A DNA stretch of 64,000 nucleotides. Origin: an uncultured Planctomycetaceae bacterium. GTDB taxonomy: Bacteria; Planctomycetota; Planctomycetia; Pirellulales; Thermoguttaceae. Below, piece after piece: positions 1-64,000 of the stretch (position 1 is its first letter; each line of letters opens with the position of its first letter). The position numbers and the translations under genes were made by a program. The notes below the pieces were generated by a model. The model ran no database searches. It was not told the DNA's origin and saw only the letters and a program-made list of their open reading frames with translations. The stretch lies in contig CAWBLA010000009.1 of the NCBI GenBank assembly GCA_963789525.1, positions 332,999 to 396,998 of the forward strand. The letters are read 5' to 3'.

Positions 1-7
1 AGTCTTC

Positions 8-80
8 GAGGCTGTAGCTCAGTCGGTAGAGCAACGGACTTTTAATCCGTTGGTCCCGGGTTCGAGTCCCGGCAGCCTCA
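8..80 (+). tRNA. tRNA-Lys (anticodon TTT)
   Basis: Cloverleaf read from sequence: acceptor GAGGCTG/CAGCCTC, D-arm GCTC-AGTCGGTA-GAGC, anticodon arm ACGGA-CTTTTAA-TCCGT, T-arm CCGGG-TTCGAGT-CCCGG, discriminator A. CCA is not encoded. Confidence 0.85.
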
Positions 81-184
81 CTGACCGGCCCGCGTGGCTC
101 CTCGCCGCGTGAAAACGCGTGGCCAAAGGTCATGCCGGAGCCTTTCCAGTCGGGCAACTGGCACCGACGGCATAAAGAAAAGAC

Positions 185-934
185 TGTCGCGGTAGGGACG
201 CCGGTTGCCCGGCGCCCCCCGCACGGATCAGTACGTGAAGGATTACTTCATACGGCTCTTACCTCGGGTTGGTGACGATCAATCGCTCATCGGGATAGGG
301 ATGTAGTATCTGGGCGTTGGGAAGCCATCGCCGCGTCAAACGGCGAATCCTCTCCCAAGTCCAAATGCGCCCTTTCTGGCTCCTCCTGCGCAGGATGCGA
401 TGCCACAGACGCTGAACCTGGGTGTGGAATTCGTCGAGGCAGTTGATGTTTCCGGGAACCGCATGGTAGTTGAACCACCCGCGAACCACGGATCGTAACC
501 AGCCACCCACGTTATTCGTGCCACGTCATCCCGTCCACGCCCGGCGCTGCCTGACGTTTCAGCTCGAAAAAGCTGGCCCGCAGCAGTTCCGGATTGACGT
601 GATGCAGCAGCGCGGTGAACCGTATCTTCGTATCCCGCTTCGCTGCTTCTCGTACGCCCAGCAATCCCATGCCTCGCCTCCCCGGCACTGAGTCCGGCGC
701 GAGTAAGGTCCGTGTGGCGTTTCCCTTGGTCGATCCCCTTCCCTCCACGGACTCCGCCGCCGCATTCGTGCCGGCCTTGTTCGCCCGCTTCTCGGGTACT
801 ATGGAATCGTCCGACTCCCTGGAAACGTGCATGTCCGACGTCTGGCCATAAGCCTTCTCGGACCGTCCCCCGCCGCATTGCAGCGAGGGAGTTTCCAGGG
901 TCTCCCGGTTTCCGTGCAAAGAGTTTCCACGCAT
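185..934 (-). mobile_element. Degenerate, probably 5'-truncated group II intron fragment: intron-encoded protein (IEP) ORF remnant plus domain V/VI
   Basis: Minus-strand 226..258 reads GAGCCGUAUGAAG-UAAUC-CUUC-AC-GUACUGAUC. This matches the domain V consensus lower stem GAGCCGUAU with a 2-nt AC bulge, immediately after the IEP stop. A GC-rich hairpin with a GCAA tetraloop follows (candidate domain VI). No room for domains I-III before acs. Confidence 0.55.
259..934 (-). pseudogene. Group II intron reverse transcriptase/maturase remnant (internal deletion)
   Basis: The 140-aa N-terminal piece (512..934) ends in RT domain 0/1 motifs (...LLRASFFELKRQAAPGVDGMTW). The 83-aa C-terminal piece (259..510, other frame) carries the maturase (domain X) motif GWFNYH. 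RT domains 2-7 (~200 aa) are missing. Confidence 0.65.
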
Positions 935-1219
935 GCGCAGGGTCTTCAGACTCCGCGGCGTCCGCGAGCGGCTTGCGATTGGCGTCGCTCATGGTGTTGC
1001 CTTCCCCTTGTCAGGACAAGGTCGGCACGCCAGAAAAATGATTTCGGAGCTCAATGGCTGGCCTGCGTGTGCCCTTGTCAACGCTTCACCCGTCATGTTA
1101 CCATGACCGGCGCATGACTCAGGGCCAGGACGGGTCGCTAGCCCTTTCCCGTACGGCTCTTTCATCCGCTACTCCTTGCCGGCTTTGACCGGCGCTGTCC
1201 CTGACCCCTTTTGGGACCT

Positions 1220-3191
<1,972 letters not shown>

Positions 3192-3547
3192 CTTCGGCCC
3201 TCCCTGACGAACAACCTGTGGTGAGTCGCGACGCGTAAGAAGGATAGCGCGTGCGAGCCGAGGGACAAGGGCATGGGGAGGACAGCTTCCGACGAAGCGC
3301 GACACGGTGCGAAAAACAGCGATGCACCTGAAGTGCCGGGAAAAGGGCGGACAACACATTGAGACCGGAGAGCCCTTACCTGTCAATTTCCATCTTCTCC
3401 GATCGGCGACAGTCTCTTTTTCCTACCATGGGGACGGGGATTCATGGCGACGCCGCGGCACGACACTACGCCTTTCGTTGACGTCGTGGCATGCTTTTTG
3501 GCGACGATCATTTGCTCCGAGGAACTCGAGGGCTGGCCGGGGGCTCC

Positions 3548-3587
3548 TAATCCGTTCGTCCTAGGTTCGAGTTCCGACAGCCTCACT
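3548..3587 (+). repeat. Degenerate direct copy of the tRNA-Lys 3' half (anticodon loop to 2 nt past the 3' end)
   Basis: 35 of 40 positions identical to tRNA positions 43..82 (taatccgtt...ggttcgagt..ccg.cagcctcact), same orientation. Not a functional tRNA: no 5' half, and the T-stem complementarity is lost. Confidence 0.6.
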
Positions 3588-3659
3588 CGCTAGGCCCGCG
3601 GAACTTGTCGATGCGCAAGAACGACGCAGCCGAAAGGCGGCCCGAGTCGTTGCTACCGC

Positions 3660-5351
3660 TCAACCGGAGACGGGGCGCGTGGAAAAGACTCCCGACCCCT
3701 TGTGTGCTTCCTTGTGTGCTTGTGTGTGCCTCCAGGCAAAGACCAGCAGACACATGGCACCGCCCAAGAGCAGCACCAGCGTGCCGGGCTCGGGCGCCGC
3801 CCTGCCCACCGGGCCGGCGGTTACGAAACCGGCGACGTGACCGCCGTACTGGTCACCGAGGAAGCCCAAATCGGAGAGGTTGACTCTCCCATCGTAGTTG
3901 AAGTCGCCCATCGCCCAGGTCGCTCCGGTGGTCAAGCCATAATTATCACCGAGGAAACCGAGGTCCGACAGGTTCACGCTCCCGTCGACGTTCGCGTCGC
4001 CGTAGAGGGTGTATTCCACGGTGATCAACTTGTTGACCGTATCGGCCTTCCAGCCCAAGGTGTTGGCCGTCGTGGCTGTCGAGCTCTGGAACTGGCCGCC
4101 GGCCCAGGCGCCGCCGGCGTAGCTCGCCTTCATCGCCGTGTCGACCGCGGTGGGCGAGGTGCCGCTGTCGGTGTAGTCCAACACCAGCTTGCCGAACTTC
4201 ACGTCCACGCCGGCATTGCTCAAGACCGGCGTCTTGGCGCCAGCCTGCAACACGAGTTTGCCGCCTTCGACGGTCGTCAAGCCGGTGTAGGTGTTGGCGC
4301 CGCTGAGGGTCAAAATACCTGCGCCCACTTTACTAACGGCCAGCACCGCGCTCGCAGAGCCGTCTTTGACAACAGCGTCGAATGAACTGTAGGCGTCGTT
4401 CGTACCAACGATCAACACCGAAGTCGTGCCCGCGGCGTTGTTGACGACCTGCTCAGTTGCCGTGCCGTACAGTCCGCCCACCGACAGATTGTGGCCATTC
4501 AGGTCGAGTGCCGACGCACTGGAGAGATCCACGCTATTCAGTGCGTTCGTGGCCACCAACACTCCGGTACCGTTGGACAGATGCAGATTTGACACCGCAT
4601 CGGTTGCGATCAGACTGAACGTCCGGTTGCCAACGTAAAGGTCATTCGCAGTCAGTGGCCCGCGGTTCAGCACGGTCGGCGATCCGCCATACCAGCCCAA
4701 CCAAAGTGCGTTGGTGTTCACCGCGCGGCCACCCATATCGAGCGTTGAGCCGTTGTCCGTAACATCGAAGCCGCCGGTCAACGCCATGTCGGCGCCTAGC
4801 GTCAGCGTGCTGCCCGAATACACCGCGGCGCTGTCCGTAACGTTCCCCACCGCCACCGTCGTCAGTGCCGAGCCATTATAGAGCCCAACACTGTCCACAG
4901 CATCTGGAGCACCGAAGGTGAAGGAGTTACCGTTATTGACGGTCAAACCATTGCCGGTGAACCCACCGCTCCCTCGCTGCACGATCCCTGTCGCGCCGGG
5001 ACTAAAGCCAATGTACAGGCTGCCGGCGATTGTGAGCTCGGAATTTCCCAAGTCCAACGTCCCGAGGGTGCCGCTGTCGTAACCGACAATAACGGCTGCC
5101 GCACTCTGGTCTTGAGTGAGATTCACGGTCGCCGTGGTAGCGGCCCCGGACGGGTACGTACTGCCGATGAACACGGTGTCCGCGCTGCCCGGAATCGGCG
5201 TGGAGGTCCAAATCGAGGCGTTATTCCAATTGCCACTGCTGATTGTGCCGAGATCGTCGGCCAAGGAAGCCGTTTCTCCAATGGGCACGGCAATTGCGAG
5301 GGACAAGAAAGCCACCGAAGCGACGAAACGAATTTGGTCGTGCTTTTTCAT
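3660..5351 (-). CDS. Secreted PEP-CTERM protein with two dockerin-like repeats and beta-helix-type repeats
   Basis: Signal peptide MKKHDQIRFVASVAFLSLAIAVPIG. C-terminus has two GDANVDGSVNLSDLGFLGDNYG / GDFNYDGRVNLSDLGFLGDQYG repeats, then VPEPGTLVLLLGGAMCLLVFAWR. Intact 564-aa ORF. Confidence 0.75.
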   Translation of the reverse strand: MKKHDQIRFVASVAFLSLAIAVPIGETASLADDLGTISSGNWNNASIWTSTPIPGSADTVFIGSTYPSGAATTATVNLTQDQSAAAVIVGYDSGTLGTLDLGNSELTIAGSLYIGFSPGATGIVQRGSGGFTGNGLTVNNGNSFTFGAPDAVDSVGLYNGSALTTVAVGNVTDSAAVYSGSTLTLGADMALTGGFDVTDNGSTLDMGGRAVNTNALWLGWYGGSPTVLNRGPLTANDLYVGNRTFSLIATDAVSNLHLSNGTGVLVATNALNSVDLSSASALDLNGHNLSVGGLYGTATEQVVNNAAGTTSVLIVGTNDAYSSFDAVVKDGSASAVLAVSKVGAGILTLSGANTYTGLTTVEGGKLVLQAGAKTPVLSNAGVDVKFGKLVLDYTDSGTSPTAVDTAMKASYAGGAWAGGQFQSSTATTANTLGWKADTVNKLITVEYTLYGDANVDGSVNLSDLGFLGDNYGLTTGATWAMGDFNYDGRVNLSDLGFLGDQYGGHVAGFVTAGPVGRAAPEPGTLVLLLGGAMCLLVFAWRHTQAHKEAHKGSGVFSTRPVSG

Positions 5352-5455
5352 AGAGATATGCTCCGTAGTCAAGGCAGGGTCCGAATTAAGACTCCCGCCC
5401 CTTAGTATCCGTCCGACCCCTTACCCCGCCGATCACAGCGATGTTTAATGCATGG

Positions 5456-5737
5456 TCAAAAACTGTCCCGGAAACGTTGCCAGCCACAAAACGCCAAGCC
5501 AAACGTGCCCACGCTCAGCAGAACCAGGGCGGGAGGGTTCAGGCACAGCGGTCGCAGTAACCTCGAAATTATCGCCCCGGTCCGTTCCGGTACTCCCTAC
5601 GGTGCCGCCATCGGCGGAAGTCGTCGAATTATCGGTCAGCCGGAGGTAGACATTCGCTGTGTCGTTGATCGTGGTAAGCGACGAGAGATCAAAGGAAAAG
5701 CCGTACAAGCTACTGCTCGTTGTCGAGTTCCAAGGCG
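5456..5737 (-). pseudogene. C-terminal remnant of a PEP-CTERM protein (no N-terminus or signal peptide)
   Basis: ...NVYLRLTDNSTTSADGGTVGSTGTDRGDNFEVTATAVPEPS. After a 1-nt frame correction it continues ALVLLSVGTFGLAFCGWQRFRDSF-stop, a classic PEP-CTERM anchor. The upstream part is replaced by the 20-bp tandem array. Confidence 0.45.
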
Positions 5738-5780
5738 GGTTTAGAGACTTCCTCCACTCATGGCGGCGCAGGTCGCACGA

Positions 5781-5920
5781 GCGAATCGCCAACGCGAAAT
5801 GCGAATCGCCAACGCGAAATGCGAATCGCCAACGCGAAATGCGAATCGCCAACGCGAAATGCGAATCGCCAACGCGAAATGCGAATCGCCAACGCGAAAT
5901 GCGAATCGCCAACGCGAAAT
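5781..5920. repeat. Perfect tandem repeat: 20-bp unit gcgaatcgccaacgcgaaat, 7 copies
   Basis: Seven identical head-to-tail copies read directly from the sequence. Each unit contains the short palindrome GCGA-A-TCGC. The ORF-track peptides with (FALAIRISRWRFAFRVGDSH)n are translation artefacts of this array. Confidence 0.95.
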
Positions 5921-6831
5921 GATTGTATGCCCGTCGGACAACTGCCAACTATTTATTTCTAAATCGCTGGCGAAGTGTGCGGTCCACGTGCGTACGCGCG
6001 ACCGCCTCTGGGCTGCCCAATAAACGCCCCCAGAAGCCCGCCTCGGCTTTTCAACATGCCGCGAGTGCCAGTTTTACGGCAGGAACGGCTCAGACCGTCT
6101 TTCGGCCGCGTTTCACGCGCCAAAGTGTTGCATGGGCCGGCAAGGGAGGCTGCCGGGACTCGGACCTGGGACCGACGGATTAGCAACCTCCGGCCAATCC
6201 AGGTTCTTTGGAAAAACCGGGGCTCTCGGGCACCACTGGCGCAACAATTGGTCCATGCCGAAATGATCCCGACTTGGACAAGGTCATTGCGGCGTCGTCA
6301 AGCCTGTTCCGATCCAGCCGCCTTCTGAATAAGCTGCGATGCCTGCCCGACGTGGCATCGTTGGGGGTTGGTCGTGCCGATGGAAAAGCGGAGCGTCCGG
6401 TTGCCGTGCAGCCGGGTGTGGCTCAGGTAGATGCAGCCCGAGATGCTCGAGGACAAGAGGCAGGTTCCGGCTGGAGTTGCCATCCTTGGGTGGTACAGTG
6501 CCCCGTCGTGCCGGGCAGTTTCTACCCAGATTTTTTGCCAAATACTTCTGCCAGTTTGTTGCAAGGAGTGCGGAAATTGGTTATGTTAAATTGGTTATGT
6601 TAGCGGTGTAGATCATTAGTCCTGCGGGCACGAGGCAGCGCGTCGACGATCCGTCGCTCTCAGAAACAGTCATCCCAATCGCTGGATGGCACGCGCTGAC
6701 TGGTCTCTCTCCTAAGTCGCCGTTTCGGGTTGCTGTTTCTCGCTGGTGCCGGTCGTGGGCGCGCCGATCGCTCGAACGACGGGGAAACAGTCACACCCTC
6801 TTGCAGCATTTTCGACGAAAGGGCTCGGGCA

Positions 6832-7473
6832 ATGAAGACACGCACTATTGCAGTCGCCGCCGCGTTGGTTCTTTGGGCATCCGTGGGTAAGGCGACGATT
6901 ATCAGCGCGCCGATCGCAGACGACGGCGACGGCGCCATCGTCTGCGACCTCGAGACGACCAACTGGGACGACGCAACCTACACGATGAACATCTACGGCG
7001 AGCAGTTCTCGGCGCCGGGGCATATCGGCAAGGAGTCGCTCGACGCGACGGCGGCGTTCATTACCCCTATCGATGATCCGGATCCGACGGTCACGATGCG
7101 CAACATCATCGACAACGACACCGCGTTCGCGTGGACGGCCTACCACATCAACGTTTACATGGACCAAATCTTTAACTTGTCCGATGCCACGGTGTACATG
7201 CCCGCCACGTCGGAGTCTGGCTGGTCCGGCTCGATTACGGTATCGCCGGCGGCATGGAACGGCAGCCAATACGTCGGGCAAGTGGACTATGTCGCCGGAA
7301 CGCCGATTCCAGTAGGCGGCATGCTCGACTTCAGCTACAAGATGCAGTTCACCGGCACCGTTCACTACTGCCAGGAAATGATCCCCACGCCCGAACCCTC
7401 GACGCTGGTCCTGTTGGGCATCGGCGTCCTTGGGCTGGCGGCCTACGGATGGCGGCGGCGCGATCGAGTCTAG
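6832..7473 (+). CDS. Small secreted PEP-CTERM protein
   Basis: Signal peptide MKTRTIAVAAALVLWASVG. C-terminus PTPEPSTLVLLGIGVLGLAAYGWRRRDRV. Intact 213 codons. Confidence 0.8.
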   Translation: MKTRTIAVAAALVLWASVGKATIISAPIADDGDGAIVCDLETTNWDDATYTMNIYGEQFSAPGHIGKESLDATAAFITPIDDPDPTVTMRNIIDNDTAFAWTAYHINVYMDQIFNLSDATVYMPATSESGWSGSITVSPAAWNGSQYVGQVDYVAGTPIPVGGMLDFSYKMQFTGTVHYCQEMIPTPEPSTLVLLGIGVLGLAAYGWRRRDRV

Positions 7474-7500
7474 GCGATTTATCCTGTATTGTTCGTTAAC

Positions 7501-7535
7501 GAGCCCCACCGATTGACCGGCGGGGCTCTCTTCTT
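7501..7535 (+). terminator. Candidate rho-independent terminator
   Basis: GAGCCCCACC-gattgacc-GGCGGGGCTC (10-bp stem, one mismatch) followed by tctcttctt, 28 bp after the PEP-CTERM gene stop. Confidence 0.4.
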
Positions 7536-8155
7536 GGTGCGCAAGTGCGTGCGATCCGCGTTCAGCACAGACGTGGGTCCCTCCCGGCTGCCACGGCCGG
7601 CGACCCGCACTCCCTTCTCCACCGACGAGTGGGTTTGCGTCGACACATAAGCTACCAGCGAGCCGTCCGCGCCGGTCTGGTTGCCCTGGCCGTTGGTTGC
7701 TTGTTGCCCAGGCTTCGACTGCGCTGCAGCAAGCCATGGGCCGCGTCGAGTTCGCCTATCTCGTTCTGGGCCGGCAGTGCGCGGTTGCCGGGTTCGAGCC
7801 ACCGGCATCGGAGACGATCTGCGTCCAGATTCGTCAAATCCGCAGTGCCGGCGCCTTGCGCGAGCTGTAAGCGGTTGCCTCCGAAACGTTCGGAGGCGTC
7901 AGTCCGCCCGATCGTCGGCGCGTAGGACAATCTCTTACAACCGCGAGAGGTTGTTGCTGCGTCGCGATTCCCGAAAATCCCGATTTTCTTTTCGGCCATA
8001 TCGGTCAAAGTTAGATTAGCCGCGGCCGCTCCTAATGGCGCCGTGCGGGTAAGGTTCTTCCCGATTTGTGACGAAGGAGAATGTTTCAATGGCAACGGTC
8101 GAAACAGGGCGCGCACGAACCGTTGGGCGAAGTCGGGCAGCAAACGGCTCGCGCG

Positions 8156-8898
8156 AAGATTTTGCAGGGGAAGAAGGCATTGGTGACGGGTGGGTCGCGG
8201 GAATTGGGCGGGCAACCGTTTTGGCGCTGGCGGAAGCAGGGGCCGATGTCGCGATCAACTATCAGCGCTGCGCCGAGGCCGCCGAGACCGTCTGCCACGA
8301 CGCCCTCGAACTCGGCGTGCAGGCCCGAACGCATCAGGCCAACGTCTCGAACGAGGATGAGGCCAAACAAATGGTCGAAGACATCCTCGGCGATTGGGGG
8401 GCGATCGATATCTTGGTGAATAATGCCGGCATCACGCGCGACAAGTCGTTCCTCAAGATGTCGCGAACTGCGTGGGACGAAGTGTTGGGAGTGAATCTCA
8501 ACGGGGTCTTCAACATCACGAGGGCCGTTCTGCCGGGAATGGTCGAGGCGGGCTGGGGACGGGTCGTCAATATGGCTTCAATCGTCGGCCAGACCGGCAA
8601 CTTCGGCCAGGCCAATTACGCGGTGACCAAAGGGGGGCTCATCGCGTTGACAATGACGCTGGCCCGCGAGGTCGCGCGCAAAGGCGTGACGGTCAATGCG
8701 GTCGCGCCGGGGTTTATCGAAACGGACATGCTCAAGGAGATTCCCGAGGCCGGACTGGCCGCAATCAAGGCCATGACCCCGGTCGGCCGCCTGGGCAAGC
8801 CCGACGAGGTGGCGGCCGCGGTGGTGTTTTTGGCGAGTCCCCGGGCTAGCTTCGTTACCGGCCAAGTGATTCCGGTTAACGGCGGCATGTACATGTGA
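8156..8898 (+). CDS. fabG: Short-chain dehydrogenase/reductase, 3-oxoacyl-[ACP] reductase FabG-like
   Basis: GKKALVTGGSRGIGRA (after correcting a -1 slip in a G-run near 8212), NNAG, the SDR catalytic tetrad (...YAVTKGG...), and C-terminus PVNGGMYM. Start codon uncertain (possibly TTG at 8162). Confidence 0.7.
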
Positions 8899-8955
8899 AA
8901 TTGTTGACATTTGCCAGATTGCTAGAGCGAGGTTTCTTGAGGCTGGAGGCCAATC

Positions 8956-9162
8956 ATGACTGTGGAAATCGTTGAGATGACGGTGAAGTGCCGTGTGCCG
9001 CGCGCCGAGGCTGAAGACTACATCATCAAGCTTCGACGCGACGAAGAACGACTGCCCGTTCCGCCAGGACTTGTCTGTCGAGACGCGTACGACTGCTACG
9101 AGACGAACGATCCGGATATTACGGTTGTCCGAGCGGGCTATCGGTGCGGTGTGCCGACCTGA
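8956..9162 (+). CDS. Hypothetical small protein (68 aa, 4 Cys)
   Basis: ORF preceded by a strong SD-like GGAGG 7 nt upstream of the ATG, which is unusual in this window. No family recognised. May continue through frameshifts to ~9448. Confidence 0.25.
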   Translation: MTVEIVEMTVKCRVPRAEAEDYIIKLRRDEERLPVPPGLVCRDAYDCYETNDPDITVVRAGYRCGVPT

Positions 9163-9525
9163 CCAGTGGTGGCGACGACGGGAACGGCAAGGCGCGGCGG
9201 AGCGCGGCGACGCAAAAGTGTCCACGCGGCACTGCTCCCCGGCAGAGCCAAGTGCCGAAGTCTGTGCCGTCGCGACCGCGATATGGGGGACGACGCGAGG
9301 CAAGAATGCCCGGCGCTCCGTGTTTCGTCGTGGCGCACTGTTGTGCACACGCACCATGACGCCTCCGGTGTCGAGGTCCTGTCCCTGTTTTCCGGCCTCT
9401 GAGGGGGCTACTCGGCGCAGCAGAAACGGGTATGCAGGTGCGCAATAACGGTTTGACTTTTCTCCGCCGCTCCAAAGAATTGGGTAGTCGCGGCGCCCAG
9501 TGACAATTTCAGAAAGGGAAAAATT

Positions 9526-11133
9526 ATGACCCAGACGCAATTTCAGGCGTCCACCTTGGAGGTGCGGGCGCCGGTCGCGCAGCCCTATGCGGAAATCTTC
9601 ACGCCCGACGCGCTGCATTTTGTCGAGCGACTTGTCGGCGAGTTCCAGGGCATGCGAGATCACCTTCTGGAAGCCCGCAAACAGCGGCAGCGCGAAATTG
9701 ACGCGGGCAACGTTCCCGATTTTCTCTTCGAGACCAGTCGAATCCGCCAGGACGATTGGTCCGTCGCGCCGATTCCCGAACGACCTTTGCGACCGCCGCG
9801 TGGAGATCACCGGCCCGACGGACCGGAAAATGATCATCAACGCGCTGAACTCCGGGGCCAACGTGTATATGGCCGATTTCGAGGACTCCAACTCGCCGAC
9901 GTGGCACAACCTGGTCGACGGGCAGCGAAATCTCTGCGATGCCGTCGATGGCACGATTGACTTCACAAGCCCGGAAGGGAAGCAGTACCGCCTCAATGCG
10001 CAGACCGCCACGTTGATGGTCCGGCCGCGCGGTCTGCATCTGCCGGAAAAACACGTGTGGTTCGGCGGCAGGCCGGTGCCGGGCTGCGCTGTTCGATTTC
10101 GGCTTGTTCTTCTTCCACAACGCCCAGAAGCTGCTGGACAAGGGCAGCGGCCCGTACTTCTATCTTCCCAAGCTGGAAAGCCACCTCGAAGCGCGGTTGT
10201 GGAACGAAGTGTTCCTCATGGCGCAAGACGAACTGGGCATCCCCCGCGGCAGCATCCGCGCCACGGTGCTGATCGAGACGATTCCCGCCGCCTTCGAGAT
10301 GGACGAAATCCTGTACGAGCTTCGCGGACCATTCGGCGGGGTTGAACTGCGGCCGCTGGGATTACATCTTCAGCATCATCAAGAAGTTCCGCAGCATCCC
10401 GAGTTCGCTGATGCCCGACCGGGCCCAGGTCACGATGACCACGCACTGCATGCGCTCGTACTCGCTGTTGGCGATCAAGACCTGCCATCGCCGCGGCATT
10501 CATGCCATCGGCGGCATGGCCGCGCAGATTCCGATCAAGAGCGACCCCGAGGCCAACGACAAGGCGCTGGAAGCGGTGCGGGCCGACAAGGTGCGCGAGG
10601 CGGGCGACGGGCACGACGGCACTTGGGTGGCCCATCCCGGGCTGGTCGGGTTGGCCAGGGCGGCATTCGACGCGAAGATGCCGGAGCCGAACCAGATCGG
10701 CCGCCGCCGCGACGACGTGCACGTCACGGCCCACGATCTGCTGACCGTGCCCGTCGGCAAAATCACCGAGCACGGCCTCTGCCACAACATCGACGTGGGC
10801 ATGCAATACATGGCGGCGTGGCTTGGCGGCAACGGCTGCGTGCCGCTCTACAACCTGATGGAAGACGCCGCCACGGCCGAAATCTCGCGCACCCAAATCT
10901 GGCAATGGGTCCACCATCCCAACGGCGTTCTCGTCGGACGGCCGCGAAGGTGACGCGGGAGATGATTCGCCGCCTGTTCGACGAGCAAATCGGACAAATT
11001 GCGACAGACCGTCGGCGAGGAGGAGTTTGCCCGTGGCAACTACGAGCAGGCCCGCGAGTTGATCGAAGAGATCGTGGTGAAGGACGATTTTACCGAGTTT
11101 ATGACGCTCGTCGGATACGAGCATTTGGACTGA
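9526..11133 (+). CDS. aceB: Malate synthase A
   Basis: Across four frames: [114 protein letters not shown]-terminus [37 protein letters not shown]-stop. Confidence 0.85.
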
Positions 11134-11177
11134 GCCGTTGCGAGGACTCGATCCGCGGCGGCCAGCGGAGGCGATTC

Positions 11178-12593
<1,416 letters not shown>

Positions 12594-12597
<4 letters not shown>

Positions 12598-14220
12598 TGC
12601 CCATGTTCGAAGAGTTTCAGCAAGCGGCGAAAACGATCTTCGAAGCCGCCCAACGCCGTGGAGCGCTGATCCGCAACCCTGGCACCGACCGGCTGAGGGC
12701 CCTTGCGCTGCAGGAGCCCGAGGTCAGGCAGACCGAGCTACGGCAGCCTCTACGCCGAGTCGGAACCGATGTCGCGGGCGGCCAAGAGGCACCGAGAACA
12801 ACGTCGACTCGCAGTTCGGCCACGACGAGCGCGAACTGCTGGAGCAGGCCAAGCACAGTCCTGGCCGACAAGAGAGTCTGATTTCGATCGACGTCGAGGT
12901 CGGCGACGGCACGCGAGGGAATCACCGCGCGGCTGATCGTGCCGCGGACGGTTCGCCCACGTCGCCTACGCGCGGCATGAAGCTGTTTCGAGCCGACCGC
13001 AACCGACGATCCCACCTACCAGGTGGTGATGTTCTTCGACGAGCGCGTTCGAGCAGAACAAGTCCGAAGCCGCTGCCGGAGAAGGACATCACCATCCGCC
13101 TGGCCCACGCCCCGGACGGCCGGATGGTCAAGTTCGTCCGCAACAGCAACTATTTCGGCGAATGGAAGAAGGGCGTGTTCGCCGGCGAAAACTATCGGGC
13201 GAAGCTGCACGGCGACGCCATCTTCCTCCACGCCGGCTGCCGCAAGGACACGCTGGAAAACCGCCGCGGCGTCTACGTGACCAACTACTCGCTGTTCGTG
13301 GCCCTCAGCGCCAACGGCAAGACCAGCACGACTTGCAAGGTGCTCGCCCGCAAGGGCCGCGAGCGATCGTGGCTGATCCAGGACGACGGCGGCACGCTCT
13401 ACCGCGACGGCCGGTTCCGCGGTTTCGAGGCCGGCGGGCTCTGTTCATCAAGACCGACTGCCTCAACCCCGGCGATCAGATCGAGGCCTACTACGCCTGC
13501 CTCCGTCAGAACACGTTCCTGGAGAACGTGTTCGTGACCGAGGACGGCAGCATCGACTTCTACGACTTGTCGCGGACCAGCAACGGCCGCGCCGTGGTCG
13601 AACGCCGCGACTTCATGCACGCGGCCAACGACATCAACGCCCGGCGGATCGACAACCTGTTCCTCATCACCCGCGGCAACATCATTCCCGCCGTGGCCAA
13701 GCTGACGCACGAGCAGGCGGCGGCCTTCATGGTGCTCGGCCAGTCGATGGAGTCGTCGGCCGGCGATCCGACGCAAGCCGGCAAGATCAAGAACGAGTTC
13801 TTCTACGACCCGTTCGTGGCCGGCGACCGCATCCGAGCACGCCAACCTGTTCTACGACATCCTCAAGTCCGACGGCCACATCAACTGCTACCTGTTGAAC
13901 ACCGGCTGGGTGGGCGAAGGAAACTCGTACCAGGACATCCGGCTGGCCGACACGATGGGCATTCTCGATTCGCTGTTCCGCGGCGGTGCGGAAGAGTGGT
14001 ACATGTCGCACAAGACCGGGCTGATGATCCCGCGCTCGGTCCGCGCCATCGACTCGATCCTGATGCATCCGGAGAAACTCTTCGCCGCGGCCGATTTCGA
14101 CGCCCGGCAGCAGGCGCTCAATCGCCATCGGGCAGAGTATATGGACAATTTCCCGGCCTCGATCCGCGGATCAAGGCCGTATTTCAAACCAAAGCGGCCG
14201 CAGTCGGCCAGGTGGCATAA
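12594..14220 (+). CDS. pckA: Phosphoenolpyruvate carboxykinase (ATP) family, divergent
   Basis: [15 protein letters not shown] (cf. YaGEmKKgiF), P-loop-like [52 protein letters not shown]...[17 protein letters not shown] (cf. LVNTGWnGtGkRIslkdTRaIIdAIlnG). Frameshifted. 5' end approximate. Confidence 0.65.
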
Positions 14221-15601
14221 TGCCTGTTGAACATCTCCAGACCAAGCATGCGATGCGCGGGACCGAAGCGGCAACTTCCGCCGCGGATACGAACGGGAAT
14301 GCGTCGCCGCCGGAGAAGGCAATTCTACTCTTCGGCGACCGGAGGATCGAACTGCCGGTGCTCACTGGGACCGAAGGCGAGCGGGCCGTGGACATCACCC
14401 GCCTCCGCGAGCAGACCGGGCTGGTCACCTACGACCCCTCGCTGGGCAACACCGCGGCTCTGCAAGAGCGCGATCACGTTCATCGACGGCGAGAAGGGGA
14501 TCCTCCGCTACCGGGGAATTCCCATCGAGCAGTTCACCGACAAGGCCGAACTTCGTCGAGGTCGCCTGGCTGTTGATTTTCGGGCGCCTGCCCAAGACAC
14601 GCCGAGCTGGACGAGTTCAGCGAATGGCTGACCGGACAACGAGCTGTTGCACGAGGGCTGCGGCACCAGTTCCAGCACATCCCGTCGACGCGCCGCCGAT
14701 GGCGATCCTCTCGGCCACGCTGAGCAACTTGTCGTATTTTCACCAGGGATTTCCTGCCCCGGACGACACCGAGTCGTTCGTTCAAGGCGGCCGCGCGGCT
14801 GATCAGCAAGGTGCGGACGATCGCCGCTTTCTACGCTACCGCCGTTCGCAGGGGCTGCCGTTCATCTATCCCGACCCGCACCTCCGCTACGCCGCCAACT
14901 TCCTGCACATGATGTTTTCGCTGCCCTACAAGCAGTACATCGTGACGCCGGAGATCGAAGACGCCCTGAACCTGATGTTCATCCTGCACGCCGACCACGA
15001 GCAGAATTGCAGCACGTCGACGGTGCGGGCGGTGGGCTCGGCGCGGGCGAACCTCTTCGCCTCGTGTGCCGCCGGCGTCTGCGCCCTGTGGGGGCCGCTG
15101 CACGGCGGGGCCAACGTCGAAGTCATGAAGATGCTCGAGCGGATCCACGACGGCGGCATGTCCGCCCGAAGAATGCATCCGCGAGCGCCAAGGACAAGGA
15201 CAATCCGCTTCCGGCTCTACGGCTTCGGCCACCGCGTCTACAGGAACTACGACCCGCGGGCGAAGATTCTCAAGGCGGCCTGCGACCGGGTGCTCGCCAC
15301 GCTCCAGGCGCAAGGACCCGCTGCTGGACATCGCCCGAAAGCTCGAAGAGCTGGCCCTGGAGGATCCCTACTTCGTCGAGCGCAAGCTCTATCCGAACGT
15401 CGATTTCTACAGCGGCATCCTCCTGCGGGCGATCGGCATTCCGACCAACATGTTCACGGTGTGTTTCGCCATCGGCCGGCTGCCGGGCTGGATCGCCCAA
15501 TGGAAGGAGCAGCACGAGGACCCGACGACCAGAATCTTCCGCCCCCGGCAGATCTACGTCGGCCCGAGAGAGACGCGCTACGTACCCATCGACGAGCGAT
15601 G
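14220..15601 (+). CDS. gltA: Citrate synthase (type II)
   Basis: [105 protein letters not shown]-terminus [25 protein letters not shown]-stop. Frameshifted. Confidence 0.85.
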
Positions 15602-15623
15602 ACGACCGCCCCGCTTCACTTTC

Positions 15624-16664
15624 TCAGCCACCGTAATTCACCAGGACGCTCTGGGCGACTTCCTCGGTAATCACCCCTTCGTCGAGCAAGTCGGAGGATC
15701 GACTGCTTCATGGTCACCATGCCGAACTTCGCGCCGGTCGTCATGATCGTCTTCAGGTGGAAGCCCGTCCCTTTGCGGATCAGATTCCGCACGGCGTCGG
15801 TCGACGTCAGGACTTCGCAGGCCACGCGTTTGCCGCCATCGATCGTGGGCACCAATTCCTGATGGATGGCCCCCTGCAACGAATCGGCCAGGGAATACCG
15901 GAGGCTGTTTTCGTCGCTGGCCAGCCCGTAGCTCAGCAACCGCTCGATCATCTTGTCGATCGAGATCACGTGCAGCGTGGAAATCACCAGCACGCCGGTT
16001 TCCGCGGCCGTCAGGGCGATCTTGATCGTGTCGTAATCGCGCATCTCGCCGATGGCGATCACGTCGGGGTCTTGACGCAGCGCGGCCCGCAGGCCGCTGG
16101 CGAACGATTGCGTGTCCTTGCCGACGCCCCGCTGCCGGACGATGCTCTTGTCGTTGACCTGCATGTACTCGATCGGGTCTTCGATGGTGATGATGTGCCG
16201 CCGGCAGTTCTTGTTGATCTCGTGGATCATGGCCGACATCGTGGTCGTTTTGCCCTGGCTCGTGCTGCCGGTAATCAGCACCAGCCCTTTGGTCCGGTGC
16301 GCAAGGTCCTTGACGATCGGGCGGCAGATCGCAGTTCTTCGAGGCTCTTCGGCTCGCCCGGCAGGATGCGGATGATCGCGCCCACGTTGCCGTCGTTGTA
16401 GTTGATGTTGACCCGATATCGCCCTTCGTCGTCGGCCAGCATCAGATCGTAGTCCAACAGCTTCTCGAACTGGCCGATTTGCTCTGGCGACAGCAATTCG
16501 TACGACAGCCTTCGGCTCATCTCCGAGCTGAGCGGCTTGTCGCTGATGGGCACCAGATCCTTGCCGATCCGGCAGATGACCGGGGCCCCCACGCAGATAT
16601 GAACGTCGCTGGCCTTCTTCGATTTGGCCGTGAGGAGAATCCTGCGGATGGTGTCAGTAACCAT
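15624..16664 (-). CDS. pilT: Type IV pilus retraction ATPase PilT
   Basis: N-terminal MVTDTIRRILLTAKSKKASDVHI...PEQIGQFEKLLDYD, Walker A GSTSQGKTTT, ITIEDPIEY, VLVISTLHV, C-terminus ...LLDEGVITEEVAQSVLVNYGG-stop after frame correction. ~346 aa. Confidence 0.8.
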
Positions 16665-16803
16665 GGCGACAAAGAAAACGGCTCATTGTCAGTCGTCGAT
16701 GCCGTCCATCATCTTTCGGGGCGACGAACGTGTCAATGGTCTGGGCGCTGAAATCGGATGCGCGACGCAGAGGGAGTGGCTTCAACTGTGTTGGCAGATC
16801 GCT

Positions 16804-17307
16804 CTACAGGTACCGATCGAGAATGCGGCGGCTACCGCTGTCCAAACGCCGCGCGTTGGGGATCAGGTAGCGAATGCCGTGCGCGTCGACTAGCAGGAAG
16901 CGGTTCGGGCCCAATCGCCGCACGTCGTTGTCGCTGTCTTCCATGAGAAAAGCTCGTCGGGCCACGATCGGTAACGATCCGCCATTGCGAAGGATCGGGG
17001 TCGGCGGCGACTTCTTCAATTCGCACCACAACCGGAACAAACTCGCGGCGGGCCAACTCTTCGTCGAGCAGTCTTCAGCAGCCCCGGCGGTAGCGTGCTC
17101 GGGTCGCGAACGCAAAGCAACTCATGGCCCTGGGCGTCGCAAATCGAGACATACTCGCCGGGCTCCGAGATTGGGAAAGGCGCGAACGACGTCGACGCCT
17201 TCAATGCGGCGACCGTCGGGCAGCGACAGGACGAGCTGTCCCCAGGCGTTGCGGTCCAGGCCAAAATCGGCGTTGCCGTGCGGTTCAGGGTCCACAATCG
17301 CCCTCAT
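16804..17307 (-). CDS. Small conserved protein resembling the DUF1854 family
   Basis: Merged frames give ...VRAFPISEPGEYVSICDAQGHELLCVRDPSTLP...EFVPVVVRIEEVAADPDPSQWRIVTDRGPTSF...DVRRLGPNRFLLVDAHGIRYLIPNARRLDSGSRRILDRYL. Its ATG overlaps the ABC exporter stop (ATGA). Family call is from memory and uncertain. Confidence 0.4.
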
Positions 17308-19215
17308 GTTTCGTCCTTGGTCGCGGCTGCTAAACCCTTTCGCCCGCGACTCATCTCCAACTGCGCGCGATACAGCCGGGCATACGTTCCTCGGCGCTCG
17401 AGCAACTGGCGGTGCGGGCCGACTTCCGTGATCCGGCCGCGCTCGACGACTACCAGGCGGTCGGCCCGGCGCAGCGTGCTCAGACGGTGGGCAATGGCGA
17501 TCGTCGTTCGGCCTTGGACCAGATTCTCCAGCGCCAATTGAATTTCCCGCTCGGTCTCAGTATCGACCGAAGAGGTGGCCTCGTCGAGAATCAAAATGCG
17601 CGGATCGATCAGCAGCGCCCGAGCAATGCTGATCCGCTGCCGTTCGCCGCCGGAGAGGAACTGGCCGCGTTCGCCGACCAACGAATCGTAGCCATCGGGG
17701 AGCCGCAGAACGAACTCGTGGGCGCGAGCGGCTCGGGCCGCGGCGACGATCTCCGCCCGTGACGCGTCCGGCCGGCCGTAGGCAACGTTCTCGGCGATCG
17801 TGCCGTAGAACAGGAACGGCTCTTGCAGCACGATGCCGATATGGCGGCGGTATTCGGCCAGGGGATAGCGAGCGGATATCTACGCCGTCGACCGAGATGG
17901 CCCCTTCCGATACGTCGTAGAAGCGGCAAACCAGGTTTACGAGCGTGGTTTTGCCCGCGCCGCTGGGGCCCACCAGGCCAATCATTTCGCCGGGCTGGAC
18001 GGTCAGGCTTATGTCTTCGAGAACCGGCCGGGCGGCATAGTGAAAGCCCACGCTCGCGAAACTCGACTTCGCCGCGCAGCCGCGTGGGATGCACGGGATT
18101 GACCGGTTCGGCCACGCTGGGCACGCGGTCCAGAATGGCAAAGATGCGCTGTGCGCTGGCTCCTGCCCGCTGAACGGCCGCCACCATGCGGCTCATGGAA
18201 TCCATGCGGCCGTAGAAGCGGCTGATGTACACCACAAACACGTTCAAGTCGCCGAACGTCAGGTTCCCGCTGAAAGACTCGCCAAGAGCCGTAGCCCCAC
18301 ACCGACGGCCAAACCCAGCGCGGTCAGCAGGCTGACGACCGGCTCGAAAAACGACCACAACGGTGTTGACCCGGCAGTTGGCCTGAAACACGCGGTCGTT
18401 GGCCGCGCGAGAACCACTCGACCTCGCGGCGCTCCTGGGCAAACGCCTTGACAACGCGGATGCCGGGAATAGTGTCGGCCAGCACGCTTGTCATTTCGCT
18501 CCAGGCCCGGGTACCCAGGGCAAAACCCCGTCGCATGCGGCTGCGTACGTGGTGCACGAGGAAGGCGATGACCGGCAAGGGAAGAAGGGTGGCCATGGCC
18601 AGCCGCGAATCGAGCGACAATAGAATCGCCGCGATGAACAACAGCATCAATACGTCATTGGCAAAATCGAGCAAATAGACCGAAAGAAAATAGCAAATCC
18701 GATCGGTGTCGGTGCTGACCCGCGAAATCAGATCGCCGGTCCGCTTGCCGCCGAAGAAATCCAGCGAAAGGCTTTGCATGTGACCATAGGTCCGATTGCG
18801 CAGGTCGGCAGCGATCCGCTCGCTTACCCAGGCCACGACATAGGTTCGTGCCCCAAGTCAGAAGCCAGGCCAGCACCGAGGCCCCCACAAACCCCAGCAG
18901 AAACAGCCAAACCAACAGAAACGATCGACTTGCCCCGCGATTCTGCGCCGGTATCAAGACGTCGTCGATCAGCGGCCGCGTCAGGTACGGTGGCACCAGG
19001 CTACGCCGCCGTGCTGGCCACCATCAACGTAAAGCCGACCGAGACGATCCACTTGTGCGGCTTGGCGAAAGCACCAGGCGTGAAAGCGCGCCAGCGCCGG
19101 TTTATTTTGACCGTCCCGCAATCGGGGCAGGTCTTCTGATCTGCCGCCAAGATGGCCCCGCAACTCGGGCAAACCGTGGTCGGCGACTCGGCGACGGCTC
19201 TTCGCCGTCGGCCAT
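17304..19215 (-). CDS. ABC exporter (fused TMD-NBD, MsbA-like), apparently with an N-terminal zinc-ribbon
   Basis: TM1 [16 protein letters not shown] preceded by [21 protein letters not shown] segments [19 protein letters not shown]..., Walker [14 protein letters not shown], signature [15 protein letters not shown], Walker [11 protein letters not shown]-loop AIAHRL. Multiple frameshifts. Start uncertain. Confidence 0.7.
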
Positions 19216-19787
19216 CTCGCCTGGCGGAGCCAATGGAAACGCTCTATCAGTCGATGGGCCTGCGGGCGACCGGCCGGCCGTGTATCGCCATTGGCACAGC
19301 AAGCTGTCGGCGCCCAGCAGATCCAAAACGCCGACGCCGGCCATGCTCCCTGGCCCGCACCGCTTGAATCTCCGCCAGCGGCCAAAAGCGGGGCAGTGCG
19401 GGCCGGCCAGTTAGGTCGCGGCGAACTTCGGCCGGTTCACGCCAGCAGCCGGCGGTCGGTCAGCAGCACTAGTCCCCCGGGCATAGTGCAGCCGGGTGTT
19501 CAGGTCGAGTTCGAGCCACGCCAACGGCGTCTCGCCCGACTGCCAGTTGTGCGTCGGCAAGCCGCGCAGATCGGCGGGAAGCTGTTGCCAGGTGCCGCGG
19601 GACGCGTTCAAGGGAAACCTCGGCGATATGGCATGATCAGAGTCGCCTCGCAGGACGCCAATCTCCCGCCAGAGAGTGTCTAAGCGGCGGAAACCAGTCT
19701 CTGCGTTGACAGATTCCGCGGGGGGTGGGTTATAGCAGCGTCAGGGTCTTGCCCGGTCAACTTGTACGATTCTAGCGATTGTACAAT

Positions 19788-19805
19788 ACACGATGAGTCT
19801 CGTGT
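19788..19805. promoter_or_regulatory. Palindrome ACACGA-TGAGTC-TCGTGT inside TGTAC(G/A)AT repeats; candidate operator
   Basis: Read from sequence in the 1.3-kb low-GC divergent intergenic region between the ABC exporter and cphA. TGTACGAT / TGTACAAT / TGTACGAT occur at 19763, 19781 and 19803. Confidence 0.2.
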
Positions 19806-20536
19806 ACGATCGCACCGCATGGGCTTTCGCCCCGGGAGCCCATCATAGCACTATGTTTGACTAAAGGACTATCGGCAAAGCTGCACCTCGTTGGTTGGTT
19901 TTCGGGACCACCCCTTTGGGCAGCATTGTTCGACTTCTCGGAATCCGATTCGCATGCGGGCCACGACCTGAGCGATTTTCGCCGTTTAAGGGTGCGCACG
20001 GCCGCCGTGCCTGCAACATAACCTCCCAAGGCGAGGCGCGATACATTTGCGAGCCTCCGCGGTTGAAAATTTCCAGCGTTGGGGGTTGCCTTTTTTACGT
20101 TACGAGGATCAAATGGGGCACTGGCTTTGCCAAAACGGCGAATAGGCCGTTTGGCATTTGCGTCTAACGGGAACATCCTTGGCCAATGGCTGCGTTTTGC
20201 TTAGTTCGCGATTGCGAAGCTCATCTCGATGCGCATCGCCGCGGTATATGTGGCGGAGCGGGCAAGGCGGGTAAGCTAGACCACGGCAATGGCACGTGTG
20301 GACTTATCATTACTCTACTCTTCACGGAATGGCATTATCTGCACGAAGCAATGGAACGAAGACCATAGCGGACTGAGCAGAAGATGCACGTTCAGTAACA
20401 TTGTTCGCGTTGTTATCGGGTGGGAGAAACCTGCCGATACAACCATTTGACTGCTTGCAGCGTAGATCAGCGATAGGATGCGACGATCCGTTCTGCTTCA
20501 GCGGGGATGGGCAAAGACATTCAACGAGAGACGGCC

Positions 20537-23271
20537 ATGGAATTCCGCAAAGTGTTGGCGTTTCGGGGGCCGAATGTATGGGCCAATTTCCCGGTGCTGG
20601 AAGCGTGGGTCGAACTGGGTGCGATTGGACAAGCCCTCAACCGAATTGCCGGGCTTCAGCGAACGATTGATTAGCTGGATGCCCAGCATGATCGAACACC
20701 GTTGCAGCATTGGCCAGCGCGGCGGCTTCTTTCAGCGTCTTCGCACCGGCACCTATCTGGGTCACATTCTCGAACACGTGACGTTGGAACTGCAGACCCT
20801 GGCCGGCAACGAAGTCGGTTTCGGCAAGGCCCGCGAGACTTCCGAAGCCGGCGTATACAAAGTGGTCATCGAGTATATCGAAGAGACGCTGGCGCCGCGA
20901 GTGCCTGGCGGTCGGCCCACGAGCTGTGTCTTGCGGCGGTCCACGATCGGCCATTCGACGTGACCGAGGAGATCGAGCGGCTTCGCGATTTGGCCCACGA
21001 AGTGTGTCTCGGCCCCAGCACCCGTGCCATCGTCCAGGCGGCCCAGGCCCGCAACATCCCTTGCCGGCGGTTGAACAGCGAAAGTCTCGTCGCTTTTTGG
21101 GCATGGCCGCAGGCAGCGGCGCATCCAGGCGGCCGAGACCGACCGCACCGGCGCCATAGCCGAGGCCATCGCCCAGGACAAGGAGATGACCCGCAAGTTG
21201 CTGCGGGCGGTTGGCGTGCCGACGCCCTGCGGGCGGCCGGTGAACGACGCCGAGGACGCCTGGGCCAGGCCGCCTGTGAGATCGGCGTGCCGGTGGTCGT
21301 CAAGCCGCAGGACGGCAACCAGGGCCGCGGCGTGGCCACTAACCTTGCCACGCGCGAGCAAGTCGTGGCGGGCTATCGACGCCGCGCGCAAGGAAGGGAG
21401 TCCGGTGCTGGTCGAAAAATTTGCCCCCGGCCATGACTACCGCGTTGCTGGTCGTCGGCGATCGCGTGGTGGCGGCCGCCCGGCGCGAGCCCGCCCAGGT
21501 CATGGGCGACGGCGTCCACAGCGTAGCCCAACTGGTCGAGTTGGCCAACGCCGATCCTCGCCGCAGCGAACACCATGCCACGGTGCTTAGCAAGATTAAA
21601 CTCGACCCGATTGCCTTGGCCGTCTGGCCGATCAGGGCCTCACGCCCGACTCGGTTCCCGTCGGCCGGGACGATCGTGCTGATTCGCCGCAACGCGAACC
21701 TCAGCACCGGCGGCACCGCCATCGACGTGACCGAGCGCGTGCATCCGGCGGTGGCGGCATGCGTGATCGACGCGGCCAAGATCATCGGCCTCGACGTTGC
21801 CGGCGTCGACGTGGTCGCTCAGGACATCTCCCGGCCCTTGGGCGAACAGGCCGGCGTGATCGTCGAGGTCAACGCCGCGCCGGGCCTCCGCATGCACCTG
21901 GAGCCGTCGGTCGGCATTTCGCGGCCGGTCGGCGAGGCGATCGTCGGCATCTTGATTCCCGAAGGACGAAACGGGCCGGATTCCGATAGTCGCCATCACG
22001 GGCGTCAACGGCAAGACGACCGTCACGCGGTTTATCGCCCATATCCTGCGCGGCGACTGGTCATTGCGTCGGAATGACGTGCACCGATGGCATTTTCATC
22101 AACGATCGCCGCATCGACAACGGCGATTGCAGCGGCCCGCAAAGCGCCCGGAGCGTCTTGATCAATCCGAGCGTCGACATGGCCGTTTTCGAGACTGCCC
22201 GCGGCGGCATTCTCCGCGAGGGGCTCGGCTTCGACTTCTGCGACGTGGCCGTCGTGACGAATATCGGCCAGGGCGACCACCTGGGCCTCTCCGACATCAA
22301 TACGCCCGAGGAACTGGCCAAGGTGAAACGGTGCATTGTCGAGGCGGTTGCCACTTCGGGCTACGCCGTGCTCAACGCCGCCGATCCGCTGGTCGCCGAT
22401 ATGGCGGCCCGTTGCCCCGGCGCCGTGGCTTTCTTTGCCCTCGACGCCGAACAATCCGGTAATCGTACGCCACCGCGCCGCGGGAGGCCGGGCAGTGTTG
22501 GTTCGCGACCGCCAGGTGATTCTGGCCGAGGGCGACCGCGAGGAAGTCCTTCTGCCGCTCGACCGGCTGCCGCTGACGCGCAACGGCCAGGTCGCGTTCC
22601 AGGTGGAAAACGCCATGGCCACGGTCGCTGCCGCCTGGTGCATGGGCATCTCGTGGAGATGATCCGCGCCCGCGGCCGAATCGTTGCCGCCGACGCCGAC
22701 AAGGTGCCCGGCCGCTTCAACGTCCTGGAAATTGACGGGGCGACGGTGGTGGTCGATTACGGCCACAACGCGCACTCGCTGGCGGCCGTGATCGAGGCCA
22801 TCAGCGGGCTGCCGCACCAGCGGCGCACGTGCGTCTACTCGACGGCCGGCGACCGCCGCGACTGCGACTTCATCGAACAGGGGCGGATGCTGGGCGAGCG
22901 CCTTCGACCGCGTCGTTCTCTACGCCGACAACTATCTCCGCGGCCGCACCGAGGCCGAAATCATCGGCCTGTTCCGCAAGGGCCTCGAATCGGCGACGCG
23001 GACCAAGGAAATCATCGAAGTCTCCGGGGCCACCAACGCCGCCGAGACCGCACTGGCCTCATCCCAGCCCGGCGATCTGGTGCTCTTGCAGGCCGACGCC
23101 ATCGACCAGACCATGCACTGGCTCCGCGGCTATTTGGCCGCGCGGAACGCCGTCGAGGTCATCGAGGCGGTGCTCGTCGAGCCGGTCAAGGAGCCGCTCG
23201 TCGTGTCGACGAAGGTCGCCGCGACGCCCGCCGAAATCCAACCCGGCTTCCTGGCCGACGTGAGGCGGTAA
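20537..23271 (+). CDS. cphA: Cyanophycin synthetase
   Basis: N-terminus MEFRKVLAFRGPNVWANFPVLEAWVELG...MPSMIEHRCSIGQRGGFFQRL, ATP-grasp region VVVKPQDGNQGRGV, ANLSTGGTAIDVT, VEVNAAPGLRMH, Mur-ligase-like region IVAITGVNGKTT, DVAVVTNIGQGDHLGL, VVDYGHN, YSTAGDRRD, C-terminus ...LLQADAIDQTMHWLRGYL. ~911 codons with at least 5 frameshifts. Confidence 0.85.
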
Positions 23272-23572
23272 CGGACTGCCAAAGCGTTTTTTGGAGGCTT
23301 AAGCGTTTTTGGGGGCCGTCCCCTCTCCCTTCGGGAGAGAGCTAGGGTGAGGGCGAGTTCCCAAATTTTCACCAGTTTCTCCTCGCGTGCGCACTGCGCC
23401 GCCCTCGTCAACGCCGCCTGCCCGATTTGTCGCCCCCACCATAGATTGATTGGCGCTCTCTCCGGTTCTAGTTACCTTGGGATGGGGCTCGCGTGGGCGA
23501 AGATCGGCACGTGCAGGGAAGATTCGGCCCATCGTCTACGGCAATCGGGCGGAAAAGACCGGGAGACTATAA

Positions 23573-26500
23573 GATGCAGCGACCAAAACTGTGCATTCTG
23601 GCGGTCACAACAGCTCATTTTTCTCTTCGTTTCCCTTCCATCAGCCCGCGGCGCGATTCAATACTCGGGCGACATCGAAGCCGGCTCACCCCACGTTCCC
23701 AGTGACCCGAACACTTGGATAAGTTCCACGACCGGTTACATCGGGTACGACGCTGATGCTACTGTGACTGTTGACGGTGGTAGTGATCTCCTTTCACGCT
23801 TTGGCTACATTGGCTACGACAGTGGTGCCGTAGGCGATGTGACCGTGAGCGGCAACGGCTCAACCTGGACCAACAGTTTGGAGTTAGATGTTGGACGCGA
23901 TGGCAACGGGACGCTGAGCATTACCGGCGGCGGAGCCGTTAGCAGCGGCGTTGTTAGCTACCTTGGCTACAACAGCGGCTCAAGCGGCGTGGTCACTGTG
24001 AACGGGGGCAGTTCGACGTTGACCGGTAATACTGTCTACGTCGGCTTCCACGGCAATGGGACGCTGAACATTGGCGGCGGCAGCGTCATCTCTGCCGCTG
24101 GCCCACTCTATGTCTCCCCTTTCGCGGGTTCCTCGAGTGCGATCAACTTTGAAACTGGAGGTGGAACGCTAACCAGTGGGACACTCTATGCATCACCTGT
24201 TCACGTAACAGGTACGGGCACGATCAACACCCGAGGATTGATTAGCGACGTCGTCCTGATGTTCGATCAGAACCATGGCCTGAGTCAAATGCTCCAGTGG
24301 AACGGAACCGTCTCCGTCACTCTTGACATGAGCAACCCAAGCAATGTGGGCGATCTTGGAGCGGGCTGGAACGGCAGCGGATTCCTCACGATCCGAGACG
24401 GAGTTGCTATTCAATCCCACAGCGGCTATATCGGTGGCAAGTCCAGCTCAACGGGTACGGCAACAGTCCATGGCATCGGGACGACCTGGACAAATAACGG
24501 CGACCTCGCTGTTGGCTGCGCTGGCAGCGGGTCGTTGAGTGTCACCGGCGGCGCCGCCGTCAGCAATGCTTGGGGTTACATCGGCTGGGAAAGTGGCTCA
24601 ACAGGCGCGGTAACGGTTGACGGCAACGACTCGACATGGACCAACAACTTGTACCTGTACGTTGGACGCGACGGCAGTGGATCACTCAACGTCAGCGGCG
24701 GCGGCACCGTCAGCAGCCATATCGGTTACCTTGGCTGCAACAGCGGCGCCATCGGCGCGGCGACGGTCGACGGTGAGACCTCAACATGGACCACCAACGA
24801 TTTTGCCCTCTACGTCGGAGCCTCTGGAAACGGGACGTTGTGTGTCACCGGCGGCGGCACGGTCAGCAGTGGTAACGTTTACATCGGCGCCGACACTACC
24901 TCACAGGGTACGGCAAGGGTAGAAGGCGCGTCGACGTGGACCAACAGCGGCGACCTCTACATCGGAGCTTCTGGCAATGGGAGGCTGGAGATCACCGGCG
25001 GCGCCACTGTCGACAATGGCCTCGGTTATATCGGCTGTAATAGTGATTCGACGGGCGTAGTTATAGTCCATGGAGCGGGTTCGACATGGACCAATCGCAA
25101 TTCTCTTTACGTCGGCTCGGGGGGGAATGGCGTGCTGAACATCACCGGCGGCAGCGCGGTTACCAACAGACTTTGCTTCATCGGGGAGGACAGCGGTGCG
25201 AGCGGCGCGGTGACAGTTGACGGCGCCGGGTCGACATGGACCAACGACGGTCCCCTTGATGTTGGTCTATCCGGTACCGGAACACTGAAGATCACGGGTG
25301 GCGGTGCGGTCAGCAGCAGCGGTGTCAATATCGGCTATTTCAGCGACATGGTGAGCGTAGTAGCGGTGGATGGCAGTGGGTCGACATGGACCAATACAAA
25401 TTACCTCCGTGTCGGCAACGTTGGCCCCGGCGCCCTTAGCGTCGTCGGCGGGGGGGTGGTTGTAACGACGAACATTTCAATCTCGAACGAATCCGTGTTG
25501 GCCATCGACGTTGGCAACGGCAGTAGCGTGATCGTCAATGGCGGCGGCGGGACGGTCACCAACAATGGAATTGTCCAGATCGTCGCTGGCTCGGGCGCAC
25601 CGTCTGGCAATTGGTATCAACCCATCTCGGCTGCCAGTTGCACCGGGACGTTCCAAGCCATTGGCGGCACGTGGAACGCATCGACGCGAACGTTTACGGT
25701 CTCCGATGTTGGGCAAGGCACTGCGGGCACGCCGGTTTCCATTGACCTGCTCGGCACACAGCGCGTGCAGATCGACGATAGCGCCACCGGTTGGTCACTC
25801 GGAGCGAGCTTTCTTGCATCGCAGGTGTCAAAACCGCTAAGCTTCACCGGCACGACGATCGACAGCAGCACGCTTGCTTCCCTGCTGAGCAGTCTCGAGC
25901 CCAACGACTCCATCGCGGGTGCGTGGCAATGCACCGCCACCGGCGGCTACACAACCGGCGACCCAGCCTACCTGTCCTTTAACGGGGCCGGCAATTACAC
26001 CCCGAACGATCTGACCGTCTGGCGCTATGACGGTGGCTGGAGCCGTTATGACGCGATGGATTTGACCGTCAACGGCCCGTGGGCAAGCTTCACGGTCACC
26101 AGCTTCAGCGGTTATGCCGTAACGGCCGGGCCGGCGCATGTGAGCTGGAGCGGGGCGGCAACGCCAACCTGGAGCCCAACGGCCGGCTCGGGCAACTGGA
26201 AAAAAACGGCCAACGGCGTGTCGGCCGACTACTGCGACGGCTTCCACGTGACGTTTGAAGACTCGGCCGCCAGTACCAGCGCTGACATTAGCAATGTGGA
26301 CGTTGCGCCGCTGAGCTTGACGTTCAACAATTCGACCAAGAACGTCACGATTACCGGCACCAAGGGGATCGTCGGCTCGACGACTGTGACCAAGCGAGGC
26401 ACAGGCACAGTGACGATGGCCAGCGTCAACCGTTACACCGGCTTGACGATTGTCGAAGCCGGCAAATTGGTGTTGCAGGGCGTCTCGAAGGCCATCGACC

Positions 26501-27012
26501 CGGTGCTCAACAAAGGCGGTGCCAACATCATGGCCGGCAATCTCGTGCTGGATTACGGCACCGATGCTGACCCGGCAAGCACCGTCGATACGTTGATGAA
26601 GGCGAGCTACGCCAGTGGAAACTGGAATACCGGCAAGTTCCAGAGCTCCACGCACACCACGGCGGACGGCTTGGGCTGGATCGACAACGCCACCAGCAAA
26701 CAGATCACCGTGGCCTATACGCTCTACGGCGATGCGAACGTCGACGGGAGCGTGAACCTGTCGGACCTCGGTTTCTTGGGTGACAATTATGGCACGAGCA
26801 GCGGCATGACGTGGGCGGACGGCGACTTCAACTATGACGGAAAAGTGAACCTCGCCGACCTGGGCTTCCTCGGTGACCAGTACGGCCGTCATGCCACAGG
26901 TCTTCTGCCCACCGGTCCGTTGGGCACGGCGCCCGAGCCATCGAGCCTTCTTATGCTGGCCCTCGTACCCATCTCGATCGGAGCCTGGGGCCTTCGCCGG
27001 CCTCGACGTTAG
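23573..27012 (+). CDS. Giant tandem-repeat PEP-CTERM surface protein with dockerin-like pair
   Basis: Signal peptide MQRPKLCILAVTTAHF-LFVSLPSARG (one T-run frameshift near 23620). About 20 tandem ~43-aa repeats (YIGY.SG..G.VTV.G.GSTWTN...L.VG..GNGTL.ITGGG.VSS). C-terminal module shared with gene 3660..5351, ending PEPSSLLMLALVPISIGAWGLRRPRR. Confidence 0.75.
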
Positions 27013-27233
27013 GCCGGTGTCCTCGCTCTGGACACAGCAACAGGCGGGTACCCTGGGACGACCGCAAAAATTGCGGGATCAACCCTGAGAGGGCCGAATA
27101 GCTCCCACGACAATGCCAGAATTAGCCAGCCCGATTTGCAACAATGGCTGCCACGGCGGAGGACGCCCACGGGCTGCCCGGGCCGCGGGGCTTGGCCCTT
27201 CCCGGCTCCGGCGGCGGCTGATAGCATGTCGGA

Positions 27234-29852
27234 ATGGCCGTAACGCCGATGATGAAGCAGTATGAGGCAGCCAAGCGGGCGTGTCCCGAGGCGCTGCTGC
27301 TTTTTCGCATGGGCGACTTCTACGAGATGTTCTTCGACGACGCGAAGACGGCCGCGCGGACGCTCAATCTGGCCCTGACCAGCCGCGACAAAGGCGAAAA
27401 CGCCGTCCCGATGGCCGGGTTTCCGCACCATCAGTTGGACAGCTACCTGGCCAAGCTGATCGCCGCCGGGCTGCGGGCGGCCGTCTGCGAGCAGGTCGAA
27501 GACCCGAAGCTGGCCAAGGGACTGGTGCGGCGCGAGGTGACGCGGATTGTCACGCCCGGCACCGTCACCGACGACGCGATGCTGGATCCGCGGCAGAGCA
27601 ACTACCTGGCGGCTGTGGCGCCGGGCGACCCGGTGGGCCTGGCGTGGGTCGAACTCTCGACCGGCCGCTTCATGGCGGCGGGCGTTGCCGCCAACCGGCT
27701 GGCCGATCAGTTGGCCCGCATCGGCCCCGCCGAATGCCTCGTCGCCGACGAGGCCGCGCCGCTGCCGGCGCACTTGAGTGATCGGATGATGGTCACGCGC
27801 CGCCCGGCCTGGGCCTTCTCCGAGAAGACCGCCCGGCAGGTGCTGACCAAGCACTTCGGCACGGCCGGGCTCGACGGGTTCGGCTTCGACGATGGCAAGG
27901 ATTCGGCCGACGCCCAGGCCGTGCGGGCCAGCGGCGCCGTTCTCGATTATCTCAACGAAACGCAGAAAAGTTCACTCGCCCACATCGACCGTCTGTCGCC
28001 ATATCGCACCTCGGGCACCCTGGAAATCGACGAGGCCAGCCGGCGGAGCCTCGAGATCGCCCGGACGATTCGCGACGGCCGCCGCGAGGGTTCGCTGTTG
28101 TGGGTGCTGGATCGAACTGTGACGGCCATGGGTTCGCGGCTCTTGGCCGATTGGGTCGCGAATCCGTTGACTGAGGCGGCGTCGATCCGCCACCGGCTCG
28201 ACGCGGTCGAGGAACTGGTCGGCGCCGAATCGCTCTGCGACGAGCTACACGAGACGTTCCGGCGAATCTACGACGTCGAACGGTTGTTGACCCGGGTGAC
28301 GACCGGCCGGGCCAGTCCGCGCGATCTCGCTTTTTTGGGCCGCACGCTCGGCGCGCTGCCGGCGGTAAAGGCGAAGCTCACGGCGCGAAAAAGCAGCCTG
28401 CTCAACGATTTGGAGGCTTCGATCGACCTGTGCCCTGAGTTGCGAGCGACGCTCGAAGCCGCGCTGGCCGATGCGTGCCCGCTCACCAGCCGCGACGGCG
28501 GATTCATTCGCGATGGTTTTAGCACCGAGTTGGACGCGCTCCGCGAACTGGCTCACGGCGGCAAGCAGTGGATTGCCGAGTACCAGGCCCAAGAGACCCA
28601 GCGGACGGGCATCCCGAATCTCAAGGTCGGATTCAACAAGGTGTTCGGCTACTACATCGAGATCACCAACGCGCACCGCGGGAAGATACCGCCCGAGTAT
28701 ATCCGCAAGCAGACGATCAAGAACGCCGAGCGCTACATCACGCCGGAGTTGAAGGAGTATGAAGAAAAGGTCTTGACGGCGGATGAGAAGGCCAAGGAGT
28801 TGGAATATAACCTGTTCGTCGAATTGCGGGACACCGTCGAGACCGACCGGCGGCGGATGCAGGCCACGGCGGCGGCTCTGGCCGAGGTTGACGTGCTGGT
28901 CGCGTTGGCCGAGTTGGCGCGGCAGCGCAACTATTGCCGGCCCGAGATCAGCGAAGAGCCGGTGCTGCGGATCGTCGACGGCCGGCATCCCGTGCTCGAT
29001 ATCGTCGAGCCGGAGGGCAAGTTCGTGCCCAACGACACGCTCGCCGGCGCCGAGGCCGGCTCGATCCTGCTGATTACCGGGCCGAACATGGCGGGCAAGA
29101 GCACGTACATCCGCCAGGTGGCTCTCGTGACGCTGATGGCGCAGATCGGCACCTTCGTACCTGCCCGCGAGGCCACGATCGGCGTTGCCGACCGCATTTT
29201 CGCCCGCGTCGGCGCAAGCGACGAATTGACCCGGGGCCAGAGCACGTTCATGGTCGAGATGACCGAGACGGCGCGGATCCTGAACATGGCCACGCCGCGG
29301 AGCCTGGTGATCCTTGACGAGATCGGACGTGGTACGAGCACGTACGACGGCATTTCGCTGGCGTGGTCGGTGGTCGAGTATCTGCACGAGCACGTCGGCT
29401 GCCGCACGCTGTTCGCCACGCACTATCACGAGCTGACCGACCTGGAAAAGTCGCTTCCCGGCGTCAAGAATCTCAATGTGGCCGTACGCGAGTGGCAGGA
29501 CGAGGTGATCTTCTTGCACAAGATCGTCGACGGCGCGGCCGACAAGAGTTACGGCATTCACGTTGCACGACTGGCGGGCGTGCCGCGCGAAGTGATCGAG
29601 CGATCGAAGGAGATTCTGGCGCAGTTGGAAGAGGAGCATCTCGATGCCGAGGGCCGGGCGAAGATCGCCCGGCGGCCGGTCGAGGTTAAGAAAGGGCACC
29701 TGCAACTGACGCTGTTCGCCCCGGCCGACCATCCGCTGTTGGACGAAATTCGCCGGATCGAACTGAACACGCTGACGCCGCTCGGGGCTCTGCAATTGCT
29801 CCAACAATGGCAGGACCTTCTGGCCGGCGAGGAGAGAAAGCGGAAGCCATGA
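27234..29852 (+). CDS. mutS: DNA mismatch repair protein MutS
   Basis: Intact 872-aa ORF. N-terminus TPMMKQYEAAKRACPEALLLFRMGDFYEMFFDDA, Walker A GPNMAGKSTYIRQ, STFMVEMTE, DEIGRGTSTYDG, C-terminal HYHELT. Confidence 0.9.
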   Translation: MAVTPMMKQYEAAKRACPEALLLFRMGDFYEMFFDDAKTAARTLNLALTSRDKGENAVPMAGFPHHQLDSYLAKLIAAGLRAAVCEQVEDPKLAKGLVRREVTRIVTPGTVTDDAMLDPRQSNYLAAVAPGDPVGLAWVELSTGRFMAAGVAANRLADQLARIGPAECLVADEAAPLPAHLSDRMMVTRRPAWAFSEKTARQVLTKHFGTAGLDGFGFDDGKDSADAQAVRASGAVLDYLNETQKSSLAHIDRLSPYRTSGTLEIDEASRRSLEIARTIRDGRREGSLLWVLDRTVTAMGSRLLADWVANPLTEAASIRHRLDAVEELVGAESLCDELHETFRRIYDVERLLTRVTTGRASPRDLAFLGRTLGALPAVKAKLTARKSSLLNDLEASIDLCPELRATLEAALADACPLTSRDGGFIRDGFSTELDALRELAHGGKQWIAEYQAQETQRTGIPNLKVGFNKVFGYYIEITNAHRGKIPPEYIRKQTIKNAERYITPELKEYEEKVLTADEKAKELEYNLFVELRDTVETDRRRMQATAAALAEVDVLVALAELARQRNYCRPEISEEPVLRIVDGRHPVLDIVEPEGKFVPNDTLAGAEAGSILLITGPNMAGKSTYIRQVALVTLMAQIGTFVPAREATIGVADRIFARVGASDELTRGQSTFMVEMTETARILNMATPRSLVILDEIGRGTSTYDGISLAWSVVEYLHEHVGCRTLFATHYHELTDLEKSLPGVKNLNVAVREWQDEVIFLHKIVDGAADKSYGIHVARLAGVPREVIERSKEILAQLEEEHLDAEGRAKIARRPVEVKKGHLQLTLFAPADHPLLDEIRRIELNTLTPLGALQLLQQWQDLLAGEERKRKP

Positions 29853-31100
29853 ATTTCATTCTTGCCACGCCCATGGAAGTCCGCCTCGCCGCGGTGTTCG
29901 TGCTGGGAGTGTTTCTGGGCAGTGCGATCAACCTGGCGGTGTACCGGTTGGCATGGTTTCCCCGGCCGATCAGCCCCTGGTCGCGGCCCGATCCGGCGGC
30001 GCCGTCGCGGCAATTCCTCGACCGCCTGCCGGTCGTCGGCTGGCTGGGGCTGCGGCGCGAGGCGGGCTTGCACGGCCGCGGCTTCTGGATCCGGCCTATG
30101 CTATTGGAGCTTCTGACCGGCCTCGGACTGGCCGCGGCTCTACTGGTGGGAAATCGGCCAAGGCGGCCTTCTACCGCCGGGAATGCCGCACCCTTTGCCG
30201 CCGATCTTGCTCGTGTTCCTGCACTTCGAGTTTGTCGCCCACACGATACTCATCGCACTGATGTTGGCCGCGTCGATGATTGACATTGACGAGAAGATCA
30301 TACCGGATGCAATCACCATTCCGGGCACACTCCTGGGACTGTTTGCGGCCGCCGGATGGCCGGGATCGCTGTTGCCCGATCCAACGCAATGGGCCGACCA
30401 TCGGATGTTCCTGACGCTAACCTCGCCCAACGTCTGGCCGGCGGCGCTGGACGGCTTCCCGCAGGCCGGCTCGGTAGTCCTCGGATTGGCCTGCTGGTGG
30501 TTATGGTGCGTGGCTGTTCTGCCGCGGACCTGGTACGCGCGGCATGGCTGGCGCCGGGCGTTCGGACTCTGCCTTGCACGCGTCCGTCGCGAACCGGTAA
30601 GCGGCCGCATCGTTCGCATGGGTCTGATCGTGTCCGCCGTCGTGGCCATTATCTGGTACCGGGGCGGGCCATCGTGGCAGGCACTTCTGAGCGCGTTGGT
30701 CGGCGTGGCGGCCGGCGGCGGGCTGGTCTGGCTGTTTCGCACCATCGCCTCGGCCGTCTTACGCCGCGAGGCCATGGGCTTCGGCAACGTCACTCTGATG
30801 GCGATGATCGGGGCCTTCTCAGGCTGGCAGCCGTGCCTGGTGATCTTCTTCTTGGCGCCCTTCGCCGGCCTGGTGGTCGGACTGTTGCGGCTGGTGCTGT
30901 TTCGCGACCGCGAGATTCCGTACGGCCCCTTCCTCTGCCTTGCGACGGTTTTTCTGATCGTCTGTTGGCCGGCCGTATGGGAATATACGCTGCCGCTATT
31001 TGGCCTGGGCTGGTTCGTGCCCGTGGTAATGCTCGCGTGCCTGGGCCTGATGGCCCTAATGCTCGCCGCGTGGCGGTTGATTCTCGCCGCATTCCGCTGA
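29850..31100 (+). CDS. pilD: Prepilin peptidase (type IV leader peptidase, A24 family)
   Basis: N-terminal membrane domain MNFILATPMEVRLAAVFVLGVFLGSAINLAVYRL, catalytic motifs MIDIDEKIIPD and GFGNVTLMAMIGAFSGW. One frameshift near 30170. ATG overlaps the mutS stop (ATGA). Confidence 0.75.
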
Positions 31101-31133
31101 CCGGCCGGAAATGCTCAGTTCCGTTCGGGCACA

Positions 31134-32746
31134 CTATGCTCGCGCGGGCGGCTCCGGTACCGCGTCGCCGTTGCCGGTTGGCGTTTTCACAGCCTGGCCC
31201 AGGTTGGCCAGCGTCTCGGGAATCTCGACGCCGCCGATGTCGCGCATGACTTGCATCATCGGCGGCAACGTGCGGGCCATGTTGTGGAGCCAGTTGGCCG
31301 TGGCGCTGCTGCCGTTCTGGCCGTTGCCCTCCCAGACCACCACCTTATCGAACTTGATATTCGAGATGGCCTTGGCCGAGGCCTCGACGAGGTTGTCGAA
31401 GTGTTCGAGCATGAGCATCTTGAAGGCTTCTTCGGAGCCGCCGCAGGCCTCGATGATCCGCTGCAAGCCTTCGCCCTTCTTGGCGAGGATTTCGTACTGG
31501 CCGCGGGCCTCGGCTTCGAGCCGGGCGAAGATGGCAGCGGCCTCGCCCTCGGCCTCGATGCGGCGCTTCGCAGCTTCGGCGGCGGCGTCAACTTCGATGC
31601 GGGCGCGCTGGGCCTTGGCGGGGGCCTCCAACTCCGCACGGCGCTCGGCCTCGATCCGCTGGGCTTCGGCCAACGCGGCCTTGGCCCGGGCAAGGTGCTC
31701 GGCCTCGAGCACGGCGCCTCGGCGCGGACCTTGCGCGTCTCGCCGATCTCGTAAGCCTCGGCCTTCTTGACTTGCAGCCCGGCCTGCGAGGCCGCAATGT
31801 CGGCCTTCGAGAGGTTTTCGCCTTCGACGGCCTGGGCATCGGCCTGGGCTAGCTTGATACGCATTTCTCGCTCGGCGGCCTTCACCTCGGCATCGCGCTG
31901 GAAGCCGGCTGTCTGCTCACCGATCTTCTGCTCCTTCTCCAACTCGGCGATCCGCACGGCCTGCTCGCGCATAGCTTGCCGAGTGCCGATCTCGCGGACT
32001 TTATGGGCGTTGGCGACGCTGACGGTTTTTTCGCGTTCAGCGTCGGCGACGCGAATTTCGCCCATCTTTTCGTTGTCGGCCACGTCGCCGCGGGCCTTCT
32101 GAATCGCCTGCGAGGCCGCCTTTTGGCCGATCGCCTCGATATAGCCCGACTCGTCGGTGATGTCGGTGATGTTGACGTTAATGAGCACCAGGCCGATCTT
32201 GCGCAGCTCGGGCTCGAGCGAGTTTTGCACCGCTTCGAGAAACTTGTCGCGGTCGCGGTTGATGTCCTCGATCTGCATCGAGGCGATCACCTGGCGGAGC
32301 TGGCCGAAGATCATGTCTTCCGCCTGCTTCTGGATTTCTCTCGGGTTGAGATCCAACAGGCGGATGGCCGCGTTCTGCATCTGCTCGGGCGTCGTGCCGA
32401 TGGCCACGGTGAACACGCTGGGCACGTTGACGCGGATGTTCTCCATCGACAGCGCCCCGCGGAGCGGAATCTCGATCTGCATCGGCTCCAGGCTGAGCCA
32501 GGCGTGATCCTGGATGAGCGGATAGACGAACTTCGCGCCGCCGTGGATGCACGTGGCCGCCTCGTGACCTGTACCCGACTTGCCGTAAATCACCAGGATG
32601 CGGTTGCTCGGACAGCGTTTGTACTGCTTCAACAGCAGCATGACGAAGGAGAACGCCACAATGACGGCCAGCACCACAATGGCGGCAAGCCATGTCTCGG
32701 CGCGGCCCAAGGGCGTGCTCTGGGCAAGTAGGAGCGATGCGATCAT
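31134..32746 (-). CDS. Flotillin-family (SPFH/band 7) protein
   Basis: N-terminal TM MIASLLLAQSTPLGRAETWLAAIVVLAVIVAFSFV, SPFH core (...NITDITDESGYIEAIGQKAASQAIQKARGD...), Ala/Glu-rich coiled-coil tail. One frameshift near 31700. Confidence 0.75.
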
Positions 32747-32857
32747 GGCGATGTTCTCCGGGTTCGGTGTCGTATGCGGCAGGCACGATCTGCGCACCGT
32801 AACCGGCGATGTGCGCGGCGACGGCACGCGGAGCGTGCCTGCTACGGGGCGTGCCTG

Positions 32858-33523
32858 CTACTGGCGGCAAACCTCCAGGGTTGTTGGGTCCACCACGCTT
32901 ACTACCACAACTTTAGTTCCTGTGGGGAGTTCGGGGCCGTTGGTGACGGCCAAATATTCCATGGTGCGATTTTGCAGGTTGAGCTGGATTTTCCCGCTGC
33001 CGGAGTTGTTAGCCGGCACGCGGAGATAGACCGAGCCGCAGCAGCCCAAGGCGCGGCCGATCCGCACGTTGCCCTCCGATCGCAATTCGCGGAGTCCGCG
33101 CATCATCCAGTAGACGGCGACCATCGCAGCGGCGCCGGCGGCAACGGCGATCAGCAGCGTCGTCGAGCGCGGCGTCTCGGCGGCGTCGGCGGCCAGGCCC
33201 GCCAGGCCGAAAAAGGCCAGCGCCGCCACAATCGTTCGGAACGAGAGGACGCCGAAGAGCCAATCCGTCCCGTGATGGGCGCCGCCGGCGTCGTGTTCGA
33301 TCGAGGCATCGCCGCCGTGATCGCCGTGAAAGGCGCCGGCGTCCAGGTCGCCGCCATCCGCATCGAAATCGCCACCATCAGCGTCGCCGCCGAAGCCGTG
33401 CCCGATGTCGTGCGGTGCGTCGGCGTCCAGCGCATGTCCGCCGAGACCCACCAGCGCCATGCCGAATTGCAGCAGCAGGACCGTTCCACCCAGCGCGGCG
33501 CAGACAACAAAAATGAACGTCAT
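32858..33523 (-). CDS. NfeD-family membrane protein (flotillin partner)
   Basis: Two N-terminal TM segments, a His/Asp/Gly-rich linker, and a C-terminal beta domain (...GSGKIQLNLQNRTMEYLAVTNGPELPTGTKVVVVSVVDPTTLEV). Lies immediately upstream of the flotillin gene on the same strand. Confidence 0.55.
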   Translation of the reverse strand: MTFIFVVCAALGGTVLLLQFGMALVGLGGHALDADAPHDIGHGFGGDADGGDFDADGGDLDAGAFHGDHGGDASIEHDAGGAHHGTDWLFGVLSFRTIVAALAFFGLAGLAADAAETPRSTTLLIAVAAGAAAMVAVYWMMRGLRELRSEGNVRIGRALGCCGSVYLRVPANNSGSGKIQLNLQNRTMEYLAVTNGPELPTGTKVVVVSVVDPTTLEVCRQ

Positions 33524-33542
33524 AGCGTCTTTCCCCCGAGAG

Positions 33543-34142
33543 TCAGGGAGCCAATGAGACCGCTATGATGCGCGAAATTGCCGAAAGCGTCAATCCACCT
33601 CCCCCCATCGGGAGGTTTACGTTATCCGGCCAAGCGCGTGGTGCGGATGGTAGGCTCGGCGCCATCCGCCGGTCCGACCGGTAGCGATACTGCATCAGAT
33701 AGGCGTCTTCCGGCGTATCGGCGTAGTAGCTTCGGAGCACCGAGACGGCGCGGAAGCCGTTTTCGCGGAAGAACAGTTGGGCGGCCAGGTTCGTCTCGCG
33801 AACCTCCAGCACCACGCGGCTGCGCCGCTGGGCCGAAAGCTTCGCGGCCAACTTGGCGAGCATCTGACTACCGACGCCGCAGCGGCGGTAGACCTTGGCG
33901 ACGGCGAAGTTCAGCACGTGGATGCGCGTCTTGTGCAGCTCGTAGATCATGAAGCCGACGATGCGGCCATCGTATTCGGCCACCATGCCGATGCAGTTGC
34001 GCTGCCGCAGACAGCGGATGAAATCCTCTTCAAGCCACGGGAATTCGAAGCTTTCGAATTCGGTGGCGAGGACCTCGGGCATGTCGCGACGGATCATCCA
34101 ACGGATGTGAACCCGCACTTCCTGCTTCTGGTCGGATTGCAT
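33543..34142 (-). CDS. rimI: GNAT N-acetyltransferase, RimI-like
   Basis: HIRWMIRRDMPEVLATEFESFEFPW, acetyl-CoA-binding motif VAKVYRRCGVGSQMLAKL, VVLEVRETNLAAQLFFRENGF. Confidence 0.6.
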   Translation of the reverse strand: MQSDQKQEVRVHIRWMIRRDMPEVLATEFESFEFPWLEEDFIRCLRQRNCIGMVAEYDGRIVGFMIYELHKTRIHVLNFAVAKVYRRCGVGSQMLAKLAAKLSAQRRSRVVLEVRETNLAAQLFFRENGFRAVSVLRSYYADTPEDAYLMQYRYRSDRRMAPSLPSAPRAWPDNVNLPMGGGGLTLSAISRIIAVSLAP

Positions 34143-34464
34143 GCCGGCCTCCTTCCTTGTCGGCCGTCGGAGGAGAAAGAGCGCGACCTTCTCTCCGACC
34201 GAATCCAGCCCGGGACGCGTCCGCCGGTCCATCGCGTTTCGGCGAGCAGTCTTCCTTGCTGCCGAGAGCGCCGTTTACCAGCGGGGCCCATACACTATCA
34301 CAATGGTGATGACTCGCCAATACGAAAGTCGCCAGTTTGTCCCGCCGATGATGCGATTGGTTTTGGGAGGCTGCCATTTTCCCACGGCAGAGGTTGTACC
34401 CCTGATGGGTTGGACGCGACAAGTGAACTTGACCCGCCCCGTTCTTGCTCTCACAATTCGCACC

Positions 34465-35637
34465 ATGTATATCGTGACCCGCTACGTTGTTGCGGAGATC
34501 TTGAAGTATTTCCTCGCGGCGCTCATTGCGCTGACGGTGGTCGTTACGCCCGTCATGGGCGTCAAGGAAGGCTTGAACCGAGGCTTTCCGCCTACGGTCA
34601 TCCTCGCGACGATGCCGTACATGCTGCCGGAAATGTTGGAGATTACCGTGCCCGTGGCCCTGCTGCTGTCGGTCTGCACCGTTTTTGGCCGCATGACCGG
34701 ATCGAATGAGGTCGTGGCGTTGAAATCCCTCGGCATCAGCCCCATGTCCGTCATCTGGCCGGCCATCGTCCTGGCCGCATTCCTGAGCCTGGGCACGGTC
34801 TGCCTTTACGAGATCGCCGCGACGTGGGGCAAGCCCAACGTGCTCAGGGTTGGAGCCGACTCGCTCGAAGAGATTGCCTACAGCGTCCTGCAAAAGGAAG
34901 GATCGTTCGATAGCGGTGATTTTTCGATCCAGGTGAAGCGGATCGACAAGCCGGCCACGCCGGGCGATCCACCCACGCTGGTCCAGCCGACCATTGTGAT
35001 TCGCAGTTCGCCGAAGATGACCATTTTCGCCGAGGAGGCCCGATTTCGCACGGACACGGCCAATCGAGTGCTCCACATCGAGTGCTACCGCGGCAAAGTC
35101 GACGCGGAAGGCCGGGCGGGCATGTCCTTCTCCTTTCCCGGCCTGTGGCAACATTCGCTGCCGCTGCCGCCGCTCGATCCGCACCGATATGACCGGTTTT
35201 GGGTTGCCAGCCGCGATGTCGGCGACTTGGTTGCGGAACTCCAATCCACCTTGCGGCAACTCCAAGGATATCGCGACAGCGAGAAGGCCCTGGGCATTCC
35301 GGAATCCGAGGCCGACACAAAGAAGATCATCGGTTGCCTCAGCGATATCCGTCGTCTGAAGGCCGAACCCTATCGCCGCTGGGCGAACGGCTTCACCTGC
35401 CTGTGCTTCGCGCTGATCGGCACGCCGGTGGCGATGCTGTGGCGCCACGCCGACGTGTTGACGAACTTCTTCGTCTGTTTCCTACCGATCCTCGCGATTT
35501 ACTATCCACTGTTAATGCTGAGCAACGCCCTGGCCACGTCGCCGCTGGGCCACATGCCGCCGATTTCGTTCTGGACCGCCAACGTCGTGCTGGCCACGCC
35601 GGCCATTGCGCTGCTGCGCTGGGTCGTGCGGCACTGA
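34465..35637 (+). CDS. LptF/LptG-family (YjgP/YjgQ) permease
   Basis: MYIVTRYVVAEILKYFLAALIALTVV start, six predicted TM segments, a long periplasmic loop between TM3 and TM4. 390 codons, intact. Confidence 0.7.
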   Translation: MYIVTRYVVAEILKYFLAALIALTVVVTPVMGVKEGLNRGFPPTVILATMPYMLPEMLEITVPVALLLSVCTVFGRMTGSNEVVALKSLGISPMSVIWPAIVLAAFLSLGTVCLYEIAATWGKPNVLRVGADSLEEIAYSVLQKEGSFDSGDFSIQVKRIDKPATPGDPPTLVQPTIVIRSSPKMTIFAEEARFRTDTANRVLHIECYRGKVDAEGRAGMSFSFPGLWQHSLPLPPLDPHRYDRFWVASRDVGDLVAELQSTLRQLQGYRDSEKALGIPESEADTKKIIGCLSDIRRLKAEPYRRWANGFTCLCFALIGTPVAMLWRHADVLTNFFVCFLPILAIYYPLLMLSNALATSPLGHMPPISFWTANVVLATPAIALLRWVVRH

Positions 35638-35721
35638 GACGGAGTGGGATGTGGGGATTTCGGGATTGGGTGGTGCTGGACAGGGCGCGAAATGGCGCTT
35701 CACCTTTGAGGCTGCTGGCGA

Positions 35722-36132
35722 TCACACGTCCACGATCACTTCAGCCAGCCACTGGTCGTCTTGCTGGACTAGCTTCAAGTGGTGCCACGTTACGGCTTTG
35801 ACTTCCGCATCGAGTTCGTGCTTGTGAAGGTCGACCGGCTCGCCTCGCGCGGTAGCCGCCAGTTCGAGGGAGGTAACCTCAACTGCAAAATCCGCGAGCA
35901 CGAGCCGGCGTGTGGAAAAGACATACAGCAGTTCGGCAAGCCAGTCGTGCAGCAATTCTTCCAGGTTATCGGCTCGTAGGTTTATCGACACCGCCTCAGT
36001 TGGAGCTACGGTATCGAGGTTTTCTACGATGATCGAAAACAGTCCCCGCGCGGCGTCGGCGAATACTTCATTCAGACTGCCGGCACGCACGTGAATGCCC
36101 ATGTCGGCTGTGTGTTCGAAGGTCTCGTACAT
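35722..36132 (-). CDS. Archease
   Basis: MYETFEHTADMGIHVRAGSLNEVFADAARGL...HLKLV. The N-terminal Y-E-x-x-E-H-T-A-D-x-G motif is diagnostic. 136 aa, intact. Confidence 0.75.
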   Translation of the reverse strand: MYETFEHTADMGIHVRAGSLNEVFADAARGLFSIIVENLDTVAPTEAVSINLRADNLEELLHDWLAELLYVFSTRRLVLADFAVEVTSLELAATARGEPVDLHKHELDAEVKAVTWHHLKLVQQDDQWLAEVIVDV

Positions 36133-36159
36133 CGGCGGGCACCCGGTGCGAGCGGCTCC

Positions 36160-37207
36160 TCATGCCAGCATTGCGGCAATCGTCTCTCGGTTGACAGGCC
36201 GGATCACGCCGCGCTCGCAAATAATGGCCGCCACCAAGTCGGCCGGCGTCACGTCGAAGGCCGGATTGTAGACCGCGATGCCGTCGGGGGCCGTCTGGCG
36301 GCCGAAACCGTGCGTCACTTCGCGCGGGTCGCGCTGTTCGATCGGGATTTCGTCGCCGCTGGCGATCGATCGATCGAAGGTGCTGCTGGGCGCGGCGACG
36401 TAGAACGGGATGTGATGGGCGGCCGCCGCAACGGCCAACCCGTACGTGCCGATCTTGTTGGCAACGTCGCCGTTGGCGGCGATCCGATCCGCCGCCGGTG
36501 ACGATGGTCTCGACGCGGCGCTCGCGCATCACGGCCGCGGCCATGCTGTCGCAGATCAAGGTTACGTCAATGCCCCGCTCTTTCAACTCCCACGCGGTCA
36601 GCCGCGCGCCCTGCAACAACGGGCGGGTTTCGCCGGCATAGACGTGCAAGGTCTTGCCCGATTCGGCCGCCGCGAAGAAGACGGCCAGTGCCGTGCCGTA
36701 GTCGGAGGTGGCCAATCCACCGGCGTTGCAGTGGGTCAAAACGCCTTGCCCGTCGCGGAGCAACGCGGCGCCGTGGCGGCCGATCGCGCGGCACATTTGC
36801 CGGTCTTCTTCGTGGATGGCCCGGGCCTCAGCCAGGAGCCCTGCGGCAATCTCGTCAGCCGGCTGGCCGCGAAGCCGCGAGGCCGCTCGCTTCATCCTGT
36901 CCAGCGCCCAGAACAGGTTGACCGCCGTCGGGCGGCTGGTTGCAAGATAGTCGGCGACTTGTTCGAGCCGCTGCCCCAGGGCGCCTGCGTCGCGCACAAC
37001 GTTCTGGATCCCGAGGCAGATACCATAGGCGGCGGCGATGCCGATGGCCGGCGCACCTCGGACGCGCAGCGACTTGATGGCTTCCCAGACGGCCTCAACA
37101 TCGCGGCAGTCGATTTCGACCAGCTCGGTCGGCAGCCGCGTCTGGTCGATCAGCCGCAGGTGGCCATCGATGTCGCCGATCCAACGTAGCGTCTCTAGAT
37201 CTTTCAC
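36160..37207 (-). CDS. mtnA: S-methyl-5-thioribose-1-phosphate isomerase (eIF2B-like)
   Basis: [44 protein letters not shown]...[17 protein letters not shown]..., C-terminal piece ...[23 protein letters not shown] in another frame (one frameshift). Confidence 0.8.
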
Positions 37208-37563
37208 GTTGTTGCTTTGTTGACGTACTACCTAAACAGCTCGCCACCGCGCCGCTTCCATCCGCCATGCGATGGCAGATATCTGTTCACCAAATACTCG
37301 AAATGTCCTCGATCCTCCACCCGCTTGCGGCTCGAGCCATCGACAAACCAATGCTGTCGGCCACGTATGTCGCAGTTGAGTCGTCTTGTGAGGGAGGTTT
37401 TCAAACCTGTCCGTATTTTCAGCCATGTGCGTTCGTCGGGCCCGCTAACGAGGATGTGGACGTGCGTAGATTCCGTTGCAATGCAATGGCCGCGGTATCG
37501 TTGCCTCGTGAACGCAACTCTTGCTTCTTCGATCAAAGTTCTTTGAATTCGTGAATGGCGGTC

Positions 37564-38673
37564 TCAAATCTCAAATGCAATCGAGGCCTGAAGAATGAGC
37601 CTCGGAAACTGGCATGGGGGAAGACATCGCTGGGAGGCTCCAATAGGGAGAAGTTCACAAAGCTTCCCTTGGGAACGGAGTCCCAGCGATGGCACATCAT
37701 CTTACGCCCCAAGAGCGCGATCGCATAGCGCAATTGCGGTATCAGGGAGCTAACCAGAAGGAAATCGCCAGGGCTGTGGCACGTTGCCCTTCCACGATCA
37801 GCCGCGAGCTGCGACGCAACAGCACCGCCGGCGAATATTACTCCACCCAAGCCCAATGGAAAGCCGCGCAACGCCGCCGGGAACGACCACTGGCGCGAAA
37901 GATGGATGATCCCGCGGTCAACGAGGCTGTTCGCAGGGGGTTGGCGCAGGAATGGGCGCCGCAGCAGATCGCCGGACGGATGCAGCAGCAAGCGCACCGC
38001 GCCGCGTGTCGTCGCAAACGATCTACACCTGGATCAAGCAGGACGCGAATCGGGAGCACTGGGAATCGTTCCTGCGGCGTCGCGGGAAGCGTCCTTACCG
38101 GCGGAAAAACGCCGCCACCAGCGGAGATGCCGCCCGCATCGACCAGCGCCCGAAGTGATCGAGGAGCGGTTGCGGCTGGGCGATTTCGAGGGCGACACCG
38201 TGCTCGGCCCGGCGGGCACCGGCGGTCTGGCGACGTTGGTAGACCGCAAGTCGCGGTTCACAATCGTCGTCAAGGTTCAATCCAAGAATGCCGACCATGT
38301 ACATGCGAAAATCAAACAACGCATGAAGGAGTTGGACGAACAGCGACGGCGGTCCATCACCTTCGACAATGGCACCGAATTCCCGCGCTGCCACCGGCTG
38401 GAAAAACACCTCGGCATGGAGTTATACTTTGCTGATCCGGGCTGTCCGTATCAGCGCGGCACGAACGAAAACACCAATGGCTTAATCCGCCAATACTTTC
38501 CCAAAGGGACTGACTTTCGCAACGTCTCCCATTCCCAGGTGCGGCAGGTGGAAAACCTACTCAACAACCGCCCCCGCGCGTGCCTCGGGTTTCGAAACTC
38601 CCGGTGAGGTTTTCTTCGAGAAAACCCCTCCCAGCGGTTGCGATTGAGTTTGGAAACCGCCAATCGAATACTA
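37564..38673 (+). mobile_element. IS30-family insertion sequence
   Basis: Imperfect terminal inverted repeats AATGGCGGTCTCAAATCTCAA (left) and TTGAGTTTGGAAACCGCCAAT (right), 17 of 21 matched, bracketing an IS30 transposase gene. ~1110 bp, the usual IS30 size. Confidence 0.7.
37689..38648 (+). CDS. IS30-family DDE transposase (3 or more frameshifts)
   Basis: N-terminal HTH MAHHLTPQERDRIAQLRYQGANQKEIARAVARCPSTISRELRRN, catalytic core ...GDFEGDTV...TLVDRKSRFTIVVKV...ITFDNGTEF...YFADPGCPYQRGTNENTNGLIRQYFPKGTDF, C-terminus LNNRPRACLGFETPGEVFF. Confidence 0.75.
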
Positions 38674-38923
38674 CCTTATCTTCTGCCGCCGCGTCTCGAT
38701 ACCGGTGCCGCACGGTGCGGATCTGGCGGTAGGATTCCTCGATGGCGTCGCACAAAACCCTCAGCACGATCTGGGATCCACGTGCCATACGCATGAAACG
38801 TGAAGAGGTAACATGGCACGATAGAGTCCCCCACTTCGACTCCTACCAAAGCAGAAGACAAACAGCCGGGGGCTGTTAGCCCCCGGCTATCTGTCCTCTG
38901 TGTGGGACCTCTTCTGTTCTCCT

Positions 38924-39445
38924 AACTCTTGCTTCGCAGGCTCTGACGCAGCGTCTCGTCCTTGCTGCTGACTTTCTCCGTCAGCCTGTGCTTGAACGCC
39001 GTGAGCTTCTCCTGGAGCGCACGGCATTCCCGAGCGCGAGGATCTCGACAGCCAGCAGGCCAGCGTTGCGCGGCCCGCCGCCGCCGACGCCAACGGCCGC
39101 GACGGGCACGTCGCCGGGCATCTGCACGGTTGAGAGCAGCGAGTCGAGCCCGCCGGCGAACTCGGTGGGGACCGGGACGCCAATGACCGGCAGCGCGGTA
39201 TGCGAGGCGACCACACCGGCCAGGTGTGCGGCTCCGCCGGCCGCCGCAATGATGGTCTTCAGCCCGCGTGCGGCGGCCATTGTCGCATATTGGCGGACGG
39301 CCTCCGGCGTCCGGTGCGCACTCATGACCCGAACCTCATACGGCACGCCGAACTCGTCCAGGGCGGCGGCCGTGGCCTTCACGACCGGCCAGTCGCTGTC
39401 GCTGCCCATTACGATGCCCACCAGGGGCAATGTGGATTCCATCAA
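38924..39445 (-). CDS. purE: N5-carboxyaminoimidazole ribonucleotide mutase
   Basis: [42 protein letters not shown]...[32 protein letters not shown]. The 3' end is frameshifted. Confidence 0.8.
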
Positions 39446-39523
39446 AAAAGCCTTTCAAGCATGTTCTCTGGCACCCGACCGATTTATAGCGAACCGGCGG
39501 CGACATCGCAAGCGGCGTTCATC

Positions 39524-40882
39524 TCACGCGCCCTTTCCGGCGGCTTCGATCTCGTCGCGCGTGTCGCCGCGCGAGCGTTGCCGAAGATACAGCTTGATCG
39601 GCACTTCGCCGAACTTGAGCTCGTCGCGAAAGACGCCCAGCAGGTAACGCTGGTACTGCGGCGAGATGGCCCGCGGATCGCTGCAAAACAGCACGACCGT
39701 CGGCGGCTGGACGGCGACCTGGGTCGCATAGTAAATCTTCGGCCGCCGGTTTCGGTAGGCCGGGGGCGGATTCTGAACCAGCGCCGCACGCACCAACTTA
39801 TTCAGTTGCGCCGTCGGTACGCGATGCAGCGATTGGCGAAACAACATCTGAGCGTGGTTGAGCATTGCCTTGACGTTGCCCCCCGACTGGCCCGTGACAA
39901 AGGCGATCGGCACATAGGCCATCGTGCGGAAATTGTCGCGCAGATAGGTGACCCACTTGTCGGTGGGCATCGCGCCGACCAACTGGTCCCACTTGTTCAC
40001 CACGAACATACAGGGCTTGTACTGCTGCGCAATGTAATCGCAGAGTTGCTTGTCCACCTTGCTGATGCGCTGCGTGGCGTCGAAGAACAGCAGAACGACG
40101 TCGGCCCGGCGGATGCTCCGCTGCGGCCGATGCGTGCTATAGAACTCCACGTCGGTGTTGACGCTCTTGCGGCGGCGGAAGCCGGGCGTATCGATCGCCA
40201 AAAACGCCTTGCCGTCAAGCTCGAAACGAACGTCGACGCTGTCGCGGGTCGTGCCCGGCACCTCGCTGACGATCATTCGCTCGGCCTTGACCAACGTATT
40301 CACCAGCGTGCTCTTGCCGACGTTCCGCCGGCCGACGATCGCCAGCTTCATCTCTGGCTCCAGCAGCGGGACGTCGTCCGGCGTGGGCTCGGGCAGACGT
40401 TGACGGATGGCCTCGATCAGATCCGCCTTCCCGTGATTCTCCTTGGCGCTGACGTAGACGATCTTCCGCCCGAAGCGATAAAACTCCTGCCCGCCGCTTT
40501 CAATGGCCGGGGTGTCGGCCTTGTTGACCACCAGGACCAGCGGCACGGCAACATAACGCAGCCGCTTGGCCACTTCCTGGTCCAAGGGCACGGGCCCGTC
40601 GCGGCAATCGACCACGAAAAGCACTACGTCGGCCAGGTCGACCGCTGCCTGGATCTGGTCTTCGACCTGCTCGGTGAGGTTGTCGCTGTCTTCAATCCCC
40701 ATTCCGCCGGTGTCGACCAACTCGGCGAACCGGCCGTCCAGCTCGATCAACTGGGTGACCCGGTCTCGGGTCACGCCCGCCGTCGGATCGACGATGGCCA
40801 GCCGGCGTCCGGCCAGCCAGTTGAAGACACTCGACTTCCCCACATTGGGGCGCCCGACGATCACAACTTGCGGAATGGCCAT
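39524..40882 (-). CDS. der: Ribosome-biogenesis GTPase Der (EngA)
   Basis: Two GTPase domains: GRPNVGKSSVFN...DTGG...NKAD and GRRNVGKSTLVN...DTPG...NKWD, plus a KH-like C-terminal domain. Essentially intact 452 aa. Confidence 0.9.
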   Translation of the reverse strand: MAIPQVVIVGRPNVGKSSVFNWLAGRRLAIVDPTAGVTRDRVTQLIELDGRFAELVDTGGMGIEDSDNLTEQVEDQIQAAVDLADVVLFVVDCRDGPVPLDQEVAKRLRYVAVPLVLVVNKADTPAIESGGQEFYRFGRKIVYVSAKENHGKADLIEAIRQRLPEPTPDDVPLLEPEMKLAIVGRRNVGKSTLVNTLVKAERMIVSEVPGTTRDSVDVRFELDGKAFLAIDTPGFRRRKSVNTDVEFYSTHRPQRSIRRADVVLLFFDATQRISKVDKQLCDYIAQQYKPCMFVVNKWDQLVGAMPTDKWVTYLRDNFRTMAYVPIAFVTGQSGGNVKAMLNHAQMLFRQSLHRVPTAQLNKLVRAALVQNPPPAYRNRRPKIYYATQVAVQPPTVVLFCSDPRAISPQYQRYLLGVFRDELKFGEVPIKLYLRQRSRGDTRDEIEAAGKGA

Positions 40883-41011
40883 AAGTCCCTATGATAATTC
40901 AGTGGGGCCGACCGTTCCAGCCGACCGCGCGTGGGTGGGTAGAGTCTGTCGTAGGTTCTGCTTCAGCACAACGGCGGCAGGAGAACTGCAAAGTGGCATT
41001 TTGTGAATATG

Positions 41012-41095
41012 TGGCGGGAACGGTCATCCTGAGTGCAGCGAAAGATCTCGTTGCCGCGCAGAAACTGCGCAATGCCACGGAGATTCTTCGCTACG
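41012..41095. repeat. 84-bp imperfect inverted repeat (27-nt arms, 30-nt loop); candidate structured RNA or MITE-like element
   Basis: Arm1 GTCATCCTGAGTGCAGCGAAAGATCTC pairs with arm2 GAGATTCTTCGCTACGCTCAGAATGAC at 24 of 27 positions (2 G-U). The loop carries a nested GCGCAG-AAACT-GCGCAA mini-hairpin. Located in the low-GC der/udg divergent intergenic region. Confidence 0.6.
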
Positions 41096-41239
41096 CTCAG
41101 AATGACGTAAATCAGGATTTTGCAGTCCTGCTGACAACGGCGGTAAGCCGCTTCCCTGTAATGTGTTGTGCTGAAGCATAACCTACTCGGACGCCCCCCT
41201 CAGCCAGTGAAAGACGCTCGCCATACGGCATAGACAACC

Positions 41240-41973
41240 ATGCGATCCATGTTACAACGATTAGAGAGCCTTCAGAGGGCAGGAGTTACGCACGTGAAGC
41301 GAGCGTCGAAGGCTGGCGGCCTGCCCCCACGCTCGGGGCAAACCTGCTCGGAGCGGCAGCCCGTGGCAACGTCGCACCCCGGCCGGGACGACCGGCAGTC
41401 GCGGCTGGCCGCGCTGGCGGCGGTTCCTCGAGAAGTTGCCGTTTGCACCCGTTGCACGAACTGGCGGCGACACGCACGCAGACCGTCTTCGGCACTGGAA
41501 ACCCCTGTGCACGGCTGGTGTTCTGCGGCGAGGCCCCCGGGGCGGACGAAGACCGGCTCGGCGAGCCATTCGTCGGCCGGGCCGGTCAACTCCTCAACGA
41601 CATCATTACCAAGGGCATGAAAATGCGGCGCGAGGACGTCTATATTCTCAACATTCTCCGCTGCCGGCCGCCGGGCAATCGGACGCCGTTGCCCGTCGAA
41701 GCCGCCGCCTGCCGCCCGTTTCTCGACCGGCAATTGGCCATCATCCAGCCGTGGTTCATCTGTTGTCTCGGCGATGTGGCCGCGCAGAACCTACTGGGCA
41801 CCGACGAGTCGATCGGCCGGCTCCGCGGACGTGTGCACGATTACCACGGAATCAAGGTCGTTTGTACTTACCATCCCGCATATCTGTTGCGGAATCCTCA
41901 GGCGAAACGACCTGTGTGGGATGATGTCCGTCTCCTGCTGGCGGAGATGGGCCGCGCGTCGGATGCCCCATAA
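41240..41973 (+). CDS. Uracil-DNA glycosylase, family 4
   Basis: VAVCTRCT(ELAATRTQ)[38 protein letters not shown]...[16 protein letters not shown]. One frameshift near 41458. Confidence 0.75.
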
Positions 41974-41974
41974 C

Positions 41975-42602
41975 GCCGTCGAGTATCGGATGCGCTCCGC
42001 CATCGGCGCTGGACATGACGAGTTGCACCAGTTCGGCAACCGATCGCGTCTCCATCTTCTTCATCAGTCTTGCGCCCGGTCTTCGATCGTGCGGAGGCTA
42101 AGGTCCAAATCCGCGGCGATCTCCTTGTTCATCCGGCCCTGCATGATCAAATGGAGCACCGCACGTTCTCCCTTGGTCAGATGGGCCAGGCGTTGCTCGA
42201 CCCGCTGACGCCGGGCGTGCACGCGGCGGCGATGGCGGTCCAATTCGAGCGCCGGTGGATCGTCTCGCGCAGGGCTTGCTCTTGAACCGGCTTCTCCAGG
42301 AAGCTCACCGCCCCCAATTGCATCGCTTCGACCGCCGTCGGGACATCGGCGAACGCGGTGATAAAAACAACCGGCAGAGCAATTTTGTCGTGAAGCAGTT
42401 GGCGGTAGAGTTCCAGCCCGTTCATGCCCGGCATGGCCACGTCGAGGACCAGGCAACCGGGCTCGCCGTGGTAGTGCGTCAAAAAGTCGCGGGCGGACGA
42501 GAACGACGCCACCTTCGGAACGGCGGCCTCGAGCATCACGCCCAACAGCCGCAACTCGCCCGGATCGTCGTCTACCAGGAAGACCGTGGCTTCAGCGTTC
42601 AC
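41975..42602 (-). CDS. Two-component response regulator (receiver + LuxR/FixJ-type HTH), orphan
   Basis: Receiver domain MNAEATVFLVDDDPGELRLLGVMLE...CLVLDVAMPGMNGLELY...ALPVVFITAF. HTH region LTKGERAVLHLIMQGRMNKEIAADLDLSLRTIED(H)R.KLMKKMETRSVAELVQL. At least two frameshifts. The 3' end is approximate. Confidence 0.7.
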
Positions 42603-42856
42603 GAGAAAGCACTACCTTGATGCGGCGATTTCGCCCATTCAGCTTCGGCGCCACTCTCGGTACCGTCCAAGTCTACTCCAAAGATGCAAAATCTCTCCCT
42701 AAGATGTGGTAAACCGCATAATTCAGGGGGTGTCATTTATGCTAATATCCCGCGTTGCAGCGGTGCTCCGGCAAGAAGCGGACTCGACGGAAGACCTGCT
42801 GGCCCGGCGGATTCTATGGTAGCATGGTTGGCGCGCTTTCCCCTTGGATAAAACAC

Positions 42857-43831
42857 ATGGCATCCATCAAGCGAATCCTGGTCACCGGCGGCGCCGGTTT
42901 TCTTGGCTCCCACCTCTGCCAGCGGCTTCTGGATCGGGGTCACGACGTCATCTGCCTGGACAACTTCTTCACCAGCCAGAAATCGAACGTCGCCCACCTG
43001 CTGCCGCAGGCAAACTTCGAACTGGTTCGCCACGACATCACGCTGCCGATCTTTTTGGAAGTCGACGAGGTCTACAACCTCGCGTGCCCCGCAGCGCCCG
43101 GCCACTACCAGTTCAATCCCATCAAGACCATGAAGACGTCGGTGCTCGGAATCATCAATGTCCTGGGCATGGCCAAACGCTGCCGCGCCAAAGTGCTGCA
43201 AGCCTCGACCAGCGAAGTCTACGGCGATCCCGACGTCCATCCCCAGCCGGAAACTTACCGCGGCGTCGTCAATCCGATCGGGCCGCGCGCCTGCTACGAC
43301 GAAGGCAAGCGGGCGGCCGAAACGCTGATGATGGATTACCACCGGCAGAACCGGGTGAACGTCCGGGTCGCGCGGATTTTCAACACCTACGGCCCCGGCA
43401 TGCACCCATTCGACGGCCGTGTCGTGTCCAACTTCATTCGCCAGGCCTTGGCTGGCCAGGACATCACCATCTTCGGTGACGGATCGCAGACGCGATCGTT
43501 CTGCTACCGTGACGATCTGGTCGAGGGGCTGATCCGCATGATGGACGGTCCGGATGACCTCGTGGGGCCCGTCAACCTCGGCAATCCCGAAGAGTTCACC
43601 ATTCTGGACCTTGCCAGATTGGTGCTGGAACTTACCGGCTCGCGTTCGAAGCTGGTCTATCACGACCTGCCGACCGACGACCCGACGCAGCGTCAGCCGG
43701 ACATCACGCTGGCCAAGAAACGTCTCGATTGGTACCCGACCGTCCCGATTCGCGACGGTCTCGTCAAGACAATCGAGTGGTTTCGCTCCATCGATCTCGA
43801 TCACTACCGCCCGCCGACGCCAAATTATTGA
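42857..43831 (+). CDS. UDP-glucuronate decarboxylase (UDP-xylose synthase)
   Basis: [41 protein letters not shown]...[11 protein letters not shown]...NTYGP... Intact 324 aa. Extended-SDR fold with the characteristic YDEGKR. Confidence 0.85.
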
Positions 43832-43851
43832 CGGGATAGGCGACCGGGAAG

Positions 43852-43899
43852 CGGAGCCGACCGGGATCGAACCGGCAGCCTGCTGGTTGCAAAGCAGTG
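43852..43899 (-). repeat. Partial degenerate copy of the tRNA-Ala 3' part (acceptor 3' strand, T-arm, variable arm, anticodon-arm-like hairpin)
   Basis: ggagccgaccgggatcgaaccggca is identical (25 nt) to the tRNA-Ala at 45846, and similarity continues for ~20 more nt. Same orientation. No 5' half. Confidence 0.65.
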
Positions 43900-44199
43900 A
43901 ATCTGGCGACGTAAGTACGGATAACAGAGAACTGGCGTTGTCGCCTTCTGCCGCTTGTACCGCTGCTTGTACCAGCGAAGCCAAAAACGCAAACGCCGAA
44001 CTCCTCGAAGCCGCTTCGCTCGGCACGTCGCCACAAGCCGCCGATCCCAGGAACGCGGGCCAGGGCGGACTTGAACGAGAAGGAGCGGTGGGTAGACCAG
44101 CCGGGGGTCTTCCGGGGAGAATGAAGCCCTCAGGCAAGGGCACACGACGCGACGGCCCGCGCAGAGGGCCCCTCAATAGCCGTTGCCTTCGTGCGGTAC

Positions 44200-45030
44200 T
44201 CAACCCAGGCCGAAGCCGCGTTTGCGATAAACGACGAAAACCAAACCGACCACTCCGATCAGCGCCAGCAACAAAGTCCCCGGCTCGGGCACAGGCGAGA
44301 AGGCTAGTCCGACAAGGTTCGGGCTGTTGAGGCCGTACGGGCCTACGTCAGTCATGACGCCGTTGGAAGTGTTCACCGTATAGAGGTGAGCCGTATTGCT
44401 ATTCGCGAGAAACATGGTGTTGTCTTCCGGGCGCGAGGCGATATCGTAGCTAAAGCTAAGCGGTAGGGTGGCGATCGAGGCTCCGTTGCCAGTGGCGGTG
44501 CTGATCGAGATCAACTGGTCGGTGGTGGCGGCAACGCCAAAAAGGCTACCAGTTTGATCGAAAGCTAGGGCGTAGACGTCGTCGAACAGGATGCGACCGA
44601 TGAACGTGCAACTGCCGGACGCCGGGTCGATTCGGTAAAGGGCGTCAAACGGGGCGCTATAACCCACGGACGTGTTGCCGTAGAGGTTGCCCGAGACAGG
44701 GTCGAAAGCGATTGAGACCATCCTGTCCGGGCTGTTCAAATTCGCGGCAAGTGCGGCCGCACCCGTGCTGGGATCGATCGAGAGGAGTTGATTGGTGTCG
44801 ATCTTCATGCCCCAAAGAGTATAGGAGCCCGGGCGGGTATCGCTGGTGAGGTCGCCCACATTGTCGAAACCCGTCGCCCCAATCACCGACGCGGCGCCAG
44901 TCGATTGGTCCATGAGGTGGAGCGGCGTGGCGGCGGGGTACGCGACGGAATACAACTCGCTCGCTTGCGCCTGCGGCAGCCCTAAGAGGGCCACAATGCT
45001 CCCGACAGCAAAAGAGATACGGCTGTTCAT
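44200..45030 (-). CDS. PEP-CTERM protein with five ~45-aa beta-propeller-like repeats
   Basis: Signal peptide MNSRISFAVGSIVALLGLPQAQA. Repeats L..IDPSTGAA..IG x5. C-terminus VPEPGTLLLALIGVVGLVFVVYRKR. Confidence 0.75.
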   Translation of the reverse strand: MNSRISFAVGSIVALLGLPQAQASELYSVAYPAATPLHLMDQSTGAASVIGATGFDNVGDLTSDTRPGSYTLWGMKIDTNQLLSIDPSTGAAALAANLNSPDRMVSIAFDPVSGNLYGNTSVGYSAPFDALYRIDPASGSCTFIGRILFDDVYALAFDQTGSLFGVAATTDQLISISTATGNGASIATLPLSFSYDIASRPEDNTMFLANSNTAHLYTVNTSNGVMTDVGPYGLNSPNLVGLAFSPVPEPGTLLLALIGVVGLVFVVYRKRGFGLG

Positions 45031-45845
45031 GATTAAGCCTCCCCCGAAATGGCCGTGAACAGTGGACGGCGACGGCGGGCTTACGGCCCAAAGCCCACCC
45101 CTCGCACGCAACAGAGAATCGTTAGCTGGGACGTGGAGCCAAACAAGTGACAGCGAAAAAGAATTCGCCCGGTTGCTTCGCGTCCGGTTGAAACGTTACC
45201 GGTTTCCAACGTCCCGAAAGTTCTACCGGATTGGGAGTTACGGACTACGGGCGGCGCCACCGGCGGCGCAAGTCGGGAAAACCCTTAGCCGCTGCCGAGA
45301 ACGTCCTAAGGCCGGAATCTGGGAGATGCTGACGTTTTGGGCGGCAGGACCGGGGAGATTTCTGTACCTGGATTCGGCAGCATGATAAGCACGGCCCGCG
45401 GTGGCCAACCGGCGACAGGAACCAGCCTTCAAGCCCGATCGGACGCGCGAGAGGGGAGACGCCTCTCGCCCACCAACTGCACTCCCTGTTCCTCGTCGTA
45501 AGCACACTGTCGTAAGCACAGTAGTTGCTTGTCGGCGATATTGTGGCGGCAGCGGCGCTCCGAACTGGCGTGCCTCGCACTCGACCAAAAACCGCGTTTA
45601 CGCTTCCCTACTCTCGGGTGAACCGTACCGGCCCGAGATATCGGACGCGGCCGCGATCACGGACGTAGGCCAATCCGCGGGCCTTGTGGAGACACTACTT
45701 CGGGCGCGAGCGCGAACGGCGGGCATGGTGTGGACCTCCGTCAAAGGGCGCTGGTACGTGCATGCGCTTTTCCTCGACTTGCGGGCCGCGCTGCCGACCG
45801 CCGGCAGGTAACCAAATCCAAGTTTCGGCAAGGGGTTACGTTTAG

Positions 45846-45918
45846 TGGAGCCGACCGGGATCGAACCGGCAACCTCCTGGATGCAAACCAGGCGCTCTCC
45901 CAACTGAGCTACGGCCCC
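45846..45918 (-). tRNA. tRNA-Ala (anticodon TGC)
   Basis: Sense strand GGGGCCGTAGCTCAGTTGGGAGAGCGCCTGGTTTGCATCCAGGAGGTTGCCGGTTCGATCCCGGTCGGCTCCA. G3:U70 Ala identity pair present. 73 nt. CCA not encoded. Confidence 0.9.
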
Positions 45919-46030
45919 GACGAAATGTCGACTATACCGGGACGTTTGCTGCCTGAAAAGCCCTGTCGCGACCGACTCGTCACTGCGGTTGGTTGCGACA
46001 TGGCTGAACACGGCGGCCGATTGCGATCTG

Positions 46031-49000
46031 TCATGCCTTGCTGCCTCGGACCGACGCAAGGTGTTGGCGGAGAAACGTCTTCAAATCGCCCCGGGCCAGG
46101 TCGTCGGTGCTGCGAAACTGGAGCCGGATGACATCGCGGTCGGGACGCTGGCCGTTGATCTCCGGGGTGTGGCCCAGCCCGGTGATCTGTCCCAAGGCGA
46201 AATGCCCTTTCGGGCCGGCCAAGTGCAGGTAGACGGCATCGGGCTTCTTCGTCTGCACGGCCGCCCAGGGCTCGTGCTGATCGGGCAAATGGACCGGCAC
46301 CACTTGCTTGTTGTTCCATAGGAACTGCCCTTGCGGCGCCGTCTCGGCCAGCAGTTCCATGAGATCCTCCAAAACCTCTACGTCCCAGTTGATCTTCTTG
46401 CCGAGCGAAAAACCACGGCGGGCAAAATGCCACGTCCGTCCAAGTTGCTTCCAGGGCTGGAGAATGTCCGACCGCTCCTGCAGCTTCTCGCGAAACCTGG
46501 CGAAGCCGGCCACGGCACGATCGACGAACTCCCAAAACTCGTTGCGGTTGACCTCTTCGTAGCTGTGCACCCGCAACTCGACCTCTTGCCACGGGCCGCG
46601 GAGGTTCTTGCATCGTACGCGAGGCTCGGTCCCGTACAGCGGCAGCTCGGGCACGTCGTTCAGTGGTCTCAACTGCAATTTGTCGACTAGCTCGTCGCGC
46701 TGGAACGTATTCCGCGCCGTGCGAAACTTCATCTTCAACAGCCACTCCTCACCCGTGATGGCGTGGAAGAACCAACCGTCCGACTTCTTAGCGGCTCGAA
46801 TTTCCACGACGCTTCGCGAGTTCCAATCGGTTTCGGCAAACAAGTTCGGGCCGGAGCGGTTGCGGCCTTGCCCGCTCGATGAAATAGTTCCGACCCCTTT
46901 TTCGATGCGGTCGACTACGTCGAGGAGGATGCGGCCGTCCCAGCGACAGGGATTGCCGGTCCGGCCGACGCGGTCGACCGTGTGCCAGCGCCGACCGTCG
47001 GCCTCCCACGGCATGCGAGCATTGTGGCCGACCTCGGCAATGTCGCGATCGCCGAGCCGGGCAGCCGCCTCGGCAGCGAAATCGAACGGTTTGCGCTCGA
47101 CCAGCGGCCCGGCGGCCAGTATCGGCGCCAGGGCTCTGGCGGTGTGGGACGTCAACGCCGCAGCACCCGGCACAAGTGCCGGGGCTAAACGACGCGGCGT
47201 TTTGCCGTGATTCCGTCCCCCGCCCCCCGTCTCCAATTTCTCGACTATCTCCTCCGGCGTGCCTGTGGCCACGACATAGCCGCCCTCGTCCCCGGCCTCG
47301 GGGCCCAGATCAATCACCCAGTCGGCGGTCTTGATCACGTCAAGATTGTGTTCGATCACTACGACGGTATTGCCGAGATCGACCAAGCGGTTGAGCACGT
47401 CGAGCAGCTTGGCCAGGTCGTCGAAGTGCAGCCCTGTGGTCGGCTCGTCCAGCACGTAGAGCGTCTGTCCCGTGTCGGGTCGGGCGAGTTCAGCGGCCAG
47501 CTTCACGCGCTGCGCCTCGCCGCCAGAAAGCGTCGGCGCCGGCTGGCCGAGCGTCAAGTAGTCAAGGCCGACATCGCAGAGCATTTCCAACGGCCGCCGG
47601 ATCTTTGGGATGTTCTCGAACAGCCGCACTGCCTGGGCACAGGACATGTCGAGGACATCGGCGATCGAGCGGCCGTGGTAACAGACCGCCAATGTTTCGG
47701 GATTGTAGCGGCGGCCGTGGCACGTGTCGCACTCGACCCACACGTCGGGCAAAAAGTGCATCTCGATGCAAAGCTGCCCGTTGCCCTCGCACTTTTCGCA
47801 GCGCCCGCCCGGCACGTTGAAGCTGAACCGCCGCGGCGTATAGCCGCGGAGCTTGGACTCGGGGAGCTGCGCGTAGAGCGAGCGTATCAGGTCGAACACC
47901 CCGGTAAACGTGGCCGGGTTCGACGTGGGCGTCTGTCCGAGCGGTTGTTGATCGACGCGGATCACCTTGTTGACTCGTTCGACGCCGCGAATCGCGTCGT
48001 GGGCGCCGGGAAAGGTTTTCGCGCGGTGGAGCGTTCGGGCCAGCGAGGCGAACAGCACGTCCTCGACCAGTGAGCTCTTGCCGCTGCCGCTGACGCCGGT
48101 GACGACGGTCAGCGTGCCTAGCGGAATGCGCACGTTGATATTCTTCAGGTTGTGGTGCCGGGCGCCGACGATCTCCAGCCAGCCTGTGGGAAGAGGGGAG
48201 GGGAGAGAGGAGAGAGGAGGGGGACCAGCCGCTCTTGTTCTTCGCCCCCTCTGCTTTCCCCTTTCTCCGCTCTCCCCCTTCTGCACTTCTTTCCTGGCCG
48301 CTGCATCCGCCGGTTGGTCGGCACGGGAATCGCCTTTTTGCCGGAGAGATACGGCCCGGTGACCGAACCGCGGCGCTTGGCGACTTGTGCCGGGCGCCTT
48401 GAGCCACGATCTGTCCGCCGCCAGAGCCGGCCGCGGGACCAAAGTCGAGCAGTTGATCGGCGTTGGCCACCACCTCACGATCGTGCTCGACGACCAGCAG
48501 TGTATTGCCCAGGTCGCGGAGCTTTCCAAGCGCCTGCAACAGCCGGCCATTGTCGCGTGGGTGCAGACCAATGGTGGGCTCGTCGAGCACGTAGAGCACT
48601 CCGCATAGGCCGCTACCGACTTGGGCCGCCAGTCGAATCCGCTGCATCTCGCCGCCGGACAGCGACGGCGCGGGCCGCGCGAGCGTGAGATACTCCAGCC
48701 CGACGTCAACGAGAAATTGCAGCCGGTTGCGAATTTCGCGCACGATCTCGCCGGCGATTTTTCGTTCGGAGGTCGATGGCCGCCAATTGCGAAAATCGTC
48801 CACGAGCCGACCGAGCGGCAAGCGGCAAAGCTCGTCGATCGTTCGCGGGCGCCCATGCCAAGGCGAACGGCCGCCGCGTCGTCGCGCAGCCGACTACCAC
48901 CACAAACAGAACACTCAACCTCGTCGACCAGGTGTTCGAGCTTCGTGCGGAAGCCCGGCGTAAGCCGGCTGGCTTCCTCCAAGGCAGGATAAAGTCCCTT

Positions 49001-50169
49001 GTACTGGAAACGGAACGAGGCCGAATGCGTCCCGTCCCCCGCCCCCGCCCCCCGTTCCCTCCCACATCGAACCATTGCTCGCCGGCGCCGTGGAAGATCA
49101 CGCGGCGATACCGACCGCTCAGTTGGTCGAAGGGCACGTCGATTGGCACGCCGGCGCCGCGCGAAAGAGCTTCAAGCATCGGTGCAAAAAGGCGACCGCC
49201 CGCGCTGGGCCACAGCGCGATGGCGCCCTCGGAGAGCGTGCGCTTCGGATCGCGCAACAGCGCGGCCGGATTCGTACCGGTTTGGATGCCGAGCCCTTCG
49301 CAGGCCGGGCACCATCCCAAGGCGCTATTGAACGAGAAATTGTGCGGCGAAAGCGGCTCGAAGCTCCGCCCGCAACGGTCGCAAACGAAGTGCTGGCTGT
49401 GCGTCTCGACGGGCCATTGCGGCTCAGGCATGTCGTCGCGCGGGTACACGGCCCTGAGCACTCCGCGGCCCAGCGCCAGCGCGTTCTCCACGCTGCCGGC
49501 GACGCGCGACCGGGAATCGCCGCGAATCGCCACGCGATCGATCACCACGTCGACGTCGTGCTTGCGGCGCCGGTCGATTTCTGGCGGCGCATCGACGGAA
49601 TACGTCCGCCCGTCGACCCGAATGCGCACGTAGCCGGACGCCCGGGTTTCGGCCCACAGGGTCTCATAGCGCTCGCCAACGCGGATTTCCAGCGGCGCCG
49701 TGAGAAACAGCTTGGTGCCGGCCGGATGGGCCATGATCTTCGCAATGATTTCATCGGCCGACTGGCTGCCGATACGCACGTCGCACGCCGGGCAATACGG
49801 CTGGCCGAGGCGCGACATGAGAATCCGCAGATAGTCGTAGATCTCCGTCACGGTGCCGACGGTGCTTCGCGGCGTGTGGCCCGAGTGCTTCTGCTCGATC
49901 GCCACGGCCGGCGACAAGCCCTCGATATGACCGACCTTCGGCTTCTGCATCTGGCCGACGAACTGCCGGGCGTAGGCGCTTAGGCTTTCGACGTACCGCC
50001 GCTGCCCTTCGGCATAGATCGTGTCCACAGCCAGCGATGTCTTGCCCGAGCCGCTGGGCCCGCAGCAGACGGTGAGTTGGTCGCGGGGAATGTCGACGTC
50101 GATCCCCTTGAGGTTGTGCTGTCGAGCCCCGCGAACCTTGATGAAGCGGGTGCGCGGAGTGCGGGACGG
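46031..50169 (-). CDS. UvrA paralog 2: both ATP-binding cassette (ABC) modules with both zinc fingers, a disordered linker insertion, and a ~350-aa C-terminal extension of unknown function
   Basis: ABC module 1 ([17 protein letters not shown]...[34 protein letters not shown]...CPACDV...CDRCGRSF...CPACEGLG...[14 protein letters not shown]...[14 protein letters not shown]) and ABC module 2 ([12 protein letters not shown]...[11 protein letters not shown]...CEKCEGNG...[10 protein letters not shown]...[15 protein letters not shown]...[14 protein letters not shown]) lie in different frames. The extension ...[29 protein letters not shown]...[18 protein letters not shown]...-stop is in-frame and non-repetitive. 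No stop or start codon separates it from uvrA-1 upstream. Confidence 0.7.
48186..48300. repeat. Low-complexity purine tract followed by a pyrimidine tract (mirror-like) inside the uvrA-2 inter-module linker
   Basis: gaagaggggaggggagagaggagagaggaggggga ... ccccctctgctttcccctttctccgctctcccccttctgcacttctttcc. On the coding strand this encodes an E/K/G/A-rich then an S/P/L-rich segment (...[27 protein letters not shown]...). Confidence 0.7.
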
Positions 50170-53100
50170 GAGGCTGGTTGCTTCAGCGGCGGCCGCACCG
50201 TGTTGGTGCGTTTCATGCGACCCGTCCGCGCGGAGCACTTTGCGCAGCACATCGCCGGTGTGCGATACGAATGGACGAGCGTTGGCTGCCGAGGCACCCG
50301 GCACGAGTGCCGGGGCTAAACGAGTCTTTCGGGGTTTCGGGATTTGGGGATTTGGGGATTTGATTTCGAGATTCGGGACTGACGCTTTGTGCCCATCCTG
50401 CTTCCCATTCCCCTTCCCACGCCCTTCATCCCCCGCCCCTCGTCCCCTGACAATCTCCTCCGGCGTGCCGGCGGCAACGACGTATCCGCCTGCCTCGCCA
50501 CCCTCGGGCCCCAGGTCGATAATCCAGTCGGCCGTTTTGACGACCTCGGTGTTGTGCTCGACAACCAGCACCGTGTTGCCGGCGTCGACAAAGGCGTGCA
50601 GTACCTTGAGCAGGAGTTGGATGTCGGCAAAGTGCAGGCCGGTGGTCGGCTCATCCAAGACGTAGAGCGTTCGTCCCGTGCTCTTCTTGACCAGCTCGCG
50701 TGCCAGTTTGACCCGCTGGGCCTCGCCGCCGGAAAGCGTGGGCGAGGGCTGGCCGAGCTTCATGTAGTCGAGCCCCACGTCGTGCAGCGTCTTCAGCTTA
50801 TGATGGATGGCCGGGATGTTCTCGAAGTGCCGCAGCGCCTCCTGGATGTCCATTTCCAACACGTCGGCGATCGACTTGCCCTTGTAGCGGATTTGCAGCG
50901 TCTCGCGATTGAAGCGGCGGCCCTCGCACACCGGGCAGGTCACCCAAACGTCAGCCAGGAAGTCCATCTCCAGCTTGTTCGAGCCGTTGCCCTCGCAGGC
51001 TTCGCAACGGCCGCCGCCGACGTTGAAGCTGAACCGGCCCGGCTTGTAGCCCCGCGCTTTTGCATCGGGCAACAGCGTGTAAAGACGGCGAATCTCATCG
51101 AACACCTTGATGTACGTCGCCGGATTCGAACGGGGCGTGCGGCCGATCGGCGACTGGTCGATGGCGATCATCTTGTCGAGATGCTCGAGGCCGTCGATCC
51201 GCTCGTGTGCGCCGGGATTGCCGATGCCGCCGTTGAGATCGCGCCGCAGCGCCTCGACCAGGATGTCGCTGGCCAACGAACTCTTGCCCGAACCCGAAAC
51301 GCCGGTAACGCAGACGAATACACCGAGTGGAATCTCGACGTCGACATTTTTGAGGTTGTTGTGCGTGGCGCCGCGGACGACGAGTCGGGCGTCGCCGACC
51401 GGCCGCCGCCGGGCGGGAATTTCAATCCGCCGTTGGCCTGAAAGGTATTGCCCGGTGAGGCTCTTGGGCTCGGCCATCAGCCGGTCGACGGGGCCGCTCG
51501 CTACGACGTGCCCGCCGCGGACGCCGGGGCCGGGACCAAAATCGACGATGTGGTCGGCGGCCCGCATCGTATCCTCGTCGTGTTCGACCACGACGACCGT
51601 GTTGCCCTGGTCGCGAAGCCGGGCGAGCGTCGCCAGCAGGCGGTCGTTGTCGCGCGGATGCAGTCCGATCGACGGTTCATCGAGGATGTACAGCACGCCC
51701 ACCAATCCGCAGCCGATCTGGCCGGCCAACCGGATGCGCTGCATCTCGCCGCCGGAAAGCGTTGGCGCCGTCCGGTCGAGCGTGAGATATTCCAGCCCGA
51801 CGTTCTTGAGAAATCCGAGCCGCCCGCGAATCTCCTTGAGCACGTCGTCGGCGATCTTCTCGCCGGTGGCGTCAAGCGCCAGGGCACAAAAGAACTCTGC
51901 GGCTTCGGATACCGCCAAGGCGCAGACCTCGGGCAGCGTGTGCTCGGGTCGGTCGCTGAAGCGGGGCGCAAGGCTCGTCACTGTCACGGCCCGGGCCTGT
52001 GGGTTCAGCCGGGCGCCGTGGCAGCGGCCGCAATCGAGAATCCGCATGTACTTCTCAAGCTGGCGGCGCTGGAGCCGGCTCTTCGTGGTGCGGTATTGCG
52101 AAAGCAGCTTGGGGATGATGCCTTCGTACTTGCCGCCCCACTTGTAGCCCGACGGACCGCTGCGCCATGTGAACGTAATATGCGAGTCGCCTGTCCCCCA
52201 GAGCAGGGCCTGCTGGAGCCGAGGATCGAGCTCTTCCCACGCCGTTTCCAAAACGGTGCCGCCGGGCAAGCCGTGCTCGCGTTCGAGCATTGCCGCGACG
52301 CCGCGGTAAATGTGCCGCCGCCATCGCCCCATGTCGCGCCACGTGCCGACCAATCGAACGCAGCCCTGTTGAAACGACCGGCTTGGATCAGGTACTAACC
52401 GCTCCGGATCGAACGTGTAGATCGCGCCCAGGCCGTCGCATTCGGGACACATCCCTTGCGGGCTGTTGAAGCTGAACAACTGGGGGCTGGGCGGCTCAAA
52501 GCTCAGGTTGCAGTGAGTGCAGGCATAGTGGGCCGAGAGAGAGAGTGAGGGTTCGAGGGACGAGGGGTCGGGGGCGGGTGCCTCGCTACCGCTCTCATGC
52601 CCGTCGTCTTCCTCGCCTTCCATGGCTGCGACAAGATTGCCTTCGCCGAGCCGCAACGCCAACTCCACGGCTTCGGCCAGACGCGGACGGATCTTGGGAC
52701 CGACCACTAACCGGTCGACAACGACCTCGATGGCGTGCCGCATCTGGCGGTCCAGCCGCAGGTTGTCGCTAAGCCGGACCACGCGACCATCGACCCGCGC
52801 GCGGGCGAAGCCCTGTTTGAGCAGATCGTCAAACAGGTCGCGATACTCGCCCTTCTGCCCGCGGACCAGTGGCGCCAAGACCGAAAATCGTGTCCCGGCC
52901 GGCAGCGCCAAAATCTGCTCAATAATCTGTTCGCGCGTCTGCGCGGTGATCGGGCGGCCGCATTGCGGGCAGTGCCCCTTGCCGACCCGCGCGAACAACA
53001 CCCGCAAGTAATCGTAAATCTCGGTGATCGTGCCGACGGTGGAGCGCGGGCTTTGCCCTCCCGACTTCTGCGAGATCGAGATAGCCGGATTCAGCCCGCT

Positions 53101-53334
53101 GATGAGATCGACGTCGGGCTTGGGCATCTGGCCGAGAAACTGCCGGGCGAAGCTGGAGAGGCTCTGCACATAGCGGCGCTGTCCCTCGGCGTAAAGCGTG
53201 TCGAAGGCCAGCGAGCTCTTGCCCGACCCGCTCACGCCCGTAAAACAGATCAGGCGATTCCGCGGCAGCACCAAATCGACATCGCGAAGGTTATGTTCCC
53301 GCGCACCGCGAATCAGAATGTCGGAAGCAGGCAT
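50170..53334 (-). CDS. uvrA: Excinuclease ABC subunit A (class I)
   Basis: MPASDILIRGAREHNLRDVDL...[23 protein letters not shown]..., both zinc fingers, UvrB-binding and insertion domains, two LSGGE signatures, C-terminus ...GTPEEIV...SHTGDVLRKVL. Intact. The 3' boundary is set at the start of the second UvrA module because no stop codon intervenes. Confidence 0.85.
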
Positions 53335-53670
53335 GAGCGGGCGGGGTGTGAAGTACGTGGACGGATCAAAACACGTAATTGTATCAGATTGCGGCGAGTG
53401 ACGGCGGGGGCGGTTCGTTCCATGCGAATGCACCATGCGGGGCGGATCGAACGTAGCGAGCCGCGTCAATTGGGTCTTTCGAAGCAGCTTCTCAGTGTCG
53501 AATAGCCGTCATTCTTTACGCATACCTCCCAGTTGTCCGTATCCCGGAAAACCTGGGCGTTAGAGTTAATGCCACCGGAAAAATCGGACGATCCGTTAGA
53601 AGCGTGACTATCGTTACAGGTAGCAAAGTCGCTCCATGCGGCACGCTTGATGTTTCTTTAGGGGGGAATC

Positions 53671-55086
53671 ATGAACAGTACAAGTGTGGGGGTACGCGCA
53701 CTCGGTACTCTGGTTTTCGTCGCCGGCATCTTGTTTGGGGCCGGCGAATCTCAGGCCGCCAACGGTCCAGGAAAACTCTTACCGACACCCGCTCCGAGTG
53801 GCAAGGTCACGGTCCGACACTCGAAGGCCGAACCTGTGCCTACGCCGGAGGCTGAGGAGCCGACCGGGACGGTCATTGAGGCCCCCCCATCCGACGTCGA
53901 TGAAGGGCCCTACGCCTATGACGACACAGAGTGCGGGGACTTCAGCGGCCTGTGCAGTCCTCCGGGGCGGTTCTGGCTGCGGGGCGAGTACCTCAGTTGG
54001 TGGACCAATGGCCAGACGATTCCGCCGCTGGTAACGACCAGTCCGCAGGGGACTTCCCGCTCGGCGGCCGGCGTCTTGCCCGCTGCCACGGTCCTCTATG
54101 GCCTTGACACGGTCAACACCGATGGCCATTCGGGCTTTCGCAGCACGCTTGGCTTCTGGCTCGACGCCTGTCACGTCTGGGGAGTGGAGTTTGACTACTT
54201 CAATATCGGCGAGCGAGACAACGGCTTCGCCCAAACTTCAACCGGCAATCCGATCCTCGCCCGGCCGTTTTTCAACGTCGAAACCAATCAGCAGGCCAGC
54301 GAATTGACGGCCTATCCGGGCATCGCTGAAGGAACGCTCTCGGTCGAAGCCCGCGACTACTTCCATTCGGGCGGTATCACGCTCACCTACGGACTCTGTT
54401 CGTGCGATTCGTGCTGTGATTCGTGCGGTGATCCATGCGGCGATGCCTGCGACACCAGTTGCTGCCCGGCATTGTTCTGCTGCCGGACCGACCTGTTGGT
54501 CGGCTTCCGTTACTACAACCTCAGTGATCGGGTGGGCATTCACGAGTTCGTTCGGGACATCAATCCCCAGAGCGTCTCGCTGGGTTCCACGTTCGACATC
54601 CTCGACAGCTTCTCCGCGAAGAACGACTTCTACGGGGCGGACATCGGCTTGCGAACCCAGATCTTCCGCGGCCGGTTCTCTCTGGATCTGCTTACCAGGG
54701 TGGCGATCGGCAACAATCACGAGACCATCGTGATCAACGGCCAGACGATGATTGCCGCGCCCAGCCAGCCGACGCAGACGTACGGCTCAGGAATCCTGGC
54801 CGGGCCAACCAACACCGGCACGTTCCAGCGCAACGTATTCACCATGATCCCGCAGTTGGGCCTCGAACTTGGCTACCAGGTGAACTGCCATTGGCGGGCA
54901 TTTGTGGGCTACGACGTGATCTACTGGGGCTGCGTGGCGCGATCCGGTGACCAGATTGACCTGAACCTCGATCCGCGCAACTTCCCGCCGGCCACCGAGG
55001 GCGGCCTGCCCTTCCCGGCCTTCAGCGGTCGGTCCGCGTGCTTCTGGGCGCAAGGAGTCAACGTGGGCGGAGAGTTCCGTTTCTAA
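53671..55086 (+). CDS. BBP7-family (planctomycete) outer-membrane beta-barrel protein
   Basis: Signal peptide MNSTSVGVRALGTLVFVAGILFGAGESQA, FWLRGEYLSWW motif, Cys-rich loop CSCDSCCDSCGDPCGDACDTSCC, C-terminal GGEFRF. Intact 471 aa. Confidence 0.65.
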   Translation: MNSTSVGVRALGTLVFVAGILFGAGESQAANGPGKLLPTPAPSGKVTVRHSKAEPVPTPEAEEPTGTVIEAPPSDVDEGPYAYDDTECGDFSGLCSPPGRFWLRGEYLSWWTNGQTIPPLVTTSPQGTSRSAAGVLPAATVLYGLDTVNTDGHSGFRSTLGFWLDACHVWGVEFDYFNIGERDNGFAQTSTGNPILARPFFNVETNQQASELTAYPGIAEGTLSVEARDYFHSGGITLTYGLCSCDSCCDSCGDPCGDACDTSCCPALFCCRTDLLVGFRYYNLSDRVGIHEFVRDINPQSVSLGSTFDILDSFSAKNDFYGADIGLRTQIFRGRFSLDLLTRVAIGNNHETIVINGQTMIAAPSQPTQTYGSGILAGPTNTGTFQRNVFTMIPQLGLELGYQVNCHWRAFVGYDVIYWGCVARSGDQIDLNLDPRNFPPATEGGLPFPAFSGRSACFWAQGVNVGGEFRF

Positions 55087-55107
55087 GCATTTCGCTTCCC
55101 ACGAAAC

Positions 55108-55142
55108 CACAAAGGCACGACGGACGCATTTCGTCGTGCCTT
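55108..55142. terminator. Strong hairpin between convergent genes (13-bp perfect stem)
   Basis: CAAAGGCACGACG-gacgcattt-CGTCGTGCCTTTG. Lies between the BBP7 gene stop (55086) and the NUDIX gene stop (55220). Confidence 0.55.
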
Positions 55143-55219
55143 TGCGATTTCCTGGGGGGCGCGAAATTTTTCGAGCCGACCCGCAGAAGCACCGGATCCG
55201 ACATCTCGAGTACGTCGGG

Positions 55220-55753
55220 CTACGAGAGATGCTCGGCGAAGTACAGGCCGGCAAAAATCTTGGGATCGACCATGACGTCCTGGCATCGCTTGGCGTCAAG
55301 CCATGCCTCGACCTTGTCGAGTGGAACGTCGTGAACCTGGATATCCTCGGAGTCGTCGCCGCCGCCGGACGCAACGCGGCGGACGTTGCGCGCCAGCAGC
55401 AGTGCATACTGTTCGCTCGACAGCCCGGCTGAACTCGGCCCCTGGACCAACAACTTCAGTTCGCCGGCGGCGTAGCCGGTCTCTTCGAGCAGTTCGCGCT
55501 GCGCCGCTTCGGCCAGGTCCTCGTGTTCGTTTCCCGCAGTGTCGCCGACCAGTCCGGCCGGCAACTCGACGACCCGGCAACCCAACGGAACGCGGTATTG
55601 TTCCACCAGGACAAGCCGTCGGTCCTCGGTAATGGCAACCAGCACCACGGCCCCAAACGCACGGATCCGTTCGACCCATTCCCAACCGTCCTGGGCAACG
55701 AGTCGGGCAAATCGGCCTTCGACCAGCACCTTCCGTGGCATGGCGAGCTTCAT
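55220..55753 (-). CDS. NUDIX hydrolase (ADP-ribose pyrophosphatase-like)
   Basis: Nudix box GLVGDTAGNEHEDLAEAAQRELLEETGY (GX5EX7REUXEEXGU pattern). 177 aa, intact. Confidence 0.8.
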   Translation of the reverse strand: MKLAMPRKVLVEGRFARLVAQDGWEWVERIRAFGAVVLVAITEDRRLVLVEQYRVPLGCRVVELPAGLVGDTAGNEHEDLAEAAQRELLEETGYAAGELKLLVQGPSSAGLSSEQYALLLARNVRRVASGGGDDSEDIQVHDVPLDKVEAWLDAKRCQDVMVDPKIFAGLYFAEHLS

Positions 55754-55843
55754 GGTGGTAGAGAGTCGCGAGATAGAAGTTGGGTGGGTTGGACCGACGC
55801 GCCGCGAGTTGCGGATTACGATCGATGGCGCCGCTGCGTCCAG

Positions 55844-56600
55844 CTAGTCACGGCCGTGGCGCTTCCACATAACCAACGCCATCGCGGCCACGGCCAACAA
55901 CAATAGCGAACCTGGCTCGGGAACAGGTTGGACGGGTTGCGGAGGTTCAGACCCGAAAGGGGTGTTGAGCAACATTCGCTTGGAGATGGCAGCTACCGGA
56001 TACGCTGGTTCGATGAACGTGTAATTGATGCCCGAGTAGCCGTCCAGCAGCACGATGTTCGAGAACGTGTTGGTTGAGGCCGTGCCCTGGTTGGCCGCGA
56101 TGGCCTTTCCAGACTTGTCGTAGACCATGCCCAACATGTCTGTACCCGGTTGGCTTAAAGGTGTGAGCATGCTGATCGTGTACGTGCCGGCGGACAAGCC
56201 GGTGAAACTGAACGAGCCGTCCTTGCCTGACAAAACGATGATAGCCGGATCGCTGCTGCCGACCTTGGTCAGCGAAATTTCAGCCTCGGCAATACCCCAG
56301 TCGCACTCATCCGTGCTGCAATTCTGATTGGTATCACAGTAGATTATCCCCGAAAGCTTGCCGTGCCGCCACTGGCGAGAGACGAAGCGTAATGCGATAC
56401 CGCCGTCGAAGTGGTGGTTGCCTGCGCGGTTGCTGGATTCGCAACCATCGAGAACCCGCTCCATTGCCATGCATTGAAGCTGGCGGAGGACATGGGCTCG
56501 CCGAACAAAGGCGTAGCGGCAAGAAGAACACGCCAACGCAAAGCCCGAAAAATGGAACATGCCAACGGCATGCCGCGGTGGGTCGCCAGACTTGCAGTGA
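55844..56600 (-). CDS. PEP-CTERM protein with an SdrD-B / Cna-B-like domain
   Basis: GIIYCDTNQNCSTDECDWGIAEAEISLTKVGSSDPAIIVLSGKDGSFSFTGLSAGTYTI. C-terminus VPEPGSLLLLAVAAMALVMWKRHGRD. N-terminus and start uncertain (frameshift). Confidence 0.6.
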
Positions 56601-57041
56601 CACGGAACGCTGCCTCCATTTAACGAAGGGCCAACCAACGGTATACTCACCCCGACCCCTATAATAACAAGATCTTCCGAAACTGCAATAGTTTGCCCAA
56701 ATCATCTGCTTGAATTTGCTGACAAACGCCACAGATGTAATGCCGACCCAGCCAATAGAGTGGTTTGCGGCGTGGAGGTGGGCCAAAATCACCGAAAACG
56801 GACTCGGCACCTGGTCGACGTGGGGGCGCCTATGGGTTGCCAGGTCTTCGAAGCGGTCAAAATCCGCCCGAATCACCCGGGCGCCGCTCGTGTCATAGCC
56901 TGAACAAACCGGGCAGCGTGCCCCTCAGATGGGACTGTACGGATTCTTGTGTCACGAGGAGCAGTAGCGACGCGAACCGCGGCGACGGGGACAGTCCCAT
57001 TTTCACTGACACGAAAATCGGGACAGTCCCGTCGGATCGGC

Positions 57042-58592
57042 TTACCACAGCCATTCCATGCCAAGGTCGAGGCCCTGCGAAAAGATGGAGCCGTTCATGT
57101 TGATGCGGCTTTCGGGCTGGGCCGCGAGCGCTACCTGCTCGGGCGCCAGAGCCAGGCCTGTAACCCACATGAAGTCATAGGATACGCGGCCGATCATGTT
57201 GGGTTTGAACCGATAGCTGGCGTGGAATCCAACTTCTCCGATCACCGACACCTGATACTTGGCGGCGACGACCTGCTGATTGACAAACGATTCCGGCGTG
57301 TTGTCGATGACGCCGTCGATCGCGGTCATCTGGTCGGCGAAATTGACAAAGGGCCCCAATTTCGACTTGACGCCCCATTCCCAACGGCATTTGCGGAAGG
57401 CCATATCGGCCCCGATCTGCAAACCGAGCAGGTTGTTATGCGTCACGGCGTCGTAATCGCCGGTGGCGTTGTAGACGGTCAGCGTCTCATCCATCGACTG
57501 GCTGCGGCTGTGAAAGCGGAAGGTCTCGTCGACTTGCATGAAGCGCAGCCCGTACAGGTAGGACATGTATGTTCCCGGCTGGCACTCGCGGCGCCACTTG
57601 CCGTCGGGGTGCAGCACCAATCGATCGGGCTCGCTGCGAGGGCTGAAGCGGCCGTTGAGCTCGTAGTTGTTCATCGTCGACCTGTACGAAATATCGTATT
57701 GCAGGCCGCCGTTGAATGCCAAGCTCAGCGTTCGTTGTTCCGGCGTCGCTCCAGGCAACTCGTTGAGCAACGCCGGAAAGGGCGTTCGCAAGCTGCCGAC
57801 AAACTGGCCGGTTGTTGCGGCCGTGATGGCGCCCCCGTTGATCAAGTCTGCCTGTTGCTGGGTGTAGGTCTGCGACTCGTCATAGACTGGCACGAGCATC
57901 CCAGTAATCGACTTGGAATCCGACCAGGAATTGAGTCCCCAGAACGTGAACTCCACAAAGTGGTCGTTGTTGTTCTTATCGCGTAAGAAGTAGTGTCCGA
58001 TCGTCGTGTAGTAGCCCGGGGCGGCATCCGGCTGGAATTGCTTCGTATTGAATACAGTCGCAGTGTCGGCGGTCGACCCGGGAAAGTTGAGCACGATATA
58101 GTCGCCGGCTGGGTCGGCTTGGACGGCGGCGAAGTTGCCGCGAGTGCCCGATCCAAATGCAATGGGGACCTTGCGTGGCGCGGAGTGGCTGATGATGCGT
58201 ACGCCCTGAAACGTGTACCAGTCCGGCGGAGGGCAACTGCCGCCACCACACATCGAACAGCACGGCCCGACCGAAGCGTCATCCCACAGACCGTTGTCCA
58301 ACAGGAGCGAGTTGTTGATCGGCGTTGGCGAACCGCCGGGTGGCGAATCGCCACCCCCCTCGCCAGCCGCCTCCGTCGGCTGAGGTTCAGCGCCGGCGAC
58401 TCCCGCCGCCGCCCCGCCGCCGGACGACGACGCGTCGGAGGCCACGGCGCCCGTAGGCGAGGCATAACGATATTGGGCCCAGGCTTCGATGTTGGCCATC
58501 CCAGCCAAGAAGGCCAAAGCCACGATCACTCGCAGCAATGTCGCTTTCACCAAGACCGACCTCCTCACCGAAACTTCCGTAGAGACAGACAA
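57042..58592 (-). CDS. Putative outer-membrane protein (secreted, C-terminal aromatic end)
   Basis: Signal peptide ...ATLLRVIVALAFLAGMANIEAWA, Gly/Ala/Pro-rich low-complexity segment, C-terminal ...LDLGMEWLW. Intact 516-aa ORF. No family assigned. Confidence 0.5.
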   Translation of the reverse strand: MSVSTEVSVRRSVLVKATLLRVIVALAFLAGMANIEAWAQYRYASPTGAVASDASSSGGGAAAGVAGAEPQPTEAAGEGGGDSPPGGSPTPINNSLLLDNGLWDDASVGPCCSMCGGGSCPPPDWYTFQGVRIISHSAPRKVPIAFGSGTRGNFAAVQADPAGDYIVLNFPGSTADTATVFNTKQFQPDAAPGYYTTIGHYFLRDKNNNDHFVEFTFWGLNSWSDSKSITGMLVPVYDESQTYTQQQADLINGGAITAATTGQFVGSLRTPFPALLNELPGATPEQRTLSLAFNGGLQYDISYRSTMNNYELNGRFSPRSEPDRLVLHPDGKWRRECQPGTYMSYLYGLRFMQVDETFRFHSRSQSMDETLTVYNATGDYDAVTHNNLLGLQIGADMAFRKCRWEWGVKSKLGPFVNFADQMTAIDGVIDNTPESFVNQQVVAAKYQVSVIGEVGFHASYRFKPNMIGRVSYDFMWVTGLALAPEQVALAAQPESRINMNGSIFSQGLDLGMEWLW

Positions 58593-58942
58593 TGCGCAAC
58601 CGCAGCCGAACGCTTACGGAAGAACACAACAGAAAATCGGCCGTCGCAAGCCCTTAGAACAGGAATAAACGGTAAATTTTCAAAATAGCCCGCTAACCTA
58701 CTGACCGGCACGGCCAGTGATGCTTACCTATTTTGCCGCGCCCCGGCCGGTGCATCGCAGACGCGGAGTTCGTACTGCGTCGTGGGGCCAACGTGCGGCC
58801 ATCTTGCCTTTCACAGCGGTGGCTATAGGATGTGGTGACTGTGGCTGCGTTGCGTGCCGCAATTCGCAGACTCTCTTGGACCACCTCCTTCGCGATGCCG
58901 CCGCCTGTTGCCTAATTTTCCCAACCTTATGAGGACGTAGCC

Positions 58943-60690
58943 ATGACCGCTCGAATGCTCATCGTGGTTCTGTTGACCTTCGGCACGCAATGGGCCGTGG
59001 CACCGGCCACGCCGGCGGCGGAGGACGTGCTCGACCTGGTGCCGGAGTCGGCATCCGGGCTGCTGGTAATCAACCGGATGGCTGCCACGGACGCCAAGTT
59101 CCAGGCAGCGAGCCAACGCATGCAGATTCCAATGCCCGGTCCGCTGGCAATGCTCAAACGAGCCTCCGCGGTAAGCGAGGGCTTGGACGAAAGCGGGACG
59201 ATCGCCTTGGTCACCTTGCCGCCGGTCGGCGGGGAGTCGATGCCCACGCCGCTGTTGTTCGTGCCGGTGAGCGACTACGCCAAGTTCATCGCGCAACTTC
59301 ATGCCGAGGGCGAAGTCCACGGCGTCAGTCCGATCACGGTCAGAAACATGCCGTCCTTGGTTCGTCACGTCGACGGCTATGCTGTGCTGACCGATGCCGG
59401 GCATCGCAACGTGCTGGAGAAACTGGAGCCGTCCGCGAAAGCGTCTGCCGATGTGGCGACCTGGCGCAAGTGGGTCGCCGAAGCGGACATGGCCTTCGTC
59501 GTTCTTCGCCCGGGAATCAAACGGTTCTTCACCATGGCCCAGCAGCGTCTCGCTGCGGCGAAGCCGGCCTTTGCCAATGGTCCCAAGCAGATGCAGGCAA
59601 TGGCCGCGGCCTTCGACATGTACGGAAAGATGTGTGCGACGGCGGAACAACAGGTCTCCGGCTTTGGTGTTGCCCTGCGATTGGACAACCAAGACGCGCT
59701 TCGGCTGAACAGCCGCACGTTGCTAGTCCCCGGCGGAACGTGGGCCGAGGTGGTAGGCAAATCGCGCCCGGTCAAGGAAAATCCGCTGCACGGACTGCCC
59801 GACGGGCCCTTCGTCGTCGCCGGCGGCGGAGAAGTCTCCGAGGCCTTTATGGCGGCCCTAATGAGCTTTTCGACGAAAACCATGACGAGCATGCCGAGCG
59901 TGTACGGGATCACCGAGGAACAAGCCAAGAAATTCGGAAGCGTCGCGCCCGGCGCTTCGTGCCATCCGCGCCCTATCGATGGAACTGGGCGTCGCCCACG
60001 ACGACGAACCGCTCTACGCCCGCATGTCGTGCATCATGCGCGTGGACGATTCGCGGGCATTCATGACCGACTATGAGAAGTCCCTCGTCGAGTACAGCGA
60101 GCTGGTCAAGCAGTCGAAAAGTCCGCTATTGCAGCCGCCGGAGATCGAGAAGACCGAGGTAGCGGGGATCCCTTCGCTGCAAATCACGATGAAGGCCCCA
60201 TCGGCCACCAGCGGCGAAAATGCCCAACAGCACGCGCATGATGGAGAAATTCTTCGGTCCCGAAGGAAGTCTGGCCGGATGGATCGTGCCGGCCAACGCG
60301 CACCACGTGGTGCTCGGTTATGTCGACAAGGATCGTGTAGCACAAGTCGTGGCCGCCGTGAAGGCGGGCAAACCGGGGCTGGCCGACGACGTCGCAGTGG
60401 CCACGACGGCCGCGCTGCTGCCATTCTACCGCTCGTCGGTCTTCTATATGAGTCCGGCGGGAATGGTCGATTTTGTCAAACAGATGGCGCCGGCCGTGGT
60501 TCCGGGCGGCACTAACATGAAACTGAAACTTCCGGAGTTCCCCAAGACGCCGCCCATCGGACTGGCCATCGCGGCCGTCCCCAATGAACTGCACACGTCG
60601 TTGGTCATTCCCGCCGAAGTGTTGCACTCGGTAGCCGAATACGCTGCGAAGCTGCAAGCGATGCGGCACGGCGGAGCACGTGGGCAGTAA
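58943..60690 (+). CDS. Secreted hypothetical protein (~580 aa, 2 frameshifts)
   Basis: Signal peptide MTARMLIVVLLTFGTQWAVAPA. Three consecutive frames together give one ORF. No recognised domain. Confidence 0.5.
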
Positions 60691-61031
60691 TAGCATATTC
60701 ATATTGCGTCAGTCTTGGCACGTGCGTCGGCGCATCGTCCGGCCGGCGGTCGTGCCGACCATGTCCGAACGCAATCGTCCAACACCCCATTGTGGTTATG
60801 CGTTACGGGGGCAGTTGACCTGAACTAGGCCACCTGTTAGAGTACGGGATTCACTGCCCTGAACGGTCCATGGCGGTGGTTGGACGACCGTGCTGACCGA
60901 ATCCGCGTTCTAACGCCGGCGGGAAAAGAGGGGAACGAGATCGATCGATCGCAGCGGCTCGCCGAACCGTCATTCGGCCCCGGTGTGTCGCAGGATCGGG
61001 ACGCGTCGCCCGTTATTTCCCAGAAGCCGGT

Positions 61032-61787
61032 GTGCCTTACAAGGAGCTTCATTTGGCTACCGTCTTAGTAAAAGACCTCATCGAGGCGGGCGTTCACTTC
61101 GGACATCGGGCGAGCCGCTGGAACCCCAAGATGCGGCCGTATATCTACGCCCGGCGAAACTTGATCCACATCATTGACGTCCGCGAGACAATCCGCGGCC
61201 TGCTGCGGGCGCGGCGCTACCTCCAGAAGGTCACCGCCCAGGGGAGCCTCGTGCTGCTGGTCGGCACGAAACGGCAAGCCTGCGACGTGGTTGAGCAACA
61301 AGGCCTCCGCTGCGGCATGCCCTTCGTCAGCGACCGTTGGCTTGGCGGCACGTTGACCAACTTCCGCACCATTCGCAGCCGGCTCACCCGCCTTGAAGAG
61401 CTCGAGACGCTGCGAAACTCGGAAGAGCTTGCGACCTACTCGAAGAAGATGCAGTCGGCGTTGAATCGCGAATACCGGAAGATGTATCGCAACCTCAACG
61501 GCATGCGCACCATGAACCGGCTGCCGGAGTGCCTGGTGGTGATTGATCCGCGGAAAGAGAAGAACGCCATCGGCGAAGCCCGCAAGCTCGGGATCGCCAC
61601 CGTGGCCCTGATCGACACCGACTGCGACCCGGACGAGGTCGATCTGCCGGTCCCCGGCAACGACGACAGCATCCGCTCGATCGAGTTGATCGTGGCACTG
61701 CTGGCCGATGCCATCGTTGCGGGCAAGACGGCTTCGGGCGCCATGAAGCAAGAACAGGCCGAGGGGGCAATGGCGGCGCCGGTGTAG
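61032..61787 (+). CDS. rpsB: 30S ribosomal protein S2
   Basis: [39 protein letters not shown]...LLVGTKRQA... Start may be the internal TTG near 61055. Confidence 0.9.
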
Positions 61788-61946
61788 GCTGCTCGCGCCG
61801 GCCGATCCCCCAGATCGATCTGCCGGCGCCGGCATGCTGCCGTCGCTGCCGTGAGCGTTCCTGCAACCATGTCGCCAATGATGCATAAGGCGCCCGAGTC
61901 AGAGGATGGGTGCCGGAGGAGATCCAACAACAAGGGAGACGATTCG

Positions 61947-62777
61947 ATGGCAGAGATATCCGCGGCCGCAGTGCGAACGTTGCGTGAACGGACCGGTTTG
62001 CCCATGATGGACTGCAAGAAAGCACTGCAGGACGCCGGCGGTGACGCCGACAAGGCAGTCGAGTTGCTGCGCAAGACAGGGGCCAAGATGATGGAGAAGC
62101 GTGCCGGCCGATCCGCCACTTCCGGCCGCATCGCGATTTACGTGGCGCCCGACGCCAATGTCAGCGCCATGATCGACCTGCGCTGCGAGAAGCGCCCCGG
62201 TAGCCGTCAACGATCAGTTTGTGCAGTTGGCCAACGATCTGGCCCGGCAACTCGCGCTGGGGCCTGGTGCGGCCTCGCCCGAGGCGCTCTGGCGCAGCCG
62301 TCGCCGAGCAACATCGCGCCGACGCTCAAGCAGCAGTTCGACGACCTCAACAACCGCATCCGCGAGGTCTTCAAACTCGAGCAGGTCGTCCGCATCGACG
62401 GACGCTCCGGCGGCTATGCGCACCACAACGGCGCGGCCGGCGTATTGCTGCAATTCGAAGGCGGCAGCCCGGAACTGGCCAAAGACATCTGTATGCACAT
62501 CGCCGCCATGCGGCCAGCCGTGCTCCACAAAGAGGATCTCGACCCGGACGTTGTGGCCAAGGAGCGCGAGATCCTCTCCGAGGCCGCCCGCAAGGAAGGC
62601 AAACCCGAAAAGATCATCGACAAGATGGTCGAAGGGCGCCTGCAGAACTTCTACGCCGAGTGCTGCCTGGCCGAGCAGCCGTTTGTGAAGGACGACAAGA
62701 AGACGGTGGGCGAGGTGGCCAAGGGGGCCGGGATGAAGCTGGTCCGTTTCATCCGCTGGGAGCTGCCGAAGGAGTAG
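61947..62777 (+). CDS. tsf: Elongation factor Ts
   Basis: MAEISAAAVRTLRERTGLPMMDCKKALQDAGGDADKAVELLRKTG... C-terminal half ...ICMHIAAMRPAVLHKEDLDPDVVAKEREIL...KMVEGRLQNFYAECCLAEQPFVKDDKKTVGEV. Two frameshifts between 62200 and 62340. Confidence 0.85.
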   Translation: MAEISAAAVRTLRERTGLPMMDCKKALQDAGGDADKAVELLRKTGAKMMEKRAGRSATSGRIAIYVAPDANVSAMIDLRCEKRPGSRQRSVCAVGQRSGPATRAGAWCGLARGALAQPSPSNIAPTLKQQFDDLNNRIREVFKLEQVVRIDGRSGGYAHHNGAAGVLLQFEGGSPELAKDICMHIAAMRPAVLHKEDLDPDVVAKEREILSEAARKEGKPEKIIDKMVEGRLQNFYAECCLAEQPFVKDDKKTVGEVAKGAGMKLVRFIRWELPKE

Positions 62778-62783
62778 ACGACA

Positions 62784-63551
62784 ATGGCGAAGCAAGACCC
62801 GCCAGCAGGGGAAGACGTAGCGGCCGCCGGCACCGAGCCGAAGTATCGTCGCGTGGTGCTGAAGATTTCGGGCGAGGGTTTTGTACACCCGGGCGAGCGC
62901 GGCATCGCGATGGACGCGGTGCTGCACATCGCGAGGCAGACGTACCACGCCGCCCAACATGGTGTGCAAATAGCCATCGTCATCGGCGGCGGCAACATCC
63001 TCCGCGGCGCGCAGTTCAGCTCCGGCAGTTCCTGCGTCCACGAGGCCACGGCCCATTACATGGGCATGCTGGCGACGATGATCAACGGCCTGGCCCTGCA
63101 AGACGCCCTGGAATCGCTCGGCTGCAGCACCCGGCTGATGACGGCCGTCCGCACCGACGGCGTCGCCGAGCCCTACATCCGCCGCCGGGCCAAGCGCCAC
63201 CTTGAAAAAGGGCGAATCGTCATCCTCGCCGGCGGCACCGGAAGCCCCTTTGTCACCACGGACACCGCCGCCGCCCAGCGGGCCTTGGAGTTGGAGGCCG
63301 AAATACTCCTGAAAGCCACCCGCGTCGACGGCGTCTTCAGCGACGATCCGGAAAAGAACCCCCACGCGCTTCTCTACGGCGATCTCCGCTACGACGACGT
63401 GCGGCGGCAGAATCTCCGGGTCATGGATCACGAGGCGATCACCAAGTGCGCCGAGTATGACATGCCGATCCTAGTATTCAACTTCCGCAAAGAGGGCAAC
63501 ATTGAAAACGCCGTGCTCGGCCAACGCGTCGGCACGCTGATCCATGAGTAG
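62784..63551 (+). CDS. pyrH: UMP kinase
   Basis: [11 protein letters not shown]...[11 protein letters not shown]...[24 protein letters not shown]...[12 protein letters not shown]. Intact 255 aa. Confidence 0.9.
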
Positions 63552-63590
63552 TGGAAAGTGGTCACAGGTCAGCCGCCAGCCACCGCATTC

Positions 63591-63632
63591 TGACCTCTGA
63601 CCTCTGACCTCTGACCACTGACCACTGACCTC
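63591..63632. repeat. Heptamer tandem repeat TGACC(T/A)C x6
   Basis: tgacctc tgacctc tgacctc tgaccac tgaccac tgacctc, read directly, ending 9 nt before the frr ATG. Confidence 0.85.
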
Positions 63633-63640
63633 TCCTCCCC

Positions 63641-64000
63641 ATGACTACCGACGAAATCCTGCTGGACGTCGAAGAACGGATGGAGAAGGCCATCCGAAAG
63701 CTCAAGGGCGATCTGGCCGGCATCCGCACCGGCCGGGCCAACCCCGGACTGGTCGATTCGCTGCGGGTCGAGGTCTATGGTTCGCCCGTCCCGATCAAGC
63801 AGATCGCGTCGGTCGGGTGCGCCCGAGCCCAATCAGATCGTCGTTCGCCCTTACGACCCCGGCACGTTGAAGGACATCGAGAAGGCGATTCAAACCAGCG
63901 ACCTCGGCTTCAATCCGCAGAACGACGGCCGGCTGATACGCCTGAGCGTGCCGCCGCTGTCGACGGAAGTCCGCCGGAAAATGGTCGGCCGCATCAAGGA
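63641..64000 (+). CDS. frr: Ribosome recycling factor (partial; runs off window end)
   Basis: [59 protein letters not shown]...[51 protein letters not shown]. One frameshift near 63815. Confidence 0.8.

Follow-up and report, generated by a model that had tools for sequence, protein, structure and literature searches.

Seven perfect 20-bp repeats beside a truncated PEP-CTERM gene: a probable young minisatellite grown from native leader DNA

How does a perfect tandem array come to stand where the front of a surface-protein gene would be expected, and did the array take the place of what is missing? The question is raised by a stretch of 64,000 nucleotides (the window), in which seven perfect copies of GCGAATCGCCAACGCGAAAT occupy positions 5781..5920, upstream of the remnant of a PEP-CTERM gene whose coding strand is the minus strand. 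Each 20-bp unit holds the 9-bp dyad GCGA-A-TCGC. Tandem Repeats Finder reported the array at 5781..5921 with a period of 20, 7.1 (7.05) copies, 100% matches, 0% indels and a score of 282, which makes it by far the strongest repeat of the window. A pattern search allowing up to three mismatches found copies starting at 5781, 5801 and so on to 5901, exactly seven in the 64 kb and none elsewhere. The seven identical, palindrome-containing copies reported in the first-pass annotation are thus real, and the search for the 20-mer elsewhere that it had proposed gave no further copy in the window. The number of copies expected by chance was 0.01 and none of 100 shuffles reached seven. The edges of the array are sharp: no trace of the unit is left in the 20 bases on each side, and no decayed copy borders the array, which is consistent with a recent origin. 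Near the right end of the window, at 63589..63633, lies another tandem repeat, TCTGACC, with 6.4 copies at 94% identity.

The sequence downstream of the array is the back end of a gene. An ORF at 5445..5948 (minus strand) passes through the array into a sequence ending in NFEVTATAVPEPS, and the PEP-CTERM tail, ALVLLSVGTFGLAFCGWQRFRDSF followed by a stop codon, lies in a different frame, after a 1-nt indel; the GC3 phase shifts from 0 to 2 at about 5530. When this single nucleotide was repaired, a PEP motif, a transmembrane helix and a basic tail were all in place, and the repaired tail scored 22.9 bits against Pfam PEP-CTERM PF07589 (cut-off 20.7) and 18.3 against TIGR02595 (cut-off 16). In NCBIfam, the last ~70 residues of the remnant align only to the C-terminal ends of PEP-CTERM families of 190-260 aa. 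It has no start codon, no signal peptide and no N-terminal domain, residues 1-136 being deleted, and it does not amount to a complete ORF. We also considered that an N terminus might be hidden upstream and recoverable after error correction. This possibility was rejected, since neither the N-terminal 136 aa of the orthologue nor the deleted DNA could be found anywhere in the window by tblastn and blastn. A PEP-CTERM C-terminus without signal peptide or N-terminal domain had been proposed from the first reading of the sequence; that description holds, and no intact signal-peptide ORF is recoverable in the window after error correction.

The repaired 96-aa remnant returned no homologues when it was used as a query. 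The orthologue was reached indirectly, via the neighbouring large gene, whose 563-aa product led to ENA ERZ25039495 contig_3572 (L008), the closest retrievable relative, at ~87% DNA identity. The features of the window that this comparison defines are the following.

3660..5351, minus strand: intact gene for a 563-aa PATR/dockerin/PEP-CTERM surface protein (Pfam domains), ~100 nt downstream of the remnant
5456..5746, minus strand: remnant of a small PEP-CTERM gene, equivalent to residues 137-232 of the 236-aa orthologue, with 82/96 residues (85%) identical to the L008 protein
5746..5747, no strand: deletion junction 34 bp away from the array, where the window lacks the 517 bp of L008 9071..9587
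5747..5780, minus strand: retained 5' leader of 34 bp, TCGTGCGACCTGCGCCGCCATGAGTGGAGGAAGT, between the array and the deletion junction, collinear with L008 9038..9070
5781..5920, minus strand: tandem array of seven perfect 20-bp units, ATTTCGCGTTGGCGATTCGC in gene orientation, apparently an amplified native leader element
5919..5948, minus strand: sigma-70-like promoter candidate, TTGGCA-18-AATCAT (or TTGGCA-15-TACAAT), immediately upstream of the array
5949..6027, minus strand: upstream non-coding region homologous to L008 8989..8908; the homology stops near 6027-6040

L008 aligns to positions 4507..5747 of the window at 87% identity and to 5902..6027 at 86%. Its orthologue of the small gene, at 9181..9891 and directly upstream of the large gene, is intact and encodes 236 aa with the signal peptide MRRLNLLYGCIGAVVCAWGGLANA. 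L008 also carries exactly one 20-mer-like unit, ATTTTGCGTTGACGATTCGT at 9018..9037, which differs from the window unit by three transitions and sits at the transcription-start end of a ~165-nt leader, ~145 nt upstream of the ATG. Read in the direction of the gene, the order in L008 is TTGACA-18-AATCAT (8990..9019), one unit, TTGTGCGACGTGCGCCGGTATGAGTGAGGAAGT, 110 more leader nucleotides and the ATG; in the window it is TTGGCA-18-AATCAT (5948..5919), seven units, TCGTGCGACCTGCGCCGCCATGAGTGGAGGAAGT (5780..5747) and then CTCTAAACCCGCC, which corresponds to L008 from 9588 onward. If one copy of the array is retained and L008 9071..9587 is left out, the two sequences align collinearly from end to end, and the 120 extra bases of the window equal six extra units. 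Of the deleted 517 bp, 110 nt belong to the 5' UTR and 407 nt to the coding sequence (the ATG, the signal peptide and ~136 codons), and the junction 5747|5746 shows no microhomology.

Two earlier suggestions do not withstand this comparison. The array had been said to replace the 5' part of the gene, and the missing part was in fact lost in a separate deletion, with 34 collinear bases standing between the two; the repeat had also been suspected of destroying the gene, and the small gene is dead because of the 517-bp deletion. By the same comparison, the array is to be read as non-coding leader DNA that neither replaced nor inactivated the gene. The continuous ORF noted at first does exist at 5445..5948. 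The array within it is nevertheless non-coding and the ORF is a by-product of the unit, which contains a stop codon in none of its six frames, so that mechanical ORFs span the array on both strands.

Several further properties of the leader were looked at. When folded, the array forms an imperfect hairpin of considerable length (RNA, -80 kcal/mol, z = -2.4; DNA, z = -1.8), a weak signal that is compatible with slippage-prone DNA. A hairpin within the unit, UCGC-GUUG-GCGA, was rejected as a constrained RNA structure, as it is not conserved in L008, and a known riboswitch or leader RNA was likewise rejected, Rfam giving no match in window 5000..7000 and none in the L008 leader. The 5' leader of L008 contains, at 9057..9176 (plus strand), a 39-codon upstream ORF, MSEEVAVSAKDQCAGTVSFGWVVSCMPSVECVPACSCRR followed by a stop codon; it terminates within the Shine-Dalgarno region, only a few bases ahead of the main ATG, and in the window the deletion reduces it to MSGGSL and a stop. 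Such an ORF could be due to chance in GC-rich DNA.

All these observations are best accommodated, with a probability that we put at about 0.72, if the array is a young minisatellite (VNTR), generated by slippage from a native leader element beside an independently truncated gene, non-coding and nearly neutral. According to this reading, a small PEP-CTERM gene and then a large PATR/dockerin/PEP-CTERM gene form a two-gene unit, and a single 20-bp stretch of its 5' leader, at the transcription-start end, was amplified from one to seven copies in the lineage of the window. Tandem amplification would most likely have occurred by replication slippage, probably aided by the quasi-palindromic GCGA/TCGC blocks of the unit. 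A separate 517-bp deletion, 34 bp downstream, took what remained of the leader together with the start codon, the signal peptide and ~136 codons, leaving a dead C-terminal remnant of the small gene, and the array would most likely be a neutral or nearly neutral by-product of a decaying, rearrangement-prone locus. The amplification, the deletion and the collinearity can be read off the alignment with L008; slippage and neutrality are what we infer from them. The impression of a repeat that consumed the front of a surface-protein gene would then resolve into two unrelated small events in a visibly reshuffling locus.

The direction of both changes can be argued from the relative. An intact signal-peptide gene in L008, against a startless fragment in the window, assigns the deletion to the window lineage. 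For the array, with one genome for comparison, expansion after the split is the simplest polarity, because seven identical copies stand against a single copy whose three differences in 20 match the divergence of the surrounding non-coding DNA (~14%). The converse, that an array of seven contracted to one in the L008 lineage, would need the seven copies to have been kept identical across that same ~14% flanking divergence. The recent expansion first deduced from the zero divergence among copies is borne out by the single, slightly diverged copy of the closest available relative. In two respects the locus also matches a VNTR: head-to-tail copies of one unit, with no spacers and 100% identity, and a copy number at the homologous site of 7 in the window and 1 in L008, the one relative compared. 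That comparison supplies the copy-number contrast among relatives that had been proposed as a check.

Other relatives bear on the neighbourhood of the array. L007, the closest relative for the right-hand neighbour (a PEP-CTERM gene at 6835..7473), from which it was reached, shares synteny and homology with the window only over 6525..7579, a region that does not cover the array, and in L009 and L010, more distant relatives of the large gene, the small upstream gene is missing. In the conserved upstream region of the right-hand gene, which encodes 213 aa, there is a perfect 14-bp tandem duplication, two copies of AAATTGGTTATGTT at 6574..6601; L007 has a single copy of this unit, AGATTGGTTATGAT. 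Lying ~650 bp from the array and single-copy in L007, the duplication indicates that short tandem duplications recur in the non-coding DNA of this lineage. Repeat number also differs within the large gene: a ~350-bp segment (window 4507..4897) is present once in the window and in four or five tandem copies in L008 10812..12176, at 87-91% identity, and the large surface protein accordingly varies in its number of internal repeats, from 563 aa in the window to 901+200 aa, frame-split, in L008.

Because the 563-aa gene is intact, the leader may still matter, and this is a point against strict neutrality. The promoter-like site at 5919..5948 is the only one in 5300..6800, and the homologous L008 site, TTGACA-18-AATCAT, scores 10/12. 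As a predicted promoter, it would set the start of transcription in the first repeat copy. The array lies outside the predicted -35/-10 spacer and, if transcription does start inside the first unit as predicted, units 2-7 lengthen the leader. The order of small gene and then large gene is conserved in L008, where there is no terminator-like site between the two, and the 563-aa gene is probably co-transcribed from the candidate promoter above the array. The array may therefore be carried in the leader of a transcript that is still functional.

These features bring into play a second explanation, that of a contingency or phase-variable repeat that tunes expression: the second gene of the operon, for the 563-aa surface protein, would still be expressed, and the array in the operon's 5' leader would alter leader length or structure, or the number of regulator-binding sites, as units are gained or lost, and would thereby grade expression. 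The repeat tract does begin right after a promoter-like site conserved in L008, upstream of PEP-CTERM surface-protein genes, the intact large gene lies downstream on the same strand with no terminator-like site before it in L008, and copy number differs between lineages (7 and 1). A precedent is hmwA, in which repeat number was inversely correlated with transcript level (PMC2424069). The dyad, moreover, differs symmetrically between the two genomes, GCGA-A-TCGC in the window and ACGA-A-TCGT in L008, and its preservation by a double change from G..C to A..T could hint at a constrained binding site, which also speaks against the neutral reading. However, all differences in this stretch are C/G-to-T/A transitions, so that the symmetric change, being two among several of these, may be chance (a rough estimate gives p ~0.05-0.1). 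Conservation of the unit does not exceed that of the non-coding DNA next to it (3/20 against ~14%), and a unit of 20 bp is on the long side among classical contingency repeats. The next gene downstream is dead: a truncated gene that has neither start codon nor signal peptide offers nothing to switch, and a contingency reading cannot apply to it. An effect of the array on the intact 563-aa gene is conceivable; the promoter and the co-transcription on which it would depend are both predictions. Altogether, we consider a tuning repeat unlikely. The stronger proposal, in which the array is an active dial whose copy number (1 or 7) grades or switches the 563-aa protein, possibly through a regulator recognising the GCGA-A-TCGC / ACGA-A-TCGT dyad, seems quite unlikely. 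If it were true, a free-living planctomycete-like bacterium would possess a contingency-type locus, and the array gains interest only if its copy number is variable and tunes the adhesin-like 563-aa gene.

The quality of the assembly is a further point against the preferred reading of a young minisatellite, since the left third of the window is rich in indels, housekeeping genes included. Genes there are split over several frames while GC3 stays at 0.8-0.9:

1119..3386, minus strand: acs (acetyl-CoA synthetase), frame-split with about 6 shifts, high GC3
8068..8898, plus strand: fabG-like reductase, frame-split, high GC3
about 9600..10950, plus strand: malate synthase, frame-split, high GC3
about 11140..12430, plus strand: isocitrate lyase, frame-split, high GC3
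about 12980..14220, plus strand: PEPCK (PEP carboxykinase), frame-split, high GC3

Further to the right, ORFs of 2.6-4.8 kb (up to 1587 aa) are intact. The split core carbon-metabolism genes probably reflect a locally poor long-read consensus rather than pseudogenisation, and with so many frameshifts in core metabolic genes, single-base frameshifts are not to be read here as biology. The remnant itself differs from L008 by two 1-nt indels, an extra G in the run 5532..5534 (GGG instead of GG) and a missing G in the A-run 5458..5462. Falling in homopolymer runs of an indel-rich region, both are treated as possible errors, and the frameshift in the tail may be a sequencing error.

Could the array, or its copy number, then be an artefact of an error-prone long-read metagenome assembly? 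The frame-split acs, malate synthase, isocitrate lyase, PEPCK and fabG genes, with their high GC3, do suggest indel errors, the related assembly has Flye-style contig names and split genes of its own, and a second perfect short duplication lies only 650 bp away. Long-read consensus errors are, however, mostly 1-nt homopolymer indels, which six exact extra copies of a 20-mer do not resemble; the register is exact, the edges are sharp, the flanks are collinear with the relative and any long read spans 140 bp. Neither the 517-bp deletion nor the 120-bp expansion is an error of the homopolymer-indel type, and an artefact is very unlikely to account for the array.

The surroundings bear the marks of mobile DNA. 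In addition to an intact tRNA-Lys, the left end of the window contains two partial copies of it:

8..81, plus strand: intact tRNA-Lys(UUU)
3534..3600, plus strand: partial tRNA-Lys 3'-half copy, of which 3534..3584 matches the other partial copy at 82% over 51 nt and was found through it
6196..6130, minus strand: partial tRNA-Lys 3'-half copy, of which 6146..6182 matches the tRNA at 92% over 37 nt (E = 7e-8)

Each partial copy spans the anticodon loop and everything from there to ~15 nt beyond the 3' end, and both share an upstream extension that is absent from the intact tRNA, so that they look like att-site remnants. In inverted orientation they bracket a 2.6-kb segment with both PEP-CTERM genes and the array, and the conserved module 3787..6027 lies inside it; no tRNA-Lys fragments were found in L008. 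Right at the 3' end of acs, at 940..1162 (minus strand), domains D1-D4 of a group II intron are matched over the full length of the model (RF02005, 178 bits). No D5/D6 match reached the threshold, and Pfam recognised nothing in the 218-aa ORF downstream (336..992); this intron may be truncated or lack an ORF. Immediately past the tRNA-Lys fragment on the right, the stretch 6310..6520 (minus strand), within the ORF 6298..6564, has a coding-like GC3 of 0.8-0.9. The ORFs of 5949..6600 gave no Pfam or NCBIfam match and 6310..6520 has no homology to L007 or L008; this stretch may be a gene remnant. L008 in turn carries a serine recombinase gene and a 109-aa tyrosine-integrase fragment (1..485 and 6045..6374), a few kb from the module. 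With its tRNA-Lys fragments, its group II intron fragment and its limited synteny with L007, the region that holds the array is rearrangement-prone, and the module stands in mobile-element-scarred DNA in both genomes, with flanks that are non-syntenic between them.

Such a setting invites comparison with protein-binding direct repeats brought in by a mobile element, namely replication-origin iterons or a centromere-like partition site, as iterons and parC/sopC-type sites are direct repeats that resemble a 20-bp unit (about two helical turns) present in seven copies with an internal dyad, and the locus lies between att-like tRNA-Lys fragments. This explanation is extremely improbable: in L008 the unit is single-copy native leader DNA at the same position relative to the same gene, the neighbours of the array are PEP-CTERM genes, the window has no adjacent rep, par or integrase gene, and the seven copies, all perfect, adjoin each other instead of being spaced and slightly degenerate. 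Exact scans found no array of the 20-mer in the genome, metagenome and viral contig collections; it was absent from the viral contigs and occurred in genome and metagenome contigs only as single chance copies with unrelated flanks (Alphaproteobacteria, Eisenbacteria, Thermomicrobium). A search with 5700..6100 returned no plasmid match. The array is not a CRISPR either, as had been recognised from the sequence, because a 20-bp unit at exactly 20-bp spacing has no spacers; Pfam searches of the remnant ORF, of the PEP-CTERM genes on both its flanks and of all ORFs in 5949..6611 gave no Cas domain, the only matches being PATR, dockerin and PEP-CTERM.

How does the locus compare with known systems? 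The small PEP-CTERM (exosortase-sorted) proteins of ~190-260 aa (NCBIfam THxN NF038125, NF038129 and PepA NF033554) share with the remnant the C-terminal end, that is, the PEP-CTERM motif, transmembrane helix and basic tail. The remnant nonetheless scores far below the cut-offs of these families and is missing the signal peptide and ~136 N-terminal residues, so the window copy is a pseudogene remnant and not a member gene. In Haemophilus influenzae, 7-bp tandem repeats upstream of the adhesin genes hmw1A and hmw2A grade transcript level by their number (9-28), and they, too, are situated between promoter elements and the beginning of a gene or operon for a surface protein of the adhesin type (PMC2424069). 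In contrast, the unit described here measures 20 bp instead of 7 bp, the array is followed first by a dead gene, which leaves the second gene as the one on which an effect would have to act, the array is known from its sequence alone, and the host is environmental and probably a planctomycete, not a host-adapted pathogen. Plasmid or phage iterons and centromere-like arrays likewise consist of several ~20-bp direct repeats with a short internal dyad, but have replication or partition genes next to them, which this array lacks, its unit being a single-copy chromosomal leader element in the relative. Bacterial VNTRs and minisatellites, such as the intergenic repeats of the MIRU-VNTR type, are generated by slipped-strand mispairing. 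With these loci the array shares head-to-tail units longer than 10 bp, a non-coding location, a copy number that differs between relatives (7 and 1), high identity between copies and no evident coding role; it differs from them in that its copies are all perfect and its edges not degenerate, as in a very young array, and in its promoter-proximal position beside a freshly truncated gene. The feature adds one more example to a known kind, here a young VNTR within a promoter-proximal leader, next to an independently truncated PEP-CTERM gene, and it would offer a clean snapshot of a bacterial minisatellite being born from single-copy sequence, with the ancestral-like state kept in a relative.

What the first reader, a model, noticed from the sequence alone, without database searches (positions are those of the whole stretch)
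43852..45918. tRNA-Ala plus a 48-nt partial copy 2 kb downstream, bracketing a lone PEP-CTERM repeat-protein gene
This is the second att-like signature in the window. The copy (43852..43899) shares a 25-nt perfect core and a further ~20 similar nt with the 3' two-thirds of tRNA-Ala(TGC) (45846..45918), in the same orientation, and lacks a 5' half. The 2-kb bracketed segment carries only a PEP-CTERM beta-propeller-like gene and no integrase. It looks like a minimal or decayed integrative islet that delivered a surface-protein gene.
Basis: seen in the sequence. Interest (0 to 1): 0.55.

Follow-up and report, generated by a model that had tools for sequence, protein, structure and literature searches.

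The report
Decayed mobile-element scar at tRNA-Ala
The partial tRNA-Ala copy is the leftover right end of a mobile DNA element that once inserted into the tRNA-Ala gene and later lost its integrase, which is a common kind of genomic fossil and here encloses one intact surface-protein gene.

Summary
tRNA-Ala(TGC) lies on the minus strand at 45846..45918. A 48-nt copy of its 3' part lies at 43852..43899, in the same orientation and downstream of the tRNA's 3' end. The two share a 25-nt exact core and 41 of 48 positions.

The new evidence is that the ~97 nt on the inner side of the fragment (43900..43996) are homologous to the matching end of a 6-kb element in metagenome contig L094. The alignment is ungapped and at the same distance from the core. 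That element sits at an identical tRNA-Ala and carries a tyrosine integrase, a NikA-like mobilisation gene, a displaced 3' tRNA fragment, and tandem GGTRCAAG repeats on both arms. The window keeps only the two repeats of the fragment-side arm. It has no integrase and no repeats on the tRNA side.

The fragment is therefore a fossil attR of an integrative element, and the islet is decayed, not minimal. It is unresolved whether the element delivered the PEP-CTERM beta-propeller gene. Homologous gene-plus-leader cassettes lie in other contexts in relatives, once beside a broken integrase of the same broad family. No empty site could be found, because both flanks are synteny breakpoints in every available relative. 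This is a known kind of feature and of low interest.

The parts
45846..45918 (-). Intact tRNA-Ala(TGC). This is the regenerated integration target (attL core side).
   Evidence: ARAGORN. Rfam RF00005, 67.2 bits, E 1.7e-13. G3:U70 read from the sequence.
45931..45959 (-). Sigma-70-like promoter match just upstream of the tRNA (TTTTCA-17-TATAGT).
   Evidence: Consensus scan only. Function is not shown.
45352..45845 (.). 494-nt spacer of unknown origin between the tRNA 3' end and the PEP-CTERM cassette. It has no integrase remnant and no GGTRCAAG arm repeats. It contains an exact tandem 12-mer, GTCGTAAGCACA x2, at 45495..45520.
   Evidence: No Pfam or PHROGs hits for its ORFs. No similarity to the L094 integrase or attL arm. 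No arm-motif match on this side. Tandem 12-mer.
45031..45351 (-). Conserved non-coding leader/promoter region that travels with the PEP-CTERM gene.
   Evidence: blastn homology with L082 (85.6% over 44198..45351) and L081 (76.7% over 44214..45302) covers the CDS plus this upstream stretch and stops there. Alignment A3. No Rfam hit.
44200..45030 (-). Intact gene for a 276-aa secreted beta-propeller protein with a C-terminal PEP-CTERM sorting signal. A GGAGG ribosome-binding site lies 7 nt before the ATG.
   Evidence: Pfam DUF4394, DUF6923 and PEP-CTERM. NCBIfam PEP-CTERM models. 263 homologues, the best 77% identical over the full length. AlphaFold pLDDT 90.7 with YWTD/TolB-type propeller matches.
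44126..44141 (-). Terminator-like hairpin about 60 nt after the PEP-CTERM stop codon.
   Evidence: Consensus scan. The number found is no more than expected in shuffles, so this is weak.
43900..43996 (-). Remnant of the element's P arm, the island-side flank of attR. It is homologous to the P arm of the L094 element.
   Evidence: blastn 84% over 45 nt, E 1e-7, at the same distance from the core. Alignment A2. Ungapped in-register local score 37 against 8.05 +/- 1.3 in 2000 shuffles, maximum 16.
43950..43973 (-). Two tandem 12-nt repeats (GGTACAAGC, 12-nt spacing). These are candidate arm-type integrase binding sites.
   Evidence: D11. L094 has the same pair at the same position, plus three copies on its tRNA-side arm: 5 copies against 0.5 expected, 0 of 200 shuffles.
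43852..43899 (-). Displaced 3' fragment of tRNA-Ala (attR core), with a 25-nt exact core at 43853..43877.
   Evidence: Not detected as a tRNA. No stable fold, z = -0.17.
42857..43831 (+). Flanking chromosomal gene, a UDP-glucuronate decarboxylase-type SDR. Its stop codon is 20 nt from the fragment. It is the last gene of a conserved Der-UDG-response regulator-epimerase block.
   Evidence: NCBIfam. Homologues named UDP-glucuronate decarboxylase. Synteny in L083-L086, L101 and L102 ends at its stop codon.
46031..53469 (-). Flanking chromosomal gene on the tRNA side, a giant double UvrA-like gene read in three frames.
   Evidence: ORFs. Synteny with L087-L089 runs up to window ~46086 and then stops.

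Best explanation
The feature is the fossil of a site-specific integrative element at tRNA-Ala(TGC). A tyrosine integrase of the lambda-Int type, which binds both core and arm sites, recombined the element's attP with the tRNA gene. attP carries a copy of the tRNA's 3' part. Integration regenerated a complete tRNA at one end (45846..45918). It left the displaced 3' fragment, joined to the element's P arm, at the other end (43852..43996). Later deletion or replacement removed the integrase gene and the tRNA-side (P') arm. What remains between the two att cores is 1.95 kb that can no longer move by itself. That interval now holds one intact, probably expressed PEP-CTERM beta-propeller gene with its own conserved 320-nt leader. 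Shown here: the repeat geometry, the P-arm homology to an integrase-bearing element, the conserved arm repeats, and the absence of an integrase. Inferred: that the present tRNA and the fragment are products of the same integration event, the order of decay steps, and the crossover position. The crossover was either in the anticodon loop, as in L094, followed by decay of the fragment, or within the 25-nt T-arm core. Whether the PEP-CTERM gene was cargo of the element or arrived later is unresolved, at roughly even odds.
For: (1) The direct-repeat geometry has the correct polarity and a 25-nt exact core. (2) A metagenome scan with the tRNA's 42-nt 3' part gave 11 loci. In L094 a full tRNA-Ala at 7091..7164 is followed by a Phage_integrase ORF reading toward it (7102..8811, E 2.7e-12) and a NikA-like ORF. 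About 6 kb downstream lies a 3' fragment that ARAGORN does not call. That fragment, plus the ~40-50 nt that follow it, matches the region that directly follows intact tRNA-Ala genes in L091, L093, L099 and L100. The fragment side therefore keeps the original 3' flank. (3) The window's island-side flank, 43900..43996, is homologous to L094's. blastn gives E 1e-7. The alignment is ungapped and in register, with score 37 against 8.05 +/- 1.3 and 0 of 2000 shuffles reaching it. The P arms of two other elements, L098 and L096, score only 7-9. (4) The tandem GGTRCAAG pair is conserved at the same position. In L094 the motif is enriched tenfold and is present on both arms, three copies on one and two on the other. 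(5) Mismatches between fragment and tRNA are unevenly placed: 0 of 25 in the core against 6 of 22 beside it (counts; the Fisher test printed there used a 0/25 vs 5/21 split and gave p = 0.015). This fits a core plus a diverged arm. (6) Orphan 3' fragments of this same tRNA-Ala also occur in L095/L098 and L096, so this tRNA is a commonly used attB. [quoted passage not shown]
Against: No empty site was found. In six relatives the conserved block ends at the epimerase stop codon, with four different downstream contexts. In three others synteny ends at the UvrA-like stop. None has a tRNA nearby. The pairing of this tRNA with this fragment is therefore inferred from geometry only. Nothing on the tRNA side resembles the L094 element. 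Base composition of the islet (GC 0.61) is indistinguishable from the window (0.63). The P-arm homology rests on one reference element seen in two sister samples, L094 and L092. The source appears to be a metagenome-assembled genome with frameshifted genes, so an assembly error at this junction cannot be formally excluded.
Confidence: 0.75

Rival explanations
1. The scar is real but the PEP-CTERM gene is not its cargo. Under this reading the att-bracketed interval is a plasticity zone, and a chromosomal PEP-CTERM cassette (gene plus leader) was moved into it by a later rearrangement.
For: In L082 the closest cassette homologue (85.6% nt) lies 150 nt from, and divergent to, homologues of window 3787..6027. 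Those are PEP-CTERM/PATR repeat-protein genes, which in the window are 39 kb away and inverted. Homology to L082 and L081 stops exactly at the cassette edges, 44198 and ~45351. The L094 element carries no such gene. The islet's GC equals that of the host. The epimerase 3' end is a rearrangement hotspot in relatives.
Against: The gene lies wholly inside the att interval. L082 has a frameshifted integrase, 24-58% identical to the L094 integrase, 1.3 kb from its cassette. L081 has an N-terminal integrase remnant 7 kb away. No repeats or transposase mark the cassette edges.
Confidence: 0.4
2. The fragment and P arm are the end of an element that had integrated into a different tRNA-Ala locus. Under this reading, their position 2 kb from the present tRNA-Ala results from a chromosomal rearrangement and not from one integration event.
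For: Both flanks of the 2.2-kb segment 43844..46085 are synteny breakpoints relative to all relatives, in which the epimerase block and the UvrA block lie on different contigs. Elsewhere in the window a tRNA-Lys 3' fragment (6145..6184) lies inverted relative to tRNA-Lys (8..81), which shows that att-like fragments here have been rearranged.
Against: Orientation, polarity and the 25-nt identity all fit a single event. A chance juxtaposition in the correct polarity within 2 kb is less parsimonious.
Confidence: 0.1
3. The islet is a still-functional minimal, cis-mobilizable element (CIME). Under this reading it can be excised and moved by an integrase encoded elsewhere in the genome.
For: Both cores are intact over 25 nt. 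The P arm keeps both tandem repeats. CIMEs are an established outcome of ICE/IME decay (PMC5704250).
Against: The tRNA side has no GGTRCAAG repeats, even with 3 mismatches allowed, while L094 has three there. The fragment's anticodon-stem-like core sites are altered. No integrase of this family is present in the 64-kb window.
Confidence: 0.06
4. The copy is a decayed tRNA pseudogene from a local duplication, or a member of a dispersed tRNA-derived repeat family, unrelated to integration.
For: Weak similarity continues over the 5' half (12 of 26; 77% over 71 nt overall).
Against: The sequences beyond the two copies share no similarity, so this is not a tandem duplication. The window has only two copies, and the fragment-specific sequence has none in the viral or metagenome collections. 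The residual similarity to the 5' half is shared with L094's P arm, so it belongs to the element arm. Mismatches are not evenly spread.
Confidence: 0.03

Closest known systems
Genomic islands integrated in tRNA genes by tyrosine integrases (the Islander signature; PMC4383910)
   Same: An intact, regenerated tRNA gene and a displaced 3' fragment form direct repeats that mark the two ends. The fragment starts near the anticodon arm and runs to the acceptor end. The island lies downstream of the tRNA's 3' end.
   Different: There is no integrase gene in the interval, so it would fail Islander's filter for putatively active islands. The interval is only 1.95 kb, and the tRNA-side arm is missing.
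The integrative mobilizable element in metagenome contig L094 (Ga0123335_1006698; right end also in L092)
   Same: The target is the same: the tRNA-Ala(TGC) reconstructed from tRNA plus fragment is identical to the window's. The P arm is homologous, with the same tandem GGTRCAAG pair at the same distance from the core.
   Different: L094 is complete at about 5.9 kb. It has a 569-codon integrase ORF, a NikA-like ORF, three P'-arm repeats, and its own divergent T-arm in the regenerated tRNA, with crossover in the anticodon stem-loop. The window has none of these and carries a PEP-CTERM gene instead.
CIME (cis-mobilizable element: a decayed ICE/IME that keeps attL and attR; PMC5704250)
   Same: It derives from an integrative element by loss of the integration and transfer genes, and it is bracketed by att cores.
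   Different: A CIME retains functional attL and attR. Here the attL arm sites are absent and the attR core is mutated, so trans-mobilisation is unlikely.

Membership tests
tRNA-integrated genomic island (tyrosine-integrase type) | An intact target tRNA plus a displaced 3' fragment of it, in direct orientation, on the 3' side of the tRNA | tested here: met
   25-nt exact core, 41 of 48 identical, same strand, and the fragment lies 1.95 kb downstream of the tRNA's 3' end.
tRNA-integrated genomic island (tyrosine-integrase type) | A tyrosine integrase gene inside the interval | tested here: not met
   Pfam, PHROGs, tblastn with the L094 integrase and tblastx found none. There is also none in the whole 64-kb window at E<0.2, apart from the antisense-tRNA artefact.
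tRNA-integrated genomic island (tyrosine-integrase type) | The island-side flank of the fragment derives from an element's attP arm | tested here: met
   Homology of 43900..43996 to the P arm of the integrase-bearing L094 element, in register, with 0 of 2000 shuffles reaching the score.
tRNA-integrated genomic island (tyrosine-integrase type) | Arm-type repeats on both sides of the core | tested here: not met
   Two copies on the fragment side (43954..43973) and none on the tRNA side. L094 has 2 + 3.
tRNA-integrated genomic island (tyrosine-integrase type) | Presence/absence polymorphism (an empty site in related genomes) | tested here: inconclusive
   Nine relatives at about 77-83% nt identity share the flanking blocks, but none has tRNA-Ala next to them. 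The window's own genome and closer relatives could not be retrieved.
CIME (cis-mobilizable element) | Lost its integrase and transfer genes but retains functional attL and attR | tested here: inconclusive
   Loss of the genes is met. attR is partly kept. attL lacks arm repeats. Function cannot be tested with these tools.
Dispersed tRNA-derived repeat family | Many copies of the tRNA-like unit scattered in the genome or in other genomes | tested here: not met
   The window has only the tRNA and this one copy. The fragment-specific 24-29-mers have 0 matches in viral contigs and metagenome contigs. The 102 fetched loci have none.
PEP-CTERM/exosortase substrate proteins (the enclosed gene) | An N-terminal signal peptide, and a C-terminal PEP motif followed by a transmembrane helix and a basic tail | tested here: met
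   Pfam PF07589, E 9.9e-6, above its cutoff. The sequence ends ...VPEPGTLLLALIGVVGLVFVVYRKRGFGLG. The model has an N-terminal helix and a helix at residues 250-271. An exosortase gene in the genome was not looked for.

The most novel reading that the evidence does not exclude
DUF4394/PEP-CTERM beta-propeller cassettes (the gene plus a conserved ~320-nt leader) are cargo that tRNA-Ala-specific integrative mobilizable elements of the L094 family shuttle between Planctomycetota genomes. Under this reading the window shows such a delivery after the vehicle decayed. The remnant might also still be mobilizable in trans.
Probability: 0.15. Interest if true: 0.4.

Novelty: new member of a known kind. 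Interest (0 to 1): 0.2.

Why it matters
The practical value is for annotation. It explains an orphan tRNA-like fragment and marks a 2-kb stretch next to tRNA-Ala as a former integration site. It also defines att features (core, P arm, GGTRCAAG arm repeats) of an apparently undescribed family of small integrase elements that use tRNA-Ala(TGC) in what are probably Planctomycetota-like hosts. If the PEP-CTERM gene was cargo, it would be an example of horizontal spread of exosortase-sorted surface proteins in this phylum. This changes no concept. Decayed islands and CIME-like remnants at tRNA genes are well known.

Tried and rejected
(1) Exact look-up of the window's own proteins found nothing on record. 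The source contig could not be fetched, although a 100%-identical epimerase exists on a 581-kb contig.

(2) I searched for an empty site through the epimerase. The 80 genome loci were all <=84% identical, and the 17 scanned for tRNAs have none beside the epimerase. The best protein hits gave L083-L086, L101 and L102, and none has tRNA-Ala there either.

(3) I searched for an empty site through the UvrA-like C-terminus. L087-L089 have no tRNA.

(4) I looked for integrase pseudogene remnants in the two non-coding stretches. Pfam, PHROGs, tblastn and tblastx found nothing credible. A 43-aa alignment of the plus-strand ORF 45401..45811 to the integrase HALRHTF box has E = 20 and the wrong spacing to the tRNA, so I rejected it as noise.

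(5) I tested whether the fragment is part of a structured RNA or a tRNA-like 3' element of the PEP-CTERM transcript. The fold z-score is -0.17 and there is no Rfam hit.

(6) I scanned viral contigs for the core, the fragment and the P-arm block. All gave 0 hits.

(7) A simple inversion model linking the L082 arrangement (window 6027 joined to 45351) with the two tRNA fragments does not restore two proper att pairs, so I dropped it.

(8) I looked for a covarying RNA structure in the conserved PEP-CTERM leader. Three sequences are uninformative (covariation term +1.05).

(9) A second set of arm-like repeats, GTCGTAAGCACA x2 at 45495..45520, has no further copies near the fragment, so there is no alternative att set.
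Full report
**Observation**

ARAGORN finds two tRNAs in the window: tRNA-Lys(TTT) at 8..81 (+) and tRNA-Ala(TGC) at 45845..45918 (-). Rfam confirms the latter at 45846..45918 with 67 bits. The 25-mer GGAGCCGACCGGGATCGAACCGGCA occurs exactly twice, at 43853..43877 and 45847..45871. None of 100 shuffles reached two matches, even with three mismatches allowed.

Over 43852..43899 against 45846..45893, 41 of 48 positions match. The mismatches are the discriminator base and six positions in the variable-loop/anticodon-arm part. The T-arm/acceptor core has none. The copy's anticodon stem has two broken pairs, read from the sequence. Neither ARAGORN nor Rfam (E<=10) sees it as a tRNA, and the region has no unusual fold (z = -0.17). 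The would-be 5' half matches at only 12 of 26 positions.

On the minus strand the order is full tRNA, then 1.95 kb, then the 3' fragment. This is the polarity that integration into the 3' part of a tRNA gene produces.

**Anatomy**

These features are listed right to left, which is 5'->3' on the minus strand.
- A promoter-like match lies at 45959..45931.
- The tRNA follows it.
- Next is a 494-nt stretch with no recognisable gene (45845..45352).
- A 320-nt non-coding leader follows (45351..45031).
- The only credible gene is at 45030..44200. It encodes a 276-aa protein with Pfam DUF4394, DUF6923 and PEP-CTERM hits.
- The AlphaFold model of this protein (pLDDT 90.7) is a beta-propeller resembling YWTD/TolB propellers. 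It has an N-terminal helix and a C-terminal helix at residues 250-271.
- A terminator-like hairpin lies at 44141..44126.
- About 300 nt of non-coding DNA comes next, and then the fragment.
- Twenty nucleotides beyond the fragment is the stop codon of a convergent UDP-glucuronate-decarboxylase-type gene (42857..43831).
- On the other side of the tRNA lies a giant, frameshifted double UvrA-like gene.
- GC content of the islet (0.61) does not differ from the window (0.63).

**Relatives and the presence/absence test**

The window's own contig could not be fetched. The best available relatives have about 77-83% nucleotide identity in the flanking genes. Six loci share the block Der - UDG - response regulator - epimerase: L083-L086, L101 and L102. 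In all of them homology ends at, or within ~12 nt of, the epimerase stop codon. What follows differs in four ways, and two of those contexts include PIN/MazE toxin-antitoxin genes.

Three loci (L087-L089) share the UvrA-like gene up to window ~46086 and then diverge. None has any tRNA within the 6-10 kb of flank retrieved. So the 2.2-kb segment 43844..46085 sits between two synteny breakpoints.

**The decisive comparison**

The fragment-specific sequence has no match in the viral or metagenome collections. It is therefore not part of a dispersed repeat family.

A scan of metagenome contigs with the 42-nt 3' part of the window's tRNA gave 11 loci. In five of them, representing three distinct elements, the match is not a tRNA gene but an orphan 3' fragment (L092/L094, L095/L098 and L096).

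L094 is a textbook case.
- A full tRNA-Ala(TGC) lies at 7091..7164.
- It is followed by an ORF with a Phage_integrase domain that reads toward the tRNA (7102..8811, E 2.7e-12).
- A NikA-like mobilisation ORF follows.
- About 5.9 kb downstream there is a 3' fragment.
- The fragment, plus the ~40-50 nt that follow it, matches the sequence that directly follows intact tRNA-Ala genes in L091, L093, L099 and L100.
- The tRNA reconstructed from L094's 5' part and its displaced fragment is identical to the window's tRNA-Ala.

The window's sequence on the island side of its fragment is homologous to the same side of L094. blastn gives 84% over 45 nt, E 1e-7 (window 43951..43995 = L094 12986..13030), at the same distance from the core. 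With the tRNA-like 48 nt excluded, the best local alignment is ungapped and in register. It scores 37 against 8.05 +/- 1.3 (maximum 16) in 2000 shuffles. The corresponding arms of the other two elements score only 7-9.

The alignment (A2) shows a nearly identical block, CGTTTGCGTTTTYGGCTTCGCTGGTRCAAG, and a tandem pair of GGTRCAAG spaced 12 nt apart. In L094 this octamer occurs five times against 0.5 expected, and 0 of 200 shuffles reach that count. Two copies precede the fragment, and three copies lie 120-150 nt beyond the tRNA. All are in one orientation. This is the layout of arm-type binding sites of lambda-type integrases; that reading is my inference from general knowledge. The window has the two fragment-side copies (43954..43973) and none on the tRNA side, even with three mismatches allowed.

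The weak resemblance of the window's fragment flank to the tRNA's 5' half is shared with L094's arm. It even includes positions where both differ from the tRNA. It is therefore a property of the element arm and not a sign of a duplicated tRNA gene.

**Interpretation**

The fragment with its adjacent ~97 nt is a fossil attR, made of P arm plus core, from an integrative element related to L094's. The intact tRNA is the regenerated target. [quoted passage not shown]

The integrase and the P' arm are missing. No remnant of either was found by Pfam, PHROGs, tblastn or tblastx. The islet is therefore decayed, not a minimal functional element. It resembles a CIME, a decayed element that keeps its att sites (PMC5704250), but it lacks the attL arm sites, so mobilisation in trans is unlikely.

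The mismatch pattern between fragment and tRNA fits two readings: a crossover in the 25-nt core, or an anticodon-loop crossover as in L094 followed by neutral decay of the fragment. I cannot tell which.

**Was the PEP-CTERM gene delivered by the element?**

This is unresolved. The gene and its 320-nt leader form a unit of homology. L082 matches 44198..45351 at 85.6% and L081 matches 44214..45302 at 76.7%. In both, homology stops at the unit's edges.

Evidence against cargo status:
- In L082 the unit is 150 nt from, and divergent to, homologues of window 3787..6027. Those are PEP-CTERM/PATR repeat-protein genes, which in the window are 39 kb away and inverted. This looks like a chromosomal neighbourhood that was later broken.
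- L094 carries no such gene.

Evidence for cargo status:
- L082 has a frameshifted integrase 24-58% identical to L094's, 1.3 kb from the unit.
- L081 has an N-terminal integrase remnant about 7 kb away.

I put cargo against later arrival at about even odds.

**Alternatives considered**

- A local duplication or tRNA pseudogene is disfavoured. The sequences beyond the copies share nothing, and the flank homology points to an element arm.
- A dispersed repeat family was tested and not found.
- A juxtaposition produced by rearrangement cannot be excluded, because both flanks are breakpoints and because an inverted tRNA-Lys fragment exists elsewhere in the window. It is less parsimonious than a single event.
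- Mis-assembly cannot be formally excluded, because the source looks like a metagenome-assembled genome with frameshifts.

**Verdict**

The att interpretation is strengthened by an independent homology. The claim that the element delivered a surface-protein gene is not demonstrated. The feature is a new example of a well-known kind, a decayed tRNA-integrated element. Its modest added value is that it points to a small, apparently undescribed family of integrase elements that target tRNA-Ala(TGC). Interest is low.

Noticed in passing
window 6145..6184 (-) and 8..81 (+): A 3' fragment of tRNA-Lys(TTT), running from the anticodon loop to the acceptor end, lies 6 kb from the intact tRNA-Lys but in inverted orientation. 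Its T-arm/acceptor 26-mer has 3 mismatches. It cannot be a simple attL/attR pair, which suggests a rearranged or orphaned integration scar. Its flank matched nothing in the fetched loci.
   Followed up: partly
window 3787..6027 and 44198..45351; L082 5219..10831: In metagenome contig L082 the homologues of these two window segments lie within 150 nt of each other. In the window they are 39 kb apart and inverted. So the window lineage (or L082) has a breakpoint in the intergenic region between the PEP-CTERM/PATR repeat-protein genes and the beta-propeller PEP-CTERM gene.
   Followed up: partly
window 45031..45351 (-): The ~320-nt non-coding region upstream of the PEP-CTERM gene is as conserved as the coding sequence in L082 and L081. 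It has several near-invariant blocks and a conserved hairpin before the RBS. It may be a regulatory leader or promoter region of this gene family. There is no Rfam match, and three sequences are too few for covariation.
   Followed up: partly
window 46031..53469 (-): A giant gene made of two UvrA-like units plus a C-terminal extension is read in three different frames in the window (ORFs 48706..53469, 47562..48821 and 46031..49075). This indicates frameshifts, either a pseudogene or long-read assembly errors. Relatives L087-L089 are also split into several called genes.
   Followed up: no
window 5761..5941: A perfect tandem array of a 20-nt unit (GCGAATCGCCAACGCGAAAT) lies at the 5' end of, or just upstream of, the small ORF 5445..5948. 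The reported copies overlap, and I estimate about 8 units. L082 has roughly one unit at the homologous place.
   Followed up: no
window 43832..43851 and relatives L083-L086, L101, L102: The 3' end of the epimerase gene is a recurrent synteny breakpoint. Six relatives show four different downstream contexts, and two of those contexts carry PIN/MazE toxin-antitoxin genes. This suggests a hotspot for insertions.
   Followed up: partly
window 45495..45520: An exact tandem 12-mer, GTCGTAAGCACA x2 with 14-nt spacing, lies in the unassigned 494-nt stretch next to the tRNA. The window has no other copies, and its function is unknown.
   Followed up: partly
L094 7102..7164: The integrase ORF of the reference element runs, on the opposite strand, through the P' arm repeats and most of the tRNA gene before reaching a stop. 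Either the true C-terminus is earlier, or attP overlaps the 3' end of int, as described for some phages.
   Followed up: no

Follow-up and report, generated by a model that had tools for sequence, protein, structure and literature searches.

We found that positions 46031..53334 of the window, as we call the whole 64,000-nucleotide stretch of DNA analyzed here, very probably hold one gene, which encodes a single-chain UvrA dimer with a C-terminal tail (~2435 residues), the protein that ordinarily senses damage for nucleotide excision repair in Pirellulales-type planctomycetes. UvrA is a well studied protein that acts as a homodimer to load UvrB, and its function depends on the symmetry of that homodimer. 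The gene lies on the (-) strand, starts with an ATG at 53334, stops with a TGA at 46031-46033 and comprises ~2435 codons once four 1-nt gaps in the window sequence are repaired. Tail included, the protein is ~2.5 times as long as E. coli UvrA. Its parts are as follows.

46031..53334, (-) strand: whole gene uvrA-uvrA-extension, colinear over its full length with an intact ortholog
50233..53334, (-) strand: UvrA unit 1, intact, 1034 aa (scores against NF001503, PF17760 and PF17755)
50146..50232, (-) strand: inter-unit linker, 29 aa, stop-free in translation; junction open in all intact orthologs
47117..50145, (-) strand: UvrA unit 2, ~1000 aa (tblastn with unit 1 and with the related loci L007 and L006; domain scores)
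46034..47116, (-) strand: C-terminal extension, 361 aa (translation; homologs; without a sequence-family match)
46466..47020, (-) strand: extension repeat 1 (hhalign against repeat 2; secondary structure)
46034..46465, (-) strand: extension repeat 2 (hhalign against repeat 1; secondary structure)

Both units are complete class-I-type UvrA

An earlier, sequence-only reading of this DNA had described a class-I UvrA running without a stop into a second UvrA, and this was borne out: the ORF predicted at 48706..53469 on the (-) strand (1587 aa) encodes unit 1 and the start of unit 2, with no stop between them. Unit 1 scored 1349 bits against NF001503 (cut-off 1147) and 1325 bits against TIGR00630 (cut-off 729.8), and it consists of two ABC modules, a UvrB-interaction domain (PF17760, 126 bits) and an insertion (DNA-binding) domain (PF17755, 65 bits). 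Unit 2 of the window could be scored in pieces only; its N-terminal part matched PF17760 with 108 bits and PF17755 with 40 bits, and its C-terminal ABC half scored 536 bits against NF001503. In the intact ortholog L007, unit 2 taken alone reached 1261 bits against NF001503 and 1235 bits against TIGR00630, above the same two cut-offs, and the L007 protein has two stretches each of UvrA_inter and UvrA_DNA-bind. Each of the two units also has zinc modules, and the translations revealed four intact sets of nucleotide-binding motifs across the units (Walker A GxSGSGK[ST], signature LSGGE, Walker B L[YF]xLDEP and H-loop xEH), the signature stretch occurring four times and one Walker B reading LYVLDEPT. 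Both units are complete class-I-type UvrA proteins, although for unit 2 of the window this completeness is at the level of homology: four apparent 1-nt deletions spread its reading over frames 3>2>1>3>2.

Identity between the two units is 62.5% in their first ~120 aa and likewise in the C-terminal ABC module; across the entire N-terminal part it falls to 42%, so that an earlier estimate of ~65% identity describes the ABC cores and not the whole N-terminal part. At 42-62% identity, the second unit is a real paralog, as had been proposed, and not an assembly duplicate. A UvrA2-type paralog had been offered as another possibility. Class II UvrA proteins (UvrA2, DrrC-like) are defined by the absence of the UvrB-binding domain, and the presence of PF17760 in unit 2, together with the equivalog-level score of L007 unit 2, excludes this assignment. 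Each unit thus resembles canonical class I UvrA (NF001503 / TIGR00630; E. coli, Geobacillus) in exceeding the equivalog cut-off (for unit 2, in L007), in its UvrB-interaction and insertion domains and in its full complement of ATPase motifs. Unlike the canonical protein, however, the units are covalently joined and have diverged from each other, with lineage-variable low-complexity linkers and an added tail.

Within this clade, the fused double form is the rule for uvrA. The extension is encoded at 495 loci, and among those with enough upstream DNA ~38, titled Pirellulales, Thermoguttaceae or Planctomycetaceae, carry this same arrangement in one unbroken ORF of 2334-2627 aa. In the intact orthologs, the junction of the two units has neither a stop nor a start, and the frame stays open past ABC module 2. 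The L007 protein (2374 aa) is colinear with the window over its full length, across all frames, at 78-88% identity in tblastn. The reading as a UvrA-UvrA translational fusion was therefore upheld by the comparison with related Pirellulales loci.

Two kinds of double UvrA were already known. The Chlamydia-type protein (NCBIfam NF001885 / PRK00635), from the same PVC superphylum as the host of the window, is likewise a tandem UvrA-UvrA in one polypeptide. Its 1809-position profile, however, is shorter by ~600 residues and includes nothing that corresponds to the tail, and the intact ortholog scored 1340 bits against it, below the cut-off of 3054, and is not an equivalog. Closer to the present case, a double-uvrA fusion in Planctomycetes has been published (Mahajan et al. 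2021, Front Microbiol 12:643045, Fig. 13; PMC8567305), and the fusion is accordingly not the oddity it had first seemed. That protein, like those of the window and the 38 related loci, has two uvrA units in one ORF in a planctomycete host, whereas the text of that paper presents, in terms of Pfam domains, the doubling only and makes no mention of an additional C-terminal domain of ~350 aa.

Origin of the frame breaks in unit 2

The rest of the second copy had been noted to lie in other frames, next to a poly-G tract and a linker insertion. We observed four frame steps, each of -1, within 49065..48184, and the tract and the linker are present at the first and the last of these; a reading of these features as the biology of a split gene is not supported. 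The four breaks are listed below.

49016..49065, (-) strand: frame break 1, poly-G tract (G6, G5 and G5 runs) in a variable Gly-rich loop
48849..48862, (-) strand: frame break 2, after ...AAVRLG, adjoining GGG/CCC runs
48392..48396, (-) strand: frame break 3, one base missing from a C run in the DNA alignment with L007 and L006
48184..48304, (-) strand: frame break 4, low-complexity linker joining the two ABC modules of unit 2, first purine-rich and then pyrimidine-rich

At frame break 3, one added base restores the reading of a 22-residue segment. A hairpin predicted in the linker at 48184..48304 had the stability expected of shuffled sequence (z = -0.01) and was discarded as a structured element.

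Among the flanking genes, only the divergent BBP7 neighbor is conserved in relatives, and it is intact. Because synteny offered no more than this neighbor, errors across the window were assessed with a codon-usage frame plot and Pfam coordinates. Three genes, those for acetyl-CoA synthetase, malate synthase and PEP carboxykinase, are spread over 2-3 frames each, with consecutive Pfam profile coordinates, and that for isocitrate lyase is probably split as well. In the relatives, the fused uvrA is broken in 11 of 16 'MFD ... contig_N' MAGs vs 1 of 32 other assemblies (Fisher p = 2e-6), at sites scattered along the gene; the assembly of the window appears to be of the same long-read style. Therefore, the four frame changes are most likely single-base deletions that arose in sequencing or assembly. 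A short-read assembly (L028) also has one break, at the inter-ABC linker of unit 2.

True frameshifts might instead have inactivated the second half of the gene, leaving a pseudogene in which the first UvrA ends in junk. The clustering of four frame changes in 0.9 kb, tighter than elsewhere in this gene, would fit such a history. However, the frame-shifted segments retain 82-88% amino acid identity to L007, which is above the gene average, and contain no in-frame stops inside the homologous stretches. Moreover, the 2.1 kb downstream of the breaks (ABC module and extension) is fully open, essential central-metabolism genes of the window are broken in the same manner, and other long-read-style MAGs break this gene at scattered sites. 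We therefore consider a real pseudogene improbable.

It is still harder to maintain that uvrA1, uvrA2 and a tail gene stand apart, as two or three genes that lost their stops and starts to sequencing errors. The assembly is demonstrably error-prone, but both junctions are open in one frame in 38 independent assemblies, of which 31 fall outside the MFD 'contig_N' (long-read-style) group, and the representative library holds proteins of 2334 and 2343 aa that include the tail, at residues ~1990-2337. These single-frame orthologs led us to reject a split gene. Programmed ribosomal frameshifting or other recoding, which the homopolymer and low-complexity tracts at the frame changes might suggest, is effectively refuted by intact orthologs that carry the same residues in one frame, by the shifts in unrelated genes of the window and by the need for four consecutive programmed shifts, for which we know of no precedent.

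A conserved, internally duplicated C-terminal extension

The frame of the ORF at 46031..49075 encodes the second ABC module of unit 2, intact as had been described, and then the extension. The normal UvrA end of unit 2 lies at 47149..47117, and 361 further residues follow without interruption up to the TGA at 46031, in agreement with the ~350 first estimated. A search for relatives of the extension at E <= 1e-3 returned 428 homologs, and 624 clusters were counted at 50% identity. In every case where its position could be made out, the extension was C-terminal. It had been said to contain no recognizable motif, and it matched nothing in Pfam or NCBIfam at default thresholds or in a sequence profile search of the PDB. 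The extension is a genuine conserved domain outside the sequence families searched. A literature search for a 'class III UvrA' or a UvrA C-terminal extension in Planctomycetota returned nothing relevant.

The extension is an internal duplication of a module of ~150-185 aa, the two repeats aligning in hhalign with a probability of 94% (E = 9e-8). Repeat 1 has the motif MPWExDGRRWHT...PCRWDGRIL, followed by a predicted alpha-beta3-alpha-beta2-alpha domain, and has a 19-aa loop at 46900..46844 that is specific to the window. Repeat 2 has the motif QPWKxLGRxWHFxRxGF...W..EVLE, and a second alpha-beta3-alpha-beta2-alpha domain is predicted after it. The AlphaFold model of the extension had a pLDDT of 93 and a pTM of 0.79. 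A Foldseek search of the PDB with the first model of the extension gave nothing significant; the best-scoring fold neighbors after YdhG were YjbR/DUF419 and the MotA C-terminal domain (MotA-CTD), both double-wing DNA binders. YjbR and MotCF have been described as double-wing DNA binders (PMC7641849). The same fold also occurs in frataxin-type iron binders and type III secretion chaperones.

From this fold resemblance, we infer that the tail consists of two alpha/beta domains with a CyaY-like double wing, as in YdhG, YjbR and MotA-CTD. The tail differs from YjbR (PF04237, DUF419), YdhG-like (DUF1801) and T4 MotA C-terminal double-wing domains in having no detectable sequence similarity to them; PF04237 (MmcQ/YjbR) and PF08818 (YdhG-like/DUF1801) gave no match in 15 tail sequences at E <= 10. 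It differs from the double-wing (CyaY-like) families also in its architecture, in which two putative domains of this kind stand in tandem on an ABC ATPase and a conserved Trp-rich segment, PWxxxGRxWH...W..(I/V)L, precedes each of them. No solved structure covers both domains. The only family hit at E <= 10 was HTH_32 (PF13565), in 10 of the 15 members on the PW...W..L motif, with at most 29 bits against a gathering threshold of 33.7, and in the window protein it was not matched even below threshold. As all scores fell under the gathering threshold, membership in HTH_32 was not accepted.

Possible roles of the extension in a single-chain dimer

From what is known of UvrA biology, the fusion would make the UvrA dimer obligate and intramolecular. 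Because the dimer would be fixed in this way, its two halves would be free to diverge, at the 42-62% identity given above, into a pseudo-heterodimer that should still be able to bind two UvrB. The fold resemblance suggests that the tail, of which each pseudo-dimer has one, most likely adds a module for contacting DNA or docking a partner. On the same grounds, binding of DNA by the tail can be put forward tentatively, and docking of a protein partner with greater reserve.

A tail that does not bind DNA at all could be a docking or chaperone-like module (e.g., for UvrB, Mfd/RNA polymerase or membrane-associated partners) or a metal (iron)-binding module of the CyaY/YdhG-like type. The pI of the extension (6.0-9.6) is not consistently basic and gives generic DNA binding no support. 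On the other hand, the fold neighbors that score best after YdhG are the YjbR/DUF419 and MotA-CTD DNA binders, and the fusion partner is a DNA-damage sensor; we regard a tail without a DNA-binding role as only slightly less likely than one that binds DNA. Our own proposal, also a tentative one, is that the 360-aa tail represents an undescribed clade-specific family of accessory domains, a tandem double-wing/CyaY-like pair with a Trp-rich leader. It would make the protein an intrinsically asymmetric sensor, with an extra surface for contacting DNA or lesions or a docking site for repair or transcription factors.

If this proposal is correct, the tail would be a new way to build and regulate a bacterial NER sensor. 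The single-chain UvrA, with its diverged halves and one conserved two-domain tail, is fixed in hundreds of planctomycete species. It offers a natural experiment on which functions of the dimer (ATPase sites, UvrB loading, lesion contact) require symmetry, and its tail points to an unannotated domain family deserving a Pfam entry. In error-rich long-read MAGs, this 7.3-kb gene is commonly broken up into 2-8 ORFs, and the tail is annotated there separately, as "excinuclease ABC subunit A, partial" or as a hypothetical protein.

Gene structure and related loci

The giant uvrA gene (53334..46031, minus strand) is covered in the window by ORFs in different frames:

48706..53469, minus strand: ORF of 1587 aa
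46031..49075, minus strand: ORF of 1014 aa
47562..48821, minus strand: ORF in the third frame

The first two overlap by 370 nt. Translation of 48706..53469 gave a complete UvrA (unit 1), which begins MPASDILIRGAREHNL at ATG 53334 and ends ...SHTGDVLRKVL at 50233, followed by a 29-residue linker and a second UvrA N-terminus, stop-free throughout. When unit 1 was used as a tblastn query against the region, the second UvrA (unit 2) mapped to 50142..47117, in the frames 3, (2), 1, (3), 2, in that order. The frame of 46031..49075 encodes the second ABC module of unit 2, a normal UvrA end (47149..47117) and 361 more residues, the tail, up to a TGA at 46031. All features described in the sequence-only reading were found by ORF list, translation and tblastn. 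Its figure of ~65% identity between the paralogs reflects the 62.5% across their first 120 residues; the N-terminal 378 residues are 42% identical and the ABC cores 57-62%.

With the tail as query, 428 homologs were recovered; every named one was an excinuclease ABC subunit A, and all those with a named source came from Planctomycetota. One genome per GTDB species was scanned, giving 495 tail-encoding loci; 80 of these were fetched and the tail frame extended upstream as far as the first stop. Among fetched loci with ~7 kb or more of DNA upstream, 38 carried a single unbroken ORF of 2334-2627 aa (median 2413). Aligned to the window, the intact 2374-aa protein of the reference ortholog, L007, was colinear over 53364 to 46043 (78-88% identity) and required exactly four changes of frame, all of -1; four 1-nt additions to the 7301 nt from start to stop give 7305 nt, or 2435 codons. 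The locus is one gene, not a broken locus, and the UvrA-UvrA translational fusion guessed at from the sequence was correct, the same architecture being present in one ORF at the 38 related loci.

The divergent neighbor also adjoins the giant uvrA gene at over 40 related loci; its copy in the window is intact:

53671-55086, plus strand: BBP7 homolog (PF07585, putative beta-barrel porin), homologous to the BBP7 genes of related loci

Frame breaks in unit 2

The four steps of -1 confirm that unit 2 is spread over several frames, as had been noted, and were placed as follows:

between 49063 and 49015, minus strand: break 1, from the L007 alignment; G6/G5/G5 tract in the DNA alignment
between 48860 and 48851, minus strand: break 2, from the L007 alignment
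at 48393, minus strand: break 3, 1 nt missing from a C run by comparison with two orthologs in the DNA alignment
between 48304 and 48184, minus strand: break 4, in a purine-rich then pyrimidine-rich linker, unconserved between orthologs

These breaks are very likely sequencing errors and not native to the gene, because the frame-shifted segments were as well or better conserved (82-88% identity to L007, vs 78-79% elsewhere in the gene) and had zero internal stops, and because other genes in the window are also split over frames. In a frame plot based on codon usage and spanning the whole window, same-strand frame changes appeared at several other places. Pfam confirmed three of them, with profile matches that continue from one frame to another; isocitrate lyase is listed alongside:

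1119..3386, minus strand: acetyl-CoA synthetase, three frames, consecutive Pfam profile coordinates
9587..10950, plus strand: malate synthase, three frames, Pfam profile positions 1-48, 32-107 and 111-247
~11100-12594, plus strand: isocitrate lyase, only the C-terminal profile end (406-526) found, in one ORF
12977..14217, plus strand: PEP carboxykinase, two frames, Pfam profile positions 168-253 and 255-361

The window is an indel-error-rich assembly, and any frameshift-based finding in it should therefore be distrusted. Breakage also tracked assembly type: orthologous loci were broken in 11 of 16 'MFD ... contig_N' MAGs, whose naming suggests long-read assemblies, vs 1 of 32 in the remaining assemblies (names such as k141_ and NODE_; Fisher p = 2e-6). 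Within those MAGs the breaks, 1-8 per gene, were scattered along the gene, which likewise argues for error. Set against this evidence, the frame steps leave only a slim chance of a real pseudogene in this organism.

The four genes with listed profile matches form an acetate/glyoxylate-shunt/gluconeogenesis cluster. The sole broken giant uvrA outside the contig_N MAGs, in the short-read NODE contig L028, has a single frame change (8774-8870), which, like break 4, falls at the linker between the unit 2 ABC modules. This site may be hard for any technology, or may occasionally be polymorphic.

Low-complexity linkers, Gly/Glu/Arg/Lys-rich then Ser/Pro/Leu-rich (purine-rich then pyrimidine-rich in DNA), lie at:

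~50250-50400, minus strand: unit 1 tail
48190-48300, minus strand: between the unit 2 ABC modules
47150-47260, minus strand: unit 2 tail

Linkers occupy the same positions in the related loci L006, P0020, P0025 and P0029, with sequences wholly different between orthologs. A hairpin predicted in a linker did not exceed shuffled sequence in stability. Of the four frame breaks in the window, two lie inside such G/C-rich or low-complexity tracts. A 36-nt segment occurs at 47157-47192 and 50288-50323 (92% identical between sites), in frame within the C-terminal tail of each unit, where it codes for 10 residues. It holds the palindrome CCCGGCAC-NN-GTGCCGGG, matched twice in the window vs 0 expected by chance; the closest relative, L003, has the palindromic segment in its unit 2 tail (9892-9909). 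The repeat might stem from gene conversion between the tails of the two units, or from a short palindromic insertion that linkers tolerate.

Two UvrA units in one polypeptide

Against NF001503, the UvrA equivalog model of NCBIfam (cut-off 1147 bits), unit 1 scored 1349 bits; it contains both the UvrB-interaction (PF17760) and the insertion/DNA-binding (PF17755) domains. The intact L007 ortholog has two stretches of each, and its unit 2 alone, at 1261 bits, exceeds the cut-off. Four sets of Walker A, signature, Walker B and H-loop motifs, all intact, were read from the window translations. By these sequence criteria, both units are complete class I-type UvrAs. The alternative that unit 2 is a UvrA2-type (class II) paralog is excluded by its UvrB-binding domain.

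A double-length UvrA has its own NCBIfam model, NF001885 (1809 positions), which we take to represent Chlamydiae; the planctomycete protein falls below its cut-off (1340 vs 3054 bits). Mahajan et al. (PMC8567305) already describe a fused double uvrA in Planctomycetes. The fusion had been called unusual; in this phylum it is, by published account, the norm.

The sequence shows a single polypeptide that combines two full UvrA units, with four ATPase sites that look competent and a UvrB-binding domain in each unit, and a single tail. Because the established UvrA mechanism is homodimeric, the two units may, by analogy, fold back onto each other to give the usual dimer within one molecule. Covalent linkage would remove the need for concentration-dependent dimerization and would have allowed the two halves to diverge, while the single tail would break the two-fold symmetry.

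The C-terminal tail

Of the features first noticed, the tail alone lacks a description in the literature that could be searched, and the observation that it has no recognizable motif stood: searches of Pfam, NCBIfam and PDB sequences gave zero matches. When 1.84 billion cluster representatives were searched exhaustively with a profile, 624 clusters carried the tail at E <= 1e-3. Among the matches listed, it was C-terminal in every protein long enough to show context (e.g., residues 1995-2337 of 2343, 1987-2327 of 2334 and 1395-1737 of 1750), and UvrA sequence preceded it in all four sequences read. The alignment runs from a variable low-complexity linker through the conserved UvrA end (RS[YH]TGEALAPVLAAGP) to ~345 well-conserved residues, 12-15 of them tryptophan. 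The first half of the tail is homologous to the second (hhalign probability 94%, E = 9e-8), and both open with PWxxxGRxWH...G....W(D/E)..(I/V)L.

AlphaFold2, with a 79-sequence alignment, gave a confident model (pLDDT 93, pTM 0.79) of two alpha-beta3-alpha-beta2-alpha domains. YjbR and MotCF are described as DNA binders of the "double-wing" type (PMC7641849); their fold is CyaY-like, and in some cases they are fused to nucleases. We infer from the model that the tail may be a pair of such CyaY-like double-wing domains, and treat the assignment with caution because the likeness in fold comes with only 6-11% sequence identity, a Foldseek search returned nothing significant, the tail is not consistently basic and no solved structure spans both domains. 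DNA binding is a tentative candidate for its function, and protein docking only a slightly less probable one.

Repeat 1 of the tail contains a 19-residue loop specific to the window (46844-46900, minus strand), absent from 19 aligned orthologs and overlapping the sole low-confidence stretch of the model. Longer tail matches were seen in a few other loci (L003, L038 and L059).
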